The notes under the pieces were generated by a model, which made no database searches, was not told the DNA's origin, and was given only the letters and a program-made list of their open reading frames with translations. The position numbers were made by a program, and so were the translations under genes. A DNA stretch of 64,000 nt, taken from contig CAZPLO010000003.1 of NCBI GenBank assembly GCA_964587725.1, positions 1,135-65,134 of the forward strand, given 5' to 3'. Source of the stretch: an uncultured archaeon. GTDB lineage: Archaea > Altiarchaeota > Altiarchaeia > IMC4 > SCGC-AAA252-I15. Positions 1 through 64,000 of this stretch are shown in pieces (the stretch's first letter is position 1; each line of letters begins with the position of its first letter).

Positions 1-1343
1 CCACGTCGTCTGAAACGACGAATGCGCCTGGTATCATCCCCATCCAGCAACTCCACGGTATGACGCCTTCCTCCTCAGGGGTGAACTCTATCGTCTGCAC
101 CCCCGGCGTTATGTCGAACTCCAGCCCCAGCTTCGGAACCTGTATGGCGTTGTTGCAGCCGTTAATCTCCTTCCCGTCTATTATCCACTTCACCGGCACC
201 CCCTTCTTCAGCACGAACCGGTCCGGCTCCCACCCGTAACGGTTCACCTCCATCCTGATTTCCTGGAACCCGTCTTCACCCAACGTTATGGGTTCGGCTT
301 CGCCGTCGACTTCAGCCGGCTGCGCGGAAACACTCAAGGTGTTCAAATCGTATCCCGTGCCAGTCAGCGCGAGGCCGCGGTTGACCATAATCAAACCCAA
401 CACAACAACCAGTACGCCGGAGTAGCGGACTATCTTGTGGGTGAGCCGGGAGCTCACCATCGACGTCAGCACCCCGAACCCTAGCAGCACGGGCAGCGTC
501 CCCAGTCCGAATGCTGCCAGATAGAGGGCGCCGTAGTATGCGCTGCCGGTTGCCGCAGCCAAAATATATATCGCCTGCAGCGGCCCGCATGCTATCATCA
601 GCCCGTTCAACAGTCCGATGGAGGCGGGCCCCAGGTCCTTCGAGAACAGTTTACTTACTACTCCCGGGGTTTTGAGCCGGAATCTCCTGAACCACTTCAG
701 CATGTCCAGCATGTTCAGTCCGAACAGCACCAGGAACAGTCCAGCCAGTACGGCGGCTAGGCCGCGCATCATGGGCGTGAACGTGAAAAATGACCCCAAG
801 AAACCGAATACCGCGCCGAAGAATGCATATGAAAACGTCTTGGAAACGCCGTATGTGAGGTGGCTGCCGTAGTCTACCTTCCCCTCCGACGCCTTTTTGG
901 CGCTGTAGCTGACCACGAACCCCCCGCACATGGCCACGCAGTGGAATCCCGTGAACAATCCTATGGTGAACACCAATGCAAGCGACGCGTTCTGGTCCAA
1001 AGCGGGCATGGTGAAGCCGAGGCTGTCGTGTAGTATGAAGTATCCGCCCGCAAGTATCGTGAGTGCGCCTAGGAGGAGCGATACGTTTTTCACGTCCTCT
1101 ATCCTGAATGTGAGACGGCGGCTGAAACCCTGGCTTCTCATCCGGGGCTCGTAGCCTGCGTCTTCAACCACGTCGAATATTTCATCCAAGTCTGTCTCGT
1201 CCGGGTCGTATTCGACGGCAGCCTCTCCAGAGACGTAGTCTACTGTGAAGTCTTCGACTCCGCCGAGTTTTCCCACCCTCTTCACCAGTATTTTCTCGCA
1301 GCTGGGGCAGGTCATGCCATTGACATTGAATTTACTCTTCATC
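1..1343 (-). CDS. Partial CDS (N-terminus in window, C-terminus beyond window start): heavy-metal-associated (HMA) domain fused to a multi-TM permease (DsbD_2/TauE-like) and a C-terminal cupredoxin-like domain
   Basis: Manual minus-strand translation: MKSKFNVNGMTCPSCEKILVKRVGKLGGVEDFTVDYVSGEAAVEYDPDE (GMTCxxC HMA), then hydrophobic segments with GFHCVAMCGG and MIACGPLQAIYILAAATGS, then a soluble domain ending FTPEEEGVIPWSCWMGMIPGAFVV. Not in the ORF track because the stop lies outside the window. Track ORFs 312..590, 618..872, 651..929 and 930..1154 overlap it in other frames and look spurious. Confidence 0.55.
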
Positions 1344-1562
1344 TGCCTTCACCCTGTACCCCAAGTCCTCGATGGCTTTTTTGACTTCGTTGAAGTCGAC
1401 GCCGCCTTCGTATTTGACTTCCACCACCCCCTTCTCATGGTCTGCAGTCGCTCCTTTAACGTTCCTTATCCCGCCTACTTCGTCCACTACGAGGGTTTCG
1501 CAGGCTGCGCAGTGCATCCCGTCCACCAACAGTTTCTTCTGCTTCATGTGTTCACCTCTCAC
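1332..1562 (-). CDS. copZ: Heavy-metal-associated (HMA) copper chaperone, CopZ-like
   Basis: 76 aa with GMHCAAC (MxCxxC) and a ferredoxin-like HMA pattern. The stop abuts the start of the HMA-permease gene. GTG start in the track; internal ATG (MKQKK) likely. Confidence 0.7.
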   Translation of the reverse strand: MRGEHMKQKKLLVDGMHCAACETLVVDEVGGIRNVKGATADHEKGVVEVKYEGGVDFNEVKKAIEDLGYRVKADEE

Positions 1563-1611
1563 CGTATTAAGTTGAAACAGGTTAAGAGAATATGGGTGAA
1601 ACTAGTTTCAC

Positions 1612-2058
1612 CTAGTGTTCCAGGGTCTCCCGGTCCCCGGCTATTCGTTTATGGGCGGCCTCCAGCTCGTCTGAAACCGGTTTCCCGTGTTTCTTGCGGT
1701 AGTCGTAGACGGCCTCCTTGAGGGCGTCCGCCGCCAGCAGCGAGCAGTGTATCTTCATCGGCGGCAGCCCGCCGAGGGACTCCACCACCTCGTCTTTCCC
1801 GATGTCCAACGCCTCATCCAGTGTCTTCCCCTTAGCCAGTTCGGTGACCTTGCTGCTGGTGGCTATGGCTGCCGCACAGCCGAGGGTCTTGAACTTGATG
1901 TCTTCCACGCGGTCGTCTTTGACCTTTAAATATATCCACATGAGATCTCCGCACCGCATGTTCCCCGCTTCTCCGACCCCGTCCGCATCCTCTATTTCAC
2001 CCACGTTCTTGGGGTTTGTGAAATGCTCTATAACCTCTTCAGAATACATGTCATTCAC
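1612..2058 (-). CDS. iscU: Fe-S cluster assembly scaffold IscU/NifU-like
   Basis: Three conserved Cys (NMRCGD, KTLGCAAA, PPMKIHCSLLA). Overlaps the iscS stop by 4 nt. Confidence 0.8.
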   Translation of the reverse strand: MNDMYSEEVIEHFTNPKNVGEIEDADGVGEAGNMRCGDLMWIYLKVKDDRVEDIKFKTLGCAAAIATSSKVTELAKGKTLDEALDIGKDEVVESLGGLPPMKIHCSLLAADALKEAVYDYRKKHGKPVSDELEAAHKRIAGDRETLEH

Positions 2059-3194
2059 CTCTTCACCGGACTTATGGCCCTGAGTTTGCTGATTTCCTCC
2101 TCCAGCTTCTCGACCGTGTAATCCACTTCCTCGGCCTTATTGTATCTGCTTAATGTCATCCTTACGCTGCCGTGCGCCTCCTCAGGCTCCAGGCCCATGG
2201 CCGTCAACACGTGGCTGGGTTCGAGCGTATGCGACGAGCATGCGCTGCCGGTGGAACACGCTATCCCATGGCCGTCGAGACGGAGTATTACTGCCTCTCC
2301 TTCGACTCCGTGGAATGTTATGTTGGCGTTGTTGCAGAGCCTCCTGCTGGGGTGCCCGTTCAGCCGGGTGTCCTCCACGTTCTCCTGAACGTCTTTTATG
2401 AGCCGGTCCCTGAGTCCAGCTAATTTTTCCACGTCCTCCTCGGCTTCGGCCGCCTTGGCGAACCCCACTATGCCTGCCACATTCTCCGTCCCGGCCCGTT
2501 TGCTTCCTTCGTGGCTTCCGCCGTGCAGTAGGGGCGTGACATTCACCCCCTCCCGTATGTAGAGTGCGCCCACGCCCTTGGGGCCGTGTATTTTGTGAGA
2601 GTTCACCGTGACCAGGTCCAGGTGCTGTTTCTCCACGTCCAAGTCTGTTTTGGTGAAGGACTGGCAGGCGTCGGTGTGAAAAAGCACATCGTTTTCAGAC
2701 GTTATCTTGCCTATGCCGGCGATGTCCTGTATGGTGCCGACCTCGTTGTTGGCGTGGCCCACGGAAACCAGTATCGTGTCGTCCCTAACTGCGTCTCCTA
2801 CGTCGCCGGGGTCCACCAGTCCATACTCGTCCACCCCCACGTACGTGACTTCATAGCCTTGTTTCTCCAGCCATTTGCAGGTGTTGAGTATGGAGCTGTG
2901 TTCCACGGCGGTTGTGATTATGTGTCCGCCTTTGTCTCGCAGCGCGTATGCCACACCCTTCAACGCTAGGTTGTTGGATTCCGTGCCCCCTGATGTGAGG
3001 ATTATGTTCCGGGGTTCAGCCTTCACCCGTCCCGCTACCGTTTTTCTGGCGTCTTCCACAGCCTTCCTAGCCTCCCTGCCCCGCTTGTGCAGGGATGATG
3101 GGTTGCCGTAGCTCACGCTGTAATACGGCTCCATAGCTTCAAGAACCTCTGCAGACGCCCGTGTGGTGGCTGCGTTGTCCAAATACACATCCAT
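2055..3194 (-). CDS. iscS: Cysteine desulfurase (IscS/NifS class I aminotransferase V)
   Basis: 379 aa. LTSGGTESNN, the PLP-lysine region SHKIHGPKG, and active-site CSTGSACSS. Confidence 0.85.
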   Translation of the reverse strand: MDVYLDNAATTRASAEVLEAMEPYYSVSYGNPSSLHKRGREARKAVEDARKTVAGRVKAEPRNIILTSGGTESNNLALKGVAYALRDKGGHIITTAVEHSSILNTCKWLEKQGYEVTYVGVDEYGLVDPGDVGDAVRDDTILVSVGHANNEVGTIQDIAGIGKITSENDVLFHTDACQSFTKTDLDVEKQHLDLVTVNSHKIHGPKGVGALYIREGVNVTPLLHGGSHEGSKRAGTENVAGIVGFAKAAEAEEDVEKLAGLRDRLIKDVQENVEDTRLNGHPSRRLCNNANITFHGVEGEAVILRLDGHGIACSTGSACSSHTLEPSHVLTAMGLEPEEAHGSVRMTLSRYNKAEEVDYTVEKLEEEISKLRAISPVKR

Positions 3195-3199
3195 GGTTA

Positions 3200-3215
3200 G
3201 TTAACAATTGTTAAC
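3200..3215. promoter_or_regulatory. Perfect 16-bp palindrome GTTAACAATTGTTAAC 6 nt upstream of the iscS ATG (candidate operator)
   Basis: Seen directly. Sits between a TTTAATAC TATA-like element and the start codon. The same motif recurs at 6990, 8514, 11158 and 7028. Confidence 0.5.
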
Positions 3216-3249
3216 ACAGATGTATTAAAGTATGTACGTAACCAACCAG

Positions 3250-3717
3250 TTACTTAAGAACCACCATGTTGGTGAGCCCCCGCCGTCTGCGCTCCAGGAA
3301 ACGCATGGACTCCAGCTTGTCCAACGTCCTCGTCACCTTCACCTTAGACAACCCGGTCTTCTCCCCTATCTCGCTCTGGAACAACGCCCCACCAGCGTCC
3401 GTTATGAGTTTGTACACCGTCTCCTCGTCGCCGTCCAAGGCCGCCAGCTTCTCAGACCACTGCTCCGACGACTCAGCCCTGAACGGCACGGGCTTGAATG
3501 CAAGATACACTCCAGTCAGCAGGATGAATCCCGCGCCTCCGAGTCCCACGTAGAACATCGGCGGCACCTTGAAATGAACCATGTCGCACGACTCCCCGCA
3601 ATCGCAGGACGCGGAGCTTACGTCACTCAGCATGTTCAGGAACCACACCATGGTGAAGCCCATCACCAACGCCACAGCCACCATCAAATAACCTACCCCC
3701 TGCAATCCAACGTTCAT
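3250..3717 (-). CDS. Membrane-anchored winged-helix (MarR-like) transcription regulator with Cys cluster CDCGESCD
   Basis: Two N-terminal TM segments with the Cys cluster between them. C-terminal ETVYKLITDAGGALFQSEIGEKTGLSKVKVTRTLDKLESMRFLERRRRG winged-HTH. Overlaps the cysS stop by 4 nt. Confidence 0.45.
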   Translation of the reverse strand: MNVGLQGVGYLMVAVALVMGFTMVWFLNMLSDVSSASCDCGESCDMVHFKVPPMFYVGLGGAGFILLTGVYLAFKPVPFRAESSEQWSEKLAALDGDEETVYKLITDAGGALFQSEIGEKTGLSKVKVTRTLDKLESMRFLERRRRGLTNMVVLK

Positions 3718-5087
3718 CGTATCCTCTCTGCGACCGTGCGGCCGCCCACGTCCTTCAAACGGATGCCTTTCTCCAGCAGTTCGTCGCGTATCCTGTCCGC
3801 TTCAACGTATTTTTTCTCAGCCCGCAGCCGCTTGCGCTCCTGAATCAATTTCTTCAACCCGTCACTTAACTCTTCCCCTGTGAAATCGAACCCCAATACG
3901 CAGGCGACTTCATCGAACACCTGCAGGGCATGCTCCACCGACTCGTCGGACTGCTCGGAGAGCATCCCGTTGACGTCCCGCACGGCCTCGAACAACGCCG
4001 CAACCGCCTTGGGCGTGTTGAAGTCGTCGTCCATCGCCTCGGTGAACGTTTCCTTGAACGAGTACATCTGTTCAGCCGCAGTATTGCTCCCTCCGCCTCC
4101 CGCGGACGACAGCGCAGCCCGGAAGTTCCGCAGCCGCTCCACGGCCTTACCAGCCTCCTCCACGAGGCCGCCGTTATAGTCTATCTGGCTCCTATAGTGC
4201 GTCTGCAATACGAACATACGCAGCGCCTCCGCACTGTACTGTTCCAGGAACTCCCGCACCGGCAGTATGTTGCCGAGGCTCTTGCTCATCTTCTCCCCGG
4301 ACGAATACAGGAATCCGGTGTGGAGCCAGTATTTCACGGCCGGCTTCTCCCCAGTCAAAGCCTCGCTCTGCGCTATCTCGTTCTCGTGATGCGGGAAAAT
4401 CAGGTCGAGGGCGCCGCCGTGTATGTCGAACCGGTCTCCCAAGTATTTGCGTGACATAACAGAGCATTCGATGTGCCAGCCGGGGCGGCCGCGGCCCCAT
4501 GGGCTGTCGAAGCCCAGTTCGCTGTCGCCGGACTTCTTCCACAACGCGAAGTCGAGGGGGCTGCGTTTCCGGCCGTCCTGCTCAACCCTGTGTTCAGTGA
4601 GCTCGTCCGTCTTCTGGTTGGAGAGTTTCCCGTAGTCCGGGAACGTCGACACCTCAAAGTACACGTCCCCGCCGGATTCATACGCATGGCCTTTCTCTAT
4701 CAGAGTCTTAACTGCGTCTATCATCTCTTCGATGTTTTCGCTCACCCGCGGGTATGCGTCCGCCTCCAGCAGGTTGAGCCGCCGCTGGTCCTCCAGCGCT
4801 GCTTCCGCGTACTCCGCCGACAGCTTCAGCGGCTCCACACCCTTTTCGGAAGCGCGCTTGATGATTTTGTCGTCGACGTCGGTGACATTCTGTATGTATC
4901 TGACGTCGTAGCCCCTGTAGCGGAGGTACCTGAAGATGGCGTCGAACGCCAGATACGTGCGGGCGTGGCCGATGTGCATCCTGTCATACACCGTCAGCCC
5001 GCACACGTACGCGCGGACCACACCCTCCTCAACCGGCTTGAACTCCTCCGTCTCCCTTGAAAGGGTGTTGTACACGCGCAACGTCAT
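3714..5087 (-). CDS. cysS: Cysteinyl-tRNA synthetase
   Basis: HIGH motif (HIGHARTY), KMSKS (KMSKSLGN), Zn-binding Cys. The track ORF extends to 5132; the internal ATG at 5087 (MTLRVYNTL) is the likelier start. Confidence 0.9.
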   Translation of the reverse strand: MTLRVYNTLSRETEEFKPVEEGVVRAYVCGLTVYDRMHIGHARTYLAFDAIFRYLRYRGYDVRYIQNVTDVDDKIIKRASEKGVEPLKLSAEYAEAALEDQRRLNLLEADAYPRVSENIEEMIDAVKTLIEKGHAYESGGDVYFEVSTFPDYGKLSNQKTDELTEHRVEQDGRKRSPLDFALWKKSGDSELGFDSPWGRGRPGWHIECSVMSRKYLGDRFDIHGGALDLIFPHHENEIAQSEALTGEKPAVKYWLHTGFLYSSGEKMSKSLGNILPVREFLEQYSAEALRMFVLQTHYRSQIDYNGGLVEEAGKAVERLRNFRAALSSAGGGGSNTAAEQMYSFKETFTEAMDDDFNTPKAVAALFEAVRDVNGMLSEQSDESVEHALQVFDEVACVLGFDFTGEELSDGLKKLIQERKRLRAEKKYVEADRIRDELLEKGIRLKDVGGRTVAERIR

Positions 5088-5095
5088 ATTGAATG

Positions 5096-5117
5096 TTAGC
5101 GAGGGGAGGGATTCGAA
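5096..5117. repeat. 22-nt exact copy of the tRNA-Cys 3' end (acceptor 3' strand plus T-arm) in the cysS upstream region
   Basis: TTAGCGAGGGGAGGGATTCGAA occurs at 5096-5117 and 5210-5231. Between the copies is a hairpin, GAATCCGC-TAC-GCGGATTC at 5171-5190. Confidence 0.7.
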
Positions 5118-5211
5118 ATAAGGGCAGGGCACCTACGGTTCCCCGCCCTTATCAACCCTACCCCTCCCTTGAATCCGCTACGCGGATTCGTGCCTCATCT
5201 TCTGGTTGTTT

Positions 5212-5327
5212 AGCGAGGGGAGGGATTCGAACCCTCGGATAATGGCTTGCCGCATGCTTCAGGGCGTTGGAGCCCGTCCGCTTTTTTTTTTGCAGGCCAC
5301 CCCATTAGGCCGCTCTGGCACCCTCGC
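5212..5327 (-). tRNA. tRNA-Cys (anticodon GCA) with an intron of about 42 nt in the anticodon loop (canonical 37/38); CCA not encoded
   Basis: Minus-strand sense: GCGAGGG-UG-CCAG-AGCGGCCUA-AUGG-G-GUGGC-CUGCAA[A8 GCGGACGGGCUCCAACGCCCUGAAGCAUGCGGCA]A-GCCAU-UAUCC-GAGGG-UUCGAAU-CCCUC-CCCUCGC-U. The 7-bp acceptor pairs perfectly. T-loop is UUCGAAU. Anticodon stem GUGGC/GCCAU. U73 discriminator, typical of tRNA-Cys. Folded by hand only. Confidence 0.55.
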
Positions 5328-5346
5328 AAAAAAATACAAGTAGTTT

Positions 5347-5937
5347 CTATATCACCCATTCGGGTTCCTTGGTGCAGGCGTCGCACGGGTCTTTCAGGCG
5401 CATGTAGCAGCCTTCCATCACCCGGAGCCTGCCCTTCGGGCACACCACGGTGGAGTCCTCGGGTATGTCGTCAACGATGACCGACAACGCGCCGATGCGG
5501 CTGTTTTTCTTCACCGTCACCGGCCCCAGTATCGTTGCCCCCACGCCCACTATCACGTTGTCTTCGAGGGTGGGGTGGCGCTTCTCCCCTTTTTGGTCGC
5601 GCCACCACCCGTGTCCCCCAAGGGTTACGCCGTGGTAGAGCATGACGTTGTCCCCCAGCTTCGCCGTCTCGCCGATGACCACGCCGGTGGCGTGGTCGAT
5701 GAAGAAGTTCCTCCCTATTTCGGCGGCTGGGTGTATTTCCGCGCCGGTGAGGAACCTCCCCAGATACGACAGTGCCCTGGGGATTATCGGAACTCCAAGC
5801 TTATATAATGCGTGGCCCACCCTGTAGACGAGTATCGCCTGCACCCCCGGGTAGAACACCGCCTCCAGGTGGCCGACTCCGCCCTTCAGCGCGGGGTCCT
5901 TCTCATAGGCTGTCTTGAACACGTCGAACATCATCAC
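5347..5937 (-). CDS. cysE: Serine O-acetyltransferase
   Basis: Left-handed beta-helix hexapeptide repeats ([28 protein letters not shown]). Overlaps the cysK stop by 4 nt. Confidence 0.8.
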
Positions 5938-6848
5938 CCCTCATACAACGGCGTCGACAGGTAGCGTTCGCCGGTGTCCGGCAGAATAACCACCACCCGC
6001 TTGCCCTTGCCCAGCCGTTTCGCAACCTGCAATGCAGCCCAGGTGTTCGCGCCGGCTGAAATACCCGCCAACAGCCCCTCCTCCCGCGCAAGCCGTTCGG
6101 AGGTTCTGAAGGCGTCGTCGTTGGACACCAGTATGGTCTCGTCTATGAGCGAGACGTCCAGGATGTCCGGTATGAAGCCCGCGCCGATGCCCTGTATCAT
6201 GTGGGGTCCCGGCTGTCCGCCCGAGATTACGGGCGAGCCCTCCGGCTCCACGGCGATGAACCTCGCATCCGGCAATTCCTCTTTCAGCGCGGATGCGACC
6301 CCCGTTATGGTGCCGCCTGTGCCTACTCCTGCGACGAACGCGTCAAAGGTTTCCACCTCGCGCAGCAGTTCCCGGGCGGTCGTTTCCCGGTGGGCTTTCA
6401 CGTTCGCCTTGTTTTTGAACTGCTGCGGTATGTAGACGTGCGGGTCCTCCGCATCCAGTTCCGCCGCCTTGTCTATCGCACCCTTCATGCCCTTCGCCCC
6501 GTCGGTGAGCACGAGTTCGGCGCCGTAGGCCTTCAGTATCTTCCTCCGCTCCAGGCTCATGCTGTCCGGCATCGTCAGCTTCAGCCGGTAGCCTTTCACG
6601 GCCGCGACCATCGCCAACCCTATGCCGGTGTTCCCTGAAGTAGGTTCGACGATGACGCTGCCTTCGTTCAGCAGCCCCTGCCGCTCCGCCTCCTCTATCA
6701 TGTAGAGTGCTATGCGGTCCTTGACGGAGGAGCCTGGGTTGAAGTACTCCACCTTGGCTATGACCTCCGCGTCTCCTGTTCCTGGCAGCCGGTTAAGTTT
6801 CACGTGCGGCGTGCCCCCGATTCTCCCGATTATGTTGCCGTATATCAT
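5934..6848 (-). CDS. cysK: Cysteine synthase / O-acetylserine sulfhydrylase (PLP-dependent)
   Basis: [14 protein letters not shown] (PLP lysine) and the PTSGNTG loop. 304 aa. Confidence 0.85.
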
Positions 6849-6989
6849 GATTGATCACCTCATTGTTTTTGATTTGGTTTCTGTGGTCCGTGTGTAGGAT
6901 TAGTCTGTTGGGGTCGTCAGACCCTACATTGCATGCAGTTCTTTTCCTTCCGCCTGCCCAGGAGGGCGTCGACGTCAACAACCATCTTT

Positions 6990-7005
6990 CTTAACAATTG
7001 TTAAG
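6990..7005. promoter_or_regulatory. 16-bp palindrome CTTAACAATTGTTAAG, plus a variant TTAACGATTGTTA at 7028-7042, in the divergent region between cysK and the HTH gene
   Basis: Seen directly. Same core as the sites at 3200, 8514 and 11158. Confidence 0.5.
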
Positions 7006-7075
7006 GATATGTAATACTAGTATAAAAACTTAACGATTGTTACTATTTTTAAAGGTTAACGCCGTTAATGTTATC

Positions 7076-7366
7076 ATGAAGCTCCCATGCGAAGAGGCGT
7101 TGTGGTATATGCTGCCGCGTATACGCGCGGACATTGCCAAAGAGCTGGTTAAAATGGGTTTGAGCCAGAAGGAGGCCGCCAAGAAGCTGGGCGTCACCCC
7201 ATCTGCCGTGTCACAGTACCTTCACAAAAAGCGCGGCGGAAAGGCGAAGATGCCGAAGGACTACGGCAAAATGGTTGAGGCGACGGCGGAGAAGCTCCTG
7301 GAGGCGGACGACGAAGCGGTCGTACTCGCGCTGCTGTGCAGGTGCTGCAGCGCAGCCCGGCGTTAG
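7076..7366 (+). CDS. Small HTH DNA-binding protein (sigma-70 region 4/DUF134-like helix-turn-helix, C-terminal CxCC); candidate regulator of the adjacent palindromic sites
   Basis: LSQKEAAKKLGVTPSAVSQYLHKKRG HTH signature. The track ORF starts at 7037; ATG at 7076 (MKLPCEE) is likely. Confidence 0.45.
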   Translation: MKLPCEEALWYMLPRIRADIAKELVKMGLSQKEAAKKLGVTPSAVSQYLHKKRGGKAKMPKDYGKMVEATAEKLLEADDEAVVLALLCRCCSAARR

Positions 7367-7674
7367 GAACGCACCATAACCAGCATCATCTTAAAACGCT
7401 TCACAGCGTTCAGCGCGTGCGGCTTGTCGGCGGGCATGATTATGTATTCTCCGTCGCACACGCGGTGCGGCTCACCGGCTATGATTACCTCTGCTTCGCC
7501 GTCGAACACGTGCACGAGGGCGTCGAACGGCGCGGTGTGCTCGCTCAAACCCTGTCCCTGGTCGAAGGCGAACAGCGTCACCGTGCCCGTGTCTTTTTTC
7601 ACAACCTCCCTGCTGACTATGGAGCCCTCCTGGTAGTCCACCGCAGCCTTCAGTTCATTCACGTCCGTTTTCAC
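7363..7674 (-). CDS. Cupin-domain protein (about 103 aa)
   Basis: C-terminal VTLFAFDQGQGLSEHTAPFDALVHVFDGEAEVIIAGEPHRV..GEYIIMPADKPHA is a cupin beta-barrel signature. The track ORF (7363..7905) has 78 N-terminal codons overlapping the upstream gene. A GTG at 7672-7674 overlaps that gene's stop (GTGA). Confidence 0.45.
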   Translation of the reverse strand: MKTDVNELKAAVDYQEGSIVSREVVKKDTGTVTLFAFDQGQGLSEHTAPFDALVHVFDGEAEVIIAGEPHRVCDGEYIIMPADKPHALNAVKRFKMMLVMVRS

Positions 7675-8504
7675 CCCGTGTTGACCCACTCCTCCTTCAG
7701 TATGCCGCCCTGTATGCCGACCACCACGGATTTCACAGGAATCCTCCTGCCGGCGTCGGATGCCGCGGCCTTGGCTATCTGCAGCAGGCCGCCGCAGCAC
7801 GGCACCTCCATGGTCATAACCGTAAGCGTGTTTATGCCCGCGTCGTCTATCATCGCCTTCAACTTCTCCACGTAAGCCTCCTTGTTGGTGTCGAGTTTCG
7901 GACACGCTATCGCCACCGCCTTCCCCTTAAGATGGTTTGAATGGAAGCTGCTGAGGGCGTATGCTACGCAGTCGGCGGACAATACGACGTCCGCCCCACG
8001 GTAATACGGGGCGGTGGGGGGCACCAGGTGCAGCTGCACGGGCCACTGCCGCAGCTGCGAAATCACGTCCCCTGCTTCACCGCCTTCCCGGGCGAACTCC
8101 ATCATTTTGGTGCCCGGGCACCCGCCGCCGCATGAGCCTCCGCTCTCCCATTTCACCGGCATGTCCAAGCCCTTCTCCCGCAGCACCTCCACGGCCTGTT
8201 TGAAGAAGTCGAATTCCCCGTGTTCCTTCAGGTGGCTCAGGTGCGCCTTGATTGTGTTCGGCCCCGCTCTTATTATGTTCTCCATCACCTTCTTCTCGTC
8301 GTAGGGTTCTGCCTCCCGCTCCTCAATCTCTATCGCGCCCTCCGGGCAGTGTCCTATGCAGGCGCCGAGGCCGTCGCAGAACAGGTCGCTCACCAGCCGC
8401 GCCTTACCGTCTATAATCTGCAATGCGCCTTCGGGGCAGTTGGGGACGCAGAGTCCGCAGCCCGTGCACCTGTCCTCGTCTATGCGTATTATCTCCCTTT
8501 TCAT
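7671..8504 (-). CDS. 4Fe-4S dicluster ferredoxin-domain protein with an additional Cys-rich C-terminal domain
   Basis: CTGCGLCVPNCP and CDGLGACIGHCP (2x CxxCxxCxxxCP), then CGGGCPG and VPCCGG. ATG at 8504 (MKREII) is likely. The palindrome lies 10 nt upstream. Confidence 0.55.
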   Translation of the reverse strand: MKREIIRIDEDRCTGCGLCVPNCPEGALQIIDGKARLVSDLFCDGLGACIGHCPEGAIEIEEREAEPYDEKKVMENIIRAGPNTIKAHLSHLKEHGEFDFFKQAVEVLREKGLDMPVKWESGGSCGGGCPGTKMMEFAREGGEAGDVISQLRQWPVQLHLVPPTAPYYRGADVVLSADCVAYALSSFHSNHLKGKAVAIACPKLDTNKEAYVEKLKAMIDDAGINTLTVMTMEVPCCGGLLQIAKAAASDAGRRIPVKSVVVGIQGGILKEEWVNTG

Positions 8505-8513
8505 CCCCAACAC

Positions 8514-8527
8514 TTAACAATTGTTAA
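8514..8527. promoter_or_regulatory. 14-bp palindrome TTAACAATTGTTAA immediately upstream of the 4Fe-4S protein gene
   Basis: Seen directly. Confidence 0.5.
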
Positions 8528-8578
8528 CTATTATGGTATTGGGTTATAAATACTCCCCCCATCATCGAGGATAGCCTG

Positions 8579-9703
8579 TTACCTTCCCCCGTTGTCTTCC
8601 AGGAACTCCACCAGCGTGTTGCCTAAGGTGTTGTTGTAGACGAGGAAGGCGTCGTGGCCGTACGGCAGGTCCAGCTTCCTATAAACAACGGGAACGCCGG
8701 CTTCGGCGAGGCCTGCGTACACTTCCTCCACCTGCTCCGGCGGATACAGCCGGTCGGAGGTGAAGGACACCAGCAGGAACTTCGCCTTCACGTCTTTGAA
8801 CACGTCCCTCAGCTTCCGCTCGCCTTCGGTGAGGTCGAACTGGTCTATGGCGTGTGTTATGTACAGGTAGCTGTTGGCGTCGAACCGCCGCACGAAACTC
8901 CTGCCCTGGTAGTTGAGGTAGCTCTGCACCTCGAACTCGACCCCGAACTTCCCGTTCTTCCGCTTCTTCCGCTCCCGCCCGAACTTCCGCTCCAATGTCT
9001 CCTGGCTCAGATAGGTTATGTGCGCAACCTTCCGCGCCAAAGCCAGTCCGTTGCCAGGCTGCCTGCCGTATCTTCCGTTGTTCCAGTCCGGGTCGTTCAG
9101 TATGGCCTGGCGGCCGATTTCATGGAACGCTATGCCTAGCGGATACTGTTTGGCGGCTGCGGCCACTGACATGGCGAGGTTCACAGAGTCAGGATAGCGC
9201 ACGGCCCATTCGAGAACCTGCATGCCGCCGAGGCTGCCTCCGACCACGCAGTGCAGTTTATTTATGCCAAAGCGGTCTATCAGCTTCTTCTGAGCGCGGA
9301 CCATGTCCCCCACGGTGATGAGCGGGAAGTCGAGGCCGTACGGTTCCCCCGTCTCAGGGTTTATGGATGAGGGTCCGGTGGATCCCCTGCATCCTCCGAC
9401 GATGTTGGAGCATATGACGAAGTATTTCCGGGTGTCGAATGTCTTGCCGGGGCCGACGGCGATGTCGTACCACCCGTTTTTCCTGCTGTTCCTCCGCCGC
9501 TTCCCTGCTGCGTGGGCGTCTCCGCTCAGCGCGTGGCAGACGAGCACCGCGTTGCTTTTGTCCTTGTTCAGCCGGCCGTAGGTTTCATACGCTATCCTCA
9601 GCGGGGAAATCGTTTCCCCTGAGTCGAGCCGGAGCTCGTCGAACTCCTCATACTTCGTCTTCACGACCCCCACTGAATCCTGCATTTTAACCAATTCAAT
9701 CAC
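8579..9703 (-). CDS. metX: Homoserine O-acetyltransferase (alpha/beta hydrolase)
   Basis: GGSLGGMQVLEWA nucleophile elbow and MetX-like length. An internal ATG at 9685 (MQDSVGV) is possible. Confidence 0.75.
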   Translation of the reverse strand: MIELVKMQDSVGVVKTKYEEFDELRLDSGETISPLRIAYETYGRLNKDKSNAVLVCHALSGDAHAAGKRRRNSRKNGWYDIAVGPGKTFDTRKYFVICSNIVGGCRGSTGPSSINPETGEPYGLDFPLITVGDMVRAQKKLIDRFGINKLHCVVGGSLGGMQVLEWAVRYPDSVNLAMSVAAAAKQYPLGIAFHEIGRQAILNDPDWNNGRYGRQPGNGLALARKVAHITYLSQETLERKFGRERKKRKNGKFGVEFEVQSYLNYQGRSFVRRFDANSYLYITHAIDQFDLTEGERKLRDVFKDVKAKFLLVSFTSDRLYPPEQVEEVYAGLAEAGVPVVYRKLDLPYGHDAFLVYNNTLGNTLVEFLEDNGGR

Positions 9704-9868
9704 CTAAATCCCGGCGCCCCATTCCAGGTGTTCGTCATCCCTCAGCAGTGCCTTACAGTTCCAGCATCTCCCCTGGGTCAGGGCGTAATGTCGGAGTATG
9801 CATGTCCTGCAGTTGCTGCATTCGAAACCGCACGGCAGTTTGCCCGGGTGCTTGATTTCGTCTGTCAT
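9704..9868 (-). CDS. Small zinc-ribbon protein (54 aa) between metY and metX
   Basis: Manual translation: MTDEIKHPGKLPCGFECSNCRTCILRHYALTQGRCWNCKALLRDDEHLEWGAGI (CxxxC..CxxC..CxxC). Absent from the track because it is under 60 aa. Confidence 0.4.
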   Translation of the reverse strand: MTDEIKHPGKLPCGFECSNCRTCILRHYALTQGRCWNCKALLRDDEHLEWGAGI

Positions 9869-11143
9869 CTACAGCCCCTCCAAAGCCTGGTCTATGTCGT
9901 CCAATATGTCGCCGATGTTCTCCAACCCTACGGACAGCCGTATCAGCTCCGGCGTAATCCCCGATGTTTTGAGCTGTTCGTCGGTGAGCTGGCTGTGTGT
10001 GGTGCTCGCCGGGTGTATGGCAAGGCTCTTCGCGTCGCCGACGTTGGCGAGGTGGGAGAACAACTTCAGCGACTCTATGAATCGTCTGCCAGATTTTTTC
10101 CCACCCTTCACGCCGAACACCACCATCCCCCCGTACCCGTCTTTCAGGTACTTTCGGGCGTTGTCGTGTGTTGGGTGGGTGTCCAAGCCGGGGTAGCGAA
10201 CCCACTCCACTGCATCATGCGCTTCCAGGTACTCAGCCACCTCCAACGCGTTCTCCGAATGTTTCTTGATCCTCAGCGGCAGGGTCTCCAGTCCCTGGAG
10301 GAAAATCCATGAGTTGTCCGGCGATATGCAGCCGCCCAGGTTCCTCAACGGCACCAGCCTCATCCTCAGAATGTACGCGAGGTGGTTCAGCCCTCCGAGG
10401 TCGGTCGCGTATCTTATGCCGTGATAGCTGCTGTCAGGTTCCGTGAGCAGCGGATGCTTCCCCCGCGTCCAGTCGAATCTCCCCGAATCCACGACCGCGC
10501 CTCCGATGGCTGTTCCGTGTCCGCCGATCCACTTGGTGAGGGAGTGGCAGACGATGTCTGCCCCGTGTTCTATCGGCCTCAGCAGACAAGGGGTGGTGAA
10601 GGTGCTGTCGACTATGTATGGTATGCCTTGGTCGTGCGCGACCTCCGCTATCGCATTGAAGTCCGGAACACTTAATGTCGGGTTCCCTATGGTTTCACTG
10701 TACACAGCCTTCGTCTCATCCGTTATCCTTTCGGCGAGTTCGTCCGCGCGGGGTTCCGCGAAGCGGACGTTGATGCCGAAGTCCGGTAGTATGTTGTTGA
10801 ACTGCGTGTAGGTTCCGCCGTAGAGGTGGTTGGATGACGCGATCTCGTCGCCTGACTTCGCGAGGTTGACGATGCTGTAGAATATCGCGGTCGTCCCGGA
10901 TGAAACGGCCAGCGCCCCGGCTCCGCCTTCAAGGTCGGCGAGCCGTTTCTCCAATACGTCGGTGGTGGGGTTCATCAGCCGCGTGTATATGTTCCCAAGT
11001 TCCTTCAATCCGAACAGATTCGCGGCGTGTTCCGTGTTTTTGAACACGTAGCTGGTCGTCCTGTGCACTGGAACCCCTCTGGACAGCGTCGTGGGGTCCG
11101 GTTCCTGGCCCGCGTGCAGGGCCTTGGTTTCTGTCTCACTCAT
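9869..11143 (-). CDS. metY: O-acetylhomoserine sulfhydrylase (Cys/Met-metabolism PLP enzyme)
   Basis: 424 aa. SGTTAIF, the PLP-Lys region HSLTKWIGGHG and ETIGNP. Confidence 0.8.
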   Translation of the reverse strand: MSETETKALHAGQEPDPTTLSRGVPVHRTTSYVFKNTEHAANLFGLKELGNIYTRLMNPTTDVLEKRLADLEGGAGALAVSSGTTAIFYSIVNLAKSGDEIASSNHLYGGTYTQFNNILPDFGINVRFAEPRADELAERITDETKAVYSETIGNPTLSVPDFNAIAEVAHDQGIPYIVDSTFTTPCLLRPIEHGADIVCHSLTKWIGGHGTAIGGAVVDSGRFDWTRGKHPLLTEPDSSYHGIRYATDLGGLNHLAYILRMRLVPLRNLGGCISPDNSWIFLQGLETLPLRIKKHSENALEVAEYLEAHDAVEWVRYPGLDTHPTHDNARKYLKDGYGGMVVFGVKGGKKSGRRFIESLKLFSHLANVGDAKSLAIHPASTTHSQLTDEQLKTSGITPELIRLSVGLENIGDILDDIDQALEGL

Positions 11144-11157
11144 CTGAAAACACCATT

Positions 11158-11171
11158 ACTAACAATCGTTA
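11158..11171. promoter_or_regulatory. Variant palindrome TAACAATCGTTAA about 15 nt upstream of the metY ATG
   Basis: Matches 12 of 14 positions of TTAACAATTGTTAA. It is the reverse complement of the 7028 variant. Confidence 0.4.
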
Positions 11172-11225
11172 AGTCTAATATAAATACTTGTCGCATATTT
11201 TCATGCAAATATGCATAGAATATCC

Positions 11226-11573
11226 TTAAGTGAATATCCGGGCCGAGATAACGGGGAGGAGCAGGTTGATTATAGTGTAAGTCAGCACAACGTATGTTGT
11301 TATGGTCACAATCACCGTCATCCGATGCTGTTTCACATCCTCTATGCTGCAGGTGCCGCCGCACTCCTTCCTTATCTTCAGGTAAAGCGACGTGAGCATG
11401 AACAGCGCGCCGGCGGCGATGAAAAACCACTTGTACCTGGGTATCTTGAAAGCGGCCGTGACGCTGCCGAGCCCCAGGACGCTGAACAGCAGGGCAAGTA
11501 TGAGCGGCAGGGTGCAGCAGCTCGACGCTATGATGCTCGCCTTCAACCCCGTGTAAACATCCTTCAAGTCCAT
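11226..11573 (-). CDS. MerT/MerF-like heavy-metal transport membrane protein (3 TM, vicinal Cys pair in TM1)
   Basis: 115 aa. SSCCTLPLILALL in TM1 and a second Cys pair ECGGTC in the loop, as in MerT. Confidence 0.5.
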   Translation of the reverse strand: MDLKDVYTGLKASIIASSCCTLPLILALLFSVLGLGSVTAAFKIPRYKWFFIAAGALFMLTSLYLKIRKECGGTCSIEDVKQHRMTVIVTITTYVVLTYTIINLLLPVISARIFT

Positions 11574-11575
11574 CC

Positions 11576-12082
11576 TTAAATCTCGCTGTCGTTCAGGAAC
11601 ACCGCCCCACCGCCGGCGAGCTCCACAATCCTGTCAATCCTCACCGCATCCGGGTCGTATATGGCCCAGCTGACGGTCTGCCCCCAGCTCATGCTCTTCG
11701 ACTTCACCCCAGGCTCCCTCGCCAGGTTGTCGGCCACTGCCGGAACGCAGCTGCGGCAGAAGTAGCTGATGTTCATGTAAACCCGGTGGTAGCCCATGCC
11801 CCCGTACCTCTGCAGGTAATACGGGGGAGTTGAAGTCGTTGTGGACGAGGTCGTGGTTGTAGTGGTCGACGTTGTCGTCGGCTCCACCACCGCACCAGGC
11901 AAAGTAGTGGTTGTGGCGGACGTAGTAGTTGTGGTCGTCGACGTGGTGGATGTCGTCGTAGTCGTAATAGTCGGCCGCGGAGCCGTCTTCTCGCCCACAT
12001 ACTCTGCGAAGTATATGGGGGCTGCCGCGGCCAGAATAACGGTTAATGCGCCCGCGAAGACCGTGTTCTCTCCCACGTTCAT
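11576..12082 (-). CDS. Membrane-anchored MerP-like HMA metal-binding protein with Thr-rich linker
   Basis: N-terminal TM, about 55 aa of T/S/P-rich linker, then YMNISYFCRSCVPAVADNLAREPGVKSKSMSWGQTVSWAIYDPDAVRIDRIVELAGGGAV, which aligns to an HMA fold (CxxC, YDP). Confidence 0.55.
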   Translation of the reverse strand: MNVGENTVFAGALTVILAAAAPIYFAEYVGEKTAPRPTITTTTTSTTSTTTTTTSATTTTLPGAVVEPTTTSTTTTTTSSTTTSTPPYYLQRYGGMGYHRVYMNISYFCRSCVPAVADNLAREPGVKSKSMSWGQTVSWAIYDPDAVRIDRIVELAGGGAVFLNDSEI

Positions 12083-12178
12083 TCAAAAAACCACCCAAGG
12101 TTACTTTTAAACACTAAATAGTTTATACCTACTGCCTTATTTAAGGGCCCGGTAACCCCTGGGTTATCACATATAAAA

Positions 12179-12592
12179 ATGAAGGACAAGGTTAAGGAAC
12201 TGTTTCCGGCGGAACTGTATTGTCCCCTAGTGCAGGCCATACGGCTGCTGGGGAAGCGGTGGACCATACTCCTAGTGAAGGAGCTGTACTTCACCAAGGG
12301 GAGGAGGATGGCGTTCATGGAGCTGAAGCGCTCCCTGGAGACCATAAGCACCAAGGTCCTGTCCGAGCGCCTTAAGGAGATGGCGGAAGACGGCCTCATC
12401 GACCGGCAGGTGGACTCCAAGGCCAAGCCCGTCCGCGTATACTACAAGCTCACCAAGAAGGGCGAAGACGTGTGCCACATAGTCAAGGAATTCCGCGAAT
12501 ACGGGCTGAAGTGGGGCGGCGACAAAACCTTCGACTGCGGCTACCTCGACTGCGAAGTATGCACAGCCAACAAACGGGAGTCAATGAAATAG
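12179..12592 (+). CDS. HxlR-family winged-helix transcription regulator with C-terminal Cys cluster
   Basis: CPLVQAIRLLGKRWTILLVKELY..RMAFMELKRSL..STKVLSERLKEMAEDGLI is the HxlR signature. C-terminal CGYLDCEVC. Confidence 0.7.
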   Translation: MKDKVKELFPAELYCPLVQAIRLLGKRWTILLVKELYFTKGRRMAFMELKRSLETISTKVLSERLKEMAEDGLIDRQVDSKAKPVRVYYKLTKKGEDVCHIVKEFREYGLKWGGDKTFDCGYLDCEVCTANKRESMK

Positions 12593-12997
12593 TCGCCGGT
12601 GCTCCGCCCTCATGCACCTGTCCTGCACAAACATTATGTTATTTTCCTCGGCCAGCTTCCCAGCCTCTTCGCTGACTATGCCCTGCTGAAGCCACACAGC
12701 CTTCGGCATGGGATCCATGGACAGGGCGGCATTTACTATATCGTATGCCTCCTCTGAAGGGCGGAACACGTCAACCACGTCCACCTCCCCTTCGATGTCG
12801 GACAGGGACGGATATGATTTCTCTCCGAGTATCTCGTCTGCGGAAGGGTTCACTGGAATGATTCCGTAGCCGTGTTCCTGCAGGTACCTGGGAACGCTGT
12901 GGGCGGCCTTGCCGGGGCTGCGGGAGCACCCCACCACCGCAATTACATGAGATTCCTCCAGAAGCCTCTTCAACTCTGCGTCGTCCACGCCTACCAT
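12581..12997 (-). CDS. CoA-binding domain protein (YccU-like)
   Basis: IAVVGCSRSPGKAAHSVPRYLQEHGYGIIPVNP Rossmann-like CoA-binding motif. Confidence 0.65.
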   Translation of the reverse strand: MVGVDDAELKRLLEESHVIAVVGCSRSPGKAAHSVPRYLQEHGYGIIPVNPSADEILGEKSYPSLSDIEGEVDVVDVFRPSEEAYDIVNAALSMDPMPKAVWLQQGIVSEEAGKLAEENNIMFVQDRCMRAEHRRLFH

Positions 12998-13464
12998 GTC
13001 AGCTTGCTGAACCGCTTCTTCGGCTTCTCGTCCACGTAGTATATCCTCTTCTGGCCGAATTTCTCGCTGAAGTCCATGAAGTAGATGGCCTCAGGAGTGA
13101 CCTCTATGAATGAGTGGTGCGCAGGTATGCCTCCGAGGTCGTTTATGTGGGGGAACTTTTCCAGAAACATCTGCTGCAGCCTCGGCGTCTCTCGCTCGTC
13201 GGTGAGTTCGGCGCGGCCGAACAGCTCTATACCCTTTATGTCGCGCCAGTCGCTGTAGTCCTCGTCTATGGTCAACGCCATCTGCGGGTTGGCCTGGAGG
13301 GTGTGGACCTTCTTGGAGTGGGGGTCGGACTCCATGAAGATGTGGAGGCCCTCGCTCACGTAGTACATGGTGTGGGCGTAGGGTTTGTTGCTGTCCGAGA
13401 TGGCTATGGTGCAGACGTTGTGTCCCTCTATGTACTCCTGTATCCTCTGCTTCAACTCCTCCAT
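12991..13464 (-). CDS. Pyridoxamine 5'-phosphate oxidase-like FMN-binding split-barrel protein
   Basis: 157 aa with a PNPOx-like pattern (HNVCTIAISDSNKPYAHTMYYV...). Confidence 0.55.
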   Translation of the reverse strand: MEELKQRIQEYIEGHNVCTIAISDSNKPYAHTMYYVSEGLHIFMESDPHSKKVHTLQANPQMALTIDEDYSDWRDIKGIELFGRAELTDERETPRLQQMFLEKFPHINDLGGIPAHHSFIEVTPEAIYFMDFSEKFGQKRIYYVDEKPKKRFSKLTW

Positions 13465-13475
13465 CCAAACACCAT

Positions 13476-13889
13476 CTACGCTTCAGGCGCGGTCTTGACC
13501 TGGAACGCTATGAACGCGGTTATGAGGATGCCGTAGCCGAGCAGCACGTACCGGAGGGGGATGACGTCTCTGACCACCAGTATGAGGCCGGCTATCAGCG
13601 ACAGCAGGCCGGTTGTCAGCAGGATGGTTTCGACGACGCTGCGGAGGAACGCCTTCTTCACCGCGTAACCCGTGCGCACCGCCTCCTCCCGGATTTCATC
13701 CACGGTCTCGGCGGTCTCCACCTTCAACTCCTCCACACGCTTCTCCACCTCGTAGCGTTGGGCGAGGTATTTGGCCAGCAGTCCGCCGACTCCCTCAACC
13801 ACTTCAAGCGCTCCGCCCAGGGGAATCCCAGGGAACGGGTCCGCATCCTTCTTTTTTTCCCCGACCACTTTCTTTCCTTTACGCGCCAT
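13476..13889 (-). CDS. Small protein with basic/coiled N-terminus and two C-terminal TM helices; function unknown
   Basis: ORF track; hydropathy profile only. Confidence 0.3.
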   Translation of the reverse strand: MARKGKKVVGEKKKDADPFPGIPLGGALEVVEGVGGLLAKYLAQRYEVEKRVEELKVETAETVDEIREEAVRTGYAVKKAFLRSVVETILLTTGLLSLIAGLILVVRDVIPLRYVLLGYGILITAFIAFQVKTAPEA

Positions 13890-13890
13890 C

Positions 13891-14382
13891 CTATTTTCTC
13901 TTCAGCATGGACATCAGGAACGCGCCCGCTATCGCGCCCACCGCCGTAGCCGCGACCGCGGCGCCGGCGGGGTTCTTCCTGACCTCCGCCTCTATCTGCC
14001 GCTGCGCCTTGGCAACGTCCCTTTTCACGACCTTCTCGTATTTCTTGGACTCCTTGCTCCAGTCCTTCCCCGCCAATTTCACGGCCTTCTTGTAGTTCTC
14101 CATCATCTTCTTCTCGGCCTGCTTAATGGCCTTCTGGACCTCACGCCTCTGTTTGGCGGTCAACACCGGCTTCTTCTTTTTAGCCTTGGTTTTCTTCTTC
14201 GGAGCCTTCTTTTTCGTCTTTTTCTTGGATTTGCGCTTGCTAGCCTTCTTCTTTGTCGATTTCCTGCTGGTCTTTTTCTTGGCCTTCTTTTTAGCCGTCT
14301 TCTTTTTCGCATTAGACTTCTTCTTACTCTTCTTCACCGTCTTCTTTTTTTTGCTTGAGCTTTTCTTTGCCACTTCAGTCAC
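13891..14382 (-). CDS. Extremely Lys-rich protein (about 50% K over the first 75 aa, KKK/KKT repeats) with coiled segment and C-terminal TM
   Basis: MTEVAKKSSSKKKKTVKKSKKKSNAKKKTAKKKAKKKTSRKSTKKK... then AGAAVAATAVGAIAGAFLMSML. Confidence 0.4.
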   Translation of the reverse strand: MTEVAKKSSSKKKKTVKKSKKKSNAKKKTAKKKAKKKTSRKSTKKKASKRKSKKKTKKKAPKKKTKAKKKKPVLTAKQRREVQKAIKQAEKKMMENYKKAVKLAGKDWSKESKKYEKVVKRDVAKAQRQIEAEVRKNPAGAAVAATAVGAIAGAFLMSMLKRK

Positions 14383-14416
14383 CTCGGAATAGGATGTATA
14401 TGAATTACTAGCCCCT

Positions 14417-15391
14417 TTAAATAAGCGTGTGACTCCACCGCCACCGGGTGTTGTTGAACGCGGTCTTCAGCTCCAGCCGAACCATGTCCCCCTCATAAAC
14501 AGGCGTTCGTTTCTCCACTGGCAGGAACACCTGCTTCCAGTGGGTCAGCGGCTTATGGGGGTGGGTGGACAGTGTCACGTTCTCCGACAGCTTCGCGTCG
14601 AAGTAGAGTACGAAGCCGTGCAGTTCCCCGGCGGAGTCCATATTGAACGTCCCATCCCATTTCAGCCGGCCGGGGGTCCTCCCCTTCAGGTCTATGGTGA
14701 ACGCCTTCACCGGCTCCGACAGGAACCGTGAACCGCTCATGTCGTGGTTGCGGACCTCGTGAGGGACTTGCTCGACCGCCGAGTAGTCTATGCCGTACAG
14801 CTCCCGCCAGAAGCCGAGCCCGGCGTCGGGCGACTCCACAGGCGCCACGTATATGTCCATTTTCTCCGGAATCACCGTGCCCCCGTCCTTGAGCAGCCGC
14901 AGGGCGTTCTCCACCTTGTAGGTTATGCCCTCGTCCAGTATGTGCATTCCAAGGAGTTCGCAGATGATGCAGTCCACTGGTTCTATGTCAAGGTCGCGTA
15001 TGTCCGACCTCGTGAACTCCACGTTCTTGATTTTGTTTTTCTCTGCGGTTTTCCGGGCGACGTCTATTATGCCGGCGGAGTCCGCACCTATGACGTGCGC
15101 CCCCCGGCGTGCGGCTAGGAACGCGAGTATGCCCGTTCCAGTGCCGAGGTCCAGGACGCGGTCGCCCTCCTTAACCGTTTCCTCCAGGGCCTTTCGAAAC
15201 GCCTCAACCCTCACCTCATCATCCAGCAGCGTCCGGTGGACGTCGAGCTTGGACCAGATGTACTGGTATCCCGTGTCAGCGAACAAATACGCGGCCATCC
15301 ACTCGTCCAACAGTATGGTGGCGTCGCTGACCCACATTATGGCGTCCCGCCACAGAATCCTCAGGAAGGACCTCAGCCTGCCGAAGAGCAT
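14417..15391 (-). CDS. Class I SAM methyltransferase, protein arginine N-methyltransferase (PRMT)-like
   Basis: VLDLGTGTGILAFLAARRGA motif I and the THWKQ motif characteristic of PRMTs. Confidence 0.55.
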   Translation of the reverse strand: MLFGRLRSFLRILWRDAIMWVSDATILLDEWMAAYLFADTGYQYIWSKLDVHRTLLDDEVRVEAFRKALEETVKEGDRVLDLGTGTGILAFLAARRGAHVIGADSAGIIDVARKTAEKNKIKNVEFTRSDIRDLDIEPVDCIICELLGMHILDEGITYKVENALRLLKDGGTVIPEKMDIYVAPVESPDAGLGFWRELYGIDYSAVEQVPHEVRNHDMSGSRFLSEPVKAFTIDLKGRTPGRLKWDGTFNMDSAGELHGFVLYFDAKLSENVTLSTHPHKPLTHWKQVFLPVEKRTPVYEGDMVRLELKTAFNNTRWRWSHTLI

Positions 15392-15392
15392 T

Positions 15393-15905
15393 TTAGCTTA
15401 TCACTGCCCTGTCCCTGCCGCCGTCGACTTCGCGGAGCTTCAACCGGATGTTCTCTTTCACGGAGGTCAGCACCTCCGCCCCCACGTAGTCCGCGGATAT
15501 CGGGAGCTCGCGGTGTTTCCTGTTTATGAGCACCGCAGTCTTCACGTTCCTCGGCCTGCCGTAACGCAATACGGCGTCGAGTGCGGCCCGCATGGTCCTG
15601 CCGGTGGACATGACGTCGTCTACTATTATCACGTCCTTGCCTGTGAGGTCTTCCGGAAGGTCTGTCCTGTCTTCGACTACCTCGTCCACCTTCACGTCGT
15701 CTCGGTACGGCCGGGTGTCGAGGGCTCCGATCTCCACGTTGACTCCCTGCATCTTTTTTTTCATGCGTTCCGCGAGTGTGACGCCCCGGGTTATCACGCC
15801 TACCAGCACCAGCTCTCCGGCGTCTTCGTTGTCTTCCAGGATTTCCCCGACCAGTTTGTCCAAGCCCCCGGCTATCTCCTCCTCGTTGAGCACCTGCTTC
15901 GTCAT
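15393..15905 (-). CDS. pyrR: Type I phosphoribosyltransferase, PyrR-like (pyrimidine regulator / uracil PRTase)
   Basis: VGVITRGVTLAERM and the PRPP-binding region VIIVDDVMSTGRT. 170 aa. Confidence 0.55.
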   Translation of the reverse strand: MTKQVLNEEEIAGGLDKLVGEILEDNEDAGELVLVGVITRGVTLAERMKKKMQGVNVEIGALDTRPYRDDVKVDEVVEDRTDLPEDLTGKDVIIVDDVMSTGRTMRAALDAVLRYGRPRNVKTAVLINRKHRELPISADYVGAEVLTSVKENIRLKLREVDGGRDRAVIS

Positions 15906-16534
15906 TTTCTCGACCTGTTTATCAGCGACCTAACTATGCCGACCGCGTTTAGCGAATCTTTTTTGTCGACTATGAGGAATGTTTTGTCGTAGCTTGAAGT
16001 GACCTCGACCACGTTTATGCCCCGCCCCCCCAACGCCATCATCAGATGGGCTACGACGCCCGGGGTGTCGACTATCTCGTCGGGGCTGGTGATGATGATA
16101 GCGCTTAAACCGCTTATCTTCTTTAGCATGTCGCCGCTTTTATATTCTATTTTCCCGAGGCCGCGGTCGTCGGTGAGGGCTGTGGTGGTTCCGATGCCCT
16201 GTATCTTCACGTAGAAGCAGTCCTCGTCCTTCCCAGGCTCCGTGATGTCGGGGCTGCCTTTCATGTATAGTATGCTTATGTCGTCGCGCAGCTGCAGCTG
16301 GCTTCTCCCGAATATGTCGGAGTACTTCGTGTCCCCTGCCTTAATCCTGGAGCCGAGCCGCTGCAGCGTCACCGCTATGGTGCCGACCGCCGGCTTGTTG
16401 CATGTTATCCTGCCTACGTCGGCCTGGATGTGCTGGGCGAGGCGGCGGTTGTTGGCTATGCCCATGCGGACTGCGTCGTGTATGCGTGTGTCTGATTTCA
16501 CAACCTCCTCCACCGCATCGACAACCGAAACCAT
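15902..16534 (-). CDS. Tandem ACT-like domain protein (putative small-molecule-binding regulator)
   Basis: Two segments show the ACT-like pattern. Overlaps the pyrR stop by 4 nt and is divergent from the argG-like gene. Confidence 0.35.
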   Translation of the reverse strand: MVSVVDAVEEVVKSDTRIHDAVRMGIANNRRLAQHIQADVGRITCNKPAVGTIAVTLQRLGSRIKAGDTKYSDIFGRSQLQLRDDISILYMKGSPDITEPGKDEDCFYVKIQGIGTTTALTDDRGLGKIEYKSGDMLKKISGLSAIIITSPDEIVDTPGVVAHLMMALGGRGINVVEVTSSYDKTFLIVDKKDSLNAVGIVRSLINRSRK

Positions 16535-16629
16535 ATTGTTAAATATAATACATTTTATATATAAATGTTACATATGAAACACAGGGTTATATTGATGTAA
16601 CATACTATTCTGTAGTGAGCTGATGCAAG

Positions 16630-17907
16630 ATGGCCGAACCAAAAGCGAAGGACCTGATAAAGAAGCTGGACGAAACACCGAAGCCTAAGGTGACGAAGAC
16701 CTGCCTCGCCTACTCCGGCGGACTCGACTCCGCACTGGGCGTGGAGTTCCTGAGGAGAACATACGGCGCCGAAGAAATCGTGCCTGTGATGCTCGACGTC
16801 GGGCAGGGCGACGAGGAAATGGAGGGCGCAGTCGAACGCGCAGAGAAACTAGGCATAAAGCCGATAACCATAGACGTGAAGGACGAGTTCACCGAAGTGT
16901 GGCTGCCGAAGGCGATTAAGGCCAACAGCGACTACAACGGCTACCCGGTGTCGACGTCGATGACCAGGCAGCTCGTCGCCGCCGTAGTGGCGGAGCAGGC
17001 GGTGAAGCACGGCTGCGACTCCGTACTGGAAGGCTGCACAGGAAAAGGCAACGACCAGTTCCGGATGCACAACGTCATCACATTCCTGGCGCCCGGCCTC
17101 CACATACTTCAGCCGGTCCGCGACTTCGACCTCACCCGCGGAGAAGAAGAAATACTGGTGAAGGAGTGGGGCGTCCCCACCAGCGAGAAAATCGCGGGCG
17201 GAGACGACAAGACCATGTGGTGCCGCAGCATAGCGTCCGGTGCGGTGGACCTGAACCAGGAGCTGCCCGAGGACATTTGGATGTGGCTGACGCCGCCCGA
17301 GAAGGCTCCGGACAAGCCGGAGATAATCGAGCTCGAATTCGAACAAGGCGTTCCCGTGTCCATGAACGGGAAGGAGATGAAGCTCGGCGACCTGGTGATG
17401 GGGTTGAACGTCGTCGCAGGCCGCAACGGCATCGGCAAGATAGACATGTTCGAAGACGGCATCATGGACATGAAGAGCCGTGAAATCTACGAGGCGCCAG
17501 CGGCTCACGTGATACTGAAACTGCACAAGGACCTGGAGCAGTGGTGCCAGACAAAGCACGAGATACAGTTCAAGAAGATGGTGGACGCCCGCTGGGCCTA
17601 CATGGTCTACCACGGCGAATGGTACCACCCATTGAAGGCCGATTTGGACGCGTTCATTGACAAGAGCCAGGAGCACGTCAGCGGCAAATACAAGGCGAAG
17701 CTTTACAAGGGCAACATCGACATACTGGAGCGGCACTCCGACTCCGGGCTGTTCAACAAGGAGATGCGCTCCATCAAAACGCGCGGCTACAACCAGCAGT
17801 GGGCGATAGGCGCCACCAAGATAGCCGGGCTGCCGTGGATGATTATGGCGAAGGCCGGCAGAACCTCGAAGGCTACGTCGACCGAGCCCGAACCATCCCC
17901 TGCTTAG
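16630..17907 (+). CDS. Argininosuccinate synthase-family paralog (N-type ATP pyrophosphatase), divergent from canonical ArgG
   Basis: PP-loop AYSGGLDSA, plus GCTGKGNDQFRMH and MKSREIYEAP. 425 aa. Confidence 0.6.
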   Translation: MAEPKAKDLIKKLDETPKPKVTKTCLAYSGGLDSALGVEFLRRTYGAEEIVPVMLDVGQGDEEMEGAVERAEKLGIKPITIDVKDEFTEVWLPKAIKANSDYNGYPVSTSMTRQLVAAVVAEQAVKHGCDSVLEGCTGKGNDQFRMHNVITFLAPGLHILQPVRDFDLTRGEEEILVKEWGVPTSEKIAGGDDKTMWCRSIASGAVDLNQELPEDIWMWLTPPEKAPDKPEIIELEFEQGVPVSMNGKEMKLGDLVMGLNVVAGRNGIGKIDMFEDGIMDMKSREIYEAPAAHVILKLHKDLEQWCQTKHEIQFKKMVDARWAYMVYHGEWYHPLKADLDAFIDKSQEHVSGKYKAKLYKGNIDILERHSDSGLFNKEMRSIKTRGYNQQWAIGATKIAGLPWMIMAKAGRTSKATSTEPEPSPA

Positions 17908-17975
17908 ACCCTGGAGGCGGGCCCGGCGGCCCGCCCATTCTTAATTTAAAGCTCACATATTAGAAGGTACACACG

Positions 17976-19481
17976 ATGGCGAAACTATGGGGAGGACGGT
18001 TCCAGAAGGACTGGAGCGAGAACGTGGAAGACTACCTGCAGTCCGTGGAAGTCGACCGCGAAATGGTGCTGGAGGATATCTGGGGGAGCGAAGCCCACGC
18101 CATCATGCTGGCGAAACAGGACATCATCTCCAACACCGACTTGAAGAAGATACTCACCTGGCTGGAAAAGGCCCGCCAGGATTATATCAGCGGGAAATTC
18201 GTCCTCAGCAAGGGGGACGAGGACGTCCACATGAACGTGGAAAAATACGTGATAAAAGGCGCCGGGCCGGAATACGGCGGCAAACTCCACACGGCGCGGA
18301 GCCGCAACGACCAGGTTCTGACCGACGCCCGCCTCCACATACGGTGGAAGATACTGGACGTGAAGAAGAAGGTAATCGCGTTGCAGAAGGTGTTCCTGAA
18401 GATAGCGGACGGCAACCTGGAGACGGTGATACCCGGGTACACGCACACCCAGGACGCGATGCCCGTGACACTGGCTTTCTGGGCGACCGCGTACGTGAGC
18501 CTGCTGATGCGGGACCTCCGCCGCCTCGACAACGCATACGAGATAGTGGACTTGAACCCGCTGGGCTCCTGCGCCTTGGCGGGGACGTCGTTTAACATCG
18601 ACCGCCGGATGACCGCCAAGCTGCTGGGCTTCAGCGGAGTCCACGTACACAGTCTCGACGTAATAAGCTCCCGCGACTTCATAGCGGAAACCCTCTGCGC
18701 ATTGGCGCTGCTGATGAGCAACCTGAGCAAGCTGGCGGAGGAGATGGTGTACTGGAGCACCTACGAGTTCGGAATCCTCGAACTCGACGACGCATACACT
18801 GCAGGCTCATCTATTATGCCGCAGAAGAAGAACCCCTGCGTGGCGGAGCTGGCCCGGGGTCGCACCGGCCGCGTATACGGCTCATTGATGCAGCTTTTGA
18901 CGATGATGAAGGGCATACCCATGGGCTACAACCGCGACCTCCAGGAGGACAAGCCGCCGCTGTGGAATGCGCTGAAGGTTGTTGAGTCCACGCTCTCGAC
19001 GACCACCGGCATGATTGAGACGATGAAGGTGAACGAGGAACGGCTGGCGGAGCTGTCGGGGGCGAACTTCACCACGGCCACGGAACTCGCCAACCATTTG
19101 GTCCGGGAGCACGGGCTGAGCTTCCGCGAATGCCACCACATAGTCGGCAACCTCGTCGGCGAACTCCACCGGAAGGGCAAGAACTTCATGGAATTCGACG
19201 AAGTCCATGCCATACTGAAAAACCACGGCGTGGAGGTCAGCTTCGACGAGATGCGCACGGTATTCGACCCACGCAAGAACATCCACACCTACCGGAGCCT
19301 CGGCAGCACCTCCCCCAAGGAGGTTGCTAAGATGATAAAGGGCTTCAAGAAGCAGACGGCGGCGAACGTGCGGAAGATTAAGGCTCAGGAGAACCGCATC
19401 GGGAAGGCGGAGAAGAAGACCCAGGCCATCGTCAGGGCCGTGTTGGGCGGCAAAGACATAAGCAAGGTACAGGTAAAATGA
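17976..19481 (+). CDS. argH: Argininosuccinate lyase
   Basis: Fumarate-lyase signature [11 protein letters not shown] and [11 protein letters not shown]. 501 aa with a basic C-terminal extension. Confidence 0.85.
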
Positions 19482-20692
19482 AGAAGAAGATTGTGTTAGC
19501 GTACTCTGGCGGACTGGACACCAGCGTGATACTGAAGTGGCTGATAGACAAAGACTACGACGTCGTAGCGTATATCGCAGACGTAGGTCAGAACGAAGAC
19601 TACGAGGCCGCCAAGAAGAAGGCCCTCCAGATAGGCGCATCCAAGGTGTACATAGAAGACCTCAAGGAAGAGTTCGTCAAAGACTTCATATACCGTGCGT
19701 TGAAGGCTAACGCAATCTACGAGGGCAAGTACCTGCTCGGCACCTCCATAGCGCGGCCGCTGATTGCGAAGCGGCAGATAGAGATTGCGCGGAAGGAAAA
19801 GACGAACGTGGTCGGCCACGGCGCCACCGGCAAAGGAAACGACCAGGTCCGCTTCGAATTAACCTATATGGCGTTGATGCCGGACGTGGAGATTTTCGCG
19901 CCGTGGAAGGACGAGGAGTTTCTGTCCCAGTTCCAGGGCCGCAGCGACATGATAAAGTATGCGGAGGAAAAAGGCATCCCTGTGGAGGCGACTTTGAAGA
20001 AACCATACAGTTCGGACGAGAACGTCATGCACAAGAGCTATGAGGCGGGCGTGCTGGAGGAGCCGGGGAAGCCGCCGTCTGAGGACATGTTCACCATGAC
20101 CGTGTCGCCGAAGGACGCGCCGGACAAGGAGGCCATGGTCTCCGTAACCTTTGAGAAGGGTGTGCCGGTGAAGGTGGAATGCAACGGGGAGGTGAAATCC
20201 AAGCCCCTGGACATACTCCTGTTCCTGAACAAAATCGCGGGCGAGAACGGCGTAGGCCGCATCGACCTGGTGGAGAACCGTTTCGTGGGCATGAAAAGCC
20301 GCGGCGTATATGAAACGCCGGGGTACACGGTGTTGCGTGCGGCGCACCTGGATTTGGAGGGGCTGACCATGGACCGCGAAGTCGTGCACCTCCGCGACAC
20401 GCTTACGCCGAAGATTTCAGAGCTCATGTACTACGGATTCTGGTATGCGCCGGAGATGGACTTCCTGATGGCGGCGGTTGAAAAGAGCCAGGAGCACGTG
20501 TCCGGCACAGTACACCTCAGCATCTACAAAGGCAACGTGATGGTGAAGTCCCGGGAGTCCCAGGAGAGCCTCTACGACCACGACGTCGCCAGCATGGACG
20601 TCCACGGAGGATACGACCAGAAAGACGCGAAAGGCTTCATAAAACTGAATGCGCTGCGGCTCCGCACGTGGGCGACCAAACACGGTAGATAG
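19478..20692 (+). CDS. argG: Argininosuccinate synthase (canonical)
   Basis: [22 protein letters not shown] and [17 protein letters not shown]. The ATG overlaps the argH stop (ATGA). Confidence 0.9.
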
Positions 20693-20693
20693 T

Positions 20694-21764
20694 TCAGTTC
20701 CCCAGTTCGTGGCGGAGCGGCTTGGATATCCTGTCATCCAACCCCAGCAGGAAACGCTCCACCCTCTCCGACTTCGTCATCCGCTCGAAGTGTTTCTCCT
20801 CAGGTTCAACATCCACGCCGGACCTTATGAGTTCCGCAGCCTTCACCCCTGCAGGGGTCATGGTCTTCACAGTGTCGCTGCTGGAGGCGGCATCGGCGAG
20901 CGGCTGCAGGAGATGGTAGTGGCGGAGGTCTCCTATGAATTCAACGGCGTTGGGGATCCAAACAGCCAGTTCCGTGAGAAGCCTGAACTCTTTGTCGCCA
21001 CACCAAAAATGTGGCCGGTGGTTCGCCAGCTCTGCTTCCGTAGCGTCGTCGAACCTGTGTCCCCACTTGTACTTGGGGAATAATCCCCGAACGGTAGTCT
21101 CATAGGTGAGGGTGTGAGACTTGGATGTGGAGACCCTGTGGGGGTTGTCTCTCATGTAAAGGTCGTTGGTATAGTCTAACCTAATCCTGTCGTCCAGCAT
21201 GTCCCTGACGCCGTCGTAGGGGTCCACCATTTCCCCCGTATTCAGCATTCCCACGTAGTCGAACGTATACTGTGCCGCCATGATGTGTTTCCTGAACGCC
21301 CACCTGCCGTCGTCCGTCTTGGAGAGGAAGTGGGGGGAGCTAAGGTGCATCCTGTCCGCCAGCGGCTGGCCTCTGTAGTCTCCCTCAAAAACGCTCCTGT
21401 TGTTGACTATTATGTCCATGAAGACGTCTTCGTGCATCCCCAGCTGCCTGGCCCCGTTTGGCCTGCCCACGGCAACGTCTATGTCTCCTAACTGGCTCTC
21501 AAAACCCATTATGAGGTTGCGTATGCTGCTGCCGGCTATCCCGAACATCCAACCCTCCACCGTCCTTGAACGCAGGAGGAATTCTCTGACCGCGCAGTCC
21601 GGAAGGTCCCCCTCCACGTCGACTTTAACGTCCCTGGCGGCTCTGCCTTCCCCGAAGGCCTTACGGAGCATGTCGCCGAACGGGTTTCTCTCAAACTCTC
21701 GGACGGTAAGTCCATCCTTCAGAAAACTCAGTTGCCTATGGTTTGGCTCCCGCTCTACAGGCAT
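20694..21764 (-). CDS. Pol-beta superfamily nucleotidyltransferase-domain protein of unknown function
   Basis: GSSIRNLIMGFESQLGDIDVAV (GS..x..DxD NTase motif). A downstream VDPYDGVRDMLDDRIRL resembles the DPxxGxxDL..R motif of the class II CCA/PAP neck. Confidence 0.4.
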   Translation of the reverse strand: MPVEREPNHRQLSFLKDGLTVREFERNPFGDMLRKAFGEGRAARDVKVDVEGDLPDCAVREFLLRSRTVEGWMFGIAGSSIRNLIMGFESQLGDIDVAVGRPNGARQLGMHEDVFMDIIVNNRSVFEGDYRGQPLADRMHLSSPHFLSKTDDGRWAFRKHIMAAQYTFDYVGMLNTGEMVDPYDGVRDMLDDRIRLDYTNDLYMRDNPHRVSTSKSHTLTYETTVRGLFPKYKWGHRFDDATEAELANHRPHFWCGDKEFRLLTELAVWIPNAVEFIGDLRHYHLLQPLADAASSSDTVKTMTPAGVKAAELIRSGVDVEPEEKHFERMTKSERVERFLLGLDDRISKPLRHELGN

Positions 21765-21793
21765 AGGATACTATGCGAAGGATAAAGTATTAA

Positions 21794-22378
21794 CTACTCT
21801 TCGTCGTCTGTTTCCTCGTACATGACGCAGCCTTCGTCTGAGATGCAGCGTTCGTCGTCTGTGCAGGAGCGTATCACGTTCTGGGTCTGGGTGACCTTGC
21901 AGCAGCCGTCATCGCAGAACGGCTGGATGTAGTTGCGGTACATCTTCTCGGTGCCCTGGATGCTCCGGCACCGGGTGACGTTCTCATAGTGTGCCGCGCC
22001 GCAGTCTTCGTCTGACGTGCAGGCTTCGCAGGTCGGCACATACAGTGTGGTGGTGGTCACGTTCGCGCCGCCGAACCCGCAGGATGCGAGGCACTGGACG
22101 CAGTCACATCTCCTGTATGGGTTGACTGTCACGTCGTCGCATTCGCAGGGCGGGCACACCACACGCGTGCTCCCGTTACCGCCCTCTATGACCGGGCACT
22201 CGGAAAGCCTGTCCTTGACTGTTCCGTCCGCGCAGACGTATTTCTGAACCACCTTGTCCACCACCATGGTGTCGCCGCCGGGCTTAAGAAACCATATGGT
22301 GCCTCCGCCGAATATGATACCCAAGAGTATGCCTATGGCAATCAGCACCGCAACCAGCATAATCTCCACGCGGGTCAT
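21794..22378 (-). CDS. Membrane-anchored Cys-rich extracellular protein (26 Cys in about 150 aa)
   Basis: N-terminal TM, then CPPCECDD, CDCVQCLASC, CEACTSDEDC and CDDGCC patterns. Confidence 0.4.
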   Translation of the reverse strand: MTRVEIMLVAVLIAIGILLGIIFGGGTIWFLKPGGDTMVVDKVVQKYVCADGTVKDRLSECPVIEGGNGSTRVVCPPCECDDVTVNPYRRCDCVQCLASCGFGGANVTTTTLYVPTCEACTSDEDCGAAHYENVTRCRSIQGTEKMYRNYIQPFCDDGCCKVTQTQNVIRSCTDDERCISDEGCVMYEETDDEE

Positions 22379-22431
22379 ACTTCATAGATATAAGCCTCAA
22401 CCCTTAAAAACGTTGGATACAGTATGGTAAT

Positions 22432-23136
22432 GTGGACCAAAGACTCATAGCGGCGGCGGGCGTTTTAACGGTTTTGGCCGCGCTTTTATTGGCGTCCACA
22501 CACAATCCTACTGGAGGTGGCAGAGTGGCTGAGACACCGGAAACCGATGTGGTGGAATTGTCGGAGCCCTCCACGGGGGGCATTTCCGTCGAGGCTGCGC
22601 TGGCGGAAAGGAGGTCTAGAAGAGAGTATAAGGATCAGCCGCTGACGCTGGAGCAGCTGTCGCAGCTATTGTGGGCCGCGCAGGGGGAGACCAGTCAGTG
22701 GGGCGGCCGCACCGCCCCGTCCGCGGGCGCAACCTACCCGCTGGAACTCTACGCGGTCGTCGGCGACGTGGAAGGACTTCAGCCGGGGGTGTACCGTCAC
22801 ATCCCGTCGGAACACCGGATGGTGAAGACCGTGGACGGCGACGTCCGTGAAGACCTGGCTGCGGCGGCGCTGGGGCAGGAGTTTGTGGCCGAAGCCCCGG
22901 TCGTGTTCGTCATCGCGGCGGTGTATGAACGCACAACGCAGCGTTACGGAGACCGCGGCATAATGTACGTGCACATGGAGGCCGGCCACGCAGGCCAAAA
23001 CATATACCTGCAGGCGGAGTCGCTGGGCCTCGGCACCGTGGCGGTGGGCGCATTCAACCTGGAACAGGTGAGTGGGCTGCTTCAGCTGCCCGACGGCCAG
23101 GAGCCCGTGTATTTATTCCCCGCCGGCGTAGTGTAA
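22432..23136 (+). CDS. SagB-type dehydrogenase / nitroreductase-fold protein with N-terminal membrane anchor
   Basis: RRSRREY, GGRTAPSAGATYPLELY and FVIAAVYERT, typical of the SagB/ThcOx nitroreductase family. Confidence 0.55.
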   Translation: MDQRLIAAAGVLTVLAALLLASTHNPTGGGRVAETPETDVVELSEPSTGGISVEAALAERRSRREYKDQPLTLEQLSQLLWAAQGETSQWGGRTAPSAGATYPLELYAVVGDVEGLQPGVYRHIPSEHRMVKTVDGDVREDLAAAALGQEFVAEAPVVFVIAAVYERTTQRYGDRGIMYVHMEAGHAGQNIYLQAESLGLGTVAVGAFNLEQVSGLLQLPDGQEPVYLFPAGVV

Positions 23137-23139
23137 GGG

Positions 23140-23469
23140 ATGCGTATCTGGGATTTGCCTCCGGAACGGCTGTGCAGGAGCCACCTGCTGGGCGAACACC
23201 GTGAACTCCATGCACTCTGGACGATACTAACAGAGGACAAAAAGGGTTACCGTTGTCACCCGGAGACCAGGCGGTGGGTGGGGAAGCTGAAGGCGCTGCA
23301 CAACCGCCACCGCCTGTTAGCCGAGGAGATGATGTTACGGGGGTACCGGCACAAAAGCCCATTGGATGAGTCGCTCGCTGCGGGAGAACCGGTTCAGACG
23401 GAGTACGTGGACACCGTGGAGGAGCAGGTGAAGAAACTCCGCATGAAAGGCTGCGGCTGCAGGGTCTGA
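23140..23469 (+). CDS. Pyrimidine-dimer DNA glycosylase-like (T4 EndoV/DenV family) small protein
   Basis: MRIWDLPPERLCRSHLLGEHRELHALW matches the N-terminal catalytic region pattern of the family. Confidence 0.45.
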   Translation: MRIWDLPPERLCRSHLLGEHRELHALWTILTEDKKGYRCHPETRRWVGKLKALHNRHRLLAEEMMLRGYRHKSPLDESLAAGEPVQTEYVDTVEEQVKKLRMKGCGCRV

Positions 23470-23500
23470 TTATTTATTGTCTCCATCGTAATCTGTGTCA

Positions 23501-25117
23501 ATGCTTCAGGAGCTCGTGTTCGGGGTGTTCGGGGGATTGGGCCTGTTCATCTACGGCATCCACGCGATGAGCTCCGGCATGCAGAAGGTGGCGGGCGACC
23601 GCCTCCGCTCCATCATAGCGAAGTTCACCAGCAACCGTTTCATGGGCGTACTCGTCGGCGCCGGAACAACCTCTGTCATTCAGAGCAGCAGCATCACCAC
23701 CGTCACCGTCGTAGGCTTCATAAACGCGGGGCTGATGACGCTGACCCAGGGTATAGGCGTCATAATGGGCGCCAACATAGGAACCACCATCACCGCCCAG
23801 CTGATAGCATTCAGGCTCACCGACTACGCCCTCCCAATAGTCGGATTGGGGAGCCTGCTGTTCGTTCTCGGCAGGAGCAAGAGGCAGAGGGACCTGGGGG
23901 AGGCGGTGTTCGGCTTCGGCATACTGTTCCTGGGGTTGAGCATCATGACCGGCGTCACCAAGCCCCTGGGGGGTACGCCGATGGTCCACACACTGTTCGC
24001 GTCGCTGCAGGGCAGCCCGCTGCTGGCGCTGCTCGCCGGCCTGCTGGTGACGATGATGGTTCAGAGCAGCAGCGTCACCGTCGGCCTAACCATAGCCCTG
24101 GCCGCGGCCGGCCTGCTGGATTTGAGGACGTCCATCTTCATAATATTCGGCGACAACATAGGAACCTGCATCACGGCGTTGATTGCGAGCGTTGGCACCA
24201 ACCTGTCGGCGAAGAGGGCGGCGCTCGCCCACGTCATGTTCAACGTCCTGGGCGTCTGCATGGCCTTCATACTGCTGCCGGTCTACTACTCTGTGGTAAC
24301 CTCCTTTTCCGGAGACATCGCCCGTCAGATAGCCAACACCCACACCCTGTTCAACGTCGTAAACACCATGATATTCCTGCCCTTCGTTCCCTTCTTCGCG
24401 GCCATGCTCAAGCGGGTTCTCCCCGGCGAGGACGTGGCGGACGTGATGAAGCCCAGGCACCTGGACCGGCACCTGCTGTCTACGCCCACGGTCGCAATCG
24501 AGGCGGCGAGGAAGGAGCTGGTGCACATGACGTCGATGGTGCGCTCCATGTTCGACCAGACCATGGAGTCGTTTTTCGACGGCGGAGACTCCCTGATGAA
24601 GAAGGTGGTTAAGACGGAGGTGGGGGTGGACTCCCTCCAGGATGCCGTAACCCACTACCTGGTGGACTTGACCCAGGAGGAACTGTCTGTGCAGCAGTCT
24701 GAACGCATTCCCCGTCTACTGCACAGCGTCAACGACCTGGAGCGCATAGGAGACCACGCCGTGAATCTGATGGAGCTGGTGGAGGACAAGAACACCAGCA
24801 GGTGCGTGTTCTCCGACAAGGCCAGGGAGGAGCTGCGGAGACTGCAGACGGTGCTGTCGGAGATGTTCGACGACACCGTGTTGACTCTGGGGGAAGACGA
24901 CATCCAGGCCGCCCGCCGCGTGCTGGTGAACGAGGAGGAAGTGAACGCACTCACTTTAAAGTTCAGGGACAACCACGTGAAACGCCTGGAGTGCAGGGAA
25001 TGCAACATCAACGCCGGCGTAATCTACACCGACATACTCATGAACCTGGAGAAAATCGGAGACCACCTGTCCAACATCGCCCAGGCCACCCTCGGGTCCC
25101 TGGGCATAAGAACCTAA
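23501..25117 (+). CDS. Na+/phosphate symporter (NptA family) with C-terminal PhoU-like domains
   Basis: Duplicated Na/Pi transporter repeats (GANIGTTITAQL / GDNIGTCITALI) and a C-terminal PhoU-like helical domain. The track start at 23495 is GTG; ATG at 23501. Confidence 0.8.
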   Translation: MLQELVFGVFGGLGLFIYGIHAMSSGMQKVAGDRLRSIIAKFTSNRFMGVLVGAGTTSVIQSSSITTVTVVGFINAGLMTLTQGIGVIMGANIGTTITAQLIAFRLTDYALPIVGLGSLLFVLGRSKRQRDLGEAVFGFGILFLGLSIMTGVTKPLGGTPMVHTLFASLQGSPLLALLAGLLVTMMVQSSSVTVGLTIALAAAGLLDLRTSIFIIFGDNIGTCITALIASVGTNLSAKRAALAHVMFNVLGVCMAFILLPVYYSVVTSFSGDIARQIANTHTLFNVVNTMIFLPFVPFFAAMLKRVLPGEDVADVMKPRHLDRHLLSTPTVAIEAARKELVHMTSMVRSMFDQTMESFFDGGDSLMKKVVKTEVGVDSLQDAVTHYLVDLTQEELSVQQSERIPRLLHSVNDLERIGDHAVNLMELVEDKNTSRCVFSDKAREELRRLQTVLSEMFDDTVLTLGEDDIQAARRVLVNEEEVNALTLKFRDNHVKRLECRECNINAGVIYTDILMNLEKIGDHLSNIAQATLGSLGIRT

Positions 25118-25138
25118 ACCAGCCGTATGCTGTCCAGG
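25106..25138. repeat. 33-bp direct repeat copy 1 (ATAAGAACCTAAACCAGCCGTATGCTGTCCAGG), covering the nptA stop
   Basis: Identical to 25788-25820. Confidence 0.8.
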
Positions 25139-25209
25139 GGCTACCGACATAGCATGGACGAGTCCCTAGCCATACCATGTCACATCCAACATCGTTTCTC
25201 TGTGGTTGG

Positions 25210-25479
25210 TTATTTGTATGATTTGTACCATCGTTCGTATTCTTTGTGGTTTTGGAAGCAGCGTATTATGTGTGTAGTTTCGCCTTCGTGGTGGTAGATT
25301 ATTCTAGCCTGTCTGGTGACTTTTTCGACGTGGTGGGGTATTCCGTGTCTCATGTGTCGTCTCGGAGGCATGGACTGGATTTTTTCGAAGTGTTTAAGGA
25401 AAATCTGTTTCAGGTCCGGGGGCATTGCCTTAAGCTGTTTCTTGGCTGTTTCAGAGAACAGTAACGCCATCCTATCCAT
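25210..25479 (-). CDS. parE: Type II toxin, RelE/ParE family
   Basis: TAKKQLKAMPPDLKQIFLKHFEKIQSMP...ARIIYHHEGETTHIIRCFQNHKEY matches the ParE/RelE fold signature. Overlaps the antitoxin stop. Confidence 0.65.
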   Translation of the reverse strand: MDRMALLFSETAKKQLKAMPPDLKQIFLKHFEKIQSMPPRRHMRHGIPHHVEKVTRQARIIYHHEGETTHIIRCFQNHKEYERWYKSYK

Positions 25480-25717
25480 TGAGTTCGTCCCTTACTTCGT
25501 CGAGGGTGTATGTCTTAACCCTGCCGGCTCTTATCTCGTCCATCTCCACTTCAACGGCTTTGTGGACCAGCCTTAACTCCTCCTCCTCGAGCATTCTGTC
25601 GTAGGCGGTTATCGCCTGCCTAATAACCTCTGTCTGGTTGCCGGCGTATCCCTTCTCGATAATCCTCTGGATGGCCGACTCATACGGTGCACCCAAATTG
25701 ACGTTCAATGCAATCAC
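25472..25717 (-). CDS. parD: Type II antitoxin, ParD/ribbon-helix-helix-like
   Basis: 81 aa, MIALNVNLGAPYESAIQRIIEKGYAGNQTEVIRQAITAYDRMLEEEE. Lies upstream of the toxin with an 8-nt overlap. Confidence 0.55.
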   Translation of the reverse strand: MIALNVNLGAPYESAIQRIIEKGYAGNQTEVIRQAITAYDRMLEEEELRLVHKAVEVEMDEIRAGRVKTYTLDEVRDELNG

Positions 25718-25787
25718 CTATGTATACTCAATGTGCATTCAACTATATAAATAATGTGTATCTGTTCACTTGCACCTGATTCATAGG

Positions 25788-25820
25788 ATAAGAACCTAAA
25801 CCAGCCGTATGCTGTCCAGG
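25788..25820. repeat. 33-bp direct repeat copy 2, covering the aCPSF1 stop
   Basis: Identical to 25106-25138. Confidence 0.8.
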
Positions 25821-27682
25821 TTTCTCGGCGCGGTTGCTTCGTAGCCGAACATGTCGTATAACGTCATGGCGAGGTTGTTTGTTTTGCTGGCTTCACCGTG
25901 CATGATGATCGCCCTCTTGGGTCGTGGATTAATCTTTTTCGCGTACCCCAGCAGCTGCCGGCGGTCGGCGTGTCCGCTGAACCCGTCCACCGTCTTGACG
26001 CCGATGTTCACCTTCAGGCCCTTGGTGCGGCCGTTTTCTTCAATAGCGATTTCGTTCAGCCCGTTCTGTATCCTCCGCCCTAAGCTGCCTTCGGCCTGAT
26101 ATCCTACGAAGGTTATCATGTTCTTGGGGTCATCCGCCCACGCCTTGAAGTATTCTACGCTGGGGCCGCCCGTCATCATGCCTGACGTCGCCAAAACCAC
26201 GCAGGGGTCGTCGCTCTCTATTATCGCCGGCCGCTCCTTGTGCTCCACCTTCTCGAACGCGTCCACGAGGAACGGGTTGTGGCCGTTGAATATCCTGTGT
26301 TTGATGTGCTTCTTCAGATACTCCGGGTAGGAGGTGTGTATTGCCGTCGCCTCCCATATCATCCCGTCCAAATACACGGGAACGTCGAGTTCGCCGTAGC
26401 GGTACGCGTTCTCCAAAACCATCATCACCTCCTGGCTGCGGCCGACGCTGAACACCGGCACCAACACCTTCCCCCCTCTCTTAACCGTCTTCTTTATGGT
26501 GTTTATGAGGAGGCTTTCCGCGTCCCTTCTCTTAGGCTGCGCGTCGTATCTTCCGCCGTACGTCGACTCCATAATCACTGTCTCAACCCGGGGGAAGTCG
26601 TAGTTTGCCGCCTCCAATAATCGCGTGTCCCCGAACTTGAAGTCTCCAGTGTACACGAGGTTGTGTAGTCCCTCTCCCACGTGGAAGTGGCATACGCTGC
26701 TCCCCAGGATGTGGCCCGCATTGTATAACGTCAAGTGTATGTCCGGTGTGATGTCCGCCACCTCCCCGTACTCCAAGGGGATGGTGTGCTTTATCATCTC
26801 CCGCACCTCCTTACTAGTGAAGGGGAGCTCGTTCTGTCCTTTAACTCCTATTTCAACGGCGTCCAAAACCAGCAGAGCCATAAGGTCTCTGGTAGGCTCC
26901 GTGCAGTATATGGGTCCGTCGTACCCGTACTTGTACAGGTACGGTACGAAGCCGCAGTGGTCCAGGTGGGCGTGCGATATCACAACCGCATCCAACTCGC
27001 TTATCGCCAATTTCACGGCGCGGAAGTCCGGGAACCGGTTCGTGTCCTGCGCCGCAACGTTTATGCCGCAGTCTATCAGCACGTTGCTGGCGGGCGTCTG
27101 CAGCAGGACCGAAGAACGGCCGACCTGCTGTGCGCCTCCCAATGGGGTGACGCGTATCCAGTCGCATTCAGCGTCCGGTTTACGGTAAATCTTCTTCCCC
27201 ACGTTTTTGAGTATCTTCTGCCGCTCCTTCGCGTTCTCGAACAAAGTCTTCCGTATGGTTCGGACGGTGTCGGACTGCAGCGGCGGCTTCCTCAGCAGTT
27301 TTGGGTTCCAGTGGGTCGCCTTGGTTATCTCGTCGAGGGTGCTGCCGTGTTTGCCGATGACCAGGCCGAGCTTCTCCGCCTCTATCCTGACTTCCCCGAA
27401 GTATTCGTCGAATTCGATGTCTACGATGTTGGCTTCCTCTGGTATTATCTCCTCAATCATCCGCTTGGCTTCGGCAGGCTCGATGAGTGATTTGGATGTG
27501 CTTCTGACGATGACCCGCTTCTTCAGGGAGGTGGCGAGATTCCGCACTTCGTTGCTGTTCTCCACGAAATACGGCATGTCGTCTGTGTACAGTATGACCT
27601 TCGGTCCTTCCACGTCGACCTTGGCTATTTTGCCGTCGGGCGCCGTCTCCTCTACGATGCTCTGTATCTCCTTAAATTCCAT
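25796..27682 (-). CDS. Archaeal CPSF1-type beta-CASP ribonuclease (KH domains plus MBL/beta-CASP; FttA termination factor)
   Basis: 628 aa. N-terminal KH domains, HAHLDHCG metallo-beta-lactamase motif and a beta-CASP region. Confidence 0.85.
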   Translation of the reverse strand: MEFKEIQSIVEETAPDGKIAKVDVEGPKVILYTDDMPYFVENSNEVRNLATSLKKRVIVRSTSKSLIEPAEAKRMIEEIIPEEANIVDIEFDEYFGEVRIEAEKLGLVIGKHGSTLDEITKATHWNPKLLRKPPLQSDTVRTIRKTLFENAKERQKILKNVGKKIYRKPDAECDWIRVTPLGGAQQVGRSSVLLQTPASNVLIDCGINVAAQDTNRFPDFRAVKLAISELDAVVISHAHLDHCGFVPYLYKYGYDGPIYCTEPTRDLMALLVLDAVEIGVKGQNELPFTSKEVREMIKHTIPLEYGEVADITPDIHLTLYNAGHILGSSVCHFHVGEGLHNLVYTGDFKFGDTRLLEAANYDFPRVETVIMESTYGGRYDAQPKRRDAESLLINTIKKTVKRGGKVLVPVFSVGRSQEVMMVLENAYRYGELDVPVYLDGMIWEATAIHTSYPEYLKKHIKHRIFNGHNPFLVDAFEKVEHKERPAIIESDDPCVVLATSGMMTGGPSVEYFKAWADDPKNMITFVGYQAEGSLGRRIQNGLNEIAIEENGRTKGLKVNIGVKTVDGFSGHADRRQLLGYAKKINPRPKRAIIMHGEASKTNNLAMTLYDMFGYEATAPRNLDSIRLV

Positions 27683-27724
27683 TTTTCAGCTAGCAACCGT
27701 TCGTTCAGTTAGAAGTTGCTGTCT

Positions 27725-28405
27725 TTATTTTGCCACGGCCTTTTGCGTCAGGCTTTCGACTTCCTCGTCGCTGTATCTCCTGAAGCCGTCTTTGGTGATT
27801 GTGACCAGTTCCATGCCGTCTCCGGTGTACGCGTCCCTTGAAAGGGCGCTCTTCAACGCCTTCAACGCCACGGGAATGTTCTCTTCGACCGTTTTGTCTT
27901 CGCTGTACTCCATCTCCAACACGCCGTAGGCCATGGGGCTTCCGCTTCCGGTCGCGGCCATCTTCTCCTCGATGAGTCCGCCTATGGGGTCGAGCGTGTA
28001 CAGCCTGGACTCGCCCTTCAGGTGGCCGCCTATGAGCAGCTGCACCAGGTAGGGGAATATCTTGTTGCCCTGCAGTATGTTCGAGAGCAGGACGCTCACG
28101 GCCTTGGGGTTCATTTTTTCGCCGTTGTTCATCTCGTACAGCTTGGCTTCGGCCTGAATCAGTCTCATCAGGCTTTCAGCGTCTCCCACGCTGCCCGCCA
28201 CCGTTGCCCCCACGTAGTCGTTTACGTTGAAGCTCTTCTGCGCCCTCTTGCTGGCTATGAAGCCTCCCATGCTCGCCCGCCTGTCGGTGGCGAACACTAT
28301 CCCGTCACTGCACGTTAACCCGATGGTCGTAGTGCCCTTCAAAGTCTTAGATTCCAAAGAAACCGCCTCCAGTAGAAAAAAGGCTTTTCTAAAATTCTTG
28401 TACAT
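27725..28405 (-). CDS. psmB: Proteasome beta subunit
   Basis: TTTIGLTCSDGIVFATDRRASMG (propeptide followed by the catalytic Thr). Confidence 0.85.
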   Translation of the reverse strand: MYKNFRKAFFLLEAVSLESKTLKGTTTIGLTCSDGIVFATDRRASMGGFIASKRAQKSFNVNDYVGATVAGSVGDAESLMRLIQAEAKLYEMNNGEKMNPKAVSVLLSNILQGNKIFPYLVQLLIGGHLKGESRLYTLDPIGGLIEEKMAATGSGSPMAYGVLEMEYSEDKTVEENIPVALKALKSALSRDAYTGDGMELVTITKDGFRRYSDEEVESLTQKAVAK

Positions 28406-28529
28406 CTATATGTCAGCCATCCTTTAAAAGCTTGCGGTAGTGTAACGGAAAGCTAAGGCGGCTCAAATAGACAAAATTGTATCTTTCATGTAAAAAATCA
28501 AGGAAAGATAAACATTTGTCTATCTTTCC

Positions 28530-28829
28530 TCATATCTTGCATTCCTTGGGTTTCCTGCTGAACACGTTCCTGGTCATGCACACGAGCCAGTTCCAGTGCA
28601 GTATGAAGTGAACCAGCATCAAAGCAACCATCAGTATGCCGGTCCAGTTGTGTACGCTGGTCCACACCGTCTTCTGCACACCCACGAACTCCTGCAGCCC
28701 GCCCTGACGCACACCCTCGGGCATGAACAGGAAAACCGCCAATCCGGTCACGGCCACGACTACCAGGCACACGGCCAGCAGCACGTCCACCACGTAGTTC
28801 ACGTTCGTCATCTTCACTTCCACAGCCAC
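28530..28829 (-). CDS. Small two-TM membrane protein (DUF4405-like, His-rich HxW..LHWNW)
   Basis: ORF track; hydropathy. Confidence 0.35.
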   Translation of the reverse strand: MAVEVKMTNVNYVVDVLLAVCLVVVAVTGLAVFLFMPEGVRQGGLQEFVGVQKTVWTSVHNWTGILMVALMLVHFILHWNWLVCMTRNVFSRKPKECKI

Positions 28830-29662
28830 CCCAGCAGCCCCTTGCTGTTCTTCTCCTCTTGGGCCAGCTGCCGCAGCCGGTTCTGTTCCTGCTGGAGGTT
28901 CTGCATCTGTTCCTGCAGCGCCTCCTTCACTCCCTCGCTGCAGTCGCAGGAGTCCTTAAGCTGGTTGAGTTCCAGCAGCCGCTCCTGATTCTGCTCAACC
29001 TCCTCTTCTATATCGTCGGCGGCTTCGTCGTCGCCTCCGAAGAAAAACCGTGTGAGGCCGCCCCTCTTCTCAATCTTCTTCTCCGCATGTATGGTCTTCT
29101 GCACGGAGTTGTTGAACTTCCTCGCTATTTCTGAGATGTTTCGGCCTATGCCGCCTGTGAGGTTGTCCACCGCCAGCATGGCGTGAACCGCCTCCCTCAC
29201 CCTGTTCTGGTTGCGGTAGACCTTCCGGTCGTCTTCGCTCATGTTCTCGAGCTCCTGTTCCATAACCTGCTTTCTCTCCCGTATCATCTGCTTCAGATGG
29301 GTGAGGTTCGCGGCGTTCAACCCCGGACCCACGCCTTGTCCCTCGCCGGTGCCGATTCCCAGACCCCTGCCGGTCTGGTTTCCGCTGAGGCCGGGCGCGG
29401 TCTCCCATCCAGGGGACTCGTTGCCTGTCCTGTTCCCTGCAAGTCCGGGAGCGTTCTCTCGGCCGCTACTGTTCTGCAGCCCCGGCGCGCCTTCACGGCC
29501 GAGCCCATTCAGGCCGCCGTCCACGGCACCCCGGCCGTTCCCCTGCCCTGTCTGCACGCTGCCGTCGCCGGGGTTCTGAAGGTTCCCCAGGCCGGCCGCG
29601 TACGCGGTTGAAGCGGTTAAAGCCAACACCACGAAAACCGCCGAAGCCTTCGAATAATCCAT
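28814..29662 (-). CDS. Secreted protein with Gly/Pro/Asn-rich 13-aa repeats bearing N-glycosylation sequons, plus C-terminal coiled coil
   Basis: Signal peptide, then repeats GREGAPGLQNSSGRENAPGLAGNRTGNESPGWETAPGLSGNQTG. There are at least 9 NxS/T sequons. Q/E-rich coiled C-terminus. Confidence 0.4.
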   Translation of the reverse strand: MDYSKASAVFVVLALTASTAYAAGLGNLQNPGDGSVQTGQGNGRGAVDGGLNGLGREGAPGLQNSSGRENAPGLAGNRTGNESPGWETAPGLSGNQTGRGLGIGTGEGQGVGPGLNAANLTHLKQMIRERKQVMEQELENMSEDDRKVYRNQNRVREAVHAMLAVDNLTGGIGRNISEIARKFNNSVQKTIHAEKKIEKRGGLTRFFFGGDDEAADDIEEEVEQNQERLLELNQLKDSCDCSEGVKEALQEQMQNLQQEQNRLRQLAQEEKNSKGLLGWLWK

Positions 29663-29680
29663 GTTACATCCTACTATCTA

Positions 29681-30238
29681 CTAGATTAAAAGCGTCAGGA
29701 CGCCGGTGAGGATGAACAATATCCCCCCGGCATTGGATACCGTGTTCCGGTCGACTTTCTCGGAAACCCAGCCGCCTAGGTAAACCGCCGCCGCCGACAG
29801 CACGCCTAAACCCAGCAGCGAGCCTGCTAGGACCGCCGTCGGCTCGTATCTGGTGGCCAGCAATGCGGCCGTCAGCTGGGTTTTGTCACCCCATTCGGTC
29901 AGAGATATCAACGCGAACCCGGACAGGAACGTGTTCCGCCGCAGACTGGCTCCCGTTCCCTCCTCTCCTCTGCCGCGCAGAATCAGCAGTCCGAATAATA
30001 TGAACAGGAGAGAAGCAGCGGCCTTCAATATGTTCTCAGGAAGCACGGTGGTCATCCAGGCGCCGAACAGCACGGCGGCTCCGTCCACGAGAAGGAAGCC
30101 GGCCATCACACCCAGCAACAGCCGCAGCCGGCTTTTGGTATTGGACGCCAGCAGTATCACGGCCAGCTGGGTTTTGTCGCCGAGCTCCGCCAACCCCACC
30201 AGAGTCAGCGAGGCCAGCACACCCTCTAAGGCCGCCAT
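29681..30238 (-). CDS. GDT1/TMEM165 (UPF0016) family cation (Ca2+/Mn2+):H+ antiporter
   Basis: Duplicated E-x-G-D-K-T motifs (ELGDKTQ, EWGDKTQ). Confidence 0.75.
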   Translation of the reverse strand: MAALEGVLASLTLVGLAELGDKTQLAVILLASNTKSRLRLLLGVMAGFLLVDGAAVLFGAWMTTVLPENILKAAASLLFILFGLLILRGRGEEGTGASLRRNTFLSGFALISLTEWGDKTQLTAALLATRYEPTAVLAGSLLGLGVLSAAAVYLGGWVSEKVDRNTVSNAGGILFILTGVLTLLI

Positions 30239-30291
30239 GGTATTACTCCGTCAGACGTCTTTAATAACGTCGGTTCACACTCAATAACAGC

Positions 30292-31356
30292 ATGTCTCGC
30301 CCCCCCAAGAAGCGGTCTAAGAAGGCGGGGTTGCCGCCAGGCTCTCCCGTGCACATCGGAGAGAAGCGTTCTGAAAGGGTTAAGATAACCGTCATAGACT
30401 ACGACGACAAAAAACACACGGAGAAGGTCGTGGGGAAGGTCGAGGACTGCTTCCCCTTCAAGGACAAGCCCACCGTCACCTGGATTAACGTCGACGGCAT
30501 ACACGACATAAACGTGATAGAGGGGGTTGGTGCGCACTTTGGGCTTCACCCGCTGCTGATAGAGGACCTGGTGAACACCGACCAGCGGCCGAAGATGGAG
30601 GACTTCGACGAATACCTGTTCATCGTGTTGAAGATGCTGACGTGCTGCGACAAAGGCAACCTCATAAGCGCGGAGCAGGTCAGCCTCGTGCTGGGTCCGA
30701 ACTTCGTCATCAGCTTTCAGGAGAAGGAGGGTGACGTATTCGACCCCGTCCGCAGCAGGATACGGGAGGGTAAGGGGAAGAGCAGGAAGGGGGGCGCCGA
30801 CTACATCGCCTACTCGCTCATAGACGCGGTAGTCGACAACTACTTCGGCATAATAGAGGATTTGGGGGAGAAGATTGAGTCATTGGAGGAGAAGATTGTC
30901 GCAGACCCGTCGCCGAACACACTCCGTAAAATACACGCTCTGAAGGGGGAGATGATTTTCCTCCGGAGGAGCGTTTACCCCCTCCGTGAAGTCGTCAGTT
31001 CCCTGGAGAGAACGGAGAGCCAGCTGGTGAGGAAGTCCACTAAAATCTACCTCCGCGACGTATACGACCACACCATACAGGTCATCGACATGATTGAGAC
31101 GTTCCGGGACATGATGTCGAGCATGATAGACATCTACATGTCCAGCATCAGCAACCGGATGAACGAGGTCATGAAGGTGCTGACGGTCATCGCAACCGTA
31201 TTTATCCCGTTGACGTACATCACCGGCTGGTACGGGATGAACTTCCGCTACATGCCCGAACTCGAACATCCGTGGGGGTACCCTGCCGTCATACTGATAA
31301 TGGTGGCTTTGGCGGCGGTGATGTTCCTGTACTTTAAGAGGAAGAAGTGGATTTAG
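30292..31356 (+). CDS. corA: Magnesium/cobalt transporter CorA
   Basis: YGMNF signature and two C-terminal TM helices. 354 aa. Confidence 0.85.
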   Translation: MSRPPKKRSKKAGLPPGSPVHIGEKRSERVKITVIDYDDKKHTEKVVGKVEDCFPFKDKPTVTWINVDGIHDINVIEGVGAHFGLHPLLIEDLVNTDQRPKMEDFDEYLFIVLKMLTCCDKGNLISAEQVSLVLGPNFVISFQEKEGDVFDPVRSRIREGKGKSRKGGADYIAYSLIDAVVDNYFGIIEDLGEKIESLEEKIVADPSPNTLRKIHALKGEMIFLRRSVYPLREVVSSLERTESQLVRKSTKIYLRDVYDHTIQVIDMIETFRDMMSSMIDIYMSSISNRMNEVMKVLTVIATVFIPLTYITGWYGMNFRYMPELEHPWGYPAVILIMVALAAVMFLYFKRKKWI

Positions 31357-31694
31357 CCGCAGACGCAGCCGGGGGTTATCCCGCAGCACTGGGTGTTCGA
31401 TACCGTGAATTTGCAAGTCAGCCCGCCGTCGCACGCCGCCTCCGCGCACGCCTTCGGGCTGGGGTTCTTCACCGAGTAACACGACACCCTCTCCACGGTC
31501 GTCGTCGTGGAAGTTGACGACGTCGTTGTGCTGGTGGAGGTTGTTGGCGTCGTCGTTGTCGTAGTGGATGTTGACGCGGCCGCCGTCGTGCTAGTGGTTG
31601 ACGTCGTCAGCGTAGTCGTCGTTTCCTCAACGGTTTCATGCACGCACACGCAACCGCATAGTGCCGCCGCCACCAGCACCAGAACTCTTTTCAT
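31353..31694 (-). CDS. Secreted lipoprotein-like protein with Thr-rich linker and small Cys-knot C-terminal domain
   Basis: LVAAALCGC lipobox-like leader, about 50 aa of poly-T/S, then an 11-Cys 45-aa domain. Confidence 0.4.
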   Translation of the reverse strand: MKRVLVLVAAALCGCVCVHETVEETTTTLTTSTTSTTAAASTSTTTTTTPTTSTSTTTSSTSTTTTVERVSCYSVKNPSPKACAEAACDGGLTCKFTVSNTQCCGITPGCVCG

Positions 31695-32758
31695 CCCCCG
31701 CTCCTCTGCCTCTTCAGTTCGTCGTAGAATTCGTCCGGCTTGTCCTCAGCCAACGGTATTAGTTCGTCCGCCGTAAGGGAGAGCTTGTACCTGCTCCCCT
31801 GTTTGGTGCCCCGGGCCTTCAGCTCCTTCTCCACCCGCGGCGTCACAATGTTGCGGTAGGTGTTCCATTCGGGAGCCAGCTTTATTTCGAGGCCGCAGTC
31901 TTTGGACATCCGCTGTATCAACACGTAGGGGCTGAGGTGCTCGAGGAAGTCCGCAACTAGTTTGACGTACTGTCTGAAGCCGAGGCTCTTGTACTGTCCG
32001 GTCCTCCACATCTCCGCCAGCCGGGTGTCCTTCATCACCACCAGCGGGTAAATCTTCACCGCGTCGACTCCGATGGCGGAGATCATCCGGGCGGTCTCCA
32101 TCATCTCGTCATGGGTCTCCCACGGCATACCCAGTATTATGAAAGCGAGCAACGGGATGTCCCTCGCATGGCATTCATCCACCGCACGTATCAGCTCCGC
32201 CACCCCGTGCTGCCGGTTGGTTTCGCGGAGGGTGTGCTGGTGCATGGTCTGCTGCCCCGCCTCCACCCACACCTCATACCCTGATTCACGGTATTCTCCG
32301 AGGAGGTCCAGCACCTCGTCCGGCAGGCAGTCCGGCCGCGTCCCCACGGTGAACCCTATGACGTCTTCGTGGGCGTTCACTGTTTCGTCGAATATCTGCC
32401 GCAGCCGGTCCAACGGCGCGTACGTGTTGGTGCCGAAGGCTATGTAGACGAGGCCCTTCTCGCCGGCGCCTTTTTCCTGGTAGTGCTGCACCTGCGTTTT
32501 TATCTGTTCAGTGAACCCCTTGTCTATGACCTCCCGGAAGCTCTGGTACGTGAACTGCTTCGCGTGGCTGGGGCAGAACACGCACCCGTCTTCGCTGAGG
32601 CGACCGTCCCAGTTGGGGCACACGAACCGCGCGTTCAACGGCACCTTGAAAATCTTGTATCCGTGTATCCTCCTCTCGTACATGCCGTAAGCCGAATACA
32701 GGCGGCTTTCGTCGTAGAGTGCGTCAACAGCCTTCCGGTCCACTATCTGCTTTATCAT
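31691..32758 (-). CDS. Radical SAM protein, TIGR01212-like (CPNWDG...CVFC cluster motif)
   Basis: FVCPNWDGRLSEDGCVFC. Confidence 0.6.
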   Translation of the reverse strand: MIKQIVDRKAVDALYDESRLYSAYGMYERRIHGYKIFKVPLNARFVCPNWDGRLSEDGCVFCPSHAKQFTYQSFREVIDKGFTEQIKTQVQHYQEKGAGEKGLVYIAFGTNTYAPLDRLRQIFDETVNAHEDVIGFTVGTRPDCLPDEVLDLLGEYRESGYEVWVEAGQQTMHQHTLRETNRQHGVAELIRAVDECHARDIPLLAFIILGMPWETHDEMMETARMISAIGVDAVKIYPLVVMKDTRLAEMWRTGQYKSLGFRQYVKLVADFLEHLSPYVLIQRMSKDCGLEIKLAPEWNTYRNIVTPRVEKELKARGTKQGSRYKLSLTADELIPLAEDKPDEFYDELKRQRSGG

Positions 32759-32786
32759 ACTGCATACCCTACTACAGAATCAGGCC

Positions 32787-33452
32787 TTATAATTCCTTGG
32801 TCCAGCCGACGCCCCCTTCCTCGGTCGCGTTCGGGTGTTTCTCCCGTATTTCAAGCCGGTGCTGGGTGCAGTGCGTCGGCACAATCAGTTTCAGGCCGTC
32901 GAGTGCGCGGTAGTCGTCGAAGCCGTGCAGGCCGCCCACGAGGCCGTACAGTCTGCCTCGTTCGCGGGCCGCTTCGAGTATCTGTCCGACCCCCGAATGC
33001 GAGCACCCGGTCAACGCAACCACTCCCTCCTTGGTTTCCAATGCGAGGCTCTGTTCCATGATAACTCCCTTGTATTCTCCCGCCAGTTCGCCGGTCGAGT
33101 ATGCGTTGTCGGATACTTTCACCGGCCCGCCGACTTCCACCAGTTCCGCGTGCCTGCCTATCTCACCCTTCAAGTGGTCGCTGAAGGATTTCGGCGCATA
33201 CACCCTCACATCTGCGTTGTTGAGCACGCAGGTGAGTCCGCCGGTGTGGTCCCAGTGGTCGTGGCTGAGGACGACGGCGTCTACTTCACTGATGTCTTTG
33301 CCGAGCGCCCGCATGTTGTGGAGTAGGTCGCTGCCCTTCCACCCCGTGTCGAAGAGAATATTTTCCCCGGCCTCTATGAGGCAGCTGAAGCCCCAGCCCT
33401 CTCGCAACCCATCCTTCAATACGGTGTTGTCGTAGACGATGGTCAGCTTCAT
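32787..33452 (-). CDS. Metallo-beta-lactamase-fold hydrolase
   Basis: LSHDHWDHTGG (HxHxDH). Confidence 0.65.
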   Translation of the reverse strand: MKLTIVYDNTVLKDGLREGWGFSCLIEAGENILFDTGWKGSDLLHNMRALGKDISEVDAVVLSHDHWDHTGGLTCVLNNADVRVYAPKSFSDHLKGEIGRHAELVEVGGPVKVSDNAYSTGELAGEYKGVIMEQSLALETKEGVVALTGCSHSGVGQILEAARERGRLYGLVGGLHGFDDYRALDGLKLIVPTHCTQHRLEIREKHPNATEEGGVGWTKEL

Positions 33453-33503
33453 GTTCTTCTATTGTGTTTTGGTTTTTAAACCCTGGCTTCTGTTACGTAT
33501 CTG

Positions 33504-34034
33504 ATGAAGACGCTGGAGTCTGTCGAGGGAAAGGATGTCGTGGACGGCGCCGGCGAGAAAATGGGTGTCGCGGGCGGCATAGACGTGGATTTGGGCGACT
33601 ACGATTTGTTCCTCCGCGTGACCGGCGACAAAATCAAGTCGGTGCGGGGCCGGGAGACGGAGTTCTTGGAGTTGAAGGAGATAGACTACATAGACGACGT
33701 CATACACCTGTACAAGGACCTCGCATCATTGGAGCCGGAGATTGTGAAAACCCACATGGCGGAGGAGAAAACCTATCGTTCATCGGAGTTCATAGGCAAG
33801 GACATCACGTCATCCGACTCCATGGTGTTCGGCAAGATAACGGACGTGGTGTTCAGCGAAGACTTCAACGAGGCCTTCCTGGTGGTGGAAGGCCCCAAGG
33901 TGAAGGAGATACGCGGCAACGACCGCGAAGTACTGTCTCTGCTGATGTTCATCGACGTGGACAAGACCGTCCACCTCATACACGACTACGAAACCATATC
34001 TGGAAGACTACAGGAAAAGGCCGATAAAAGATAA
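33504..34034 (+). CDS. Tandem PRC-barrel domain protein
   Basis: Two repeats matching the PRC-barrel pattern. Confidence 0.45.
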   Translation: MKTLESVEGKDVVDGAGEKMGVAGGIDVDLGDYDLFLRVTGDKIKSVRGRETEFLELKEIDYIDDVIHLYKDLASLEPEIVKTHMAEEKTYRSSEFIGKDITSSDSMVFGKITDVVFSEDFNEAFLVVEGPKVKEIRGNDREVLSLLMFIDVDKTVHLIHDYETISGRLQEKADKR

Positions 34035-34089
34035 ACTACTCTTTATTGAGTAAATCATCATTTTTAAGTATGCCCGTTTAATATCTTCG

Positions 34090-35165
<1,076 letters not shown>

Positions 35166-35177
35166 GTGAATGTGAAA

Positions 35178-35626
35178 TGGCTAGGATAAGAATTGGGTTC
35201 GTGGTGGGGGAGTTCAACGCCGACATCACGCAGCTCATGATGGAGCGCGCGAAAGCGCACGCGGAGTTCCTCGAATGCGACGTCACCCACATAGTGAGGG
35301 TGCCGGGCGCATTCGACACCCCCTTGGCGGTTAAGAAGATGCTTGAACGAAGCGACGTGGACGCGGCCGTGGCCCTCGGGGCCGTGATAGAGGGGGACAC
35401 AGAACACGACCAGGTGGTGGCCCAGCACGCGGCGAGGAAGGTCATGGACTTGGCGCTGGAGTACGGGAAGCCGGTGGGCCTAGGCATATCCGGGCCGGGC
35501 ATGAGCCGGGCGCAGGGTCAGGCACGCATAGACGACTACGCCCGCAGGAGCGTCGAAGCCGCAGTTAAGCTGGTGAAGCGTATGCGGGTTCTCTCTAAGA
35601 AGGATGCGCCGGTGATGATAGGGTGA
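35178..35626 (+). CDS. ribH: 6,7-dimethyl-8-ribityllumazine synthase
   Basis: IRIGFVVGEFNADIT...VPGAFDTP. The track ORF (34886..35626) over-extends the start; ATG at 35178. Confidence 0.8.
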
Positions 35627-36192
35627 ACGTCTCCGAAGAGGCGTCCCTCCCGTCGGAATACGGGACGTTCAATGTGAGGGCGTTCCGGGACGGCGAAGGC
35701 AGGGAGCACCTCGCAGTCTACAAGAATCTCGGCGGCGAGAAGGTGCCTGTGCGCATACACAGCCAGTGCCTCACCGGAGACACGCTCGGGTCGCTGAAGT
35801 GCGACTGCCGTGAACAACTGGTGGGCGCCCTCCGCCGCATCGAAGGGGAGGGGAGGGGAGTCGTAGTCTACCTGGAGCAGGAGGGCCGCGGCATAGGTTT
35901 GTTCAACAAAATCAACGCCTACTGCCTCCAAGACAACGGCTGCGACACCGTCGAAGCCAACAACCGGCTGGGTTTCCCCACCGACGCCCGCGACTACCGC
36001 GTGGCGGCGGAGATACTGGATTACTTCAATGTGAAGTCGGTTGCGCTGCTCACCAACAACCCCGACAAAATCAGGGGCCTGGAGGAGTCCGGCATCAACG
36101 TGGTGGAGCGCATTCCGTTGACGGTGGAGCCGGGCGAATTCAACCGCAAGTATTTGGAGACGAAGCGGGAGAAGATGAACCACCTCCTATAG
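35623..36192 (+). CDS. ribA: GTP cyclohydrolase II
   Basis: Zn-binding CxxC..C and the RxxxxxE/GRGIGL region (RIHSQCLTGD...CDCREQ). Confidence 0.8.
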   Translation: MNVSEEASLPSEYGTFNVRAFRDGEGREHLAVYKNLGGEKVPVRIHSQCLTGDTLGSLKCDCREQLVGALRRIEGEGRGVVVYLEQEGRGIGLFNKINAYCLQDNGCDTVEANNRLGFPTDARDYRVAAEILDYFNVKSVALLTNNPDKIRGLEESGINVVERIPLTVEPGEFNRKYLETKREKMNHLL

Positions 36193-36223
36193 ACGGCAGC
36201 ATGCTGCTGCCGTATATGTCGAA

Positions 36224-37327
36224 TTGCGCCAAAACAAAGAGATGAAGACGAAAAAACCGGGTGAAAACGCAATCCGCCACATGAAAGACGAGGATTATAT
36301 GCGGAGGGCGCTGCAGATGTCGCTGAAGGGCAGTCCGTCCCCCAACCCGTACGTCGGCGCCGTAGTGGTCAAGGACGGCAGGATTGTGGGTGAAGGCTAT
36401 CACAGGCGTGTCGGTGAACCGCATGCGGAGGTTGAGGCATTGAAGGACGTCAACGGGTTAGGCACTACACTGTATGTGACTCTTGAACCCTGCAGCCACC
36501 ACGGCAGAACCCCCCCGTGCACGCAGGCGATAATAGACGCGGGCGTGTCCGAGGTCGTGTATGCGGTCGAAGACCCCACGGACAAGGTGAAGGGCCGTGA
36601 GGTGTTGGGGGCAGAGGGCGTGGAGGTAAGGTCAGGTGTATTGAAGGAGGAGTGTGAGAAAGCGAATGAAGTGTTTATGAAATACTCGAAGACGGGGAGG
36701 CCGTTTGTCGTGCTGAAGGCTGCTGTGTCGTTGGACGGGCAGATTGCCTCGAAGACAGGAGACAGCAGGTGGATTACGTCCGGGGAGTCCAGGGAAATAG
36801 TGCATGAACTCCGCGGCAGATACGATGCAGTCCTCGTTGGAGTAGGCACCGTGTTGAAAGACAATCCGCAGCTCACGTGCAGGACCGGCGGAAGGGATCC
36901 ACTCCGCATAGTATTGGACAGCGGACTCAGAACTCCACTGGACGCGAACGTCCTGGCGGACGACAACGTCTTGATGGTGACAACCAAAAAGGCTGGTGAA
37001 AAGGTGGAGGAATATGGGGGAAAAGCCGAGGTCGTTGTGGCGGGGGAGGATACGGTAGATCTGAAGGCATTGCTATCAGTCCTAGCCGAACGCAATATCA
37101 CCTCCGTCCTCGTCGAGGGCGGTTCGCAGGTGAACTACAGTTTCGCTAAGGCGGGGCTGGTGGACAAGTACGTGTTCTTCACCGCCCCGAAGCTTCTGTT
37201 GGGTTGCAACACGCCGGTGTTCGGGGGCGAGGGCGTAAACGCCCTCGCAGACGCGTTGAACCTTCGTTTTGACTCTGTGAAGCGGGTCGGCTCGGACGTC
37301 ATGTTGGAAGCATACCCTCTTAAATAA
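36224..37327 (+). CDS. ribD: Bifunctional riboflavin deaminase/reductase
   Basis: CMP/dCMP-type deaminase motifs HAEVEAL and PCSHHGRTPPC, followed by a RibG-like reductase domain. Confidence 0.8.
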   Translation: MRQNKEMKTKKPGENAIRHMKDEDYMRRALQMSLKGSPSPNPYVGAVVVKDGRIVGEGYHRRVGEPHAEVEALKDVNGLGTTLYVTLEPCSHHGRTPPCTQAIIDAGVSEVVYAVEDPTDKVKGREVLGAEGVEVRSGVLKEECEKANEVFMKYSKTGRPFVVLKAAVSLDGQIASKTGDSRWITSGESREIVHELRGRYDAVLVGVGTVLKDNPQLTCRTGGRDPLRIVLDSGLRTPLDANVLADDNVLMVTTKKAGEKVEEYGGKAEVVVAGEDTVDLKALLSVLAERNITSVLVEGGSQVNYSFAKAGLVDKYVFFTAPKLLLGCNTPVFGGEGVNALADALNLRFDSVKRVGSDVMLEAYPLK

Positions 37328-37343
37328 CCCTGTAGCGTAATCT

Positions 37344-38129
37344 TTGAGGATGACATTAAACATTCCAATTGAAAAGAACAAGAAGTTGAAGAAGCTCCTG
37401 GACAGGGTTAACTCCGACACGGAGCTGCAGACCCTGTGGAGGAGCAGCAACATCACCGCAATCGACAGAAGCCATTTGAGCGACCACGGGCCAACCCACG
37501 TCGCCATCATAGTGAATGCGGGGTTGAAGATGCTCCGCAACCTGGTGAAGGCGGGTGTGGAGCCGTCGGTGGTGAAAGACCATAAGATGGCGGCGGAGGA
37601 CGCGGAAGTGGTTGTGTTTCTCGCGGGCTGCCTGCACGACGTAGGCCACGTGGTCCACCGCACAGACCACGCCCACTACAGCATACCCGTGGCGTCGCCT
37701 ATTCTGAAGCGGCTGCTGAAGGGAGTTTATGATGAACACCTGGCGGCCGTATTGTACGGCGAAGTCTTGCACGCCATCATCTGCCACAACACCGACTACC
37801 GCCCCCTCACCGTGGAGGCGGGCGTCGTCCGGATAGCGGACGCCCTGGACATGGCCGAAGGAAGAACGCGCATACCATTCCGCATCGGCGAAAAAAACAT
37901 CCACTCCGTGTCCGCGATGGCAATCAAGAACGTGAAAATCGAGTACGCGGAAGACCGGCCCATAACACTGCGCATCGAGATGACGAATTCCGCCGGCATA
38001 TTCCAGATAGACAACCTGTTGAAGGAGAAGGTCCGCGGCAGCGGCTTGGAGGAGTACGTGAAGATAGCGGCGGAAGTCAAGGACCAGCGGGAGAAGAGCA
38101 TCATAGACTCGTTCGAGATAAACCTGTGA
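37344..38129 (+). CDS. HD-domain phosphohydrolase
   Basis: H...HD motif (LAGCLHDVGH). Confidence 0.55.
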   Translation: MRMTLNIPIEKNKKLKKLLDRVNSDTELQTLWRSSNITAIDRSHLSDHGPTHVAIIVNAGLKMLRNLVKAGVEPSVVKDHKMAAEDAEVVVFLAGCLHDVGHVVHRTDHAHYSIPVASPILKRLLKGVYDEHLAAVLYGEVLHAIICHNTDYRPLTVEAGVVRIADALDMAEGRTRIPFRIGEKNIHSVSAMAIKNVKIEYAEDRPITLRIEMTNSAGIFQIDNLLKEKVRGSGLEEYVKIAAEVKDQREKSIIDSFEINL

Positions 38130-38132
38130 ACC

Positions 38133-38900
38133 ATGGCCTCCGTAGTTTCATTGGAGGATGTGAGCAAGTGGCTGGGCGACAAACTCGTGCTCGGCGGCGT
38201 GAACTGGAGTGTGTCTGAGGGAGAGCACTGGGTGGTGTTGGGAGCCAACGGCTCGGGAAAGACGACCATGCTCCGCATAGCCTCCGGCTACCTGTGGCCG
38301 ACCTCCGGCACGGTTTCGGTTCTGGGGCGTCGGTTCGGGTCCGTCGACCTCCGCGAGCTGCGGAAGAAGATTGGGTGGGTTACGTCGGCGCTGACGTCCA
38401 GGATTCCGCCCGGCGAACAGGCGTTGAATGTTGTTTTGTCTGGCAGGTACGCGAGCATGGGGCTGTATGACGAGCCGTCGGAAGCCGACAGAGGGAAGGC
38501 TGCGGGTATTCTCGAGTTCATGGATTGCGGAGAACTCGCGTGCAGGTGCTTTGGTGTTTTGTCGCAGGGGGAGCAGCAGCGCGTGCTGATCGCCCGTGCG
38601 CTGATGTCCGACCCGCGGCTGCTGATACTGGATGAGCCGTCCGCCGGCCTGGATTTGAAGGCGCGCGAGGGGTTTCTCGAATCAGTGGCCAAACTGACGG
38701 AGGAGCATACGGTGGCGTACGTCACACACCACATCGAAGAGATTATCCCTGAGTTCACGCATGTGATACTGCTGAAGGACGGCCGTGTGTTGCGCAGCGG
38801 CGTGAAAGAGGATGTATTATCCACCGGAAACCTGCGGGAGGCCTTTGGCGTCGGCCTGGAGGTTGATTTCAAGGGCGGCAGGTACTCGGTCAGGCTCTAG
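38133..38900 (+). CDS. ABC transporter ATP-binding protein (no adjacent permease)
   Basis: Walker A GANGSGKTT, signature LSQGEQQR, Walker B LILDEPSAGLD. Confidence 0.8.
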   Translation: MASVVSLEDVSKWLGDKLVLGGVNWSVSEGEHWVVLGANGSGKTTMLRIASGYLWPTSGTVSVLGRRFGSVDLRELRKKIGWVTSALTSRIPPGEQALNVVLSGRYASMGLYDEPSEADRGKAAGILEFMDCGELACRCFGVLSQGEQQRVLIARALMSDPRLLILDEPSAGLDLKAREGFLESVAKLTEEHTVAYVTHHIEEIIPEFTHVILLKDGRVLRSGVKEDVLSTGNLREAFGVGLEVDFKGGRYSVRL

Positions 38901-40083
38901 AACGCCTCCAAGCATAGTACAGGTATGCTGTGCCCATCAGCGCCAGCAGCAGGAACGCCCACAGCCACCCGCTGGAGTATATTATTTCGGTGGTGTTGTT
39001 GACTATGTTGAACAGTTTCTCCTGCACGTCCTTGAACCTGCGTCCCAGTTCCCTTACCGTCGGCAGCTTGATTCTGGCCACGGGTGTTTCAATAACAAAG
39101 GGTTCCTCAACGGTCACGTTGCTGCTGTTGGAGGCCACATGAAGTCTCCTGTTGTCTCTGACGTCCACCCTCACCTTGTATTCGCCTTCGTCCACGTCGT
39201 CGGTCGCGTCCACGTCCAGGTCGAATTCTGCGCCCCCGCTGTCGTCCACCGTCACCTCCCTGACCGTCCGGTCCCTGCCTTCGAAGCCTTCCGGGAGGCG
39301 GATGTCGACGCCGTAGGAGCCGGGCCAGCTGGCGTTCAGACGCACCCTAACATTGAACAGGTCCCCTCTGTCGACGCGGCCGGGGTTCTCCACGACAACT
39401 GAAACGTCGGGTAGGGTGCAGGGCCTGCACGGTCCGCCGCAGTCAATCCACTCCTCGCCCTGGTTCTGCCGGCCGTCGAAGCAGCCGGGTTCCGGAATGG
39501 TTGTTGTCGTGGTAGTGGACGTGGTCGTTGAGGTGGTTGACGTTGAGGTTGTGGAAGTCGTGGATGTGGTGGTGTAGAGTTCTCCCGCATGAGGGTACTG
39601 GAACAGCGTGGTGGTGGATGTGGTCGTCGTTCTGAGAGGCCTAGTGGTGGTGGTTGCGAACGTGGTGGTCGTATCCGGCATGCACTCGCACATGAAATCC
39701 CCTGTTTCAACGCACGAGCTCCCCGGCGGGCAGTCTCCGACGCATCCGCCTGCGAGGGTGTCGTGGAAGCAATAGTACTGTTGGGTGGTGGTGGTCTCGC
39801 ACGGCGGAGGATAGCATTTAAGTGTGATGTCGTCGACGCAGCACCCGCAGGAGATGCATTCGCCGGGGCTCTCGCAGGTGCAGTCGACGCAGCAGTCGTA
39901 TACTTCGTAGTTGTCGCTGGGGGTGCAGCCTGCGGCGGTCCACTCGCAGACTCCGCAGCTCAGGCACTGCGCCTCGTAGAGGCAGCTGCAGCGTATGCAG
40001 CATTCGTCTCCTGTTTTGAGGGACTGGGCTGTGGCTGCGGGGAGAAACGCCAGCAATGTGAGCAGGATTAGTGCACGCCTCAT
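38890..40083 (-). CDS. Cell-surface protein: Cys-rich N-domain (about 40 Cys), long poly-Thr linker, Ig-like/beta-sandwich region, C-terminal TM anchor
   Basis: Signal peptide, ECCIRCSCLYEAQCLSCGVCEW.., TTTSTTSTTSTS linker, C-terminal WLWAFLLLALMGTAYLYYAWRRSRA. Confidence 0.45.
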   Translation of the reverse strand: MRRALILLTLLAFLPAATAQSLKTGDECCIRCSCLYEAQCLSCGVCEWTAAGCTPSDNYEVYDCCVDCTCESPGECISCGCCVDDITLKCYPPPCETTTTQQYYCFHDTLAGGCVGDCPPGSSCVETGDFMCECMPDTTTTFATTTTRPLRTTTTSTTTLFQYPHAGELYTTTSTTSTTSTSTTSTTTSTTTTTTIPEPGCFDGRQNQGEEWIDCGGPCRPCTLPDVSVVVENPGRVDRGDLFNVRVRLNASWPGSYGVDIRLPEGFEGRDRTVREVTVDDSGGAEFDLDVDATDDVDEGEYKVRVDVRDNRRLHVASNSSNVTVEEPFVIETPVARIKLPTVRELGRRFKDVQEKLFNIVNNTTEIIYSSGWLWAFLLLALMGTAYLYYAWRRSRA

Positions 40084-40697
40084 TTGCCTTCAAGCTCCTT
40101 TATCTGGGACTCCAATTCTATGAGTTTCTGCTGGTGTTCACGGGTTATCTCCCGGAAGCTTTCCTCGTCCAGCTCGCGTCGGTGGTATTTGCTCTTGGTC
40201 AGCTCCAGCATCTTCTGAAGCCGGTCCCGTTCTCCCTTCAAATCCTTGACCCCTGGTTTTCTGCTCCTGCGCAGGAACAGTTGGTCAACGAGGATAATGA
40301 ACAGTATCAGCAGCGCCACGGCGACGACTACTCCGAAGCCGTATTTCTCCACCACCTCGCCGCCGTACGCGGACTCGGATGCGATGTTGAAGTTGAGGGT
40401 GTAGACTGCACCGGCCGACACCGCCTCACTGGTCCTCTGGTTGGGGTTGCTGCCCCCCATCCGGAGGTATACGTCGTAGTATGAGCCCGGCTGCACCGCC
40501 ACCGAGTAATAGCCCCTGCTGTCCGTCTCGGTCAGTGCGACGGTGGTGCCGTAGTCGCCGCTACGGTACACTGCCACATTGACGCCCGTTATGCTGGTCC
40601 CGGATTTGGCGTCGCGGACGTATCCTTCCACGGTCGCGTGCTGGGCTGCCGCGGAACCCATCAGAAGCATCAACACTAGGGCGGACACATGCCTCAT
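40080..40697 (-). CDS. Secreted carboxypeptidase-regulatory-like (CarD/transthyretin-like) beta-sandwich domain protein with TM and cytoplasmic coiled coil
   Basis: Signal peptide, GYVRDAKSGTSITGVNVAVYR...TDSRGYYSV (CarboxypepD_reg pattern), TM, K/E-rich coiled coil. Overlaps the downstream gene by 4 nt. Confidence 0.45.
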   Translation of the reverse strand: MRHVSALVLMLLMGSAAAQHATVEGYVRDAKSGTSITGVNVAVYRSGDYGTTVALTETDSRGYYSVAVQPGSYYDVYLRMGGSNPNQRTSEAVSAGAVYTLNFNIASESAYGGEVVEKYGFGVVVAVALLILFIILVDQLFLRRSRKPGVKDLKGERDRLQKMLELTKSKYHRRELDEESFREITREHQQKLIELESQIKELEGK

Positions 40698-40730
40698 TTC
40701 AGGAAAACTATTAGCTGGTGTCGAATAAAA

Positions 40731-41954
40731 CTAGTAGTCCGACAGCGTCTTCTGCCCGCCTTTATAGTATCTGTCTTTTTCACCTTCCAACGTGGGTCTG
40801 CCGTACATGCCTCCGCCGCCTGCGACGTACTTCATCCGCCCCTGGCGGAACAAATTCACTATGGTGCCGACTTCCCGGTCCGCGGCTATCACCTCCCCTA
40901 TGTCTGCGTCCACGAGCACGTTTATTTCGGAGCCGAAGCGTTCCACCAGCATGTCCCACCGGTCCTTAACCTTCTTGCTGGTTATGGTCTTCGTCTTCGT
41001 AGCCAGCGCGATGACTTCCGCCAACGGTATTATGTGTATGTACGGGGGCCGGTGGCTGGGGTGCCTGGGTTCGTCCCATGTCGCGAGATCGCTTATCCTG
41101 TCCGCCACACCCTTCTTTATGATGCCCCTGCACTCCGGACACCGTCTTTTGAGATTCAGAGCGTCCTCCCACCTGAACTTGAGGTAGCATCTGCTGCACG
41201 CCGTGATATGGTATTTCCCCTCCAGCGGGTTCAACCCCACGTTCAACGAGAACCCGCGTCCGCCGTCCCGCATTATGGCCTTCCGCATTTCATTGAAAGA
41301 CGGCTCCTTGACGCGTATGCGGTTGAATTCTCGGCCCAGCCGGTGGGGCCAGGGGCTGTGGCAGTCGCTGTTGCTCATGAACGTAAGGTCCTGCAGTTCT
41401 TCCACCCTGTCGGCGCGGCCGGTGTCTGCGCTCAAACCCAGCTCAAGGAAGCTGACGTGCTTCAGGTTGTCGCCGTAGCAGTCACGGAGCGAATCGTATT
41501 CCTTGTAGACGGCGGTCCACGGCGTGAACGCGTGCGACGGCCCAACCAGGCCGCCTGCGTCGACGACGTAGCCTACTATCTCCTCCCCGGTCAATGACAG
41601 GTTGGGTCTGCCGTCGGACTTCATGTTCGGCGAGAAACGGGATAACGCGTCGGCGAGGTTGTCCGCGGCCGTGAGAGACGGCAGCAGTATCACGTGGTGA
41701 ACCCGCTTCTTGTCCTCCACTTCAACCTGGACGATGAACCTGGTCTTAGAGTTTTCCGCACTGTAGAGTCCATTTTCCTCCACCAGGTTCTCACGCAGGT
41801 GCTTCCTCCACCTCGGATGCAGGGCGTCGGCGGTGGCGACGACATCCAACCCCTTCAGCGGCGCCTGCTCGGCCAGCAGCGGCACCGTCATGTTCTTGCT
41901 GGTTCCGCCGCTGTACCGTCCGTGGACGTGGAAGTCCGCGTCTAACTCAATCAT
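40731..41954 (-). CDS. Endonuclease Q-like (PHP domain plus C-terminal zinc finger)
   Basis: HVHGRYSGGTS..TADALHP (PHP metal site) and a C-terminal CSRC...CPEC. Length (407 aa) matches archaeal EndoQ. Confidence 0.55.
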   Translation of the reverse strand: MIELDADFHVHGRYSGGTSKNMTVPLLAEQAPLKGLDVVATADALHPRWRKHLRENLVEENGLYSAENSKTRFIVQVEVEDKKRVHHVILLPSLTAADNLADALSRFSPNMKSDGRPNLSLTGEEIVGYVVDAGGLVGPSHAFTPWTAVYKEYDSLRDCYGDNLKHVSFLELGLSADTGRADRVEELQDLTFMSNSDCHSPWPHRLGREFNRIRVKEPSFNEMRKAIMRDGGRGFSLNVGLNPLEGKYHITACSRCYLKFRWEDALNLKRRCPECRGIIKKGVADRISDLATWDEPRHPSHRPPYIHIIPLAEVIALATKTKTITSKKVKDRWDMLVERFGSEINVLVDADIGEVIAADREVGTIVNLFRQGRMKYVAGGGGMYGRPTLEGEKDRYYKGGQKTLSDY

Positions 41955-43645
41955 CGTTCCTTGAGGCGGTATAGTGTGGCCTGGTATACGCCGGAGTCCA
42001 GGTCTTTGTGGTGCCAGTCCTCGTTCTCCATGGTGAACTCCTTGGTGGTCTTGAATTCGTTGAAGAGTTCGAGGGCGTAGAGTCCGCTCAGCGGCAGGGC
42101 TTCGTGGCTGTCCCGGTCGACCACGATTCTCCTGTCCGGGTTCAGCACGAGGTTCTCGTACGCCTTGCCGGTGGCTCGGTTGAACAACACCTGCTGTTCC
42201 TGGTCGTAGGCGAGGATGTTCTGCGGGAGGAAGTCGTAGCTCAGTCCGGCGGTGGTGACGTAAACGTTCGTTCCGTTGCGGAGGTACTCGTGGATTAGTC
42301 TGAAGTGCTCCTGCATGGCCTGCTGGTCCATGGGGTTGGGGTGGCCCATGGGCTTCCGGATTCCGCCGTAGTATTCATAGTGCTGCGTCTCGTCCATGCC
42401 TATCACAGCCGAGTTCTCAGGCACTTCCTCGCCTATTTTTTCGGCGAACTCGCAGGGGCCGCAGCGGCGGCTCCTGTATTCGAAGACGCTGTGGGTGTTC
42501 AATAGCATCAGTATCACCAGCGCGGCAACGGCGGAGTGTGTGATGTGGCCCCACCGTTTGAACGCGTACTCGAGCCCCCACCCCATCATTATCACCGCGG
42601 GGGGGAACGCGTGGAAGAAGAAGTACGGGGACACGCCCTGGAAGTTCCCGAACACCATGAAATACGAGACCATCCAGAACACCAGCGCAAACCACACCCC
42701 CTTTCTGCGGCGGTAGTTCACCAGCAAGCCTCCGGCGAGTATAAGCCACCCCAGCAGGCTGATGGTCTTCGTCACCCAGGGGATGGAATAGTTCAGCAGG
42801 TTGTCGGAGAACAGGCTGAACCCGCTCTGCTCTCCGCCGGCGAACAGAAACGCGTCTATGAGGCTCCAACCCGGCTGGTGTATCATCCTCGGCACGTAGA
42901 AGAGTGCGAACACGATGAACACCGGCACCACCAATGCAATAACGTCCTCGACGATACTCCACGGGCTGTCGCTGAACTTTATCCTCACTGCATCCTTTTT
43001 CTTCTTAACCGCCACGGGCAGCCGGTCTGAGTAGTAGAACAGTAGGAGTGCGGGTATGAACAGGAACTCCTGCTGCCTCACGGCTGCTGCGTAGCCGAGC
43101 ATCGCCCCCGCCCCTATCTTCCATTTCAGCTCCTGGTTTTCACGCGCCTTCAAGGCCAGCCACACCGCCAGCATTATCGCCGCCGACCCGAGGGTAAGGT
43201 CCTTGGGGAACGTGGAGAGTGAAATGTGTTCCGGGAGGAATGCTAGTATGGCTCCTGCATAGGCCCCGGCTTCCCCGCTGCCGGTGAGCTCCTTCGTGAG
43301 ATAGTATATCATGACCGCCCCCAAAGCGCCTACCACTGCGTTGGAGTACAGCAGTATGTTCTCCGCGGACTGGCTGCCGGTGAGCAGGTGCCATCCGCCG
43401 TACACGAGGACGTTGAATGCTGCGTAGCCGGGGTAGCCGAGGACGCCCTGCAGGTAATACAGTCTGCCGTCGCGTATCGACCCTTCGGCACGGCGGGCTG
43501 CTATCACCGAGTCGGTGTGCCAGAGGCCAGGGTGGAGGTAGTAGAGTCTAACCGTCAGCGCCAGCAGCAATAACGCCGCCACCACATACTTCTCCTTGCC
43601 TTTGTCTACCACGCCGAACAGTTTCTTCCCAGCCATCTCCTTCAT
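41951..43645 (-). CDS. GT-C fold membrane glycosyltransferase (PMT/ArnT-like, many TMs)
   Basis: Polytopic N-terminal half with a conserved Asp/His-containing first loop (YLHPGLWHTDS). 564 aa. Confidence 0.5.
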   Translation of the reverse strand: MKEMAGKKLFGVVDKGKEKYVVAALLLLALTVRLYYLHPGLWHTDSVIAARRAEGSIRDGRLYYLQGVLGYPGYAAFNVLVYGGWHLLTGSQSAENILLYSNAVVGALGAVMIYYLTKELTGSGEAGAYAGAILAFLPEHISLSTFPKDLTLGSAAIMLAVWLALKARENQELKWKIGAGAMLGYAAAVRQQEFLFIPALLLFYYSDRLPVAVKKKKDAVRIKFSDSPWSIVEDVIALVVPVFIVFALFYVPRMIHQPGWSLIDAFLFAGGEQSGFSLFSDNLLNYSIPWVTKTISLLGWLILAGGLLVNYRRRKGVWFALVFWMVSYFMVFGNFQGVSPYFFFHAFPPAVIMMGWGLEYAFKRWGHITHSAVAALVILMLLNTHSVFEYRSRRCGPCEFAEKIGEEVPENSAVIGMDETQHYEYYGGIRKPMGHPNPMDQQAMQEHFRLIHEYLRNGTNVYVTTAGLSYDFLPQNILAYDQEQQVLFNRATGKAYENLVLNPDRRIVVDRDSHEALPLSGLYALELFNEFKTTKEFTMENEDWHHKDLDSGVYQATLYRLKER

Positions 43646-43678
43646 CTTTAATTAACGTACAGGTTTAATATACCTGGG

Positions 43679-44869
43679 ATGAAGGTACTGTTCCTGTCGA
43701 ATGAGCGGCTTCTTCCGCTGTCCGGCGGCGGCAGCGTCGGCAACCTGAAGATTGTGGGCAAGATGGTGGAGCGCGGCCACGACGTCACCGTAGCCACCCC
43801 CATGTATCTGGGGGTGGAGGAGCTCCGCCGCATAGAAGTCGAACACAACATCCGTCTGAAGCCGTTTTCACCCTACTACATACACCGGAACATATCACTC
43901 CGCGGCCCCAAATACATTCTGTACTCTGTCTTGTTCACCTTCCACATCCTCCGTCTCCTGCTGGCTGAAAGGTATGATGTCCTGTTCGTCCGGAACTGCC
44001 TGATCGGGGCTCCTGCTCTGCTGTTCAAGCCGTTCGTGAAAAGCCTGTACGCAATCAGTTTGACCGACTTCCTCACAGGGTTCCTCCACGAGCACGGCCT
44101 CTACCCTAGCCCGGTTGTGGACCTGCTGTTTTGGCTGGAGCGAAAGGTCCCTTGCGGCTTCGACCAGGTGTTCGTGATTACGCCGGAGATGAAGCGGATT
44201 CTGTCGGAGGCGGGGTGCCACCCCAGCAAAATCGTCGTCTCCTACGACGGCGTTGAAACCAGCGTCTTCAACCCCGACGCGGTCTCGGACGAAGAGGTTG
44301 GTTCCATAAGGGAGTCGTTCGGCGTGGAGCAGAAGCTTGTGTTGTTCCACGGAGCCATACTGTTCACGGACGAGAAGGCCATGCAGGGCCTGCGGGAGGC
44401 GATTAAGCGGACGGTTGAGCGGAGCGACGACATAACCTTCGTGCTGATAGGGCACGGGAAGAAATACGACGTCATCAAGGCGGAGATGGGGTCCGACCGC
44501 GTGCGGTTCCCAGGGTACATAGAACACGACCTCCTGCCCAAGTACATTAGGGCTGCGGATGTCGGCATAATACCGTATAAGCGGAACTTCAACAACGACA
44601 TCATCATCACGTTGAAGCTGCTGGAGTACCTGTCTATGGGGCTGCCGGTGGTGTCGACTAGGCTGAAGAGCATCGCGGAACTCTTCGGCGGGTACGATTT
44701 CGTCCGCATCACCGACACGCCGGAGGAGTTCGCCGCCGCAGTCGTGGAGGTGAGCGAGCACGGTAAGTCCGGGGACGCGGTGAACCTGATAAGGGACCGT
44801 TTCAGTTGGGACCACGTAACCGAACACATCGTCTCGTCTGTGGAAGACAGTCTGGGCTCCGGAGGTTGA
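43679..44869 (+). CDS. Glycosyltransferase family 4 (GT-B)
   Basis: GGxxxxxxKIVGKMVERGHDV N-terminus and the EYLSMGLPVVST E-x7-E region. Confidence 0.7.
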   Translation: MKVLFLSNERLLPLSGGGSVGNLKIVGKMVERGHDVTVATPMYLGVEELRRIEVEHNIRLKPFSPYYIHRNISLRGPKYILYSVLFTFHILRLLLAERYDVLFVRNCLIGAPALLFKPFVKSLYAISLTDFLTGFLHEHGLYPSPVVDLLFWLERKVPCGFDQVFVITPEMKRILSEAGCHPSKIVVSYDGVETSVFNPDAVSDEEVGSIRESFGVEQKLVLFHGAILFTDEKAMQGLREAIKRTVERSDDITFVLIGHGKKYDVIKAEMGSDRVRFPGYIEHDLLPKYIRAADVGIIPYKRNFNNDIIITLKLLEYLSMGLPVVSTRLKSIAELFGGYDFVRITDTPEEFAAAVVEVSEHGKSGDAVNLIRDRFSWDHVTEHIVSSVEDSLGSGG

Positions 44870-44914
44870 AGAACGAGTAAACTGTATGCAGCCGCTGCCG
44901 CGGTCACGGCGTTT

Positions 44915-45520
44915 ATGTTCGCGGCCACCCTGTTCTTTTACGGGCAGCTGCCCGACAGAGTGGCTTCGCACTGGAGTATTAGGGGTGAAGTGGACGGCTA
45001 CATGGGCAGGTTCTGGGGTGCGTTCCTCATCCCGTTGATGACCGCCGCCCTGATGGTGGTGTTCAAGGTAATCCCCCGGATAGACCCGCTGCGGAAGAAC
45101 ATAGAATCATTCAAAGAATACTACTACGGGTTCGTGCTGGTGCTCGCATTGTTCCTGGCTGGCTTGCAGCTTCAGATTCTGCTGTGGAACGTCGGCGTCA
45201 AGGTGAGCCCGTCGGCTACGATGCCATTCGGCATCGGCATGTTGTTCCTCTATCTGGGGTATCTGCTCAACCATACCAAACGAAACTGGTTCGTGGGCAT
45301 CCGGACTCCGTGGACGCTGAGCAGCGACCGGGTGTGGGATAAAACACATGAAAAGGGCTCGGTGTTGTTCAAGGCGTCCGGCGCGATAGCGTTGGTGGGC
45401 GCGTTGTTCCCCGACCAAAGCATCTGGTTCATATTGGTGCCGGTGCTCGCCTCAACGGCGTACCTGTTCATATACAGTTACCTGGAGTATCAGAAGGAGC
45501 GGAAGCCTACTTCCCCTTGA
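44915..45520 (+). CDS. SdpI/YhfL-family (DUF1648) membrane protein
   Basis: HWSIRGEVDGY and NWFVGIRTPWTLSSDRVWDKTH motifs. Confidence 0.5.
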   Translation: MFAATLFFYGQLPDRVASHWSIRGEVDGYMGRFWGAFLIPLMTAALMVVFKVIPRIDPLRKNIESFKEYYYGFVLVLALFLAGLQLQILLWNVGVKVSPSATMPFGIGMLFLYLGYLLNHTKRNWFVGIRTPWTLSSDRVWDKTHEKGSVLFKASGAIALVGALFPDQSIWFILVPVLASTAYLFIYSYLEYQKERKPTSP

Positions 45521-46955
45521 GCAGGTACGTCGTCTTGCCGAGGACGTTGTCCAGTAGCGCTTTTGCGCCGCCGTAGTCGTGTATCATCTTCAGGTACTGG
45601 AGGCTCTGCCGGGGGTTCAGCGCGACCTTCATCATTATCTTGCGGCGGCACCGGTGCATCATCCCGCTGATTTCGACGCCGCTCAACCCAGGGTACTCCA
45701 CGACCGCGTCTTTTGTCGTGTAGTCCCGCCAGTCTTCAACGTTCAGCCACCCGTTTTCTTCTGCGAGGCGGTAGAATTCCGTGCCCGGGTAGGGTATGGC
45801 GACGCTGAACTGCGCCGTGTCGGTGCCAAGTTCGAACGCGAACTTCATGGTCTCCTCCATGGTCTCCCGCGTCTCCCCCGGGAGGCCGAACATGTATGTG
45901 GCGTGGGATTCGATGCCTATCCTCTTCAGCAGCTTCACCACCCGCTTCACCTCGTCGAGGTTCACGTGTTTTTTGATGTTCTTCAGGATTTCGGGGTTGG
46001 CGCTTTCCACGCCGAATTTTATGGCGACGCACCCCGCATCCTTCATCGCAACTAATGTATCCTCTTCGAGTTTGGCGTCGGCCATGCACGACCAGCTCAC
46101 CTTCAACCCCCTCTGCATTATTTCCTCGCATATCTTCAGCACCCTGTCCTGGTCTACGCTGAAGCTGCTGTCGTCGAAGTATATCTCTTTGGCGCCGTAG
46201 TTTTCCATCAGATACTGCATCTCGTCGACGACTTCTTTCGGCTTGCGGGCGCGGTAGCTCCTCATCCCGTAGAAGAGGTGGGGTTCGACGCAGTATATGC
46301 ACTGGTAGGGGCAGCCGCGGCTACTCCACATCTGCGCGTTCGGCGCGTGCTTGCAGAACGGGTCAATGTATTTTTCCATCGGCAGCTGCTCCCGCAGCGG
46401 ATACGGCATGCTGTCGACGTCCGCCAGCGGAGCCTTCTCGTTTACTATGGGCTTTTCGTCTCTCCTGCACCCGAGGCTCTTTATATCCGAGATGTCCCCT
46501 CCTTTCTCCAGCGCGTCGGCGAGCTGCAGCAGCGGCTGCTCATACTCATACGTTATTACGTAGTCCACGTATTCCTCTTTGAGGAGTTCTTCGGGGCGGG
46601 CGGTGGCGTGCGGCCCCGTCAACACCGTTGTAGCCAACTCTTTCGCCTTTCGCGTCCACATCAAATCGTTCCCTATCGACGGCGTAGACGTCTCGAACAC
46701 CACCAAGTCGGGATTCACGTCATCAATCAGCCGGAGAAATTCCGCATCCGACATCTCCTCGGCGATGCAGTCCTTCAAAACGACCTCGTGGCCGCCCTCC
46801 TTCAAAACGGCGGCGGCGTAGGCGAGGAAGAACGGGAACGGGTAATAAGGGAGCTGCTCCCGCTTCAATTTCAGGTGCGGCCACCTGCTGCCCGCGCGCA
46901 AACCCATTTTTTCGCCGTCGCTTATCCAGGGCAGGTTAGCCAGCAAAACCCTCAT
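45507..46955 (-). CDS. B12-binding radical SAM enzyme (class B RS, probable methyltransferase/modifying enzyme)
   Basis: N-terminal cobalamin-binding domain and SSRGCPYQCIYCVEP (CxxxCxxC). Confidence 0.7.
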   Translation of the reverse strand: MRVLLANLPWISDGEKMGLRAGSRWPHLKLKREQLPYYPFPFFLAYAAAVLKEGGHEVVLKDCIAEEMSDAEFLRLIDDVNPDLVVFETSTPSIGNDLMWTRKAKELATTVLTGPHATARPEELLKEEYVDYVITYEYEQPLLQLADALEKGGDISDIKSLGCRRDEKPIVNEKAPLADVDSMPYPLREQLPMEKYIDPFCKHAPNAQMWSSRGCPYQCIYCVEPHLFYGMRSYRARKPKEVVDEMQYLMENYGAKEIYFDDSSFSVDQDRVLKICEEIMQRGLKVSWSCMADAKLEEDTLVAMKDAGCVAIKFGVESANPEILKNIKKHVNLDEVKRVVKLLKRIGIESHATYMFGLPGETRETMEETMKFAFELGTDTAQFSVAIPYPGTEFYRLAEENGWLNVEDWRDYTTKDAVVEYPGLSGVEISGMMHRCRRKIMMKVALNPRQSLQYLKMIHDYGGAKALLDNVLGKTTYLLKGK

Positions 46956-47901
46956 CGTCTCCTATCTTTTGGTTCCACGCGATTAAATAGCCTGCCAGCG
47001 CCACCGGCGCCAGCGACAGCAGCAACAGCATCGCAGACAACGCTATCATGTGTTCGCGGCCGACGCCCATCAGCCCGAACAGAAACAGTATGGTGGCGTC
47101 CCGCGTCCCCAGTCCCATCACCGACAGCGGCAGCACCTCCGCCACCGATATGATGGGCACGAACATGATGAACATCCACCACTCCACCTCCAACCCTATG
47201 GCCTGTCCGAAGAAGTACGGCCGCGTGAAGATTATAACCCACCCCGTCAGGGTCAACGCCATGACCGTCCACTTCCTGTTACTGTCCCTGAACTCACCTA
47301 CCGTTTCATGGAATGTGCTGAACAGCTCACGGGTGTTCCTCCTGAACCGTTCGGGTATGAGGAAGGCATGCAGCGGCCTCAGGATTGTCATCGACAGCCG
47401 CTGGTTCAACGCCACCGCCAGCGCGCACACGACCGCGGCCGCAGGAACTGCAAGGGCAAGTATGCTGCCTGCTCCGCCAGCCAATGTGAACGCTAAGGCT
47501 GCAGACGCGGCTGCTGCTCCGATGAACAGGAACATGAAGTTTATTATCCTGTCCAGCAGTCCGACGGTGAACGCCTTGGTCAGCGACAATCCGGTGTCGT
47601 CCCTGATTCTCGTGACTTTGACGAAGTCCCCCGCCTTCCCCGGCGTAACAGCCCCGAAGGCGACGCCTATCATGTACGCCCTGAAAGCGTTCCAGTAGCC
47701 GATGGGGGAGTACGTTCCAACCAGGACCATCCAGCTGAGGCTCCTTACTAGGACCTCCAGTGTGACGAACGACAGCCCCATCACCAGATACGCGGGGTCT
47801 GCGTTCAAAATTATTTCCGCCGTCTTGCCCACGTCGACGGTCGACAGTATGCCGATGAACAGCAGCAGCCCGACAGCCGACAGATACCTCATCCACCTCA
47901 T
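46936..47901 (-). CDS. UPF0104 / flippase-like (LPG-synthase TM-domain family) membrane protein
   Basis: 8 TM, 321 aa. Confidence 0.5.
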   Translation of the reverse strand: MRWMRYLSAVGLLLFIGILSTVDVGKTAEIILNADPAYLVMGLSFVTLEVLVRSLSWMVLVGTYSPIGYWNAFRAYMIGVAFGAVTPGKAGDFVKVTRIRDDTGLSLTKAFTVGLLDRIINFMFLFIGAAAASAALAFTLAGGAGSILALAVPAAAVVCALAVALNQRLSMTILRPLHAFLIPERFRRNTRELFSTFHETVGEFRDSNRKWTVMALTLTGWVIIFTRPYFFGQAIGLEVEWWMFIMFVPIISVAEVLPLSVMGLGTRDATILFLFGLMGVGREHMIALSAMLLLLSLAPVALAGYLIAWNQKIGDDEGFAG

Positions 47902-47958
47902 TTGAAATTGTTTATAATTTTTTTATATTATTTTGAATTTTGTTTAAACTGTTTAAAC

Positions 47959-48882
47959 TCATCTCCGCCAGTGTTCGAGGGTGTCCTCCAACGTCTTTTC
48001 AATCCCTATCTCCTGCTTCCACCCCGTATCATTCACGAACTTTCTGTTGTCGCCCATGATTATCGGCTCGTCCGTCGGCCGGAGTAGGTTAGGGTCTTCG
48101 AATGTTTCCACCTTCCCGTCGGCCATGCCGACGAGTCCGTCGAGGAGGTCGCCTATCCTGTACGCCTTCATGCCACAGAGGTTGTATGCTTCACCGTAGT
48201 CTGCGTCGCGGCACATGTACAGCGCCCGTGCCATGTCGCGGACGTCCGTGATATCTCTCTTAGCCTCCAGGTTCCCGTGCCTAACCTTGTCCCTTTTACC
48301 TGCTTCGCATTCCGCCACCCGCTTGGCGAAGTCGGACACCACGTCCTTCACCTTGCCCGGGCCGGTGGTGTTGAATATCCTCGCCCGCACAGTCTTCACT
48401 TCGTTGTTCCTGTAATACTGGTATGCAAGCAGGTCCTGCGCGACCTTGCTGACGCCGTAGGGGTGAAGCGGCTTCAGCAGATGGTCTTCCCTCACCGGCA
48501 CCTCGTCTTCCGACACGAACCCGTATTCCGCCGAAGAACACGCCACCACGATTACAGGGTCCATCCCATGCTTCAATACGCTCTCGAACAAATTAGCAGT
48601 CCCAACAACGTTGGTCTCCAGCGTCAGCTGCGGCTTCTCCCACGACACGGTGGGGTAGCTCTGCGCCGCCAGATGGAATATCAGCTCCGGCATGGATTTG
48701 CCGACGGCGTCGTTGACTTCCTCCATGGAGCGGACGTCGCATTTCACATACCTGTCAGCGTCCAGTCCTTTCGCGTATTTCCCCTCCTGCACGGACGCCC
48801 ACACCTCATGCCCCTCAGCCTTCAGCAGTGTGAGGAGGTGCCGCCCTATGAACCCTTCCGCCCCCGTGACCAATGCATTCAT
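47959..48882 (-). CDS. NAD-dependent sugar-nucleotide epimerase/dehydratase (extended SDR)
   Basis: TGAEGFIGRHL Rossmann motif and catalytic YxxxK. Confidence 0.75.
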   Translation of the reverse strand: MNALVTGAEGFIGRHLLTLLKAEGHEVWASVQEGKYAKGLDADRYVKCDVRSMEEVNDAVGKSMPELIFHLAAQSYPTVSWEKPQLTLETNVVGTANLFESVLKHGMDPVIVVACSSAEYGFVSEDEVPVREDHLLKPLHPYGVSKVAQDLLAYQYYRNNEVKTVRARIFNTTGPGKVKDVVSDFAKRVAECEAGKRDKVRHGNLEAKRDITDVRDMARALYMCRDADYGEAYNLCGMKAYRIGDLLDGLVGMADGKVETFEDPNLLRPTDEPIIMGDNRKFVNDTGWKQEIGIEKTLEDTLEHWRR

Positions 48883-49895
48883 TTGAACAGTTCACCGTGT
48901 TCCACGGTCCACTCCACAATCTCCTTCACGCCCTCTTTCACGCCGACCTTCGGCTTCCACCCCGTCTCCTTTTTGAGGCGGGTGGTGTCGCTTATGTAGA
49001 CTCTCTGGTCCCCCATCCGCCAGTCGTCGTACGACACCTCCGACCGCTTCCCTGTCAAGTCCTCTATGACGTCCAAGAGTTCGGTGAGGGAGATGGTGTT
49101 TTCGGGGCCGCCGCCGAGGTTGTATGCGCGGCCGTCAGTCTTCCTGATTTTCTCGGCCAGGGTCTCGAACGCGGCGTTCTGGTCTGTTACGTAGAGTATG
49201 TCCCGCACCTGCTTCCCGTCGCCGTATATGGTGATGGGTTTCCCTGTTACGGCGGCGATGGTGAACCATGCCACCCACCCCTGGTCTTCGTTCCCGAACT
49301 GGCGTGTCCCGTAGATGCAGCTCATCCGCGCCTTAGCGGTCTTCAGTCCGAAGCTGCTGTTGTATGTGTCGAGTATGAACTCGGATATTATCTTGCTGCC
49401 TCCGTAGGGGCAGTTGCTCTCCAGCGGATACGACTCGTCTATCCCCATTATCTCACTGTAACTGTATCTGCTGTCGCCTTCGTCCACGGGCAGCTCTAGG
49501 TCGCCGTATACCTTGTTTGTCGAGCACAGTACGATGGCTGGGTCGCAGCTTCCCTGCCGCACGGCCTCGCAGAGGTTGAAGGTTCCGTCCGCGTTCGTTT
49601 CGTAGTCTAGGCGCGGATTTTCCAGGGATGTGGTGACAGCCACCTGCGCCGCACAGTGGTACACCGTCTCCACACAGTCCATGATTCCGTCGAAGGTCTT
49701 CGGCTCCGATATGTCCCCTTTCACGAACTTCAGCCCCGGATAGTTGTCGCGGAGGTATCCTATGTTGTATCCGGTCCTCGACAGGTTGTCCACTACCGTC
49801 ACATCGTCTCCATTTTTCACATGGTGTTCCGCCAGGTGCGAGCCTATGAACCCCGCGCCGCCAGTCACAAGAACCTTCACTTCAAACGCCTCCAA
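48879..49895 (-). CDS. NAD-dependent sugar-nucleotide epimerase/dehydratase (extended SDR)
   Basis: VTGGAGFIGSHL. Confidence 0.75.
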   Translation of the reverse strand: MEAFEVKVLVTGGAGFIGSHLAEHHVKNGDDVTVVDNLSRTGYNIGYLRDNYPGLKFVKGDISEPKTFDGIMDCVETVYHCAAQVAVTTSLENPRLDYETNADGTFNLCEAVRQGSCDPAIVLCSTNKVYGDLELPVDEGDSRYSYSEIMGIDESYPLESNCPYGGSKIISEFILDTYNSSFGLKTAKARMSCIYGTRQFGNEDQGWVAWFTIAAVTGKPITIYGDGKQVRDILYVTDQNAAFETLAEKIRKTDGRAYNLGGGPENTISLTELLDVIEDLTGKRSEVSYDDWRMGDQRVYISDTTRLKKETGWKPKVGVKEGVKEIVEWTVEHGELFK

Positions 49896-50589
49896 TCTTC
49901 GCTCTCAACATGATATTGTTTATTATGTTTCTCAGTATCTTATTTAACGTTATCTTCGACGCACCCGCCTTCCGCTGCCGGAACAGTATCGGCACCTCCT
50001 TCACCCTGAACCCTTTCCTCGCAACCCGTAGCAGTGTCTCAGGTCCGTCGTATATGCGCCGGTCTGTTACGTAACCGTCGAGGTCGAGCTGTCTCAGCAC
50101 CTCTGTCTTGAATGCCTTGTAGCCTCCGGTGCAGTCCCTGTACGGCAGACCAAGTACGAGACGGGCGTAGGCGTTGGCGGCGCGGCTTATCAGCTTCCTC
50201 ATCGGACTCCAGCCGGGCGTCCCCCCGCCCTCAACGTACCGTGAACCGACGACCACGTCGCATCCGTGGAGTTCACTGAGAAGCCTTTTTATGTCTGCCG
50301 GGTCGTGGCTGAAGTCCGCGTCCATTTCAACGAGGGCGTCGTATCCTCTTTCGACGGCCCACTTGAACCCTGCGCGGCCTGCCTTTCCCCTCCCTCTCTC
50401 CTTTCTGTGAAGAATATGTACTCTCCCGTCTTTGGCCGCCAGCTCATCAACCACCTTCCCCGTCCCGTCGGGGCTATCATCGTCCACTACGAGGACGTCG
50501 AGGCCAGGGTCCTGCTCCACCAATGCCCCTATAATATCCACTATGTTCTCGCGTTCGTTGTATGTGGGCAGCATCGCGACGGCCTTCAT
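49882..50589 (-). CDS. GT2 glycosyltransferase, dolichyl-phosphate mannose/glucose synthase-like
   Basis: PTYNERENI, DDDSPDGT and EMDADFSHDP (DxD). Confidence 0.75.
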   Translation of the reverse strand: MKAVAMLPTYNERENIVDIIGALVEQDPGLDVLVVDDDSPDGTGKVVDELAAKDGRVHILHRKERGRGKAGRAGFKWAVERGYDALVEMDADFSHDPADIKRLLSELHGCDVVVGSRYVEGGGTPGWSPMRKLISRAANAYARLVLGLPYRDCTGGYKAFKTEVLRQLDLDGYVTDRRIYDGPETLLRVARKGFRVKEVPILFRQRKAGASKITLNKILRNIINNIMLRAKIGGV

Positions 50590-50786
50590 GACATAGGGAT
50601 TTGGTTTCAGAACTTAAATTAAGGAGGAGCATGAGGAGGGGGGTGTGGGCTATGTCCCCCTCCGTTGTGGGTGGTCTAAATTCGGTGTATTTCACCTAGG
50701 ATAGCTTTCTTAAAGCAACTATCCATATGATAATCTCTTTGCTTGCATTTAAGTATTTAGGTTTCCTATGAGAAACTAAAAATAAG

Positions 50787-51101
50787 ATGACTAAGAGAGA
50801 GAAGGAGCTGGACATCATGGGGTTCCTGGCGTCGAAGAAGTGGATACTCCTGGTGCTGACCGAACTCTACTTCCACGGCACCCAGCGGTTCAACGAACTC
50901 CTGGAGAACATGCGTGTGGTGAGCCCGAAGATATTGTCGCGGCGGCTGAAGGAACTGGAGGAGCGCGGCCTCGTGGTCCGCCGGAAGTTCAACGAGATCC
51001 CCCCGCGGGTCGAGTACACCCTGACTTCCAAGGGCATGGAGTTGGTGAAGTCGTTCGAGGGCATCGGGAAGTGGGCTATCAAGTGGGAGCGCGACCTCTA
51101 G
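50787..51101 (+). CDS. HxlR-family winged-helix transcription regulator
   Basis: KKWILLVLTELYFHGTQRFNELLENMRVVSPKILSRRLKELEERGLV. Confidence 0.7.
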   Translation: MTKREKELDIMGFLASKKWILLVLTELYFHGTQRFNELLENMRVVSPKILSRRLKELEERGLVVRRKFNEIPPRVEYTLTSKGMELVKSFEGIGKWAIKWERDL

Positions 51102-51624
51102 ACTCCAGGACCTCCGTGAACTCAGGCGTCCAATCCCTTTCCAGAATGTGTTTTCCGCCGGTCTGGAGCCAATCGACTATCGCTTCCACATCAACCCCTT
51201 CCGTGTTGTCCAACTCCAACACGTTCCCGCACCTTTTAAGGCTCTCATATAATATGACTCCTTCATATTCTGCTTCCAGGTTTTCCATAATCTTCCCGTC
51301 CGCGTAGCCGCGTTCCTTCATCCGTTTCTCCAGCAGGCGGGGGTCACACCGCAGCACCAGGACGTGGGTGGGGTCGAGTAGGTGGCTTAGCAACCCGTCC
51401 AATATGGTATTCGATTCCACTAGCCTCCAAACCTTCTCCTTCAGTCTGCCGGCGTCCACCACTTTGGTGTTCCTCTCTTCGTCGAACCTGTCGCACAGGC
51501 CTTCGCGTTCGACCAACAATGTCAATTCCATGACCTTCCACCCGAGGCGTTCCCCCAGTTTCCGGGCCAGCGTGGTCTTCCCCGTGCAGGGGGTGCCGGT
51601 GACCGCCAATACATTGTACGCCAT
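51079..51624 (-). CDS. P-loop kinase, Fap7/adenylate kinase isoenzyme 6-like
   Basis: VTGTPCTGKTT Walker A. 181 aa. Confidence 0.55.
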   Translation of the reverse strand: MAYNVLAVTGTPCTGKTTLARKLGERLGWKVMELTLLVEREGLCDRFDEERNTKVVDAGRLKEKVWRLVESNTILDGLLSHLLDPTHVLVLRCDPRLLEKRMKERGYADGKIMENLEAEYEGVILYESLKRCGNVLELDNTEGVDVEAIVDWLQTGGKHILERDWTPEFTEVLESRGRAPT

Positions 51625-51677
51625 TTTTTAACCGCTGAAGCGAATACTTTAACAGTATTTGGGGAGGCGACTATATT

Positions 51678-52019
51678 ATGTCCAACTGGAAGCTGCAGGT
51701 GCTGTTTTTGGCTCTGCTGGTGGTGTCGGATGCGGCAGCCGCCGCCACTGAGATGAAAGACATAGCCTGCAATGTCATCAAACCCATCTACGAAACCCTG
51801 AAGACCATCGCCCCCGCCCTGGTCCTGTTGATGTTCACCTACGGCGCCGTCAAGTACGCCCTCGCATCCGACGACCCCGGCGGCCGGAAGCAGGCTAAAA
51901 ACATCATGATACACGCCATCATCGCAGGCCTCATCATCGGCATCATATTATGGTTGATGGATGATGTTCTAGGACTCCTTAGCCAAGACTTGAAGAACTG
52001 TCTAGGCATAACGGCTTGA
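51678..52019 (+). CDS. Paralog 1 of the secreted two-helix hairpin family (SADDPGGRKQ loop)
   Basis: Sec-type signal peptide; mature IACNVIKP..helix1 APALVLLMFTYGAVKYALASDDPGGRKQAKNIMIHAIIAGLIIGIILWLM helix2..KNCLGITA. SD-like GGGAGG lies upstream. Confidence 0.6.
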   Translation: MSNWKLQVLFLALLVVSDAAAAATEMKDIACNVIKPIYETLKTIAPALVLLMFTYGAVKYALASDDPGGRKQAKNIMIHAIIAGLIIGIILWLMDDVLGLLSQDLKNCLGITA

Positions 52020-52083
52020 TGTTGAATCTGTTTGTTGTTTTTTTAACCTGTGAAGTGAATACTGTAACGGAGGCGTTGTTGTT

Positions 52084-52464
52084 ATGGTTAGGCGGTTGCT
52101 GGTTTTGCTGGCTGTTTTCACGCTGCTGGCTGTAGCAGCGTTTCCCGCATCCGCGGCGACAAACAAGTTGAAGGAAAACTTCTGTGAGATAGTGGTGTTG
52201 CTGCATAAGGTCCTGACGTATGTTGGGCCCACGATAGTGCTGCTGATGTTCCTCTACGGCGGCATCAAATACGTTTATTCCGCCGAGGACCCCGGCGGCC
52301 GGAAGCAGGCTAAAAACATCATGATACACGCGCTCATAGCGGGCATACTGCTGGGGCTCGCTGTGGTCATCATCGAGTTCGTGATCCCCACCATAAAAAA
52401 CGACATTGATGCCTGCTACAGGCTAGCTGGTGCGGGGGCCAGGGTCGACATTCAACCCACCTGA
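52084..52464 (+). CDS. Paralog 2 of the hairpin family
   Basis: Signal MVRRLLVLLAVFTLLAVAAFPASA; LLMFLYGGIKYVYSAEDPGGRKQAKNIMIHALIAG. Its 5' region including the signal peptide is identical to paralog 3. Confidence 0.6.
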   Translation: MVRRLLVLLAVFTLLAVAAFPASAATNKLKENFCEIVVLLHKVLTYVGPTIVLLMFLYGGIKYVYSAEDPGGRKQAKNIMIHALIAGILLGLAVVIIEFVIPTIKNDIDACYRLAGAGARVDIQPT

Positions 52465-52529
52465 TTAGACTCCTGGTTGGTTGTTTTTTTAACCTGTGAA
52501 GTGAATACTGTAACGGAGGCGTTGTTGTT

Positions 52530-52862
52530 ATGGTTAGGCGGTTGCTGGTTTTGCTGGCTGTTTTCACGCTGCTGGCTGTAGCAGTGTTTCCAGCATCCGC
52601 TAATATGGAAAAGAGCCTTGACGACACGCTCTGCGACATCCTGAAGGCCATAGGGTATGCGTTGGGAACCGTCGGCCCCATGCTTGTCGCATTGATGTTC
52701 CTCTACGGCGGAGTCAAGTACGTTTCTTCCGCAGACGACCCCGGCGGTCGCAAGCAGGGCAAGACCATATGCATACATGCGGTGATAGGCGGCATAATCA
52801 TAGCATTGGCTCACACGCTGGTGACTATGGTGGTTAATGTTCCATGCGACTTCTACTCCTGA
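52530..52862 (+). CDS. Paralog 3 of the hairpin family
   Basis: Same leader as paralog 2; LMFLYGGVKYVSSADDPGGRKQGKTICIHAVIGG. Confidence 0.6.
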   Translation: MVRRLLVLLAVFTLLAVAVFPASANMEKSLDDTLCDILKAIGYALGTVGPMLVALMFLYGGVKYVSSADDPGGRKQGKTICIHAVIGGIIIALAHTLVTMVVNVPCDFYS

Positions 52863-52918
52863 CCGCGCAAACGGTTTTTTAACGCATAAGCGGAATATAT
52901 AACAGCGAGGGGCTTCAA

Positions 52919-53284
52919 ATGCGTATCAGCGGTTTCAGGGTCTTCCAGCTAACAATAATCGCATTATACCTGCTGTCTTGTTTTTCAACGGCGGTTGACG
53001 AGTTCGCTTTAAGGGATTCCTTCTGTGGCGTAATCAACGAAATAGGCGACGTATTGGAGAAAGTCGCCCCGGTCCTGGTGCTGCTGATGTTCACCTACGG
53101 CGGCGTCAAATACGTGTTCTCCGCGGACGACCCCGGCGGCCGGAAGCAGGGGAAGATGATATGCATATACTCCATTATCGGCGGAATCCTGATAATCCTC
53201 ACATGGGAGATGATAAAGCTAATATTCGGTTCCCTACCCCAAAATTTCCGATGCCCTACAACACCTTGGATGTCGAACCTATAG
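52919..53284 (+). CDS. Paralog 4 of the hairpin family
   Basis: LLMFTYGGVKYVFSADDPGGRKQGKMICIYSIIGG. Confidence 0.6.
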   Translation: MRISGFRVFQLTIIALYLLSCFSTAVDEFALRDSFCGVINEIGDVLEKVAPVLVLLMFTYGGVKYVFSADDPGGRKQGKMICIYSIIGGILIILTWEMIKLIFGSLPQNFRCPTTPWMSNL

Positions 53285-53425
53285 GACTAATATTCTGTTC
53301 CATCCCATATGATCTCTGGTGCCCTAAGGGTTTTTACTGGCCATGATTTCTAGGCAGCCCCAAAGTCCGTCAAAATCTTTTTTTAACCTGTGAAGCGAAT
53401 ATTTAATCACCTCAACGGTGAACCC

Positions 53426-53758
53426 ATGAACAGAGACAACCTACTCCATATTCTCATGCTGGTGGCGGTTCTCGCGGCATCCGTCGACGGAGCATCCGCT
53501 AACCTGCACTCCAAGGTCTGCCCTATTCTGGAGGCGTTCATCGACGTGTTGGAGACCATAGCTCCGGCGTTGGTTCTGCTGGTGTTCACCTACGGCGGCG
53601 TCAAATACATTTCGTCGGCGGACGACCCCGGCGGCCGGAAGCAGGGTAAATCCATACTGATACACGCCATAATCGGCGGCATAATAATAATTATAGCCCG
53701 GTTCGTCGTGGGGATTGTGTTCTCAGGATGGGGCGACCAATGCCCGGGGGTTCTCTAA
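53426..53758 (+). CDS. Paralog 5 of the hairpin family (first gene of a five-gene operon)
   Basis: LLVFTYGGVKYISSADDPGGRKQGKSILIHAIIGG. The track start is 53390; ATG at 53426. Confidence 0.6.
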   Translation: MNRDNLLHILMLVAVLAASVDGASANLHSKVCPILEAFIDVLETIAPALVLLVFTYGGVKYISSADDPGGRKQGKSILIHAIIGGIIIIIARFVVGIVFSGWGDQCPGVL

Positions 53759-53760
53759 CC

Positions 53761-54135
53761 ATGCGGGGTTTATATTCAAACACCAGGGTGGGGTTGAAGG
53801 CGGCGGCGGCCGTCCTTCTTTTACAGTCGGTGTCAGCCACCACGGACATTGCCTTGGCTTTCAAGAATGCGCCGTGCATGATAATCGGCCAGGCATACGG
53901 TGTCGTCAACACGGTCGGCCCCGCCCTGATACTGGTCATGATGTTCTATGCGGTGGCAAAGTACGCGTACAGCGCGGACGACCCCGGCGGCCGGAAGCAG
54001 GCCAAAACCATATTCATCCACGCCATCATCGCGGGTATGTTCTTCGCACTGGTGGCCATAGTCTTCAGGATACTGGAAACCAACATTAGCTGGCTGTTCA
54101 AGGCCGGGAATCTCTGCTCGGGGGTTACTCTATGA
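53761..54135 (+). CDS. Paralog 6 of the hairpin family
   Basis: LVMMFYAVAKYAYSADDPGGRKQAKTIFIHAIIAG. The ATG is 3 nt after the paralog 5 stop. Confidence 0.6.
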   Translation: MRGLYSNTRVGLKAAAAVLLLQSVSATTDIALAFKNAPCMIIGQAYGVVNTVGPALILVMMFYAVAKYAYSADDPGGRKQAKTIFIHAIIAGMFFALVAIVFRILETNISWLFKAGNLCSGVTL

Positions 54136-54482
54136 GGACAAGAAACCTCATGCATGCTCTGACCCTGGTTTCACTGCTTACGTCCGGATCCAGTGTGTCG
54201 GGCGCATCGAACGCCATACACACGGTGCCGTGCAAACTATTGGGTGGCCTGTTCTCGGCGCTCACCACCATCGGCCCGTCCCTGGTGTTGTTGATGATGG
54301 TCTATGGAGCCGCCAAGTACGCGTTCAGCGCGGACGACCCCGGCGGCCGGAAGCAGGGGAAGACCATATTCATCCACGCAATCATCGGGGCCGTCATTAT
54401 GGGGCTCATATACATAATAGTTAAGGCTGTATTGGGTGCCTCATACGGTGACTATTTATGTTCGGGGGTGAAGTTCACGTAA
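54132..54482 (+). CDS. Paralog 7 of the hairpin family
   Basis: LLMMVYGAAKYAFSADDPGGRKQGKTIFIHAIIGA. Start overlaps the previous stop (ATGA). Confidence 0.6.
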   Translation: MRTRNLMHALTLVSLLTSGSSVSGASNAIHTVPCKLLGGLFSALTTIGPSLVLLMMVYGAAKYAFSADDPGGRKQGKTIFIHAIIGAVIMGLIYIIVKAVLGASYGDYLCSGVKFT

Positions 54483-54483
54483 A

Positions 54484-54831
54484 ATGTCGCTCGCACACAA
54501 GATTAAGTGGGTGGCGCCAACCGTCCTAATGTTCCTGTTGGTGTTAAGCCTGTTGGCGCCCACGGTGTCTGCATCCTACCTGGGCCCAATAACAACATTC
54601 TTAAAATCTTTAATCAACTCTATTCGCATAATAGGGAACTCAATCGCAGTCGTAATGTTCATCTACGGGGCGGCCAGGTACGTCTACGCATCCGATGACC
54701 CCGGCGGCCGGAAGCAGGCCATAAGCATATGCATAGCCTCGGTTGTGGCGTTGATAATCATCTTTATAGCGGAGTCTGTTATCGGCGCTATCTGTGCGTC
54801 GATGGGGCCTGACTGTAATCCTGTTAGCTAA
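54484..54831 (+). CDS. Paralog 8 of the hairpin family
   Basis: VVMFIYGAARYVYASDDPGGRKQAISICIASVVA. Confidence 0.6.
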   Translation: MSLAHKIKWVAPTVLMFLLVLSLLAPTVSASYLGPITTFLKSLINSIRIIGNSIAVVMFIYGAARYVYASDDPGGRKQAISICIASVVALIIIFIAESVIGAICASMGPDCNPVS

Positions 54832-54832
54832 A

Positions 54833-55150
54833 ATGAGGTATAAAATAGCGTATGCGGCGGCTTTGCTGGCTTTAATCTCAGCCGGCGTTCAGGCCACAAC
54901 CGTCGACGCAGCCGGCATAATAGCGAATGTCATATGCGACCTGGTGCCTGAGGTCATAAACCTGGCTTACGTTCTAGCGTTGCTGATGTTCATCTACGCG
55001 GGCGCCAAGTACGCGTTCAGCGCGGACGACCCCGGCGGCCGGAAGAAGGCGAAGTCGATTGCGGTCCAGGCGATTGTGGGTTTCCTGATAGTCGGCGTGT
55101 CGAAGGCCCTGGTGGAGGCCATAGCCGGTGCAGGCAACGTCTGCCCCTAA
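54833..55150 (+). CDS. Paralog 9 of the hairpin family
   Basis: LLMFIYAGAKYAFSADDPGGRKKAKSIAVQAIVGF. ATG at 54833 (track 54794). The stop overlaps the aglB stop convergently. Confidence 0.6.
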   Translation: MRYKIAYAAALLALISAGVQATTVDAAGIIANVICDLVPEVINLAYVLALLMFIYAGAKYAFSADDPGGRKKAKSIAVQAIVGFLIVGVSKALVEAIAGAGNVCP

Positions 55151-58020
55151 CCTGTTAAAATCGTCTCTGAAGCACTGGTGGTGGATGCGAAGCCGTCGTA
55201 GCTTATCTCATAGGACCTTACGAACCCCCAGCTGAAGTCTCCGTCGGGGCTGCCGTCGCCGTCGTAGTCTGGAACCAGGCGGAAGTGCTCCAGCGGCTCG
55301 ACCTCCCTGTTGTACAGCCCCAAGGCCCTGTACTCATCCAGGTACCTGCCGAGGTACAGGCGGGTAATCATGAAGTCGTTAAACTCTTGTGGAACGTAAA
55401 CAAGGGTTCTGAACTGCGGCATCCTGCAGATGCTCCCCTCCGGCAGCTGCTTCCAGTTCAACGCGCAAGCCATTATACTGGGTATTCTCTGCTCGTCGTA
55501 TCCCACCAAGGGGACTACGCCAAGGAGTGATGCGTCGTTGGCGTCCCTCCAACTGTTCCACGGTATCCTGTTCCCGTACGGGCCGATGACGGTTATGTCC
55601 GCTATGCTGTCCTCCACTATCTCGAACACTACTCCCGCGATGTAGCCCTGGCACCCGAATACCACCTGTTTGACTCGCCTGAAGTTGCCTTCGTCGTCGA
55701 CCACCAGCTGCTCCTCCACCTGGCTCTGGTCCGGGAGGAAACTGCACTGGACGTAGTTTTTGAAGGACCCTGGAGTTACGTTCTCTATGACGCCGGTGGC
55801 TATGAAGTGCAGTGCGCTGCCCTTCGGCACCATAGTCCAGTCTATGGTCACGTAGTTCAACCCCATCCCCCGTTTCTCGTAAACCTCGTTATACTCTTCA
55901 ACTATCTTGAAAGCCTCTTCCTCGCTGGTCTTGTTGACGAAGAAGCGGGCGACGTCCTGTATCTCATAGTAGTCGGCCTGCAGGTTGTCTATGAGCACCG
56001 GCCGCTGGCTCACGCTGGTGAACCAGTGGCCGTAGTCCCACCACGTCAGTATCGCGTCCCCCGGGTCGGTGTTCTGCTCGTGCCATTGGAGTGCGGGCTC
56101 CCAGTAGTATCTGTCGCTGGTGGCGCCCATGTGCATGACCTGGTAGCCCACGAACTTGTTATACTGCGTAGCCCCAAGAAGGGGGACGTAGAACACGGGT
56201 ATGAACAGCACCATGATGGCGCCCACCACCCGCAGGCTCTCCAAATCCTCCCTTTTAACCACCGCGAACAATCCTATGGTGGCTCCCAATGCTGTCACGG
56301 CTGTGCTGGACGCGAAAATCCATGCGCTCTTATGGTATGCCCCCCACAGCATCGGCAGGCTCCACGTAAGCAGGAACAGCGCCCCCACGCTACCCTTCCT
56401 GTACACCAGGTACGCGAGCACCGGAATCATCATCAGCCCGTACAGTAATGCTATGCCGTAGCGGTTGTAGCCCTGCGCCAGGAACTCCTGGAACGACCCG
56501 GCAAGCGGGTTCTGCTCCGAAACGGTCATGTGCACGACGCTCCTGGTTCTGGCGGACATCAACCCGTTGATGACGAAATCTATCATACTGGAGGGGGTGA
56601 TGAAGAATGTGAACGCCACTGTCCCAGCCACCAAGGCGACCACACCCAAAACCATTATGTTCTTACCCATCAGGTTCACCGTCCTGCTCTCCACCGAATC
56701 CCCTGATACCGTGTCCTCCCCGTACATGCGCACCCTCAATAACTCCAGTACGATGGACGCGCCCACAGCCGCTATTATCGGGTATACGGCGTTGGGCGTC
56801 ATGTCCGGGAGCGCCGGCAGCCCGCCCCTCTCATGGAGTATGAGGCCGCCGCCCAACTGCGCAATAAAAACGGGAATCAGTATGTACGGTAGCGCCTCCA
56901 CGGCGTTGCGTTTGTGCAGGAAGTTGACGAACGCGTACGCGGTCCCGAAGGCGCCCAGGGTGAGGAACGCGTACTGGGCTCCCCCCCACGCCACATTGAG
57001 CATGAGGAACGCCACGCCCGAGTAGGCAGCGTATTTGAAGCTGCGGCGGTGGTATCCCGCGAAGAACAGGTAGAGGGTGCTGACGAGCAGGAACATTCCC
57101 AGGGCGTCGTCTTCGCTGTTCGTCGCCACAGCCTTCATCGCGAAGGCTGGGCTGAGTATCAGCATGAACGCGGCCATGAACGCCGCCACCTTGTTGTACG
57201 GCCGCATGTCCGTGAACATCTCCTTCACCAGCAGGTACATAATCACCACCGTGAACGCCGATATGGCGCCGGGCAGCAGCATCGCCACGTCGTGCAGGCT
57301 GATTCCGAACGGCTCCAGCGCCAGGGCCAGCGACGAGTAAAGGACGGGCGTCATCATCCTCGTCGACGACTGGTCTAAGCCGTACATGCCCGCACGCCCG
57401 CCCATTGCAGACGGGTCGTTGCTGTGGGCCAGCCCTCCTAGCAGGGGATAAACCAGCGGGTCGAATTCAGGCGGGTATCCGCCGTCGTATATGCCCCGCA
57501 TCCACTTGTAATGCCAGTAGGGGTCGAGCGCGGCCAAATAATCTGTTTTCGCAGGCGCCATGTGGGTTATCATCCCCGACAGGAACAGCGCCGCCACGCC
57601 GGCCACCTCAGCCTTCACTACCCCATGGTAGGAGAGCGAGTACCCTAAAGCGAACACCGCCGCCACCGCGCTGAAGTACGTGTAGTCCTCGTTCAACGGG
57701 AACCCTATGGTGTTGCTGTAGTGTGAAAACAGCGCCGTTAAAAAAAGCAGGACGGGTATGCCGATGCTCCAGTAGTCCTTCTTCAGCCTCTTGTCTCTCA
57801 GAATAGTGGCGGCGGTCCACAGGAACAGCGCCGCCATCATCAATGGTGTGCTGTCTCGCAGGAACCCCCCACTCAACGGTTTAACGGACGCCAGAACCAG
57901 TGCGGCCAGCGGCGCAAGGAACAGGGGCCTGTCAAGGTGTTCGCCGACTTTCCCGAGGCCGTCGACGGGGAGGCTGACGGAAACCTCCTTCTTCTTTTTC
58001 CTCCTCTTAGAAGCCATCAC
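55147..58020 (-). CDS. aglB: Archaeal oligosaccharyltransferase AglB (STT3 homolog)
   Basis: 957 aa, 13 TM N-terminal domain, WWDYGHW (WWDYG) catalytic motif. Confidence 0.85.
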   Translation of the reverse strand: MMASKRRKKKKEVSVSLPVDGLGKVGEHLDRPLFLAPLAALVLASVKPLSGGFLRDSTPLMMAALFLWTAATILRDKRLKKDYWSIGIPVLLFLTALFSHYSNTIGFPLNEDYTYFSAVAAVFALGYSLSYHGVVKAEVAGVAALFLSGMITHMAPAKTDYLAALDPYWHYKWMRGIYDGGYPPEFDPLVYPLLGGLAHSNDPSAMGGRAGMYGLDQSSTRMMTPVLYSSLALALEPFGISLHDVAMLLPGAISAFTVVIMYLLVKEMFTDMRPYNKVAAFMAAFMLILSPAFAMKAVATNSEDDALGMFLLVSTLYLFFAGYHRRSFKYAAYSGVAFLMLNVAWGGAQYAFLTLGAFGTAYAFVNFLHKRNAVEALPYILIPVFIAQLGGGLILHERGGLPALPDMTPNAVYPIIAAVGASIVLELLRVRMYGEDTVSGDSVESRTVNLMGKNIMVLGVVALVAGTVAFTFFITPSSMIDFVINGLMSARTRSVVHMTVSEQNPLAGSFQEFLAQGYNRYGIALLYGLMMIPVLAYLVYRKGSVGALFLLTWSLPMLWGAYHKSAWIFASSTAVTALGATIGLFAVVKREDLESLRVVGAIMVLFIPVFYVPLLGATQYNKFVGYQVMHMGATSDRYYWEPALQWHEQNTDPGDAILTWWDYGHWFTSVSQRPVLIDNLQADYYEIQDVARFFVNKTSEEEAFKIVEEYNEVYEKRGMGLNYVTIDWTMVPKGSALHFIATGVIENVTPGSFKNYVQCSFLPDQSQVEEQLVVDDEGNFRRVKQVVFGCQGYIAGVVFEIVEDSIADITVIGPYGNRIPWNSWRDANDASLLGVVPLVGYDEQRIPSIMACALNWKQLPEGSICRMPQFRTLVYVPQEFNDFMITRLYLGRYLDEYRALGLYNREVEPLEHFRLVPDYDGDGSPDGDFSWGFVRSYEISYDGFASTTSASETILTG

Positions 58021-58713
58021 TCACCTGCCGTATCTCCGCTCCGTGCCGCTGAAGTCGTCCAGTATCCTGGCCAGGTCCTCCTTCTCGAACTCAGGCCACA
58101 GCTTGTGTACGAAGTATATTTCGCTGTAGGCCGACTGCCACAGGAGGAAGTTGCTGAGCCGTTCCTCGGAAGTTCGTATGATGATGTCGGGGTCGCTTTT
58201 CACCCACAGGTTGGCCCGGAGGTTGTCTTCCGTAACCTCCACTCCATGCTCAACCATGTTTTTTATGGCGTTCAAGACCTCCTGTCGGCCGCCGTATCCG
58301 ATGGCCAGGTTCAACGTGAAGTTCTTGTAGTCTCTGGTGGCCTCCTCCAGCTTGGACAGGTTCGACACCATATCAGACGCCAGCTTCTGGTTGGGGCTCT
58401 GCCTTATCAGTGAGTCAATGTCTCCGCAGACGTTGACCCGCACCTGTTTTTCCCGGAGGTTCTTGTCCTTCAACCCCTTCTTCGCGTTTTTGTTGAAGGC
58501 CTTGAAGAGGGTGTTTATCTCCCTGCTGTCGCGGTTGCCGAGGTTCTCCAGAGACAGTGCATACAGTGTTACCTCGTCGACTCCGAGGTCGTAGCTCCAC
58601 TGCAGGAAGTCGTAGAACTTGTTTATGCCCATGTTGTACGAGCTCAGCAGGTTCCTTATGTGTTTCTTCAGCATGAACCTGCGGTTCCCGTCCGGAATCA
58701 CGCCCACGTGCAT
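58021..58713 (-). CDS. uppS: cis-prenyltransferase (UPP/dehydrodolichyl-diphosphate synthase family), complete with C-terminal RxG
   Basis: HVGVIPDGNRRF catalytic N-terminus. C-terminal FSGTERRYGR. Confidence 0.8.
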   Translation of the reverse strand: MHVGVIPDGNRRFMLKKHIRNLLSSYNMGINKFYDFLQWSYDLGVDEVTLYALSLENLGNRDSREINTLFKAFNKNAKKGLKDKNLREKQVRVNVCGDIDSLIRQSPNQKLASDMVSNLSKLEEATRDYKNFTLNLAIGYGGRQEVLNAIKNMVEHGVEVTEDNLRANLWVKSDPDIIIRTSEERLSNFLLWQSAYSEIYFVHKLWPEFEKEDLARILDDFSGTERRYGR

Positions 58714-58774
58714 TTTAAATAACTTAACCTCTGATGTCTAAAATATGTGCAAACATATAAATTAATAATATACT

Positions 58775-59248
58775 ATGGAAGTGCAGGTCTTGGACGCGTC
58801 CGCGATACTCCGCAGCACCATGGATTTTTCCCGCGGAAACTACCTGATTCCGCAGGCGGCGTATGCGGAAGTCTTGGACGGAACCGCCCGGGCCGCATTG
58901 GAGGATGGAATACGGAACGGCGACATAAAAGTGGCTGAACCGGCTCCCGAGGCGCTGGAGAAGGCGCGGGAGGCGGCTTCCGCCACAGGAGACGTCGAAT
59001 CATTGAGCGACGCGGACCTGCAGTTGCTGGCGTTGGCCCTGGAACACGCCGCCGCCGTCGTATCCGACGACTACGCCATACAGAACACTGCCGCCGAACT
59101 CGGCCTGGAGGTGGTCGCAACATCGGCAGACGGCATAAAAAAACACATCAGGTGGCGGTGGGTGTGCGGCGGCTGCGGGAAATCCATGGACGGGTCTGGC
59201 GTATGCGGCGTATGCGGCCACAAAGCTAGGAGGAAGCCTAGCCCTTAG
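58775..59248 (+). CDS. Nob1-like PIN-domain endonuclease with C-terminal zinc ribbon
   Basis: PIN acidic residues (VLDASAIL...SDDYAIQNTA) and CGGCGKSMDGSGVCGVCGH. Confidence 0.55.
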   Translation: MEVQVLDASAILRSTMDFSRGNYLIPQAAYAEVLDGTARAALEDGIRNGDIKVAEPAPEALEKAREAASATGDVESLSDADLQLLALALEHAAAVVSDDYAIQNTAAELGLEVVATSADGIKKHIRWRWVCGGCGKSMDGSGVCGVCGHKARRKPSP

Positions 59249-59882
59249 CCTGTTCCACATACCATCTGAAGGAGTCGTCCAAGTCCTCTTTCACGGCGTC
59301 CGGCCACAGCCGCTCAAAGACGTGCAAGTAGGCGTAGGCGCTCTGGTACGGCAGGAACCCGCTCAACCTGCTCCGGCCGCCCCACCGCACAATCAGGTCT
59401 ATCTCAGGTATCCTGTAGGAGTGCATCCTGTGCCTCAGCCCCACCCTGCCGAGGTCCCACTTGTAGTCGTAGTTCACCAGCAGGTTCAGCCGCATTGACG
59501 CGTTTTTGCTGTGCCTTCTGTTCACGTATTTCCTCAGTTTCTTGGGGAAAATCTCGGAGTCTCGTTTACCCACAATGTTGAGGGAAAGCCCGTCTATGTC
59601 GTTCAGCCGGTCCACCAGGTTGACTATCGACTTCGAATAGGATTCAACCTCATGCGGTTCTCGCTCCCTGCTGTAGGGGAGGAATCCGTAGGCGGTGACT
59701 TCATTGACGCCGCATTCCATGCTGTACGTCAGTATCTCAACCGCCCTCTCAACCGCCTTCCCGTAGGCTTTTCCGACGTCGACTCCGTTTTTCCTGGCCC
59801 ACCTGCGGTTGCCGTCCGGTATCACGCCCAGGTGCCCCGGCACCCTCTTTTCTTTGCTCATGTAGTCTTCAAATCGCACCAC
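59238..59882 (-). CDS. Second cis-prenyltransferase paralog, lacking the C-terminal RxG motif
   Basis: HLGVIPDGNRRWARKNG catalytic N-terminus. Ends ...SFRWYVEQAKG. Confidence 0.7.
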   Translation of the reverse strand: MVRFEDYMSKEKRVPGHLGVIPDGNRRWARKNGVDVGKAYGKAVERAVEILTYSMECGVNEVTAYGFLPYSREREPHEVESYSKSIVNLVDRLNDIDGLSLNIVGKRDSEIFPKKLRKYVNRRHSKNASMRLNLLVNYDYKWDLGRVGLRHRMHSYRIPEIDLIVRWGGRSRLSGFLPYQSAYAYLHVFERLWPDAVKEDLDDSFRWYVEQAKG

Positions 59883-59894
59883 ATCTATAAAAGT

Positions 59895-61283
59895 TCACCC
59901 GAACCACTCCTGTTCCGTCGCAACCCGCATGTAGTCCGTTGAATCGTCCGTAAGGCTTTTCGCGGCCGTCAACCCCATGCTGATGCTGTGGTCCATGTTG
60001 TTGTAGCGGAACAGTCCGTTGCGTCCGAACACCCGCAGGTTCACCATGGAGTTCAGGTAGTCCAATATTGTCTTCAGGTTTTCCCTGTACCCTATGTCGT
60101 ATACGGGGTACGCGTACTCCATCCCGTGCGCCTCGCACCCCATGTACTCCCCCTCATCCACCAGCCCCATGGACGCCATCTCCTCCACGACACTGCCGCC
60201 GAGCTCCCCCCCGGCGTTCCATACTTCATCGCCGCGTCGGCAGGTCAGTTCCGCGGCCACAATGGTCTTGCCCTCCGGCGCATTGGCTTCGCTGAAGTTC
60301 TTGGACTCGCTCAGCCGGTTCGCGATGAACCTGGGTTCAGGCAGGTATATCCAGTTGTCCAGGCTCACCCGGTCCCTGTCGAACCGCATGTTAATCAGGT
60401 TTATGGACCTGAACCTGAGTTTCTCGGCAGCCTCCACGACACCTTCAGGCGGCTTCGGCTTCACCGCCCTGACGAAGTCCGTCAACGGGATGGTGGAGAA
60501 CACGACATCCTCTTCGCCGACCTCCACCCGCCCCCCATTCAACCCGACGTAAGTAACCCGTCCGTCTTCCACGCCGACATCATCCACCTTGGTGTTCAAC
60601 CGTATCTCACCACCCCCCTCCACTATCCTTTCAGCATATGCCTCTCCAATGGCCCCGATGCCGCCGGTGCGCGGATAATAGAATCTGCTCACGTAAGTTC
60701 GGGGTACGTTCTCCCGCCGGAACACGGTCTTCACCAGCGTGTCCCACAGGCTCAGCAGCGTAATCCTCTGCGCGGCCCAGTCGGCGCTCAACTCCGTGCA
60801 CGGCAGGCCCCACATCTTCTCCGTGTAGACTTTAAAGTATATCTCGTACATTTTCCGGCCGAAGCGGCTCACCACCCACTCCTCGAAGTTCCGGTCCCTG
60901 CTCGGATGTATTATGCCGCCTGCCTTCGCAGTCAGGTAGTCCACCACTATTTTTGCGGTGGTCAGAGGCGGCATCTTCAGGAAGGCGTTTTTCACCCGCA
61001 GCGGGTAGTCGAAGAACCTGCCCTCCAACTGTATCCGCGACCTCCTCGTCCTCTCCTCGAGCCTGCCCCCCAGCAGTTCTCTCACGTGCTCCAGAAGCTC
61101 CGGGTCCTGGGTGTGGAAGCGGTGCGGCCCCAGGTCGTGGGTGAATCCGCCGGACTCGTAGCTTCTGGCCAGACCCCCCACCCGCGCCTCTTTCTCTAAC
61201 ACGGTCACGGGGACGCCGTCCCCGGTCAGCTGGTGGGCGGCGCTCAAACCCGCCAGGCCCCCGCCCAACACCCATACTTTCAT
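59895..61283 (-). CDS. FAD/NAD(P)-binding oxidoreductase (amine oxidase / UDP-galactopyranose mutase-like fold)
   Basis: MKVWVLGGGLAGLSAAHQL (GxGxxG) and LEKEARVGG. The track ORF extends to 61562 and overlaps the next gene. ATG at 61283 or 61307. Confidence 0.55.
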   Translation of the reverse strand: MKVWVLGGGLAGLSAAHQLTGDGVPVTVLEKEARVGGLARSYESGGFTHDLGPHRFHTQDPELLEHVRELLGGRLEERTRRSRIQLEGRFFDYPLRVKNAFLKMPPLTTAKIVVDYLTAKAGGIIHPSRDRNFEEWVVSRFGRKMYEIYFKVYTEKMWGLPCTELSADWAAQRITLLSLWDTLVKTVFRRENVPRTYVSRFYYPRTGGIGAIGEAYAERIVEGGGEIRLNTKVDDVGVEDGRVTYVGLNGGRVEVGEEDVVFSTIPLTDFVRAVKPKPPEGVVEAAEKLRFRSINLINMRFDRDRVSLDNWIYLPEPRFIANRLSESKNFSEANAPEGKTIVAAELTCRRGDEVWNAGGELGGSVVEEMASMGLVDEGEYMGCEAHGMEYAYPVYDIGYRENLKTILDYLNSMVNLRVFGRNGLFRYNNMDHSISMGLTAAKSLTDDSTDYMRVATEQEWFG

Positions 61284-61337
61284 GTGTGAAGTTATTTGAC
61301 CCTTCATATTTAATCTGTTAATTCCATTGTCAACGAA

Positions 61338-62450
61338 ATGAAGGTTCTTGTAACGGGCGGAGCGGGGTTCATAGGCTCCCACATCGTCGACGCCCTGGTG
61401 GAAGAAGGGCATGAGGTCGTCATACTCGACAACCTGGAGGAGCAGGTCCACAAGGGGGAAGTCCCCGACTACCTGAACGGGGAGGCTGAGTTCATTCGCG
61501 GGGACGTCCGCAGCAGAGAAGATTTGCGGAAGGCGCTGGACGGCGTTGAAGTGTTGTTCCACGAGGCGGCCGCGGTGGGCGTCGGCCAGAGCATGTACCT
61601 GATAGAGGACTACGTGGACAAGAACACCAAAGCCACCGCCACATTGATGGATTTATTGGTGAACGAAGAGCACTCTCTGAAGAAATTAATTGTTGCGTCG
61701 TCGATGAGCATCTACGGCGAAGGAACCTATGAATGCGACTCACACGGCCTAATGCATCCGCCGCTGCGGCCCATGGAGCAGCTGAAATCCCATGGGTGGA
61801 GGATGAAGTGTCCCATATGCGGGGAGCCGATGAAACCGGTTCCCACCAACGAGGACAAGCCGCTGCGGCCGACCTCAATATATGCGCTGTCGAAGCGGGA
61901 CCAGGAGGAGCTGTGCATTATCACGGGCTCCAGCTACGGCATACCCGCCGTGGCACTGCGTTACTTCAACGTCTACGGCCCCCGGCAGTCACTGAGCAAT
62001 CCCTACACGGGGGTGGCTGCGATATTCAGCAGTAACATAAAAAACGACAACCCGCCGATAATATACGAGGACGGATTGCAGAGCAGGGACTTCCTCTCAA
62101 TCAAAGACATCGTTCAGGCGAACCTGCTGGTTATGAAGTCGTCGAAGGCGGACTACGGCGTATTCAACGTCGGGTCGGGTAAACCAACCACCGTCCTGCA
62201 GATTGCGGAATTGTTGGCTGAACTCTACGGCAAAGACATTGAGCCGGAGATACAGAACAAGTACCGCGTCGGCGACATAAGACACTGCTACGCCGACATC
62301 TCCAGGATAAGGAAGCTCGGCTACGAGCCGAAGGTGGACATACGCGAAGGCTTCAGGGAGCTGGTGGACTGGGGCAAGACTGCGGAGGCGGTGGATGAGA
62401 GTAGGAAGGCCGCCAAGGAACTTGTCGACCGGAACCTGGTTGAGAAGTAG
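61338..62450 (+). CDS. NAD-dependent sugar-nucleotide epimerase (extended SDR) with an inserted Cys/His zinc-ribbon-like loop
   Basis: VTGGAGFIGSHIV, YALSK catalytic YxxxK, and the insertion ECDSHG...CPICGEPMKP. Confidence 0.7.
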   Translation: MKVLVTGGAGFIGSHIVDALVEEGHEVVILDNLEEQVHKGEVPDYLNGEAEFIRGDVRSREDLRKALDGVEVLFHEAAAVGVGQSMYLIEDYVDKNTKATATLMDLLVNEEHSLKKLIVASSMSIYGEGTYECDSHGLMHPPLRPMEQLKSHGWRMKCPICGEPMKPVPTNEDKPLRPTSIYALSKRDQEELCIITGSSYGIPAVALRYFNVYGPRQSLSNPYTGVAAIFSSNIKNDNPPIIYEDGLQSRDFLSIKDIVQANLLVMKSSKADYGVFNVGSGKPTTVLQIAELLAELYGKDIEPEIQNKYRVGDIRHCYADISRIRKLGYEPKVDIREGFRELVDWGKTAEAVDESRKAAKELVDRNLVEK

Positions 62451-62451
62451 C

Positions 62452-63591
62452 TCAAACCTCTGCCCTGCCCTTGAGCATCACATACACTGCAGCGTACTCC
62501 GGCAGCTTCACCACGTCACCCGCATTATACGGGCCGTAGTCGTTCTCCATAAGCTGGAACACTCCAACATCCTCTGCAACATTCACCTTAACTTCCTCGT
62601 CTCCGAAGGCCACCGCGTCGACGAGGGGGTCGAACGACTCCAACTTATTGGTTTTTTTCGCCAGCAGTCCGCTGCCGCCGTGTATCGTATCCGGCAGCCG
62701 AATGAGCCGTGACGTGTCCAATGTGACTTGTTTGTCCGCATCCTTTATCGCGGCAGCCTTCGAGTATATCTGCCGCTGGATGTTGCCGCGGAACAGATCC
62801 CACAGCGCATCCCATTTCCCGTCCCTCAGGAGCCTCAGGTTCCTGTTGCGGTTGGACACAATCTTCTCCGCCGTCTTCTTCCCCACCCCATCCATTTTCA
62901 CCAGCTCCTCCGCAGGCGACTTAATCAAGCCCTCGGTGACGTCGTATATGCGTTTAGCCCATCCCCTGCTGTCCGCTGTCGGCCCCACCCTGCCACCCGC
63001 CCGGGCCCTGGCCTTTCCGCGTTCGAAGGTTATGCCCTCCATGCCGTCGGATTCGCTGATGAAGTATTCGATGTCCAACCCCGTCCCCGTAATGTAATCC
63101 ACTATCTCCCGCCGGGCTTCGCCGTTGAGGCTGCGGACTTCGTCGCCGGTGACGTGGATGTGGTAGCCTTTGCTGCCCGAGAAGTTCACCCGCATCTCTT
63201 TTTCGGTGAAGCCGAAGTCGTTTTCGAGGAAGTCGAGTATGCCGAACGCCTCCTCCTTCACCTCCTCCAGTCTCACGCGGTTCAAATACTCCATGGGTTT
63301 GTCCAGGTCGAATACCAGGTCTGCTCCGAGCCAGTTCTTCCTCTGCATGGGCTGGTTCTCCGGGAACTCATAGTACGCTGAAGAGTAGGAGATGAAGTAC
63401 GGCGCCTCCGTCCGCAGGTACTGGTGCAGCCGCTTCCCGGTCTGGAAGCTCTTGTGCCGGAACTTGATTTTGTCGTCCAAGGTGCCTACGCCGAACTCCC
63501 GCAGGTGTATTTCAGACGGCGGCTCAGGCCGATGCCTCCAATAATACTGTTTGAACGTCTTCTTCAGCCAAACCTTCGTCTCCGTGTTCAT
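62452..63591 (-). CDS. priS: DNA primase small (catalytic) subunit PriS
   Basis: LREFGVG and DLVFDLD catalytic motifs. 379 aa. Confidence 0.8.
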   Translation of the reverse strand: MNTETKVWLKKTFKQYYWRHRPEPPSEIHLREFGVGTLDDKIKFRHKSFQTGKRLHQYLRTEAPYFISYSSAYYEFPENQPMQRKNWLGADLVFDLDKPMEYLNRVRLEEVKEEAFGILDFLENDFGFTEKEMRVNFSGSKGYHIHVTGDEVRSLNGEARREIVDYITGTGLDIEYFISESDGMEGITFERGKARARAGGRVGPTADSRGWAKRIYDVTEGLIKSPAEELVKMDGVGKKTAEKIVSNRNRNLRLLRDGKWDALWDLFRGNIQRQIYSKAAAIKDADKQVTLDTSRLIRLPDTIHGGSGLLAKKTNKLESFDPLVDAVAFGDEEVKVNVAEDVGVFQLMENDYGPYNAGDVVKLPEYAAVYVMLKGRAEV

Positions 63592-63824
63592 ATCAGCCCC
63601 ATGGACTTCATCCGGTCGATTCCTACGCCCGCCGCCAGCACCTTCATGAACGCCGGCTCCAATCCCTCCTCGCCAACCCTTCTCTTAAGCTGCTTGAGGT
63701 TGTAGGACACCGCCCCCTGCGTTATGTCAAGTTCCGCTGCTATGTCGGACTGCGTGTATCCGAGGCCGCGCATCATAACAATCCTCGCTACTTCACGGTC
63801 AGACAACATAACCAACCACCTCAA
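63588..63824 (-). CDS. Small sigma-70 region-4/LuxR-like HTH DNA-binding protein
   Basis: LSDREVARIVMMRGLGYTQSDIAAELDITQGAVSYNLKQLKRRV. Overlaps the priS start region by 4 nt. Confidence 0.5.
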   Translation of the reverse strand: MRWLVMLSDREVARIVMMRGLGYTQSDIAAELDITQGAVSYNLKQLKRRVGEEGLEPAFMKVLAAGVGIDRMKSMGLI

Positions 63825-63851
63825 TAAAAAAATAGAATAGTTGATAATATA

Positions 63852-64000
63852 TTAGAATTCTTCGCGTATCATGTCTTCGCTGCCCTCCAACGCGTCGGGC
63901 ACCCTGTACACACTCCCGGATACGATGTCGTACAGGAGCGGCAGCACCTTCACCCCGCCCTCTCTAACCCGCTTATACTGTCTCGGATAATCCAGTTTCA
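63852..64000 (-). CDS. Partial CDS (C-terminal 48 codons; N-terminus beyond the window end), unknown function
   Basis: Manual translation: ...KLDYPRQYKRVREGGVKVLPLLYDIVSGSVYRVPDALEGSEDMIREEF*. Confidence 0.25.
   Translation of the reverse strand, partial: KLDYPRQYKRVREGGVKVLPLLYDIVSGSVYRVPDALEGSEDMIREEF

Follow-up and report, generated by a model that had tools for sequence, protein, structure and literature searches.

Among the classical leader-peptide transcription attenuators are trpL and hisL, and cysteine leader peptides have reportedly been predicted in Actinobacteria. In the gltX-cysE-cysS operon of Bacillus subtilis, a T-box leader riboswitch binds uncharged tRNA. [quoted passage not shown] In archaea, an oligo-T run or a termination factor suffices for transcription termination. 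We know of no embedded tRNA, cysS or upstream open reading frame (uORF) described in the cysK-cysE clusters of Methanosarcina, which have reportedly been acquired from bacteria (Kitabatake et al. 2000; Borup and Ferry 2000). In Thermococcus kodakarensis, a tRNA-Lys lies inside the 5′ UTR of the TK0306 mRNA (PMC4247193). tRNA-Cys genes occur in SepRS/SepCysS operons, SepRS is reported to be common in Altiarchaeales, A37 in tRNA-Cys has been called bacterial type, and bacterial affinities of archaeal CysRS have been noted (Mukai et al., 2017; PMC5424206). In mycobacteria, the polycysteine leaderless sORFs of the “Cys ribulon” are cysteine-responsive attenuators, in which the sORF senses charged tRNA-Cys by ribosome pausing and unmasks a sequestered ribosome-binding site (Canestrari et al., 2020; 10.1101/834739).

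The locus considered here lies in a 64,000-nt stretch of DNA from an uncultured Altiarchaeota-type archaeon, hereafter called the window. The minus strand carries every gene listed in a preliminary description of the locus, co-oriented from cysK to an HMA protein, and profile matches confirm their families: cysK (O-acetylserine sulfhydrylase, 5934-6848; TIGR01139, 439 bits against a cut-off of 351, with a Pfam PALP match), cysE (serine O-acetyltransferase, 5347-5937; TIGR01172, 189.6 bits; NF041874, 185.5 bits against a cut-off of 150), cysS (cysteinyl-tRNA synthetase, 3714-5087; Pfam tRNA-synt_1e, 9e-124), a membrane-anchored winged-helix (wHTH) gene (DUF7343/MarR-like, 3250-3717), iscS (NifS/IscS-type cysteine desulfurase, 2055-3194; TIGR03402, 500 bits), iscU (NifU/IscU-type Fe-S scaffold, 1612-2058; TIGR03419, 189.9 bits against a cut-off of 187.9), a copZ-like HMA metallochaperone gene (1332-1547; Pfam HMA), at whose position a 71-aa gene is called in relative L084, and a membrane protein gene (1-1342) that extends beyond the window start. 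The product of the last, formerly labeled an HMA permease, is an HMA-DsbD_2-cupredoxin fusion, and DsbA-like, FtrD-like and CopA genes lie 3′ of it. The 4-nt overlaps claimed for cysK/cysE (5934-5937) and cysS/wHTH (3714-3717) stand, and iscS/iscU share a third (2055-2058). A cysS start at 5132 was rejected, as alignment with six homologues identifies the ATG at 5087 as the real start. CysRS relatives at 54-65% identity all come from Altiarchaeota MAGs. Three elements had been missed in the preliminary description: an operator, a Cys-rich uORF and a tRNA-derived minihelix.

The operator is a perfect palindrome, TTAACAATTGTTAA. Its copy O1 (6991-7004) lies 16 nt downstream of the TATA box of the cysK promoter (TTTTTATA, 7021-7028, minus strand) and overlaps the point where transcription of the cysK unit is predicted to begin; this layout of TATA box, 16 nt and palindrome recurs in relatives. 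The divergent promoter region holds a second copy, O2 (TTAACGATTGTTAC, 7030-7043), nearer to the regulator gene, and beyond it a 96-aa HTH_3 protein is encoded on the plus strand (7076-7366; Pfam HTH_3, 32.6 bits against a cut-off of 23). Further copies stand at 8514-8527, in the promoter of a gene with a Fer4/AF_0155 domain (7671-8513) behind which comes a cupin gene, and, with two mismatches, at 11159-11172, past the metY TATA box but short of the ATG; metX (8579-9703) comes after metY (9869-11143). The operator precedes metY in the same arrangement in L085, L088 and L091. Altogether the window holds five matches, against 0.03 expected. Among relatives, the operator is found at the cysK promoters of L085, L088, L089, L090, L091, L096, L104, L112, L127 and L173, and it sits just downstream of the TATA box at cysK, metY, iscS, thi4 and regulator promoters. 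Given that it marks the cysK unit, iscS-iscU, metY-metX, the ferredoxin-domain gene and the regulator's own gene, the targets would make up a sulfur regulon. At 16 independent metagenome loci, homologues of the HTH_3 protein with at least 55% identity are encoded 20-150 nt downstream of the palindrome; the genes of more distant homologues lack it. C5, H50, C88 and C91 of the protein are invariant (alignment A1). Judged by co-occurrence, this small Cys-containing protein is the likely binder of TTAACAATTGTTAA and a candidate repressor of the regulon; since the palindrome overlies the predicted transcription start, its binding there would repress.

Five nucleotides past O1 begins a 22-codon, Cys-rich uORF (MVVDVDALLGRRKEKNCMQCRV, then stop; 6917-6985, minus strand), whose stop lies 68 nt from the cysK ATG. 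Equivalent uORFs of 18-25 codons occur in 13 of 14 cysK loci. Where the operator is present, the first ATG follows it by 2-6 nt in nine of ten loci, and the uORF is in frame with a TGTAGG motif in all ten. TGY triplets fall 48, 7 and 3 to the three frames, compared with an average of 8.1 and a maximum of 17 in shuffled sequences; none of 2000 shuffles reached 48 in-frame Cys codons or left all 12 ORFs open. Eleven of the 12 uORFs end in TGT-AGG-NNN-stop, and in the window the stop codon lies in the loop of a hairpin, GGGTC-TGAC-GACCC (6911-6924, minus strand), the arms of which covary between loci (GTAGGG/CCCTAC, AGGCTC/GAGCCT, CGGGT/ACCCG, TGTAGGC/GCCTACA). Runs of T5-T8 separate the uORF from cysK in eight of 13 loci, though not in the window. 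These features make the uORF look like a built-in sensor of cysteine supply. As in classical attenuators, a leader ORF rich in codons for the end product precedes a biosynthetic operon, the putative regulatory codons lie near its stop, and T-runs often follow; unlike in those systems, no alternative terminator/antiterminator hairpins were detected in the archaeal leaders, and no conserved pair of this kind was found among the cysK leaders. The closest analogue of the module is the mycobacterial polycysteine sORF attenuator. Like the members of the Cys ribulon, the archaeal ORF is a short, Cys-codon-rich first cistron of a cysteine-metabolism operon, and it is predicted to lie at, or a few nucleotides from, the 5′ end of the transcript. 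Unlike them, it has a conserved TGT-AGG-NNN-stop hairpin and a transcription-factor operator, it precedes the genes for tRNA-Cys and CysRS themselves, and RNAfold found no duplex in the archaeal leaders that sequesters the ribosome-binding site. In the literature searched, we found no archaeal description of such a cysteine-sensing uORF or leader attenuator.

A different function for the uORF is conceivable, though we consider it rather doubtful. It could encode a functional Cys-rich micropeptide, perhaps one that binds metal or sulfur or is the precursor of a modified peptide, or its frame could be incidental to a protein-bound RNA element formed by the TGTAGG hairpin. A peptide function would fit the conserved C-terminal motif C-x-C-Q-C-R-x, but the N-terminal two-thirds of the peptide are conserved in neither sequence nor length, as would be the case for leader peptides, and there is free variation in how many Cys codons precede the final TGT and in whether they are TGC or TGT. 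An RNA element would fit TGT-AGG, which as a nucleotide sequence is nearly invariant and shows no synonymous changes, a pattern that could come from selection for an RNA motif instead of for decoding. It would also fit a conserved CGGAC motif (6886-6890, minus strand) found 14-27 nt past the uORF stop in 10 of 12 leaders. Yet the frame and its openness are kept far beyond chance. Against a sensor, the window leader has only two Cys codons, which are not adjacent, and that of L104 only one; in addition, when 12 leaders were folded with RNAfold and a ribosome was modeled on the first Cys, last Cys or stop codon, there was no structural switch and no consistent change in the accessibility of the cysK Shine-Dalgarno sequence (GAGGTGAT, 6854-6861, minus strand), which is itself invariant (alignment A2). 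The ORF is, however, invariably found in the leader of cysteine-synthesis genes, and its mycobacterial analogue is experimentally proven. We retain the sensor reading.

Between cysE and cysS lies a tRNA-Cys gene (5212-5327, minus strand; Rfam RF00005, 45.7 bits against a gathering score of 29) with anticodon GCA, A37 and U73. Its identity, as given in the preliminary description, is genuine, but its intron had been overlooked: 42 nt (5248-5289) inserted at position 37/38 separate exon 1 (5290-5327) from exon 2 (5212-5247), and the BHB-like fold of the gene shows a 3-nt CAA bulge. Because of this intron, default ARAGORN did not detect the gene; its intron mode returned the same coordinates with a misplaced splice site. 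The Gly-GCC identity assigned in that mode was rejected, as BHB geometry and column-for-column alignment with intron-less tRNA-Cys orthologues lead to Cys-GCA with U73. A37 is found in all embedded tRNA-Cys, G37 in the non-embedded tRNA-Cys of L174 and in a Micrarchaeota tRNA (L011).

Synteny comparison indicates that the embedded tRNA is not peculiar to one genome. The genes cysK, cysE and cysS are adjacent in all six of the first relatives, and a tRNA-Cys follows cysE in eight of 12 related loci with a readable region (the window, L085, L088, L089, L090, L091, L096 and L127), with a decayed copy in a ninth (L173). A DUF7343/MarR-like wHTH gene follows or neighbours cysS in L085, L090, L091 and L173. 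Both L092 and L094 lack the tRNA and retain the uORF, so the two elements are separable. In a control set of 80 loci from other lineages, cysE was directly upstream of cysS in 28, none of which had a tRNA between them.

The spacer from tRNA to cysS, supposedly short, measures 124 nt in the window and is highly structured. It contains a hairpin, GAAUCCGC-GUA-GCGGAUUC (5171-5189, minus strand), followed by a tRNA-derived minihelix (5096-5169, minus strand) in which one stem resembles an acceptor stem, another a T-arm, and the T-loop accommodates a 37-nt hairpin as an insert. The minihelix repeats in its 3′-terminal 22 nt (5096-5117) the exact 3′ end of the tRNA and 2 nt beyond (5210-5231; direct repeat D13). 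The minihelix folds at −47.7 kcal/mol (z-score −5.4), obtains no tRNA score from Rfam and ends 10 nt 5′ of the cysS ATG. In L085, L088 and L090 it is the tRNA itself that ends 5, 9 and 11 nt from that ATG, and in L085 and L088 it begins 7-8 nt past the cysE stop. No Shine-Dalgarno sequence precedes cysS at any locus, in contrast to cysK. A gap of 5-11 nt cannot house a promoter for cysS alone, and the natural reading of these arrangements is accordingly that tRNA and cysS mRNA are co-transcribed and then processed. The co-transcription proposed earlier thus gains from the three relatives, but in the window it has to contend with a run of seven T (T7; 5328-5334, minus strand) in the gap that follows cysE. 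This run abuts the 5′ end of the tRNA, where it may serve the cysK-cysE transcript as an oligo-T terminator or attenuator; apart from one in a TATA box, it is the sole intergenic coding-strand run of at least five T between 7100 and 1, and none was present at this place in the relatives examined. A TATA-like box lies about 29 nt 5′ of the tRNA in L090. Together, these two features suggest that in some genomes the tRNA-cysS part may have a transcript of its own, distinct from that of cysK-cysE.

The position of the tRNA could also be a historical accident devoid of any role in regulation: tRNA genes are hot spots of recombination, and the duplicated tRNA ends would be the debris of integration, excision or gene conversion, with tRNA and cysS having promoters of their own. 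The 22 nt of the tRNA 3′ end that recur without a mismatch are a direct repeat of the type that flanks integrated elements, but its copies are only 94 nt apart, with no integrase or element, and the window duplicate lies at exactly the ancestral distance of 10 nt and folds with the z-score given above. Partial duplications of the tRNA 5′ end in L089, L090 and L091, tandem repeats in L173, spacers ranging from 5 to about 290 nt across loci, the TATA-like box of L090, and loss of the tRNA in L092 and its decay in L173 would all be in keeping with such a history. On the other hand, the arrangement survives CysRS divergence down to 54% identity, the tRNA leaves no space for a cysS promoter in three genomes, and none of the 28 cysE-cysS pairs elsewhere has gained a tRNA. 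An accident is accordingly unlikely.

The retained arrangement resembles several described systems in part. Like the B. subtilis operon, where expression is tied to tRNA-Cys charging, it has cysE upstream of cysS; unlike that operon, it has a real tRNA-Cys gene between them and a Cys-codon uORF upstream, and Rfam found no T-box at the archaeal locus. As in SepRS/SepCysS operons, tRNA-Cys clusters with its loading enzyme and sulfur-metabolism genes, but the partner here is the direct-pathway CysRS, with cysK and cysE. As in punctuation systems, a tRNA, or a mimic of its acceptor and T arms, lies within a predicted mRNA precursor whose ends RNase P and tRNase Z would set; here, unlike there, the synthetase encoded downstream is the one that charges the embedded tRNA, and the T-loop of the minihelix carries a 37-nt hairpin. 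The adjacency of bacterial-type cysK and cysE in an archaeon is shared with Methanosarcina.

Beyond the wHTH gene, control sites and gene content change. The 55-nt gap before iscS contains a TATA-like box (TTTAATAC, 3222-3229) and a perfect copy of TTAACAATTGTTAA (3201-3214), 6 nt before the iscS ATG (promoter 3201-3229, minus strand), and the identical arrangement precedes iscS in L090. Only in the window and L090 does iscS-iscU follow cysS; in the other six relatives with the region covered it is absent from that place, which is occupied by SepCysS, ThiF, a TtuA-like thiolase or unrelated genes, a true SepCysS lying two genes past cysS in L089. Ahead of copZ stands a second, different palindrome (GTGAAACTAGTTTCAC, 1596-1611), the metal-module operator, which is conserved ahead of copZ in L090 and L091 and ahead of a DsbA-like gene in L085; it accompanies the metal genes also in the two of these loci that lack iscU (L091 and L085). 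It is very improbable that a single polycistronic supply-chain operon runs from cysK to the HMA gene in the order of metabolic flow, as first proposed, for although the genes are co-oriented with 4-nt overlaps at three pairs, read-through is possible in that the T7 before the tRNA is the only intergenic oligo-T run, and the full order is repeated in L090, the separate iscS and copZ control sites and the poorly conserved adjacencies speak against it. Read from its sequence, the 6.8-kb chain is not one operon, and its order is that of a core of four conserved parts with sulfur and metal cargo of varying content behind it.

On balance, we think it fairly probable that the region is a self-regulating, lineage-conserved cysteine/Cys-tRNA module of Altiarchaeota type, adjoined by two separately promoted cargo units. 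The core unit would comprise, in order, TATA box, operator, Cys-rich uORF, cysK, cysE, tRNA-Cys, minihelix, cysS and the DUF7343 wHTH gene; iscS-iscU would be a second unit of the same sulfur regulon, and the copZ metal module a third, under its different operator. The tRNA would be co-transcribed with its neighbours; RNase P and tRNase Z would free it, and splicing would take place at the relaxed BHB motif. Cleavage past the tRNA, or past the minihelix in the window, would leave a cysS mRNA with a leader of 5-11 nt and no Shine-Dalgarno sequence. Ribosomes on the uORF would decode Cys codons right before the hairpin-buried stop, and a shortage of Cys-tRNA-Cys would make them stall at that point, which could shift downstream expression in one direction or the other by a putative switch. 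As the downstream genes make cysteine, the tRNA and the synthetase, the sensing loop would be closed.

The cysteine gene chain on the minus strand has a conserved core that is smaller than its full 6.8 kb and richer than first proposed. A six-frame ORF listing together with Pfam and NCBIfam searches recovered every gene named in the preliminary description, all on the minus strand: cysK at 5934-6848 (TIGR01139, 439 bits against a cut-off of 351), cysE at 5347-5937, cysS with its ATG at 5087, a membrane winged-helix protein (wHTH; DUF7343/MarR) at 3250-3717, a NifS/IscS-type desulfurase at 2055-3194, a NifU/IscU scaffold at 1612-2058, a copZ-like HMA protein at 1332-1547 and, from 1342 and running off the window edge, an HMA-DsbD_2-cupredoxin membrane protein. 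The 4-nt overlaps described for cysK/cysE and cysS/wHTH were borne out, and iscS and iscU overlap by the same length. Comparison with six homologues supports the ATG at 5087 as the true cysS start (MTLRVYNT..., 457 aa); public calls (472 aa, P0001 / L001) begin at a GTG at 5132 and carry 15 spurious codons (5088-5132) read through a tRNA-derived minihelix. The idea that the whole 6.8 kb forms one operon did not survive, since iscS and copZ have separate operators, but a cysK-cysE-tRNA-Cys-cysS unit, with or without the wHTH gene, did. To this unit belong an intron-bearing tRNA, tRNA-derived hairpins, an operator with a candidate regulator, and a Cys-rich upstream ORF (uORF).

CysRS relatives at 54-65% identity all come from Candidatus Altiarchaeota or Altiarchaeales MAGs, and the next tier, at about 50%, mixes bacteria, Thermococcus and other archaea. 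cysK, cysE and cysS adjoin in all six first-tier loci. Synteny comparison placed a tRNA-Cys after cysE in L085, L088, L089 and L091 (Rfam, 57-63 bits), L127 (ARAGORN intron mode), L090 (about 20-nt intron, 40.2 bits) and L096 (101-nt intron), so the arrangement is not unique to this genome. A decayed tRNA copy is present in L173, and no tRNA follows cysE in L092, L094 or L174. L174, whose CysRS is 52% identical, has an operator-like site without the uORF or an embedded tRNA and marks the clade boundary. As controls, 80 CysRS loci of other lineages were taken from among the matches listed in a contig scan with CysRS, which were relatives of at most 50% identity from other phyla. A cysE gene directly upstream of cysS is the common bacterial arrangement and was found in 28 of these 80 loci, among the matches listed; a tRNA lay between the two genes in none of the 28 pairs, again among the matches listed. 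tRNA-Cys adjoined cysS in a single one of the 80 listed controls, L011, and there without cysE. In this Candidatus Micrarchaeota MAG (7918-8003) an SAH hydrolase gene is followed by 32 nt, a tRNA-Cys (GCA, G37), 11 nt and cysS, an independent case of tight tRNA-Cys/cysS juxtaposition in another DPANN-type lineage.

The position downstream of cysS is more variable. iscS-iscU is found there only in the window and L090, a TtuA/NcsA-like tRNA thiolase gene in L085 and L090, and unrelated genes in the remaining relatives. In L089 (8493-11392) cysS is followed by genes for a ThiF/UbaA-like E1 enzyme, a 57-aa ORF, SepCysS, ThiS and ThiI. The SepCysS is genuine (TIGR02539, 390 bits against a cut-off of 365), so that in L089 a single tRNA gene has beside it the genes of both routes to Cys-tRNA-Cys, the direct one through CysRS and the indirect one through SepCysS.

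The embedded tRNA of the window lies at 5212-5327 on the minus strand (Rfam, 45.7 bits against a gathering score of 29) and has a 44-nt insertion in its anticodon loop. ARAGORN in default mode reported no tRNA anywhere in the 64-kb window; in intron mode it gave coordinates identical to those of Rfam, with a 42-nt intron set two bases too early, which results in a Gly-GCC call and puts the 3′ cut at the helix/bulge junction. Splicing at the BHB-defined position 37/38 yields the loop CUGCAAA with anticodon GCA, and the spliced tRNA matches intron-less tRNA-Cys orthologues column by column, with CUGCAA and U73 invariant (the discriminator is T74 of A3, the alignment of embedded tRNA-Cys sequences, where it is the same in 8 of 8). 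U73 is the major identity element for CysRS. Because the 37/38-spliced sequence aligns with intron-less tRNA-Cys genes, the window tRNA is tRNA-Cys(GCA) with A37. The intron occupies the canonical 37/38 position in the window (42 nt), L090 (about 20 nt) and L096 (101 nt). The window's splice site folds into the anticodon stem, a 3-nt CAA bulge on the 3′ strand and a 4-bp helix of C32-C35 with the intron, leaving A38; on the 5′ side there is an A-rich loop, and the outer helix is weak, which makes it a relaxed or BHL-like form of the motif, whose strict version has two 3-nt bulges 4 bp apart and flanking helices. The T-loop of the L090 tRNA is unusual: it reads UGCGAAU and has G at position 55. 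For annotation, the lessons are that default tRNA finders miss or mis-assign this tRNA and that gene callers stretch cysS into the minihelix.

All eight embedded tRNAs have A37, and G37 occurs in the non-embedded tRNA-Cys of L174 and in the Micrarchaeota tRNA. The CysRS route has bacterial affinities, and methanogen SepRS/SepCysS prefers G37 tRNA-Cys. G37 tRNA-Cys has been called archaeal-type and A37 tRNA-Cys bacterial-type (PMC5424206). The A37 of the embedded tRNAs is compatible with a tRNA dedicated to the CysRS route.

Spacing around the tRNA bears on how cysS is expressed. In L085 the cysE stop is followed by 7 nt, the tRNA, 5 nt and the cysS ATG, in L088 the tRNA has 8 nt before it and 9 nt after, and in L090 its 3′ end lies 11 nt from the cysS ATG. 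No cysS promoter fits into a gap of 5-11 nt. A Shine-Dalgarno sequence before cysS is absent in every locus compared; cysK has an invariant GAGGTGAT. The simplest reading of the tRNA-cysS spacing is precursor processing, in which RNase P and tRNase Z would cut one transcript, freeing the tRNA and leaving a near-leaderless cysS mRNA. A tRNA within an mRNA 5′ UTR has been documented in Thermococcus kodakarensis (PMC4247193). Oligo-T runs and TATA-like boxes were listed directly, the sigma-70/intrinsic-terminator model being unsuited to archaeal signals. A T7 run abuts the 5′ end of the window tRNA and could end part of the transcription of cysK-cysE. Apart from one in the TATA box, no other intergenic oligo-T occurs in these 7 kb of coding strand. 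In L090 a TATA-like ATTTAAAA lies about 29 nt 5′ of the real tRNA.

In the window the distance from tRNA to cysS is 124 nt, and the 3′ end of the tRNA is repeated perfectly at 5096-5117 (22 nt, including 2 nt past the discriminator) in a copy that stops 10 nt before the cysS ATG. In L085, L088 and L090 the end of the real tRNA is equally far from the ATG. The copy forms the 3′ strand of the minihelix (5096-5169, minus strand; -47.7 kcal/mol, z = -5.4), in which an acceptor-like stem, GGGAGGG/CCCUC-C, stacks on a T-arm-like stem with a 37-nt hairpin inserted into its T-loop. Its helices run from G48-C117 to G54-C111 with G55-C110, and from A57-U109 to G60-C106, with U118 as discriminator. It thereby shows the features of a t-element, namely coaxial acceptor-like and T-arm-like helices and a single-stranded 3′ discriminator. 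We read the minihelix as the relic of an ancestral tRNA at its ancestral position, possibly retained in one of two predicted roles, either to signal processing or, as a mimic, to bind CysRS. Alternatively, it may be recombination debris. Three other readings, an additional tRNA, a split tRNA and an intron in the T-loop, were rejected, given that the Rfam tRNA model does not match the minihelix and that the 37-nt insert has no BHB, and so was an att site of an integrated element, the copies of the 22-nt repeat enclosing only 94 nt of hairpins with no integrase nearby. The intact tRNA-cysS spacer with the repeat is known from one assembly; an independent assembly from the same organism (Logan contig SRR7048219_22915, L001 / L084) breaks in this spacer, about 33 nt upstream of 5132.

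Hairpins flank the tRNA in relatives as well. In L089 such a hairpin opens with the initial 9 nt of the locus's own tRNA, in L091 with the initial 7 nt. A second copy of the tRNA's first 18 nt, with 2 nt of leader counted in, lies 86 nt upstream in L090 (6808-6894), where it adjoins a long GAAAAC-rich inverted repeat. In L173 (2315-2460) three tandem hairpin repeats of 47-54 nt (TCGCTGAGGTGGA...CCTCAGTTGCATAC) lie between cysE and a decayed, intron-bearing tRNA-Cys-like sequence. These repeats share both acceptor strands with the decayed tRNA, and tRNA ends and flanking hairpins therefore appear to co-evolve. Several relatives share a different inverted repeat, rich in A and G (CTTTCTTTCTTT...AAAGAAAGAAAACGTTGACGAAAAGAAAGAAA), downstream of the tRNA: L091 (about 6895-6990), L173 (2560-2640), L096 (reverse strand) and L127. 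The window has no copy of this element, which may be an intergenic repeat specific to the lineage or may be terminator-like.

The sulfur operator, the palindrome TTAACAATTGTTAA, has five copies in the window, where 0.03 would be expected, and all of them fall into the stretch from 3.2 to 11.2 kb. One lies at 3201-3214, with a TATA-like box ahead of it and the iscS ATG 6 nt further on; two, O1 and O2, lie at 6991-7004 and 7030-7043 in the divergent promoter region of cysK and the regulator gene; one, at 8514-8527, precedes a gene with a Fer4/AF_0155 domain; and one, at 11159-11172, is found between the TATA box and the metY ATG of metY-metX. In relatives the palindrome lies shortly past the TATA box at cysK, metY, iscS, thi4 and regulator promoters. 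The candidate regulator (7076-7366, plus strand) is a 96-aa HTH_3 protein (32.6 bits against a Pfam gathering score of 23) with invariant C5, H50, C88 and C91, and a search of solved structures with it returned only generic Cro/HigA/KorA-like HTH matches. A metagenome scan seeded solely with the regulator yielded mostly homologues of about 50% identity in other contexts, about 20 loci being informative. In 16 loci of that scan, the gene of a homologue of at least 55% identity was preceded by the palindrome at a distance of 20-150 nt; homologues further removed had no palindrome, and those at about 50% identity had neither cys genes nor palindrome. Because the palindrome precedes its own gene in close homologues only, the regulator is likely an autoregulated binder of the operator, as judged from co-occurrence only.

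Also in L085, an operator stands before a Thi4-family thiazole-synthase-like gene (at 6752) and another before a cluster of a small ORF, a MerT-like gene and a Fer4 gene (at 1416); hence, the regulon exceeds cysteine, methionine and Fe-S genes. In the window, 7363-8527 holds two genes under a sulfur operator. The first encodes a 280-aa protein in which two 4Fe-4S motifs at the N-terminus are combined with an AF_0155-type domain, the second a small cupin. This Fer4/AF_0155-cupin pair is found again close to cys and met genes in L085, L090, L091 and L092, as well as in several metagenome loci.

The metal genes at the end of the chain appear to form a module separate from the cys core. A distinct palindrome, GTGAAACTAGTTTCAC, lies ahead of copZ at 1596-1611, and past the window edge there are DsbA-like, FtrD-like and CopA genes. 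The palindrome recurs before copZ in L090 (11456), before copZ in L091 (12994), where copZ follows a cupin gene and not iscU, and before a DsbA-like gene in L085 (12924). Across these copZ or DsbA-like metal modules it reads (G/C/T)TGAAACTAGTTTCA, with a TGTTTCA half-site about 20 nt downstream. It was found in four of four loci with the DUF7343 membrane wHTH gene and in none of three without, and in L085 its start is 2 nt past the end of that gene. The DUF7343 protein may regulate this second palindrome, on a sample that is small and confounded by neighbourhood.

The cysK leader, 145 nt from O1 to cysK, contains the Cys-rich uORF (6917-6985, minus strand). In all ten operator-bearing loci the first ATG past the operator opens an ORF of 18-25 codons, at a distance of 2-6 nt in nine of them, and the uORF stop lies 61-98 nt from cysK. 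Overall, 13 of 14 cysK loci have a uORF, including L173 as well as L092 and L094, both of which lack the operator. The predicted peptides are MVVDVDALLGRRKEKNCMQCRV in the window, MVNRLTAPTRPSGPTCPACQCRA in L085, MNGFHPRSGDCRCCCCRG in L088, MNPQKVHQGRGTPTGFCCCCCQCRL in L089, MDLGITAFTARSCGCCFCQCRL in L090, MVGLLYLLRGAGTPLTCPCPCQCRV in L091, MFARKTEETRSSDSFSCFCQCRL in L092, MAISAYVSFVRTSAPSCSLECRL in L094, MDRHEYLHSGRPCGCCCCRECRL in L096, MALQEYKPEEQNPRTRKRSSLYCRP in L104, MDLRTPPTEYCKLNCCFLYCRL in L112, MHRKNTKKTERSCTCSCCQCQCC in L127 and MKSWINTLNKKSNKCSQFCQCRA in L173. Their N-terminal parts are unconserved, and the Cys codons cluster 3-9 codons before the stop. Cys makes up 48 of 274 uORF codons (17.5%); TGY triplets number 48, 7 and 3 by frame, and shuffled sequences gave a mean of 8.1 and a maximum of 17, with none of 2000 shuffles reaching 48 and none keeping all 12 ORFs open. 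Adjacent Cys codons are present in L088, L089, L090, L096, L112 and L127, and there is no adjacent pair in the window (C-M-Q-C), L085, L091, L092, L094, L104 or L173. The uORF ATG lies 35-40 nt past the TATA box, with a predicted leader of about 10-13 nt and no Shine-Dalgarno sequence. Relative to TATA box and operator, it is placed like the ATGs of iscS and the Fer4 gene, which favours it as a genuine start codon of an mRNA with a short leader.

Conservation extends to the RNA. Operator-bearing loci keep TGTAGG in frame in 10 of 10 cases (probability by chance about 2e-5), and TGT-AGG-NNN-stop ends 11 of 12 uORFs; as TGT-AGG is near-invariant at the nucleotide level, an RNA-level element is part of the device. 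A hairpin encloses the stop codon in its loop, and its arms covary from locus to locus. With the aligned leaders as input, RNAalifold recovered only the 3-bp core of this hairpin, the variable uORF body aligning poorly. A CGGA(C/T) motif follows 14-27 nt past the stop in 10 of 12 leaders (window, 6886-6890; L089, L090, L091, L092, L094, L096, L104, L112 and L127), within an A/C-rich, G-poor stretch. By eye, T-box-like pairing of CGGAC with the tRNA 3′ end (UCCA), the 16S 3′ end or the Shine-Dalgarno sequence showed no consistent complementarity. Runs of T5-T8 precede cysK in 8 of 13 loci, with none in the window, L085, L088, L092 or L104.

Such an architecture is that of a leader peptide predicted to sense Cys-tRNA-Cys. 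Leader-peptide, ribosome-mediated attenuation is a textbook bacterial mechanism; in archaea, transcription is coupled to translation, and termination is unlike that of bacteria. The cysK leaders have a short leader ORF with a conserved frame (translation predicted) and enrichment in codons for the end product; mutually exclusive RNA structures chosen by ribosome position were not found in them, and RNAalifold gave no conserved alternative hairpins, only the one at the stop codon. The switch could instead lie in modulated oligo-T or factor-dependent termination in the untranslated A/C-rich spacer, in shielding of the mRNA 5′ region by a stalled ribosome, or in an event at the stop-codon hairpin and CGGAC motif. 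The counterpart with experimental proof is mycobacterial: there, a ribosome stalled on a polycysteine leaderless sORF opens a duplex that masks the downstream ribosome-binding site (10.1101/834739). A defining mark of that sORF is at least two consecutive Cys codons, whereas the window uORF has no consecutive pair. Sequestration of the mycobacterial type was rejected after RNAfold on 12 leaders, with the ribosome at the first Cys, the last Cys or the stop codon, gave no consistent effect on Shine-Dalgarno accessibility. A T-box fares no better, its covariance model having no match in an Rfam scan of the whole window at gathering thresholds, which returned only the tRNA.

The Cys-tRNA-Cys sensor would control one transcript for cysteine synthesis, a dedicated A37 tRNA-Cys and CysRS, and the arrangement is coherent through this content: the transcript encodes all three inputs to what is sensed. 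The tRNA and the window's minihelix relic would serve as punctuation that frees a near-leaderless cysS mRNA, and might titrate CysRS. Taken as a whole, the proposal that the uORF works as a Cys-tRNA-Cys sensor, that tRNA and minihelix punctuate the transcript and that the module is a self-regulating second cysteine-coding system is a tentative one, to which we give somewhat less than even chances. The system would be a second, self-contained one because Altiarchaeales commonly have SepRS/SepCysS too. SepRS is reportedly common in this group, and tRNA-Cys genes have been found clustered with SepRS/SepCysS and sulfur genes (PMC5424206). A full-text literature search of incomplete coverage returned no cysE-tRNA-Cys-cysS unit, no report of this operator and no archaeal amino-acid leader peptide.

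Together, the operator and its candidate regulator delimit a sulfur regulon, undescribed until now, of a major uncultured lineage from the subsurface. With the embedded tRNA one can ask cleanly whether the ends of archaeal mRNAs are set by tRNA processing, and whether a synthetase gene is tuned by its own tRNA or a tRNA mimic. Furthermore, a conserved Cys-codon uORF ahead of cysK-cysE-tRNA-Cys-cysS is a concrete and testable candidate for attenuation in archaea, for which the natural uORF variants, with 1 to 7 Cys codons and with or without T-runs, could be used as ready-made mutants.

Follow-up and report, generated by a model that had tools for sequence, protein, structure and literature searches.

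The recurrent palindrome TTAACAATTGTTAA, 14 bp in length, probably serves as operator for a small helix-turn-helix (HTH) protein of the XRE type, encoded at 7076-7366 of the window (the entire 64-kb stretch of altiarchaeal DNA analysed here), and this protein appears to be an autoregulated repressor that senses the thiol or Fe-S status of the cell. This hypothesis, in which we have fairly good confidence, draws on the sites themselves, their non-random placement, the co-inheritance of the site with the HTH gene, the gene contexts and the co-variation of cysteine residues in the HTH protein.

A recurrent palindrome in the promoters of sulfur genes

A pattern search for TTAACAATTGTTAA with up to 2 mismatches yielded 5 matches in the 64 kb against 0.03 expected, a number that was reached in none of 100 shuffled sequences, and all 5 are confined to the region between 3.2 and 11.2 kb. 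The recurrence of the palindrome, first claimed in a sequence-only reading of this DNA, is thus real. Three of the sites are exact (3201-3214, 6991-7004 and 8514-8527), and the remaining two, at 7030-7043 and 11159-11172, each carry 2 mismatches, rather than being the single-mismatch variants at 7028-7042 and 11158-11171 that had been described. Permitting 3 mismatches adds no further site in the 64-kb window, and matches to the core TAAC-N4-GTTA number exactly 5, all at these same promoter sites, where about 0.5 would be expected. As had been proposed, the sites in the window are located between a TATA-like element and a start codon, directly downstream of the AT-rich TATA-like box and 5-20 nt before the start.

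The site of the iscS-iscU unit is a perfect 16-bp palindrome, GTTAACAATTGTTAAC (3200-3215), that directly follows the TATA-like TTTAATAC and lies 5 nt, not 6, upstream of the iscS ATG (3194, reverse strand). This operon (1612-3194, reverse strand) encodes the cysteine desulfurase IscS/NifS (2055-3194) and the Fe-S scaffold protein IscU/NifU (1612-2058), and is followed by an HMA-domain gene and then by an HMA-membrane-cupredoxin-like gene. The divergent promoter between cysK and the HTH gene contains on its cysK side the second perfect 16-bp palindrome, CTTAACAATTGTTAAG (6990-7005), which is 16 nt downstream, in the cysK sense, of a shared TATA-like box (7021-7028). The sequence-only reading correctly placed a site in this divergent region, but what the site really precedes is a Cys-rich small ORF (6917-6985, reverse strand; MVVDVDALLGRRKEKNCMQCRV, then stop), with its ATG 5 nt further on, in a leader of roughly 140 nt; beyond it are cysK (5934-6848) and a cysE-like hexapeptide acetyltransferase gene (5347-5937; unit 5347-6848, reverse strand). 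In the direction of the HTH gene (7076-7366, forward strand), the variant TTAACGATTGTTAC (7030-7043, 2 mismatches) directly follows the same box, TATAAAAA. The earlier list was right as to the 5 sites and overlooked one more palindrome, the 13-bp TTAACGCCGTTAA (7056-7068) with a 3-bp spacer, which lies between TATTTTTAAAGG and the HTH ATG and ends 7 nt before the latter; 13-mers of this type also occur before HTH genes in at least 12 other loci. The exact TTAACAATTGTTAA at 8514-8527 is found 9 nt, instead of 10, upstream of the ATG (8504) of a 2x[4Fe-4S] ferredoxin-domain gene (7671-8504), the product of which has a Cys-rich, uncharacterised C-terminal domain; together with a small cupin gene (7363-7674) it forms a unit (7363-8504, reverse strand), and in six further loci from Altiarchaeota the pair likewise shows synteny with metX and the HTH gene. 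Finally, CTAACAATCGTTAA (11159-11172, 2 mismatches) directly follows the TATA-like TATTTATATT and, in agreement with the earlier measurement, lies 15 nt upstream of the metY ATG (11143); the unit behind it (8579-11143, reverse strand) comprises metY (9869-11143), a 54-aa Cys-rich zinc-ribbon-like ORF (9704-9868) and metX (8579-9703).

Profile searches at E<=0.01 (17 Pfam and 5 NCBIfam matches) recognized NifS/IscS, NifU_N, CysS, a hexapeptide CysE-like protein, CysK, HTH_3, Fer4, MetX and O-acetylhomoserine sulfhydrylase (MetY), so that the assignment of the target genes to cysteine, methionine and Fe-S metabolism holds. The occurrence of the motif in unrelated promoters had been named as an observation that would speak against a regulon; over the other 52 kb of the window, not one promoter carries the palindrome. 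As for tRNA genes, ARAGORN detected none in the window and Rfam one, which contains an intron.

Site and HTH gene across archaea

Among 45 non-redundant archaeal loci, which were picked for the presence of the HTH gene, 37 carry the palindrome within 200 nt upstream of that gene, against a background of 19 out of 2115 sequence windows (0.9%) from the same loci and 0 out of 1469 from unrelated loci. These loci come from Altiarchaeales, Pace-, Woese-, Nano- and Micrarchaeota, Thermoplasmatota, Methanocella, ANME-1, Methanosarcinales, Methanonatronarchaeum and Freyarchaeota. The collected sites are largely intergenic (59/68), even though crude ORF calls take up 91% of the DNA; the symmetrised matrix, T-T-A-A-C-R-A-T-Y-G-T-T-A-A, is circular because the sites were gathered with the consensus from the window. 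The sites recur before orthologous cysK, metY and iscS in other Altiarchaeota, and the site-bearing targets include cysK (13 site-gene pairs), metY, iscS, iscU, sufB and a gene for a SufC-like ATPase, with further sites at the genes for NadA, HcyBio, SepCysS, CDGSH and Thi4. These comparisons suggest, in line with the original proposals, that the palindrome is a sulfur/cysteine regulon operator and that the small HTH protein is its candidate regulator.

Elsewhere the HTH gene is first or last in suf operons or first in iscS-iscU operons, or else faces site-carrying cysK, metY, nadA or CDGSH genes. Thus, L036 and L041 contain HTH-sufBDSUC operons, and the order site-HTH-iscS-iscU is found in L028 and L033; in L040 a perfect site precedes sufB by 3 nt and the HTH gene closes the operon, and L039 has two sites before sufB. 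Both L039 and L040 belong to the loci with no detectable site upstream of the HTH gene itself (L034, L035, L037-L040 and L042), and the sufCB promoter of Methanocella conradii also has no site. Chlorobi homologues share the recognition helix and are located upstream of resB/ccsA, with a nearby site in only 11 of 75; in some of them, TTAAC-N3-GTTAA stands about 120 nt upstream. Taken across archaea, the proposed regulon centres no less on Fe-S cluster assembly (isc/suf) than on the synthesis of cysteine and methionine.

The XRE-type protein and its cysteine triad

The 96-aa HTH protein matches the Pfam model HTH_3 (PF01381) over residues 20-52 (E 6.3e-08, 33.0 bits, cutoff 23), as do its long-form relatives; the start of the gene is placed at ATG 7076 because the N-terminus MKLPCE is conserved. 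No specific model for this family exists in Pfam or NCBIfam, PDB sequence and fold searches returned no informative or solved relative, and literature searches on archaeal Fe-S and sulfur regulators, on regulators of Altiarchaeum, on the motif and on XRE proteins in connection with Fe-S and operators yielded no description of the family. The AlphaFold model, of moderate pLDDT (79), predicts five helices (4-26, 31-38, 42-50, 63-76 and 80-95), that is, a small all-helical domain in which helices 2 and 3 would form the HTH, as in XRE proteins. The Foldseek neighbours of the model are XRE proteins and C proteins, at levels that are not significant (E about 1, TM 0.37-0.44).

A candidate for the sensor is provided by the cysteines at the two ends of the protein, in the N-terminal LPCE (Cys5, Glu6) and in the C-terminal C88-R-C90-C91. 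Cys5, Cys88 and Cys91 are jointly present in 127 family members, jointly absent in 49 and mixed in 5; DPANN-type members lack the triad as a whole, and Glu6 is near-invariant. That the three residues are kept or lost together points to one metal or Fe-S sensor site, and the triad is the likely sensor of the regulator.

The main competing possibility is that the HTH protein does bind the operator, with the cysteines merely holding a structural zinc and the signal coming from a partner or a metabolite, as in CymR of Bacillus. The protein has only 96 aa and lacks a ligand-binding domain, long family members have an additional CxxH...CxxC tail resembling a zinc ribbon, and almost all HTH genes of Altiarchaeota diverge from cysK, all of which would fit this scheme. 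However, outside Altiarchaeota the HTH gene pairs with isc or suf and not with cysK, the unitary loss of the triad is the behaviour of a functional module, and the triad combined with Glu6 resembles, by analogy, the 3Cys+1 ligand sets of the cluster-sensing regulators IscR and NsrR. We therefore consider a purely structural zinc unlikely and prefer the sensor triad.

It is less probable still that another transcription factor, either the membrane-anchored wHTH protein (3250-3717) or an unlinked one, binds the palindrome and that the XRE gene is simply a member of the regulon. Certainly, a site beside a regulator gene is no proof of autoregulation, and the wHTH protein, which is DUF7343/MarR-like and had been suggested as a second candidate, is encoded among the cysS-isc genes and contains CDCGESCD, a Cys-rich loop. 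Yet the motif accompanies the XRE gene across phyla, and no other regulator gene recurs beside the sites among the compared loci. Moreover, the near-invariant recognition helix of the family, T-P/Q-S/A-A-V/I-S-Q-Y (TPSAVSQYLHKKRG in the window), parallels the invariant half-site TAAC/GTTA. Only one of the archaeal loci compared encodes a homologue of the wHTH protein (L081, 38% identity), there adjoining cysS as in the window, and the cysS operon of the wHTH gene itself has no site; given that the wHTH protein does not co-occur with the motif, we reject it as the regulator.

That the palindrome is a core promoter feature, a palindrome related to restriction/modification or a small repeated intergenic element is highly improbable: although it is AT-rich, adjoins TATA boxes and contains the HpaI (GTTAAC) and MfeI (CAATTG) sequences, it is carried only by functionally coherent genes and not by the other promoters of the window, it is conserved at orthologous promoters of distant phyla where the flanking intergenic sequence is not, and it lies downstream of the TATA box, which is where archaeal repressors act.

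A cysteine-rich ORF in the cysK leader

The small ORF at 6917-6985, which starts right after the cysK-side operator, is conserved in 10 other Altiarchaeota loci and mostly ends in C-R-[LVIAP]-stop. In the 11 Altiarchaeota loci the open frame has 16-25 codons, cysteine accounts for 41 of the 248 residues, and in 9 of the 11 the ORF starts about 4-5 nt after the operator. Being short, rich in cysteine and located at the 5' end of the transcript, it is a candidate for a leader peptide that senses cysteine, possibly by way of the ribosome. Rfam gave no match to the cysK leader at gathering or E-value thresholds; RNAalifold on the conserved leader block produced a weak 8-bp hairpin around the stop codon, with no compensatory changes, and single-sequence folds revealed no common structure masking the SD/RBS, so that a riboswitch or a structured attenuator is no more than a possibility. 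Downstream oligo-T tracts, present in 6-7 of the 11 leader loci and not in the window, would be in keeping with termination as it occurs in archaea, not with a masking of translation. The closest likeness is to the polycysteine leaderless short ORFs of mycobacteria, which also are short Cys-rich ORFs at the 5' ends of cysteine-biosynthesis transcripts (Canestrari et al., bioRxiv 10.1101/834739); unlike those, the ORF described here belongs to an archaeon, has a conserved C-R-L/V/I-stop end, and searches of its leader detected no RBS-sequestering structure.

Proposed regulation and its implications

Binding, repression as the sign of regulation and the nature of the signal are the inferred parts of the following scheme. 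A dimer of the HTH protein would bind TTAAC-AATT-GTTAA just past the TATA box, where it would cover the predicted start of transcription, and thereby block recruitment of RNA polymerase to iscS-iscU, the leader-ORF-cysK-cysE transcript, the ferredoxin-cupin pair, metY-metX and the HTH gene itself. DNA binding would probably be switched by the cofactor or thiol state at Cys5, Cys88 and Cys91, along with Cys90 and Glu6; the cofactor would most likely be an Fe-S cluster, and the genes would be released when sulfur or Fe-S supply runs short.

Fe-S proteins abound in archaea, especially in anaerobes and methanogens. No regulator of isc/suf (MIS/SMS) or of cysteine genes is named in recent surveys and reviews covering Fe-S and sulfur metabolism in archaea (PMC8351635, PMC13066941). 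The present hypothesis supplies a testable regulator-operator pair, in which the 14-bp site is defined and a sensor triad is predicted. Two culturable species, Methanocella conradii and Methanonatronarchaeum thermophilum, have orthologues whose promoters are laid out in the same way, and this brings the control of Fe-S and sulfur homeostasis in archaea within direct reach. With the conserved operator one can also search for sulfur and Fe-S genes whose function is unknown, such as the ferredoxin-domain/cupin pair or the gene for a ThrRS-editing-like protein located before iscS in Methanocella. If functional, the leader ORF would mean that amino-acid sensing based on the ribosome occurs in Archaea as well.

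A more sweeping scenario, which we put forward tentatively and with more doubt than conviction, is that the XRE protein and its TTAACAATTGTTAA operator are the long-missing archaeal regulator of Fe-S biogenesis (ISC/MIS and SUF/SMS) and of reduced-sulfur assimilation, directly sensing Fe-S/thiol status from DPANN and Altiarchaeota to methanogens, ANME-1 and Asgard; in Altiarchaeota, a leader peptide with cysteine codons would add a further layer of control at cysK and would be the first archaeal ribosome-mediated amino-acid sensor to be described.

Comparison with known regulators

The C proteins of restriction-modification systems (e.g. C.Esp1396I) and other small XRE dimers, the best though weak structural neighbours, are small helical proteins that, as is proposed for the HTH protein, autoregulate via palindromic operators overlapping their own promoters; they differ in having no Cys site and an unrelated function, and their structural similarity to the HTH model is not significant. 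SurR of Thermococcales, a double winged-helix protein of ~230 aa with a CxxC redox switch, resembles the proposed regulator in being archaeal, in sensing sulfur status via cysteines and in recognizing a palindromic GTT/AAC-containing motif (extended form GTTn3AACn5GTT), but controls hydrogenase and S0-reduction genes rather than isc/suf/cys. Identity with the SurR-type motif is ruled out by the half-site arrangement: the TTAAC/GTTAA half-sites are here placed as AAC-N4-GTT, and the site matrix contains no GTT-N3-AAC.

CymR-CysK, the master repressor of cysteine metabolism in Bacillus and Staphylococcus, which responds to O-acetylserine, resembles the proposed regulator in repressing cysK, cysteine and methionine genes via a palindromic operator and in its link, both genetic and functional, with CysK. 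CymR, however, is an Rrf2 protein without a cluster that uses CysK as co-repressor, whereas the archaeal protein has a Cys site of its own and is linked to cysK in Altiarchaeota only. With SufR, the winged-helix [4Fe-4S] repressor (roughly 220 aa) of sufBCDS in cyanobacteria and actinobacteria, the analogy is functional only: the SufR gene is autoregulated and adjoins or heads the suf operon, a position that the HTH gene has in L036, L041, L040 and L039, and both proteins have a C-terminal Cys cluster, but SufR belongs to another family, and searches of Pfam, NCBIfam and PDB detected no SufR-type winged-helix homology in the HTH protein.

There is also a likeness to IscR, the bacterial Rrf2-family [2Fe-2S] regulator of the isc and suf operons: IscR is encoded by the autoregulated first gene of the iscS-iscU operon (the place of the HTH gene in L028 and L033), binds palindromic operators at Fe-S assembly promoters, uses a 3-Cys-plus-one ligand set (the candidate ligands here being Cys5, Cys88, Cys91 and Glu6) and has two types of operator (compare the 14-mer and the 13-mer here). 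The two are nevertheless unrelated in sequence, with Rrf2 on one side and HTH_3 (XRE) on the other, and no Rrf2 profile or structure match to the HTH protein was obtained in Pfam, NCBIfam or the PDB sequence and fold searches; IscR is longer (roughly 160 aa vs 96 aa), its operator sequence is different, and the host here is an archaeon. The action of the XRE protein would accordingly be like that of IscR, SufR and CymR, exerted by an unrelated, uncharacterised family that is conserved across archaeal phyla.

A palindrome in promoters of cysteine, methionine and Fe-S genes

At up to two mismatches, the 14-bp palindrome TTAACAATTGTTAA (TTAAC-N4-GTTAA) occurs five times in the window against an expectation of 0.03, and none of the shuffled sequences reaches five. 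Three copies are exact (3201-3214, 6991-7004 and 8514-8527) and two carry two mismatches each (7030-7043 and 11159-11172); two of the sites extend to perfect 16-bp palindromes (3200-3215 and 6990-7005), and permitting three mismatches in the window search yields no further site. The core TAAC-N4-GTTA, with about 0.5 copies expected, is found exactly five times, at the same five sites. A related 13-bp palindrome with a 3-bp spacer, TTAACGCCGTTAA, lies at 7056-7068. All six sites fall inside 8 kb, with none in the remaining 52 kb of this window of approximately 57% G+C. Thus, the recurrent palindrome that the sequence-only reading reported at sulfur and Fe-S genes is real, although some of its coordinates and mismatch counts were slightly off, the supposed single-mismatch variants having two.

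The cysteine, methionine and Fe-S gene identities proposed in that reading agree with the Pfam and NCBIfam matches from which we identified the genes. The minus strand encodes iscU/nifU (1612-2058), nifS/iscS (2055-3194), a two-TM winged-helix protein (DUF7343/MarR-like; 3250-3717), cysS (3714-5132), an intron-containing tRNA (5212-5327; detected by Rfam, missed by ARAGORN), a cysE-like acetyltransferase (5347-5937), cysK (5934-6848), a cupin (7363-7674), a 2x[4Fe-4S] ferredoxin-domain protein (7671-8504), metX (8579-9703), a 54-aa Cys-rich ORF (9704-9868) and metY (9869-11143); the candidate regulator, a 96-aa HTH_3 protein (hereinafter HTH), is on the plus strand (7076-7366).

In the sense of the gene, an AT-rich TATA-like box precedes every operator in the window and the operator ends 5-15 nt from the start codon, so that the placement between these two elements holds for all of them, as had been claimed. 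From box to ATG, the promoters read cTTTAATAcatctgtg-TTAACAATTGTTAA-ctaacc-ATG for iscS, gTTTTTATAc-N15-TTAACAATTGTTAA-gaaag-ATG for a small ORF ahead of cysK, gTATAAAAAc-TTAACGATTGTTAC-TATTTTTAAAgg-TTAACGCCGTTAA-tgttatc-ATG for HTH, TATTTATAAcccaataccataatag-TTAACAATTGTTAA-gtgttgggg-ATG for the ferredoxin gene and TATTTATATTagac-TTAACGATTGTTAG-N15-ATG for metY. Because the spacing between the TATA box and the start site in archaea is usually about 25 nt, these operators would overlap the start sites predicted for transcripts that are leaderless or have short leaders; archaeal repressors seated over the start site block RNA polymerase recruitment.

The surroundings of these genes have features of their own. 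After iscU come genes for an HMA-domain protein and for an HMA-polytopic membrane-cupredoxin-like protein (1-1562, minus strand), and directly upstream of the metY promoter is a gene for a MerT-like membrane protein containing a CC motif (11226-11573, minus strand); metal or thiol transport genes therefore flank the regulon. The ferredoxin-domain protein has a Cys-rich C-terminal domain of about 200 aa (CPKLD...PCCGG) for which Pfam and NCBIfam contain no matching family. Its gene and that of the small cupin (7363-8504, minus strand) are kept as a pair downstream of metX in Altiarchaeota (loci L001, L065, L074, L078, L083 and L087) and are likely to be players in sulfur or homocysteine metabolism. 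A second copy of the tRNA 3' end (ttagcgaggggagggattcgaa; 5211-5231) lies 114 nt downstream (5097-5117), where a long hairpin (5098-5171) has its base; an integration event could have left this duplication as an att-like remnant.

Candidate operator and regulator gene across archaea

Loci carrying HTH relatives (L-numbers) were taken from genome and metagenome collections and by look-up, that is, sampled through the HTH gene. A site was counted when it was an exact 13-mer or a 14-mer with at most two mismatches. Within 200 nt upstream of the HTH gene, 37 of the 45 non-redundant loci from archaea have one, compared to 19 of 2115 200-nt windows from the same loci and none of 1469 windows from 17 unrelated loci. 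The usual layout in Altiarchaeota has one site proximal to the gene, at about -22, and a distal one at -60 to -100, with one shared TATA box between them; the same layout is found in the cultured Methanocella conradii (TTAACGGCGTTAA-TATA-ATAACAATTGTTTA-ATG), in Methanonatronarchaeum thermophilum (TTAACAATCGTTAA at -86) and in an Asgard Freyarchaeota MAG. The archaeal loci, 465 kb in total, contain 68 sites; crude ORF calls span 91% of this sequence, yet 59 of the sites lie between genes, and most of the other nine are inside spurious ORFs. A symmetrised site matrix, which is partly circular, shows positions 2-5 and 7 (TAAC, A) and their mirrors to be nearly invariant, with variation limited to positions 1 and 6 and the mirrors 14 and 9.

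The 13-bp type, TTAAC-N3-GTTAA, with its spacer one base shorter, is present besides the window in L002 (9964 and 1961), L027 (9941), L036 (1237), L144 (5948), L077, L079, L080, L083, L085, L087 and L139. Most copies belong to the promoter of the HTH gene itself, and a few lie elsewhere, for example, beside iscS in L002 and at L040 7915. Its role may be that of an autoregulatory site, either of lower affinity or for an alternative state.

The genes behind the sites have a common theme, the provision of reduced sulfur and of Fe-S clusters. In the loci sampled, sites directly precede cysK (13 site-gene pairs in Altiarchaeota), metY (L063, L066, L087), iscS (L002), iscU (L022), sufB (L039, L040), a SufC-like ATPase (L026), NadA (L029, L030, L070), the HcyBio homocysteine-synthesis enzyme (L029), SepCysS (L027), CDGSH Fe-S proteins (L002, L079, L139), Thi4 (L065), a PP-loop protein, CopA with an ABC ATPase, and a ThrRS-editing-domain-like gene followed by iscS (L025, L027). 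The HTH gene itself is the first gene of suf operons in L036 and L041, the last of one in L040, and the first of iscS-iscU in L028 and L033. The product of the editing-domain gene of Methanocella (L025 7699-8374; L027 18741-19335) is a free-standing protein homologous to the editing domain of archaeal ThrRS (PF08915), with a C-terminal CxxC...CxxC tail; a perfect operator stands before the gene, and iscS(-iscU) comes after it.

The candidate regulator family

HTH is a member of the XRE superfamily. Its 66 close relatives come from Candidatus Altiarchaeota, to which they assign the window, and from Chlorobiaceae and one Sulfolobales MAG, and profile search extends the family to at least 1253 members, including those from Methanocella conradii, Methanonatronarchaeum, Hydrothermarchaeales, Undinarchaeales, Freyarchaeota, Woese-, Nano- and Micrarchaeota, and some Omnitrophota, all annotated just as 'transcriptional regulator' or 'HTH domain-containing'. 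In Pfam and NCBIfam, only generic HTH families match, with no specific model, and sequence search of the PDB finds no solved relative. The AlphaFold model has five helices (pLDDT 79), and its Foldseek hits, small XRE dimers including C.Esp1396I, fall short of significance.

Invariant or nearly so are P4, C5, E6, C88, C90 and C91, along with the recognition helix (T41-P-S/A-A-V-S-Q-Y48...K52-R53). Longer archaeal members add a C...CxxC tail, and the DPANN-type members have Q in place of C5 and lack C88 and C91. Among 181 family members, C5, C88 and C91 are all present in 127, all absent in 49 and mixed in 5; that these residues are kept or lost together points to a single functional site. Some relatives of 201-221 aa (P0067-P0070), about twice the usual length, may be tandem or covalent-dimer forms.

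The Chlorobiaceae homologues (e.g. Chlorobaculum tepidum TLS, L060 8001-10389) share the recognition helix and C5/C88/C90/C91, and their genes lie directly upstream of the resB/ccsA cytochrome c biogenesis genes and divergent from a Haem_bd gene. Most Chlorobi loci are without the 14-mer, and in some Chlorobaculum loci a TTAAC-N3-GTTAA lies about 120 nt upstream. These homologues may use a different operator arrangement and may reflect inter-domain transfer with an altered regulon.

A cysteine-rich ORF ahead of cysK

The operator at 6990-7005 is 142 nt from the cysK ATG, and a small ORF with an invariant AAAATGG begins directly past it (6917-6985, minus strand; MVVDVDALLGRRKEKNCMQCRV, then stop). 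Ten other Altiarchaeota loci (L062, L066, L067, L068, L071, L073, L081, L083, L092 and L114) encode such peptides, for example, MDRHEYLHSGRPCGCCCCRECRL, MNPQKVHQGRGTPTGFCCCCCQCRL and MHRKNTKKTERSCTCSCCQCQCC, each followed by a stop codon. The ORFs have 16-25 codons and in most loci start 4-5 nt past the operator; cysteine accounts for 41 of the 248 residues in all eleven loci, and most of the peptides end in C-R-[LVIAP]-stop. The stop codon is inside a small conserved hairpin that lacks covariation support, and in 6-7 loci an oligo-T tract separates the ORF from the cysK Shine-Dalgarno; the window ORF has the lowest Cys content of the set and no T-tract. We know of no polycysteine leader-ORF attenuator in Archaea, and this ORF is a candidate for a cysteine-sensing leader peptide in an archaeon.

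Proposed mechanism and alternatives

The palindromes are non-random and promoter-proximal, they are inherited together with the HTH gene and precede genes of coherent function, and the cysteines of the family co-vary. We propose that an HTH dimer would bind the palindrome and, given the operator position, repress transcription, including that of its own gene. The Cys triad together with Glu6 would hold a reactive thiol site or an Fe-S cluster, through which the status of sulfur or Fe-S would be coupled to DNA binding; a protein of this small size has no room for another ligand domain.

For the signal, the main rival is dependence on CysK in the manner of CymR. It is plausible for Altiarchaeota, in which the HTH gene and cysK are divergent neighbours, but is not general, as the regulator is paired with isc or suf genes in other phyla. 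The weak possibility that a different factor binds the palindrome, such as the winged-helix protein (3250-3717) named as second candidate in the sequence-only reading, is opposed by its single homologue among the archaeal loci compared and by the lack of a site in its own operon, and this protein appears unrelated to the palindrome. It has two TM segments, a Cys-rich loop (SCDCGESCD) and the winged helix at its C-terminus, is co-transcribed with cysS, next to which it is likewise found in L081, and may serve as a metal or thiol sensor tethered to the membrane.

Comparison with known systems

Neither Rrf2 nor SufR matches HTH in Pfam, NCBIfam or PDB sequence searches. Neither the motif nor any regulator of archaeal isc/suf/cys genes is described in 8 million full texts, a body outside which the subscription-only literature lies, and no such regulator is named in a 2021 survey of archaeal Fe/S pathways (PMC8351635) or a 2026 Fe-S review (PMC13066941). 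The closest known analogue of the small ORF is the mycobacterial polycysteine leaderless sORF attenuator (Canestrari et al., bioRxiv 10.1101/834739). SurR differs from HTH in both motif architecture and targets. At the head of suf or iscS-iscU, or at the end of suf, an HTH gene stands where iscR and sufR do in bacteria, and HTH resembles IscR, SufR and CymR in its proposed mode of action while falling outside those families. Repressor-operator regulons whose sensor is a thiol or an Fe-S cluster are already known; this one would be based on an uncharacterised family.

Follow-up and report, generated by a model that had tools for sequence, protein, structure and literature searches.

We found that the cysteine-tRNA ligase gene (cysS) of an uncultured Altiarchaeota archaeon is preceded by an exact 22-nt copy of the 3' end of the tRNA-Cys gene that lies upstream of it, and we consider it very probable that this copy is the old 3' end of that gene, displaced toward cysS. 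Our best explanation of the locus as a whole, to which we assign a probability of roughly 0.5, is that an insertion pushed the old end downstream and that the displaced end now forms part of a tRNA-like hairpin used in processing of the transcript. The gene order is cysK-cysE-tRNA-Cys-cysS. In what follows, the window is the entire stretch of DNA that was analyzed (64,000 nt), and positions are those of the window.

The repeated 22-mer, TTAGCGAGGGGAGGGATTCGAA as read on the plus strand, occurs at 5096-5117 and 5210-5231 and nowhere else in the window. There was no third match in the window with three or fewer mismatches and none in 100 shuffles. Thus, the duplication reported in the initial annotation is exact and not a product of chance. 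Copy 1 comprises the complete 7-nt T-loop, the 3' strand of the T-stem, the 3' acceptor strand, the discriminator U73, and two trailer bases (AA); the repeat had previously been said to take in half of the T-loop. Identity between the copies ends abruptly at tRNA nt 54, which is the first T-loop base. At the other side, 8 nt separate the end of copy 2 from the cysS ATG.

Features of the cysK-cysE-tRNA-Cys-cysS locus, in window coordinates
Feature	Position	Strand	Basis
cysS, cysteine-tRNA ligase, 457 aa from ATG 5087	3714..5087	-	Translation; Altiarchaeota CysRS homologues 54-66% identical; N-terminal alignment
Copy 2 of the 22-mer, 3' strand of the long hairpin	5096..5117	-	Exact match; same place relative to cysS as the tRNA 3' end of relatives
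Long hairpin, 72 nt (predicted)	5098..5169	-	RNA fold; known from one sequence
Spacer, 92 nt, with the short hairpin and the 5' half of the long hairpin	5118..5209	-	Unique in the window
Short hairpin, perfect 8-bp stem (predicted)	5171..5189	-	RNA fold
Copy 1 of the 22-mer, tRNA nt 54-73 plus trailer AA	5210..5231	-	Exact match; place in tRNA alignment
tRNA-Cys(GCA), discriminator U73, intron-containing	5212..5327	-	Rfam RF00005, 45.7 bits (gathering score 29)
cysE-like serine acetyltransferase, hexapeptide repeat	5347..5937	-	Translation; Pfam Hexapep on called orthologues
cysK-like cysteine synthase (PALP), first in the cluster	5934..6848	-	Translation; Pfam PALP

The tRNA-Cys gene begins 19 nt downstream of the cysE stop codon. 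Its alignment to RF00005 covers model positions 1 to 71 with a 44-nt insertion, and the corresponding intron of about 42 to 44 nt (approximately 5248-5289) sits at the canonical position 37/38 and can be aligned in part with the tRNA-Cys intron of the relative L091. Due to this intron, ARAGORN in bacterial mode did not detect the gene. For cysS, homology supports the ATG at 5087 as the true start, with MTLRVYNTLSR aligning with the N termini of relatives. The public annotation (P0001, 472 aa) starts instead at GTG 5132 and reads through the tRNA fragment in copy 2, and this annotated start should be corrected to ATG 5087. With that start backed by homology and the 15-codon extension of the maximal open reading frame not conserved, the earlier placement of copy 2 just 5' of the probable cysS start and inside the extension is upheld.

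The initial annotation had called for comparison with related genomes, and this comparison recovered the uninterrupted arrangement. An intact tRNA-Cys abuts cysS with a gap of 5 to 22 nt in L082, L085, L091, L096, and L008; from the tRNA end to the cysS ATG there are 5 nt in L082, 9 nt in L085, 11 nt in L091, and 22 nt in L096. On the other side of the gene, the tRNA starts 7 to 8 nt past the cysE stop in L082 and L085. The 22-mer identical to ours is in L085 the end of its tRNA and adjoins cysS; in a CysRS tree of weak resolution, L085 is also the nearest. L096 was the sole useful locus among 75 metagenome loci with the tRNA-end pattern, almost all of which were unrelated. When genome contigs were scanned with CysRS, the relatives among the matches listed were at most 50% identical, and among these same matches tRNA-Cys-cysS adjacency was found in one Micrarchaeota MAG (tRNA-Cys 12 nt upstream of cysS) and was absent from about 75 other loci. 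The literature searched contained no description of a tight tRNA-Cys-cysS arrangement. Its presence as cysE-tRNA-Cys-cysS in Altiarchaeota and as tRNA-Cys-cysS in the Micrarchaeota MAG implies that the cysS mRNA is normally freed by processing of the tRNA.

Copy 2 stops 8 nt short of the ATG, at the place where the tRNA of these relatives ends, and so probably represents the former 3' end of the tRNA. We propose that the ancestral genes were packed as cysK-cysE-tRNA-Cys-cysS, with the tRNA reaching to within a few bases of the cysS start, and that a single event inserted 114 bp at the first T-loop base. The inserted DNA would have consisted of a fresh tRNA nt 54-73 plus AA, which completed the tRNA, and of 92 nt of unrelated DNA after it; the old 3' end would have been pushed downstream and left attached to cysS. 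We infer the direction of this event, and both its direction and its age rest on parsimony because no comparator has a CysRS more than ~66% identical to ours and the tree of these proteins is star-like. As L090, L167, and L171 have spacers of 98 to 117 nt between tRNA and cysS, a spacer-bearing ancestor is possible; these spacers lack a displaced 3' fragment and are unrelated to that of the window.

For the spacer itself, we found no second copy in the window, no match in viral contigs, and no homology to the spacers of relatives. It was rejected as a dispersed repeat or MITE, being single copy in the window, without terminal inverted repeats and without that homology. It was likewise rejected as a decayed tRNA; its similarity to the tRNA body is not significant (P = 0.15 to 0.4 against shuffles), and apart from the 22-mer the sole remnant is a stretch matching the 5' acceptor strand at 6/7 positions.

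The spacer does contain an imperfect inverted copy of the tRNA end, which the initial annotation overlooked. In the predicted fold, this arm (5156-5169, AGGGAGGGGUAGGG) pairs with nt 61-73 of copy 2 and forms the basal stem of the long hairpin. At the base, an acceptor-like 7-bp helix with one G.G mismatch is predicted to stack on a T-stem-like 5-bp helix; farther in, there is a 13-bp inner stem at 5117-5153 (inner inverted repeat I8). The hairpin has a minimum free energy (MFE) of -60 kcal/mol versus -38.8 ± 3.8 kcal/mol for shuffles (z = -5.6). The duplex of the spacer arm with copy 2 is predicted at -23.2 kcal/mol, which is equaled by 0.025% of window 20-mers, and 0.018 such cases would be expected in the spacer. 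U73 of copy 2 falls at the 3' edge of the predicted base, 10 nt upstream of the cysS AUG; in the MFE structure its pairing partner is an A. The T-loop bases are located in an internal loop and not in a closed T-loop.

The second hairpin, GAAUCCGC-GUA-GCGGAUUC, had been noticed from the start as a perfect hairpin at 5171-5190 and had been assigned to a tRNA mimic. It exists with an 8-bp stem, its limits now being 5171-5189, but it is not part of the mimic. We also compared the region with RNA families. RF00005 had no match on 5096-5211 even at an E value of ≤10, so the cloverleaf is not one that the tRNA model recognizes. Across the locus, the tRNA alone passed its Rfam gathering score, while subthreshold matches were noise of the miRNA-precursor hairpin type, and no Rfam family for a T-box or other curated cis-regulatory RNA matched. 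By eye, the long hairpin was rejected as an H/ACA or C/D sRNA or a BHB-type processing site; it has a 2 x 6 nt internal loop and lacks a K-turn, a D box, and a bulge-helix-bulge.

How might such a hairpin serve cysS? No Shine-Dalgarno sequence was found upstream of cysS. A separate cysS promoter was considered and rejected; we saw just a weak TTATTT at the junction of spacer and copy 2, and neighboring genes have TATA boxes of the TTTAWA type. Lacking a Shine-Dalgarno sequence and a good TATA box, cysS is, we infer, transcribed together with tRNA-Cys. RNase P and tRNase Z would excise the tRNA from this joint transcript. The inverted copy in the spacer and copy 2 would pair in the RNA to give the 72-nt hairpin, in which the 12 bp at the bottom would reproduce the stacked acceptor and T-stem of tRNA-Cys. 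This tRNA-like hairpin may then receive a second, similar cut just before the AUG and so yield a cysS mRNA with a short leader, as relatives would obtain from the tRNA itself. We put forward this role of the hairpin as a processing signal only tentatively, from its modeled structure.

There is precedent for signals of this kind. The signals accepted for RNase P and tRNase Z in plant mitochondria include tRNA-like elements and stem-loops that resemble an acceptor stem, and plain stem-loops are discussed as processing signals as well (PMC1920247). In Haloferax volcanii, a tRNA-like element upstream of 5S rRNA is a processing signal, as cited in PMC4326828. The predicted structure at the cysS border, with 7 acceptor-like and 5 T-stem-like base pairs, has the form of these t-elements and shares with them a tRNA-like helix at the edge of a transcript, here with U73 10 nt before the AUG. 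However, it is predicted as a long hairpin and not a cloverleaf, and it contains a fragment of an adjacent tRNA gene that is still present. The arrangement also resembles mitochondrial tRNA punctuation (PMC3790967) in that a tRNA would lie within a polycistronic unit and tRNA processing would set mRNA ends.

Related genomes offer hairpins of similar makeup. Sequence flanking the tRNA in the window, L090, and L171 includes hairpins in which the 5' and 3' acceptor strands of the locus itself are paired, with 4 pairs scored versus 0.18 expected, two of the four falling in the window with one 3' partner in common. L096 provides two looser examples. Most of the mimic hairpins of relatives are upstream of the tRNA, beside cysE, and not before cysS. 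The hairpins of L090, L171, L096, and L167 (~34 to 38 nt) could not be aligned by MAFFT for covariation. In addition, L091 and L096 have an orphan 16-nt 5' tRNA fragment that ends in the D-loop. A 17-nt block with this fragment is fully conserved between the two, whereas the adjoining spacer has diverged to near random. A more general proposal, which we regard as speculative, is that Altiarchaeota have a family of hairpins built from their own tRNA-Cys fragments, in which an orphan 5' or 3' end and an inverted partner make an acceptor stem. Such hairpins would punctuate the cysK-cysE-tRNA-Cys-cysS transcript as processing signals or CysRS sites and thereby set the ends and expression of the flanking cysteine-pathway mRNAs, with the copy 2 hairpin serving cysS.

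As one reading of the repeat, the initial annotation had offered an integrase att-site scar, and the geometry of the repeat agrees. In the form without present function, an element (virus, plasmid, or island) that encoded an integrase of the tyrosine (or SSV) type would have entered the T-loop of tRNA-Cys, attP would have given the tRNA its new 3' end, and the element would have been mostly deleted, leaving attL, 92 nt, and attR; the deletion was perhaps selected to rejoin cysS to the operon. The mobile element would have carried ...CCCTTAT-TTCGAATCCCTCCCCTCGCTAA-ACAACC.... In agreement with this account, the locus has an intact tRNA, regenerated on this reading, and downstream of it a directly oriented 3' fragment reaching from the T-loop boundary to 2 nt past U73, and the uninterrupted, empty site occurs in distant relatives; this fits the Islander principle (PMC4383910; bioRxiv 10.1101/2020.11.02.365908). 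Islands in tRNA genes commonly show a T-loop crossover and a displaced 3' fragment (PMC4383910). The known crossover sublocations are the anticodon loop, the T-loop, and the T/acceptor junction (PMC4383910; bioRxiv 10.1101/2020.11.02.365908) and trace to Williams 2002, as cited in PMC4383910. The D-loop is another reported sublocation, and it is there that the 5' fragment of L091 and L096 ends. Unlike tRNA-gene att sites, however, ours has just 92 nt between the copies, with no element DNA, cargo, or attP partner; the insert holds an inverted att-like copy, and the site is in an operon directly before an essential gene. No recombinase domain was found in 40 open reading frames of at least 200 aa across the 64-kb window or in the called neighbors, no attP-like match was found in IMG/VR viral contigs (exact 22-mer and both spacer hairpins), and no second copy of the 22-mer occurred in the 75 metagenome loci with the tRNA-end pattern. 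A clean deletion to 92 nt that spared both att copies would be coincidental, and relatives would have to have undergone something comparable, as L091 carries a 64-nt insert. The scar also leaves unexplained the inverted tRNA end in the spacer and the acceptor-pair hairpins of relatives, and conservation of the L091/L096 orphan fragment over a long divergence is unlike a neutral scar. We consider a functionless scar unlikely and an integrase as the cause of the insertion possible but doubtful. With no mobile element left, a replication or repair duplication begun at the T-arm inverted repeat is equally possible.

A decayed tandem duplicate would explain the size of the hairpin differently. In this scenario, doubling at a period of 114 bp produced two tRNA-Cys genes, of which the upstream one remained functional and the downstream one, through loss of the D and anticodon arms, became a functionless hairpin pseudogene. 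At 72 nt, the long hairpin is close to an intronless tRNA-Cys (71 to 75 nt in relatives), and it keeps both acceptor strands (GGGAGGG/CCCUCGC) and the T-loop. But the 3' end is identical at 22 of 22 positions and the rest is indistinguishable from random, which uniform decay would not produce; the tRNA model has no match; and a period of 114 bp is shorter than the intron-containing gene (116 nt), so that a later gain or loss of the intron is needed. We regard this history as improbable. An assembly artefact or chance repeat is far less probable still. The window does come from a MAG, and the Logan assembly of the same run (SRR7048219) breaks inside the spacer. However, chance predicts no matches, and both junctions were recovered in contigs that were built independently; of L086 and L081, one includes the junction of tRNA and spacer and the other that of spacer, copy 2, and cysS. 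These contigs overlap by a 21-mer inside the spacer that is unique in the window. Because the second assembly breaks there, the join rests on the deposited contig and this 21-nt overlap; the break coincides with a very stable GC-rich hairpin, where loss of coverage is plausible.

The remaining alternative concerns function and goes back to the suggestion that the cysS leader contains a tRNA-Cys mimic. That suggestion survives in altered form. An acceptor/T-stem mimic with U73 is predicted and is unlikely to arise by chance, but it is made from copy 2 and the spacer arm and not from 5171-5190, and it includes no anticodon mimic; both hairpin loops are GUA and not the GCA of tRNA-Cys. As a CysRS operator of the E. 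coli thrS type, the modeled hairpin would bind CysRS when uncharged tRNA-Cys is scarce and block the start of cysS translation. The major identity elements for CysRS include U73 and the acceptor helix, minihelices of tRNA-Cys can be charged by the E. coli enzyme, and the predicted mimic immediately precedes the start codon of the gene for the cognate synthetase. The E. coli thrS operator, by which ThrRS regulates its own translation through an anticodon-arm mimic, is a cognate-tRNA-like RNA in a synthetase leader beside the start codon, a location that the predicted mimic, ending 10 nt before the cysS AUG, may share. In contrast to thrS, the mimicry predicted here is of the acceptor and T-stem, without a GCA loop, in an archaeon lacking a Shine-Dalgarno sequence before cysS. 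The mimic hairpins of relatives are mostly beside cysE, and where the tRNA of relatives abuts cysS, the gap leaves no space for such an element. We judge an operator to be quite improbable, though less so than an assembly artefact. In Bacillus and other Firmicutes, a cysE-cysS operon is under T-box control, which similarly links cysteine synthesis and CysRS genes and ties them to tRNA-Cys. Our locus differs in that the tRNA gene itself is in the operon in place of a tRNA-sensing leader, with no T-box match.

Returning to the displaced tRNA end with its tRNA-like hairpin, a functional hairpin would be an archaeal case of mRNA ends defined by tRNA-derived elements, as in organelles, and would physically link tRNA-Cys maturation, cysteine synthesis, and CysRS expression. 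Should the locus prove to be no more than a scar, it still documents, on a small scale but cleanly, how a tRNA gene that is essential, single, and part of an operon took an insertion. The neighbors among called genes are cysK, cysE, cysS, a MarR-like gene, NifS, and NifU. At the head of the cluster, a Shine-Dalgarno sequence (GAGGTGATC) is present at cysK, and a motif search of the upstream sequence found TTAACAATTGTTAA palindromes upstream of cysK.

The window holds exactly two copies of the 22-mer TTAGCGAGGGGAGGGATTCGAA, one at the 3' end of the tRNA-Cys gene (copy 1) and one before cysS (copy 2), which bears out the exact repeat reported in the initial annotation. No third copy was found in the window at up to three mismatches, and none appeared in 100 shuffles. 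On the tRNA strand, the repeat consists of the T-loop (UUCGAAU), the 3' T-stem strand (CCCUC), the 3' acceptor strand (CCCUCGC), U73, and AA. The annotation had the acceptor and T-stem strands right but counted only half the loop, while the full T-loop is included. The tRNA has anticodon GCA, discriminator U, and, by Rfam, an archaeal-type intron, seen as an insertion of ~42 to 44 nt at position 37/38. ARAGORN in bacterial mode reported no tRNA in the window. The introns of the window and of the related locus L091 (~20 nt) both carry the motifs AACGCC and CGGCAA; six other relatives have none, and by eye only a relaxed bulge-helix-bulge can be drawn.

Features of the window and of related cysS loci (window coordinates unless a locus is named)
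Feature	Position	Strand	Remarks
cysK-like PALP cysteine synthase	5934-6848	minus	upstream of tRNA-Cys
cysE-like hexapeptide-repeat acetyltransferase	5347-5937	minus	upstream of tRNA-Cys
tRNA-Cys(GCA)	5212-5327	minus	Rfam 45.7 bits (gathering score 29); only tRNA found by Rfam in the window
tRNA-Cys intron	~5248-5289		42 nt
tRNA-Cys intron, L091	~2433-2452
22-mer, copy 1	5210-5231
Spacer	5118-5209		92 nt
hp1	5171-5189	minus	8-bp hairpin, RNA fold
hp2	5098-5169	minus	72-nt hairpin, RNA fold
19-codon ORF within hp2	5096-5155	minus	TTG 5155-5153, TAA 5098-5096
22-mer, copy 2	5096-5117
16-nt tRNA-Cys 5'-end copy, L091	~2311-2328
16-nt tRNA-Cys 5'-end copy, L096	~1291-1306	reverse
25-nt leader block, L167	1434-1458
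25-nt leader block, L171	1466-1489
Palindrome, exact	3201-3214, 6991-7004, 8514-8527		14 bp
Palindrome, 2 mismatches	7030-7043, 11159-11172
FttA/aCPSF1-type beta-CASP ribonuclease	25796-27682
Short metallo-beta-lactamase ORF	32787-33452
Argininosuccinate synthase genes	16630-17907, 19478-20692

Copy 2 ends 8 nt upstream of an ATG at 5087, from which cysS encodes a 457-aa CysRS whose N terminus (MTLRVYNTLSR) agrees with homologues. The maximal open reading frame starts at GTG 5132, encodes 472 aa, equals the public protein P0001, and reads across copy 2, so the annotation correctly placed this copy within an N-terminal extension. The 15 extra residues (5088-5132) have no counterpart among CysRS homologues. 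Homology thus supports ATG 5087 as the true start, and the P0001 start would translate a tRNA fragment.

The closest CysRS proteins, labelled Candidatus Altiarchaeota or Altiarchaeales at source, are 54 to 66% identical; no nearer relative was found in the collections searched. Two Logan contigs of run SRR7048219 cover the same site. One carries cysK-cysE-tRNA-copy 1 and part of the spacer, to ~5145; the other begins at 5165 with the remaining spacer and goes on through copy 2 and cysS. As each spans one junction, both junctions of the insert are reproduced. The end of L086 and the start of L081 lie inside the 5' half of hp2 (~5145-5165); the contigs overlap there by only 21 nt, a sequence with no other copy in the window. 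This break coincides with a very stable GC-rich hairpin and reflects either coverage loss there or strain heterogeneity.

Comparison with related genomes, as the initial annotation had proposed, placed an intact tRNA 3' end at the position of copy 2 in L082, L085, L091, L096, and L008. In the Altiarchaeota loci L082 and L085, an intron-less tRNA-Cys fills the entire cysE-cysS gap, beginning 7 to 8 nt past the cysE stop and ending 5 or 9 nt short of the cysS ATG. The tRNA-cysS distance is 11 nt in L091, 22 nt in L096, and 12 nt in L008, from a Micrarchaeota MAG. At ~75 other cysS loci, among the matches listed, tRNA-Cys was absent throughout. The order cysK-cysE-tRNA-Cys-cysS is packed together in the window (3714-6848, minus strand), L082, L085, L090, L091, L096, L167, and L171. 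The L085 tRNA ends in the identical 22-mer (...TTCGAATCCCTCCCCTCGCTAA-AGATAAC-ATG; copy 2, ...TTCGAATCCCTCCCCTCGCTAA-CATTCAAT-ATG). Because the tRNA abuts cysS in these relatives and L085 shares the 22-mer, copy 2 occupies the place of their tRNA end.

The simplest history is that a 114-bp entry at the first T-loop base displaced the old tRNA 3' end, within these limits: 98 to 117 nt of unrelated spacer separate tRNA-Cys from cysS in L090, L167, and L171, L087 and L170 have no tRNA between cysE and cysS, and the CysRS tree, weakly resolved and star-like with L085 clustering with the window, leaves polarity open. The entry would comprise tRNA nt 54 to 73 plus AA, followed by the 92 nt; it would restore a full tRNA upstream and push the old end away. 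Islands in tRNA genes are located by just such a regenerated gene and displaced 3' fragment (PMC4383910), and the T-loop is among the recognised crossover sublocations (PMC4383910; bioRxiv 10.1101/2020.11.02.365908). The abrupt loss of detectable similarity outside the 22/22 identical bases (spacer versus tRNA body, p 0.15 to 0.4) also fits an integrase scar. However, the element would be only 92 nt long, and the genes called next to it belong to ordinary sulfur metabolism. No recombinase domain was found in the 40 window ORFs of at least 200 aa, no second spacer copy in the window, and no occurrence of the 22-mer or spacer hairpins in IMG/VR contigs; the two-copy arrangement was seen in 0 of 75 metagenome loci bearing this tRNA-end pattern. 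Of the integrase scar initially suggested, the regenerated tRNA and displaced T-loop-to-3'-end fragment stand, but no integrase, element DNA, or viral match accompanies them. Integrase action is a plausible but unproven origin, and we lean against it; an equally open alternative is that the inverted repeat of the T-arm gave rise to a duplication during replication or repair.

The region between the tRNA end and the start of cysS is predicted to be highly structured (MFE, -60 kcal/mol; shuffles, -38.8 ± 3.8; z, -5.6). At the predicted base of hp2, spacer segment AGGGAGGGGUAGGG (5156-5169) pairs with nt 61 to 73 of copy 2. The acceptor-like pairs are G-C72, G.G71, G-C70, A-U69, G-C68, G-C67, and G-C66; the T-stem-like pairs are G-C65, A-U64 after a bulged U, G-C63, G-C62, and G-C61. 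In this model, the base combines the acceptor stem of tRNA-Cys, with six of seven pairs, and its T-stem in one stack. The T-loop bases fall into an internal loop. The helix is prolonged by a 13-bp inner stem (5117-5153), which was also recovered as an inverted repeat. Only 0.025% of window 20-mers equal this segment in pairing with the copy (0.018 expected in the spacer), making a chance partner unlikely. Neither the tRNA covariance model nor other Rfam families recognised hp2. Hairpin hp1, which the initial annotation had taken (as 5171-5190) for part of a tRNA-Cys mimic, is distinct; the mimic would be built from copy 2 and the spacer segment, which had gone unseen. The hp2 ORF (MIRAGNRRCPALISNPSPR) has GGAGGGG ahead, one Cys codon, and a stop 8 nt from the cysS ATG, and may well be a chance product of GC-rich DNA.

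Related hairpins occur elsewhere. The 16-nt 5' end of tRNA-Cys (GCGAGGGUGCUGGAGU; acceptor strand through D-loop) recurs ~80 nt upstream of the gene in L091 and L096, identical in these two divergent genomes and adjoined by near-random spacer. Nucleotides 8 to 16 of the block pair with a conserved strand further downstream (ACUCCAGCA in L096; CCUCCGGCA in L091, where a U.G keeps the pairing), and in L096 this partner strand runs on to ...UUCGCUAA, a copy of the tRNA 3' end. This hairpin, at least, looks conserved rather than decaying. Just past the cysE stop, L090, L171, and L096 have ~37-nt hairpins whose bases join the genome's own 5' acceptor strand to a slightly altered copy of the matching 3' acceptor strand, followed by U (in L090, GCGGAGA...UCUC-GCU versus tRNA GCGGAGA/UCUCCGCU). 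With no more than a single edit allowed per strand, the tRNA flanks of nine loci yielded four own-acceptor pairs (0.18 expected); two come from the window and have their 3' partner in common, so effectively three loci are represented. These recurrent pairs indicate that Altiarchaeota cysE/tRNA-Cys/cysS junctions are rich in hairpins of local tRNA-Cys fragments. The L167 and L171 cysS leaders share a 25-nt block, GAAACGTTGACGAAAGAGAAAGAAA (96% identical), which can pair with pyrimidine run CTTTCTCTTTC immediately 3' of the tRNA, with two alternative partners; it may be a separate leader element of that lineage.

A clear Shine-Dalgarno sequence (GAGGTGATC) precedes cysK, but none precedes cysS. 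TATA boxes of the TTTAWA type occur at neighbouring genes; for cysS there is just a TTATTT where the spacer meets copy 2, and the tightly packed L082 and L085 leave no space for a cysS promoter. From this we infer cotranscription of cysS with tRNA-Cys, and probably with cysK-cysE too. The close spacing on both sides of the tRNA, and likewise in L008, implies that tRNA processing would release the cysS mRNA, its 5' end being made by a tRNase Z cut after U73 (leader, 5 to 22 nt in relatives). In the window, such cleavage after the real tRNA would give cysS a structured 124-nt leader. The acceptor-like helix of hp2, whose U73 lies 10 nt upstream of the AUG, could be cut likewise, with RNase P acting at its 5' base, to give a short leader. 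Accepted or proposed RNase P/tRNase Z signals in plant mitochondria include tRNA-like elements and even simple stem-loops that resemble an acceptor stem (PMC1920247), and Haloferax tRNase Z, as cited in PMC4326828, cuts a tRNA-like element upstream of 5S rRNA. We give hp2 as a tRNA-type processing signal a probability of roughly 0.25 to 0.3; tolerated junk is at least as likely. That hp2 is a putative CysRS operator, the mimic first envisaged, has a small probability: the predicted acceptor/T-stem helix and U73 are present, but a GCA loop is absent and relatives' mimic hairpins mostly lie beside cysE, not cysS. The window also encodes an FttA/aCPSF1-type ribonuclease and a short metallo-beta-lactamase ORF.

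Displaced tRNA fragments are a known kind of feature. This one is unusual in that the insert is very small and carries no element, that it sits inside a cysteine operon with a tRNA on one side and the cognate synthetase gene on the other, and that an acceptor-like helix is rebuilt by an inverted partner in the spacer; similar tRNA-fragment hairpins also recur in distant relatives. An Altiarchaeota family of tRNA-Cys-derived processing or regulatory hairpins is rather unlikely.

Within 11 kb there are five copies of a perfect 14-bp palindrome, TTAACAATTGTTAA, where 0.03 are expected; three are exact, two have 2 mismatches, and each lies directly upstream of a sulfur or cysteine gene (NifS-like, cysK with a divergent HTH gene, Fer4, and a Cys/Met-PLP enzyme), with no copy ahead of cysS. 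The palindrome has the look of an operator controlling a local sulfur regulon. Two argininosuccinate synthase genes lie on either side of an argininosuccinate lyase gene.
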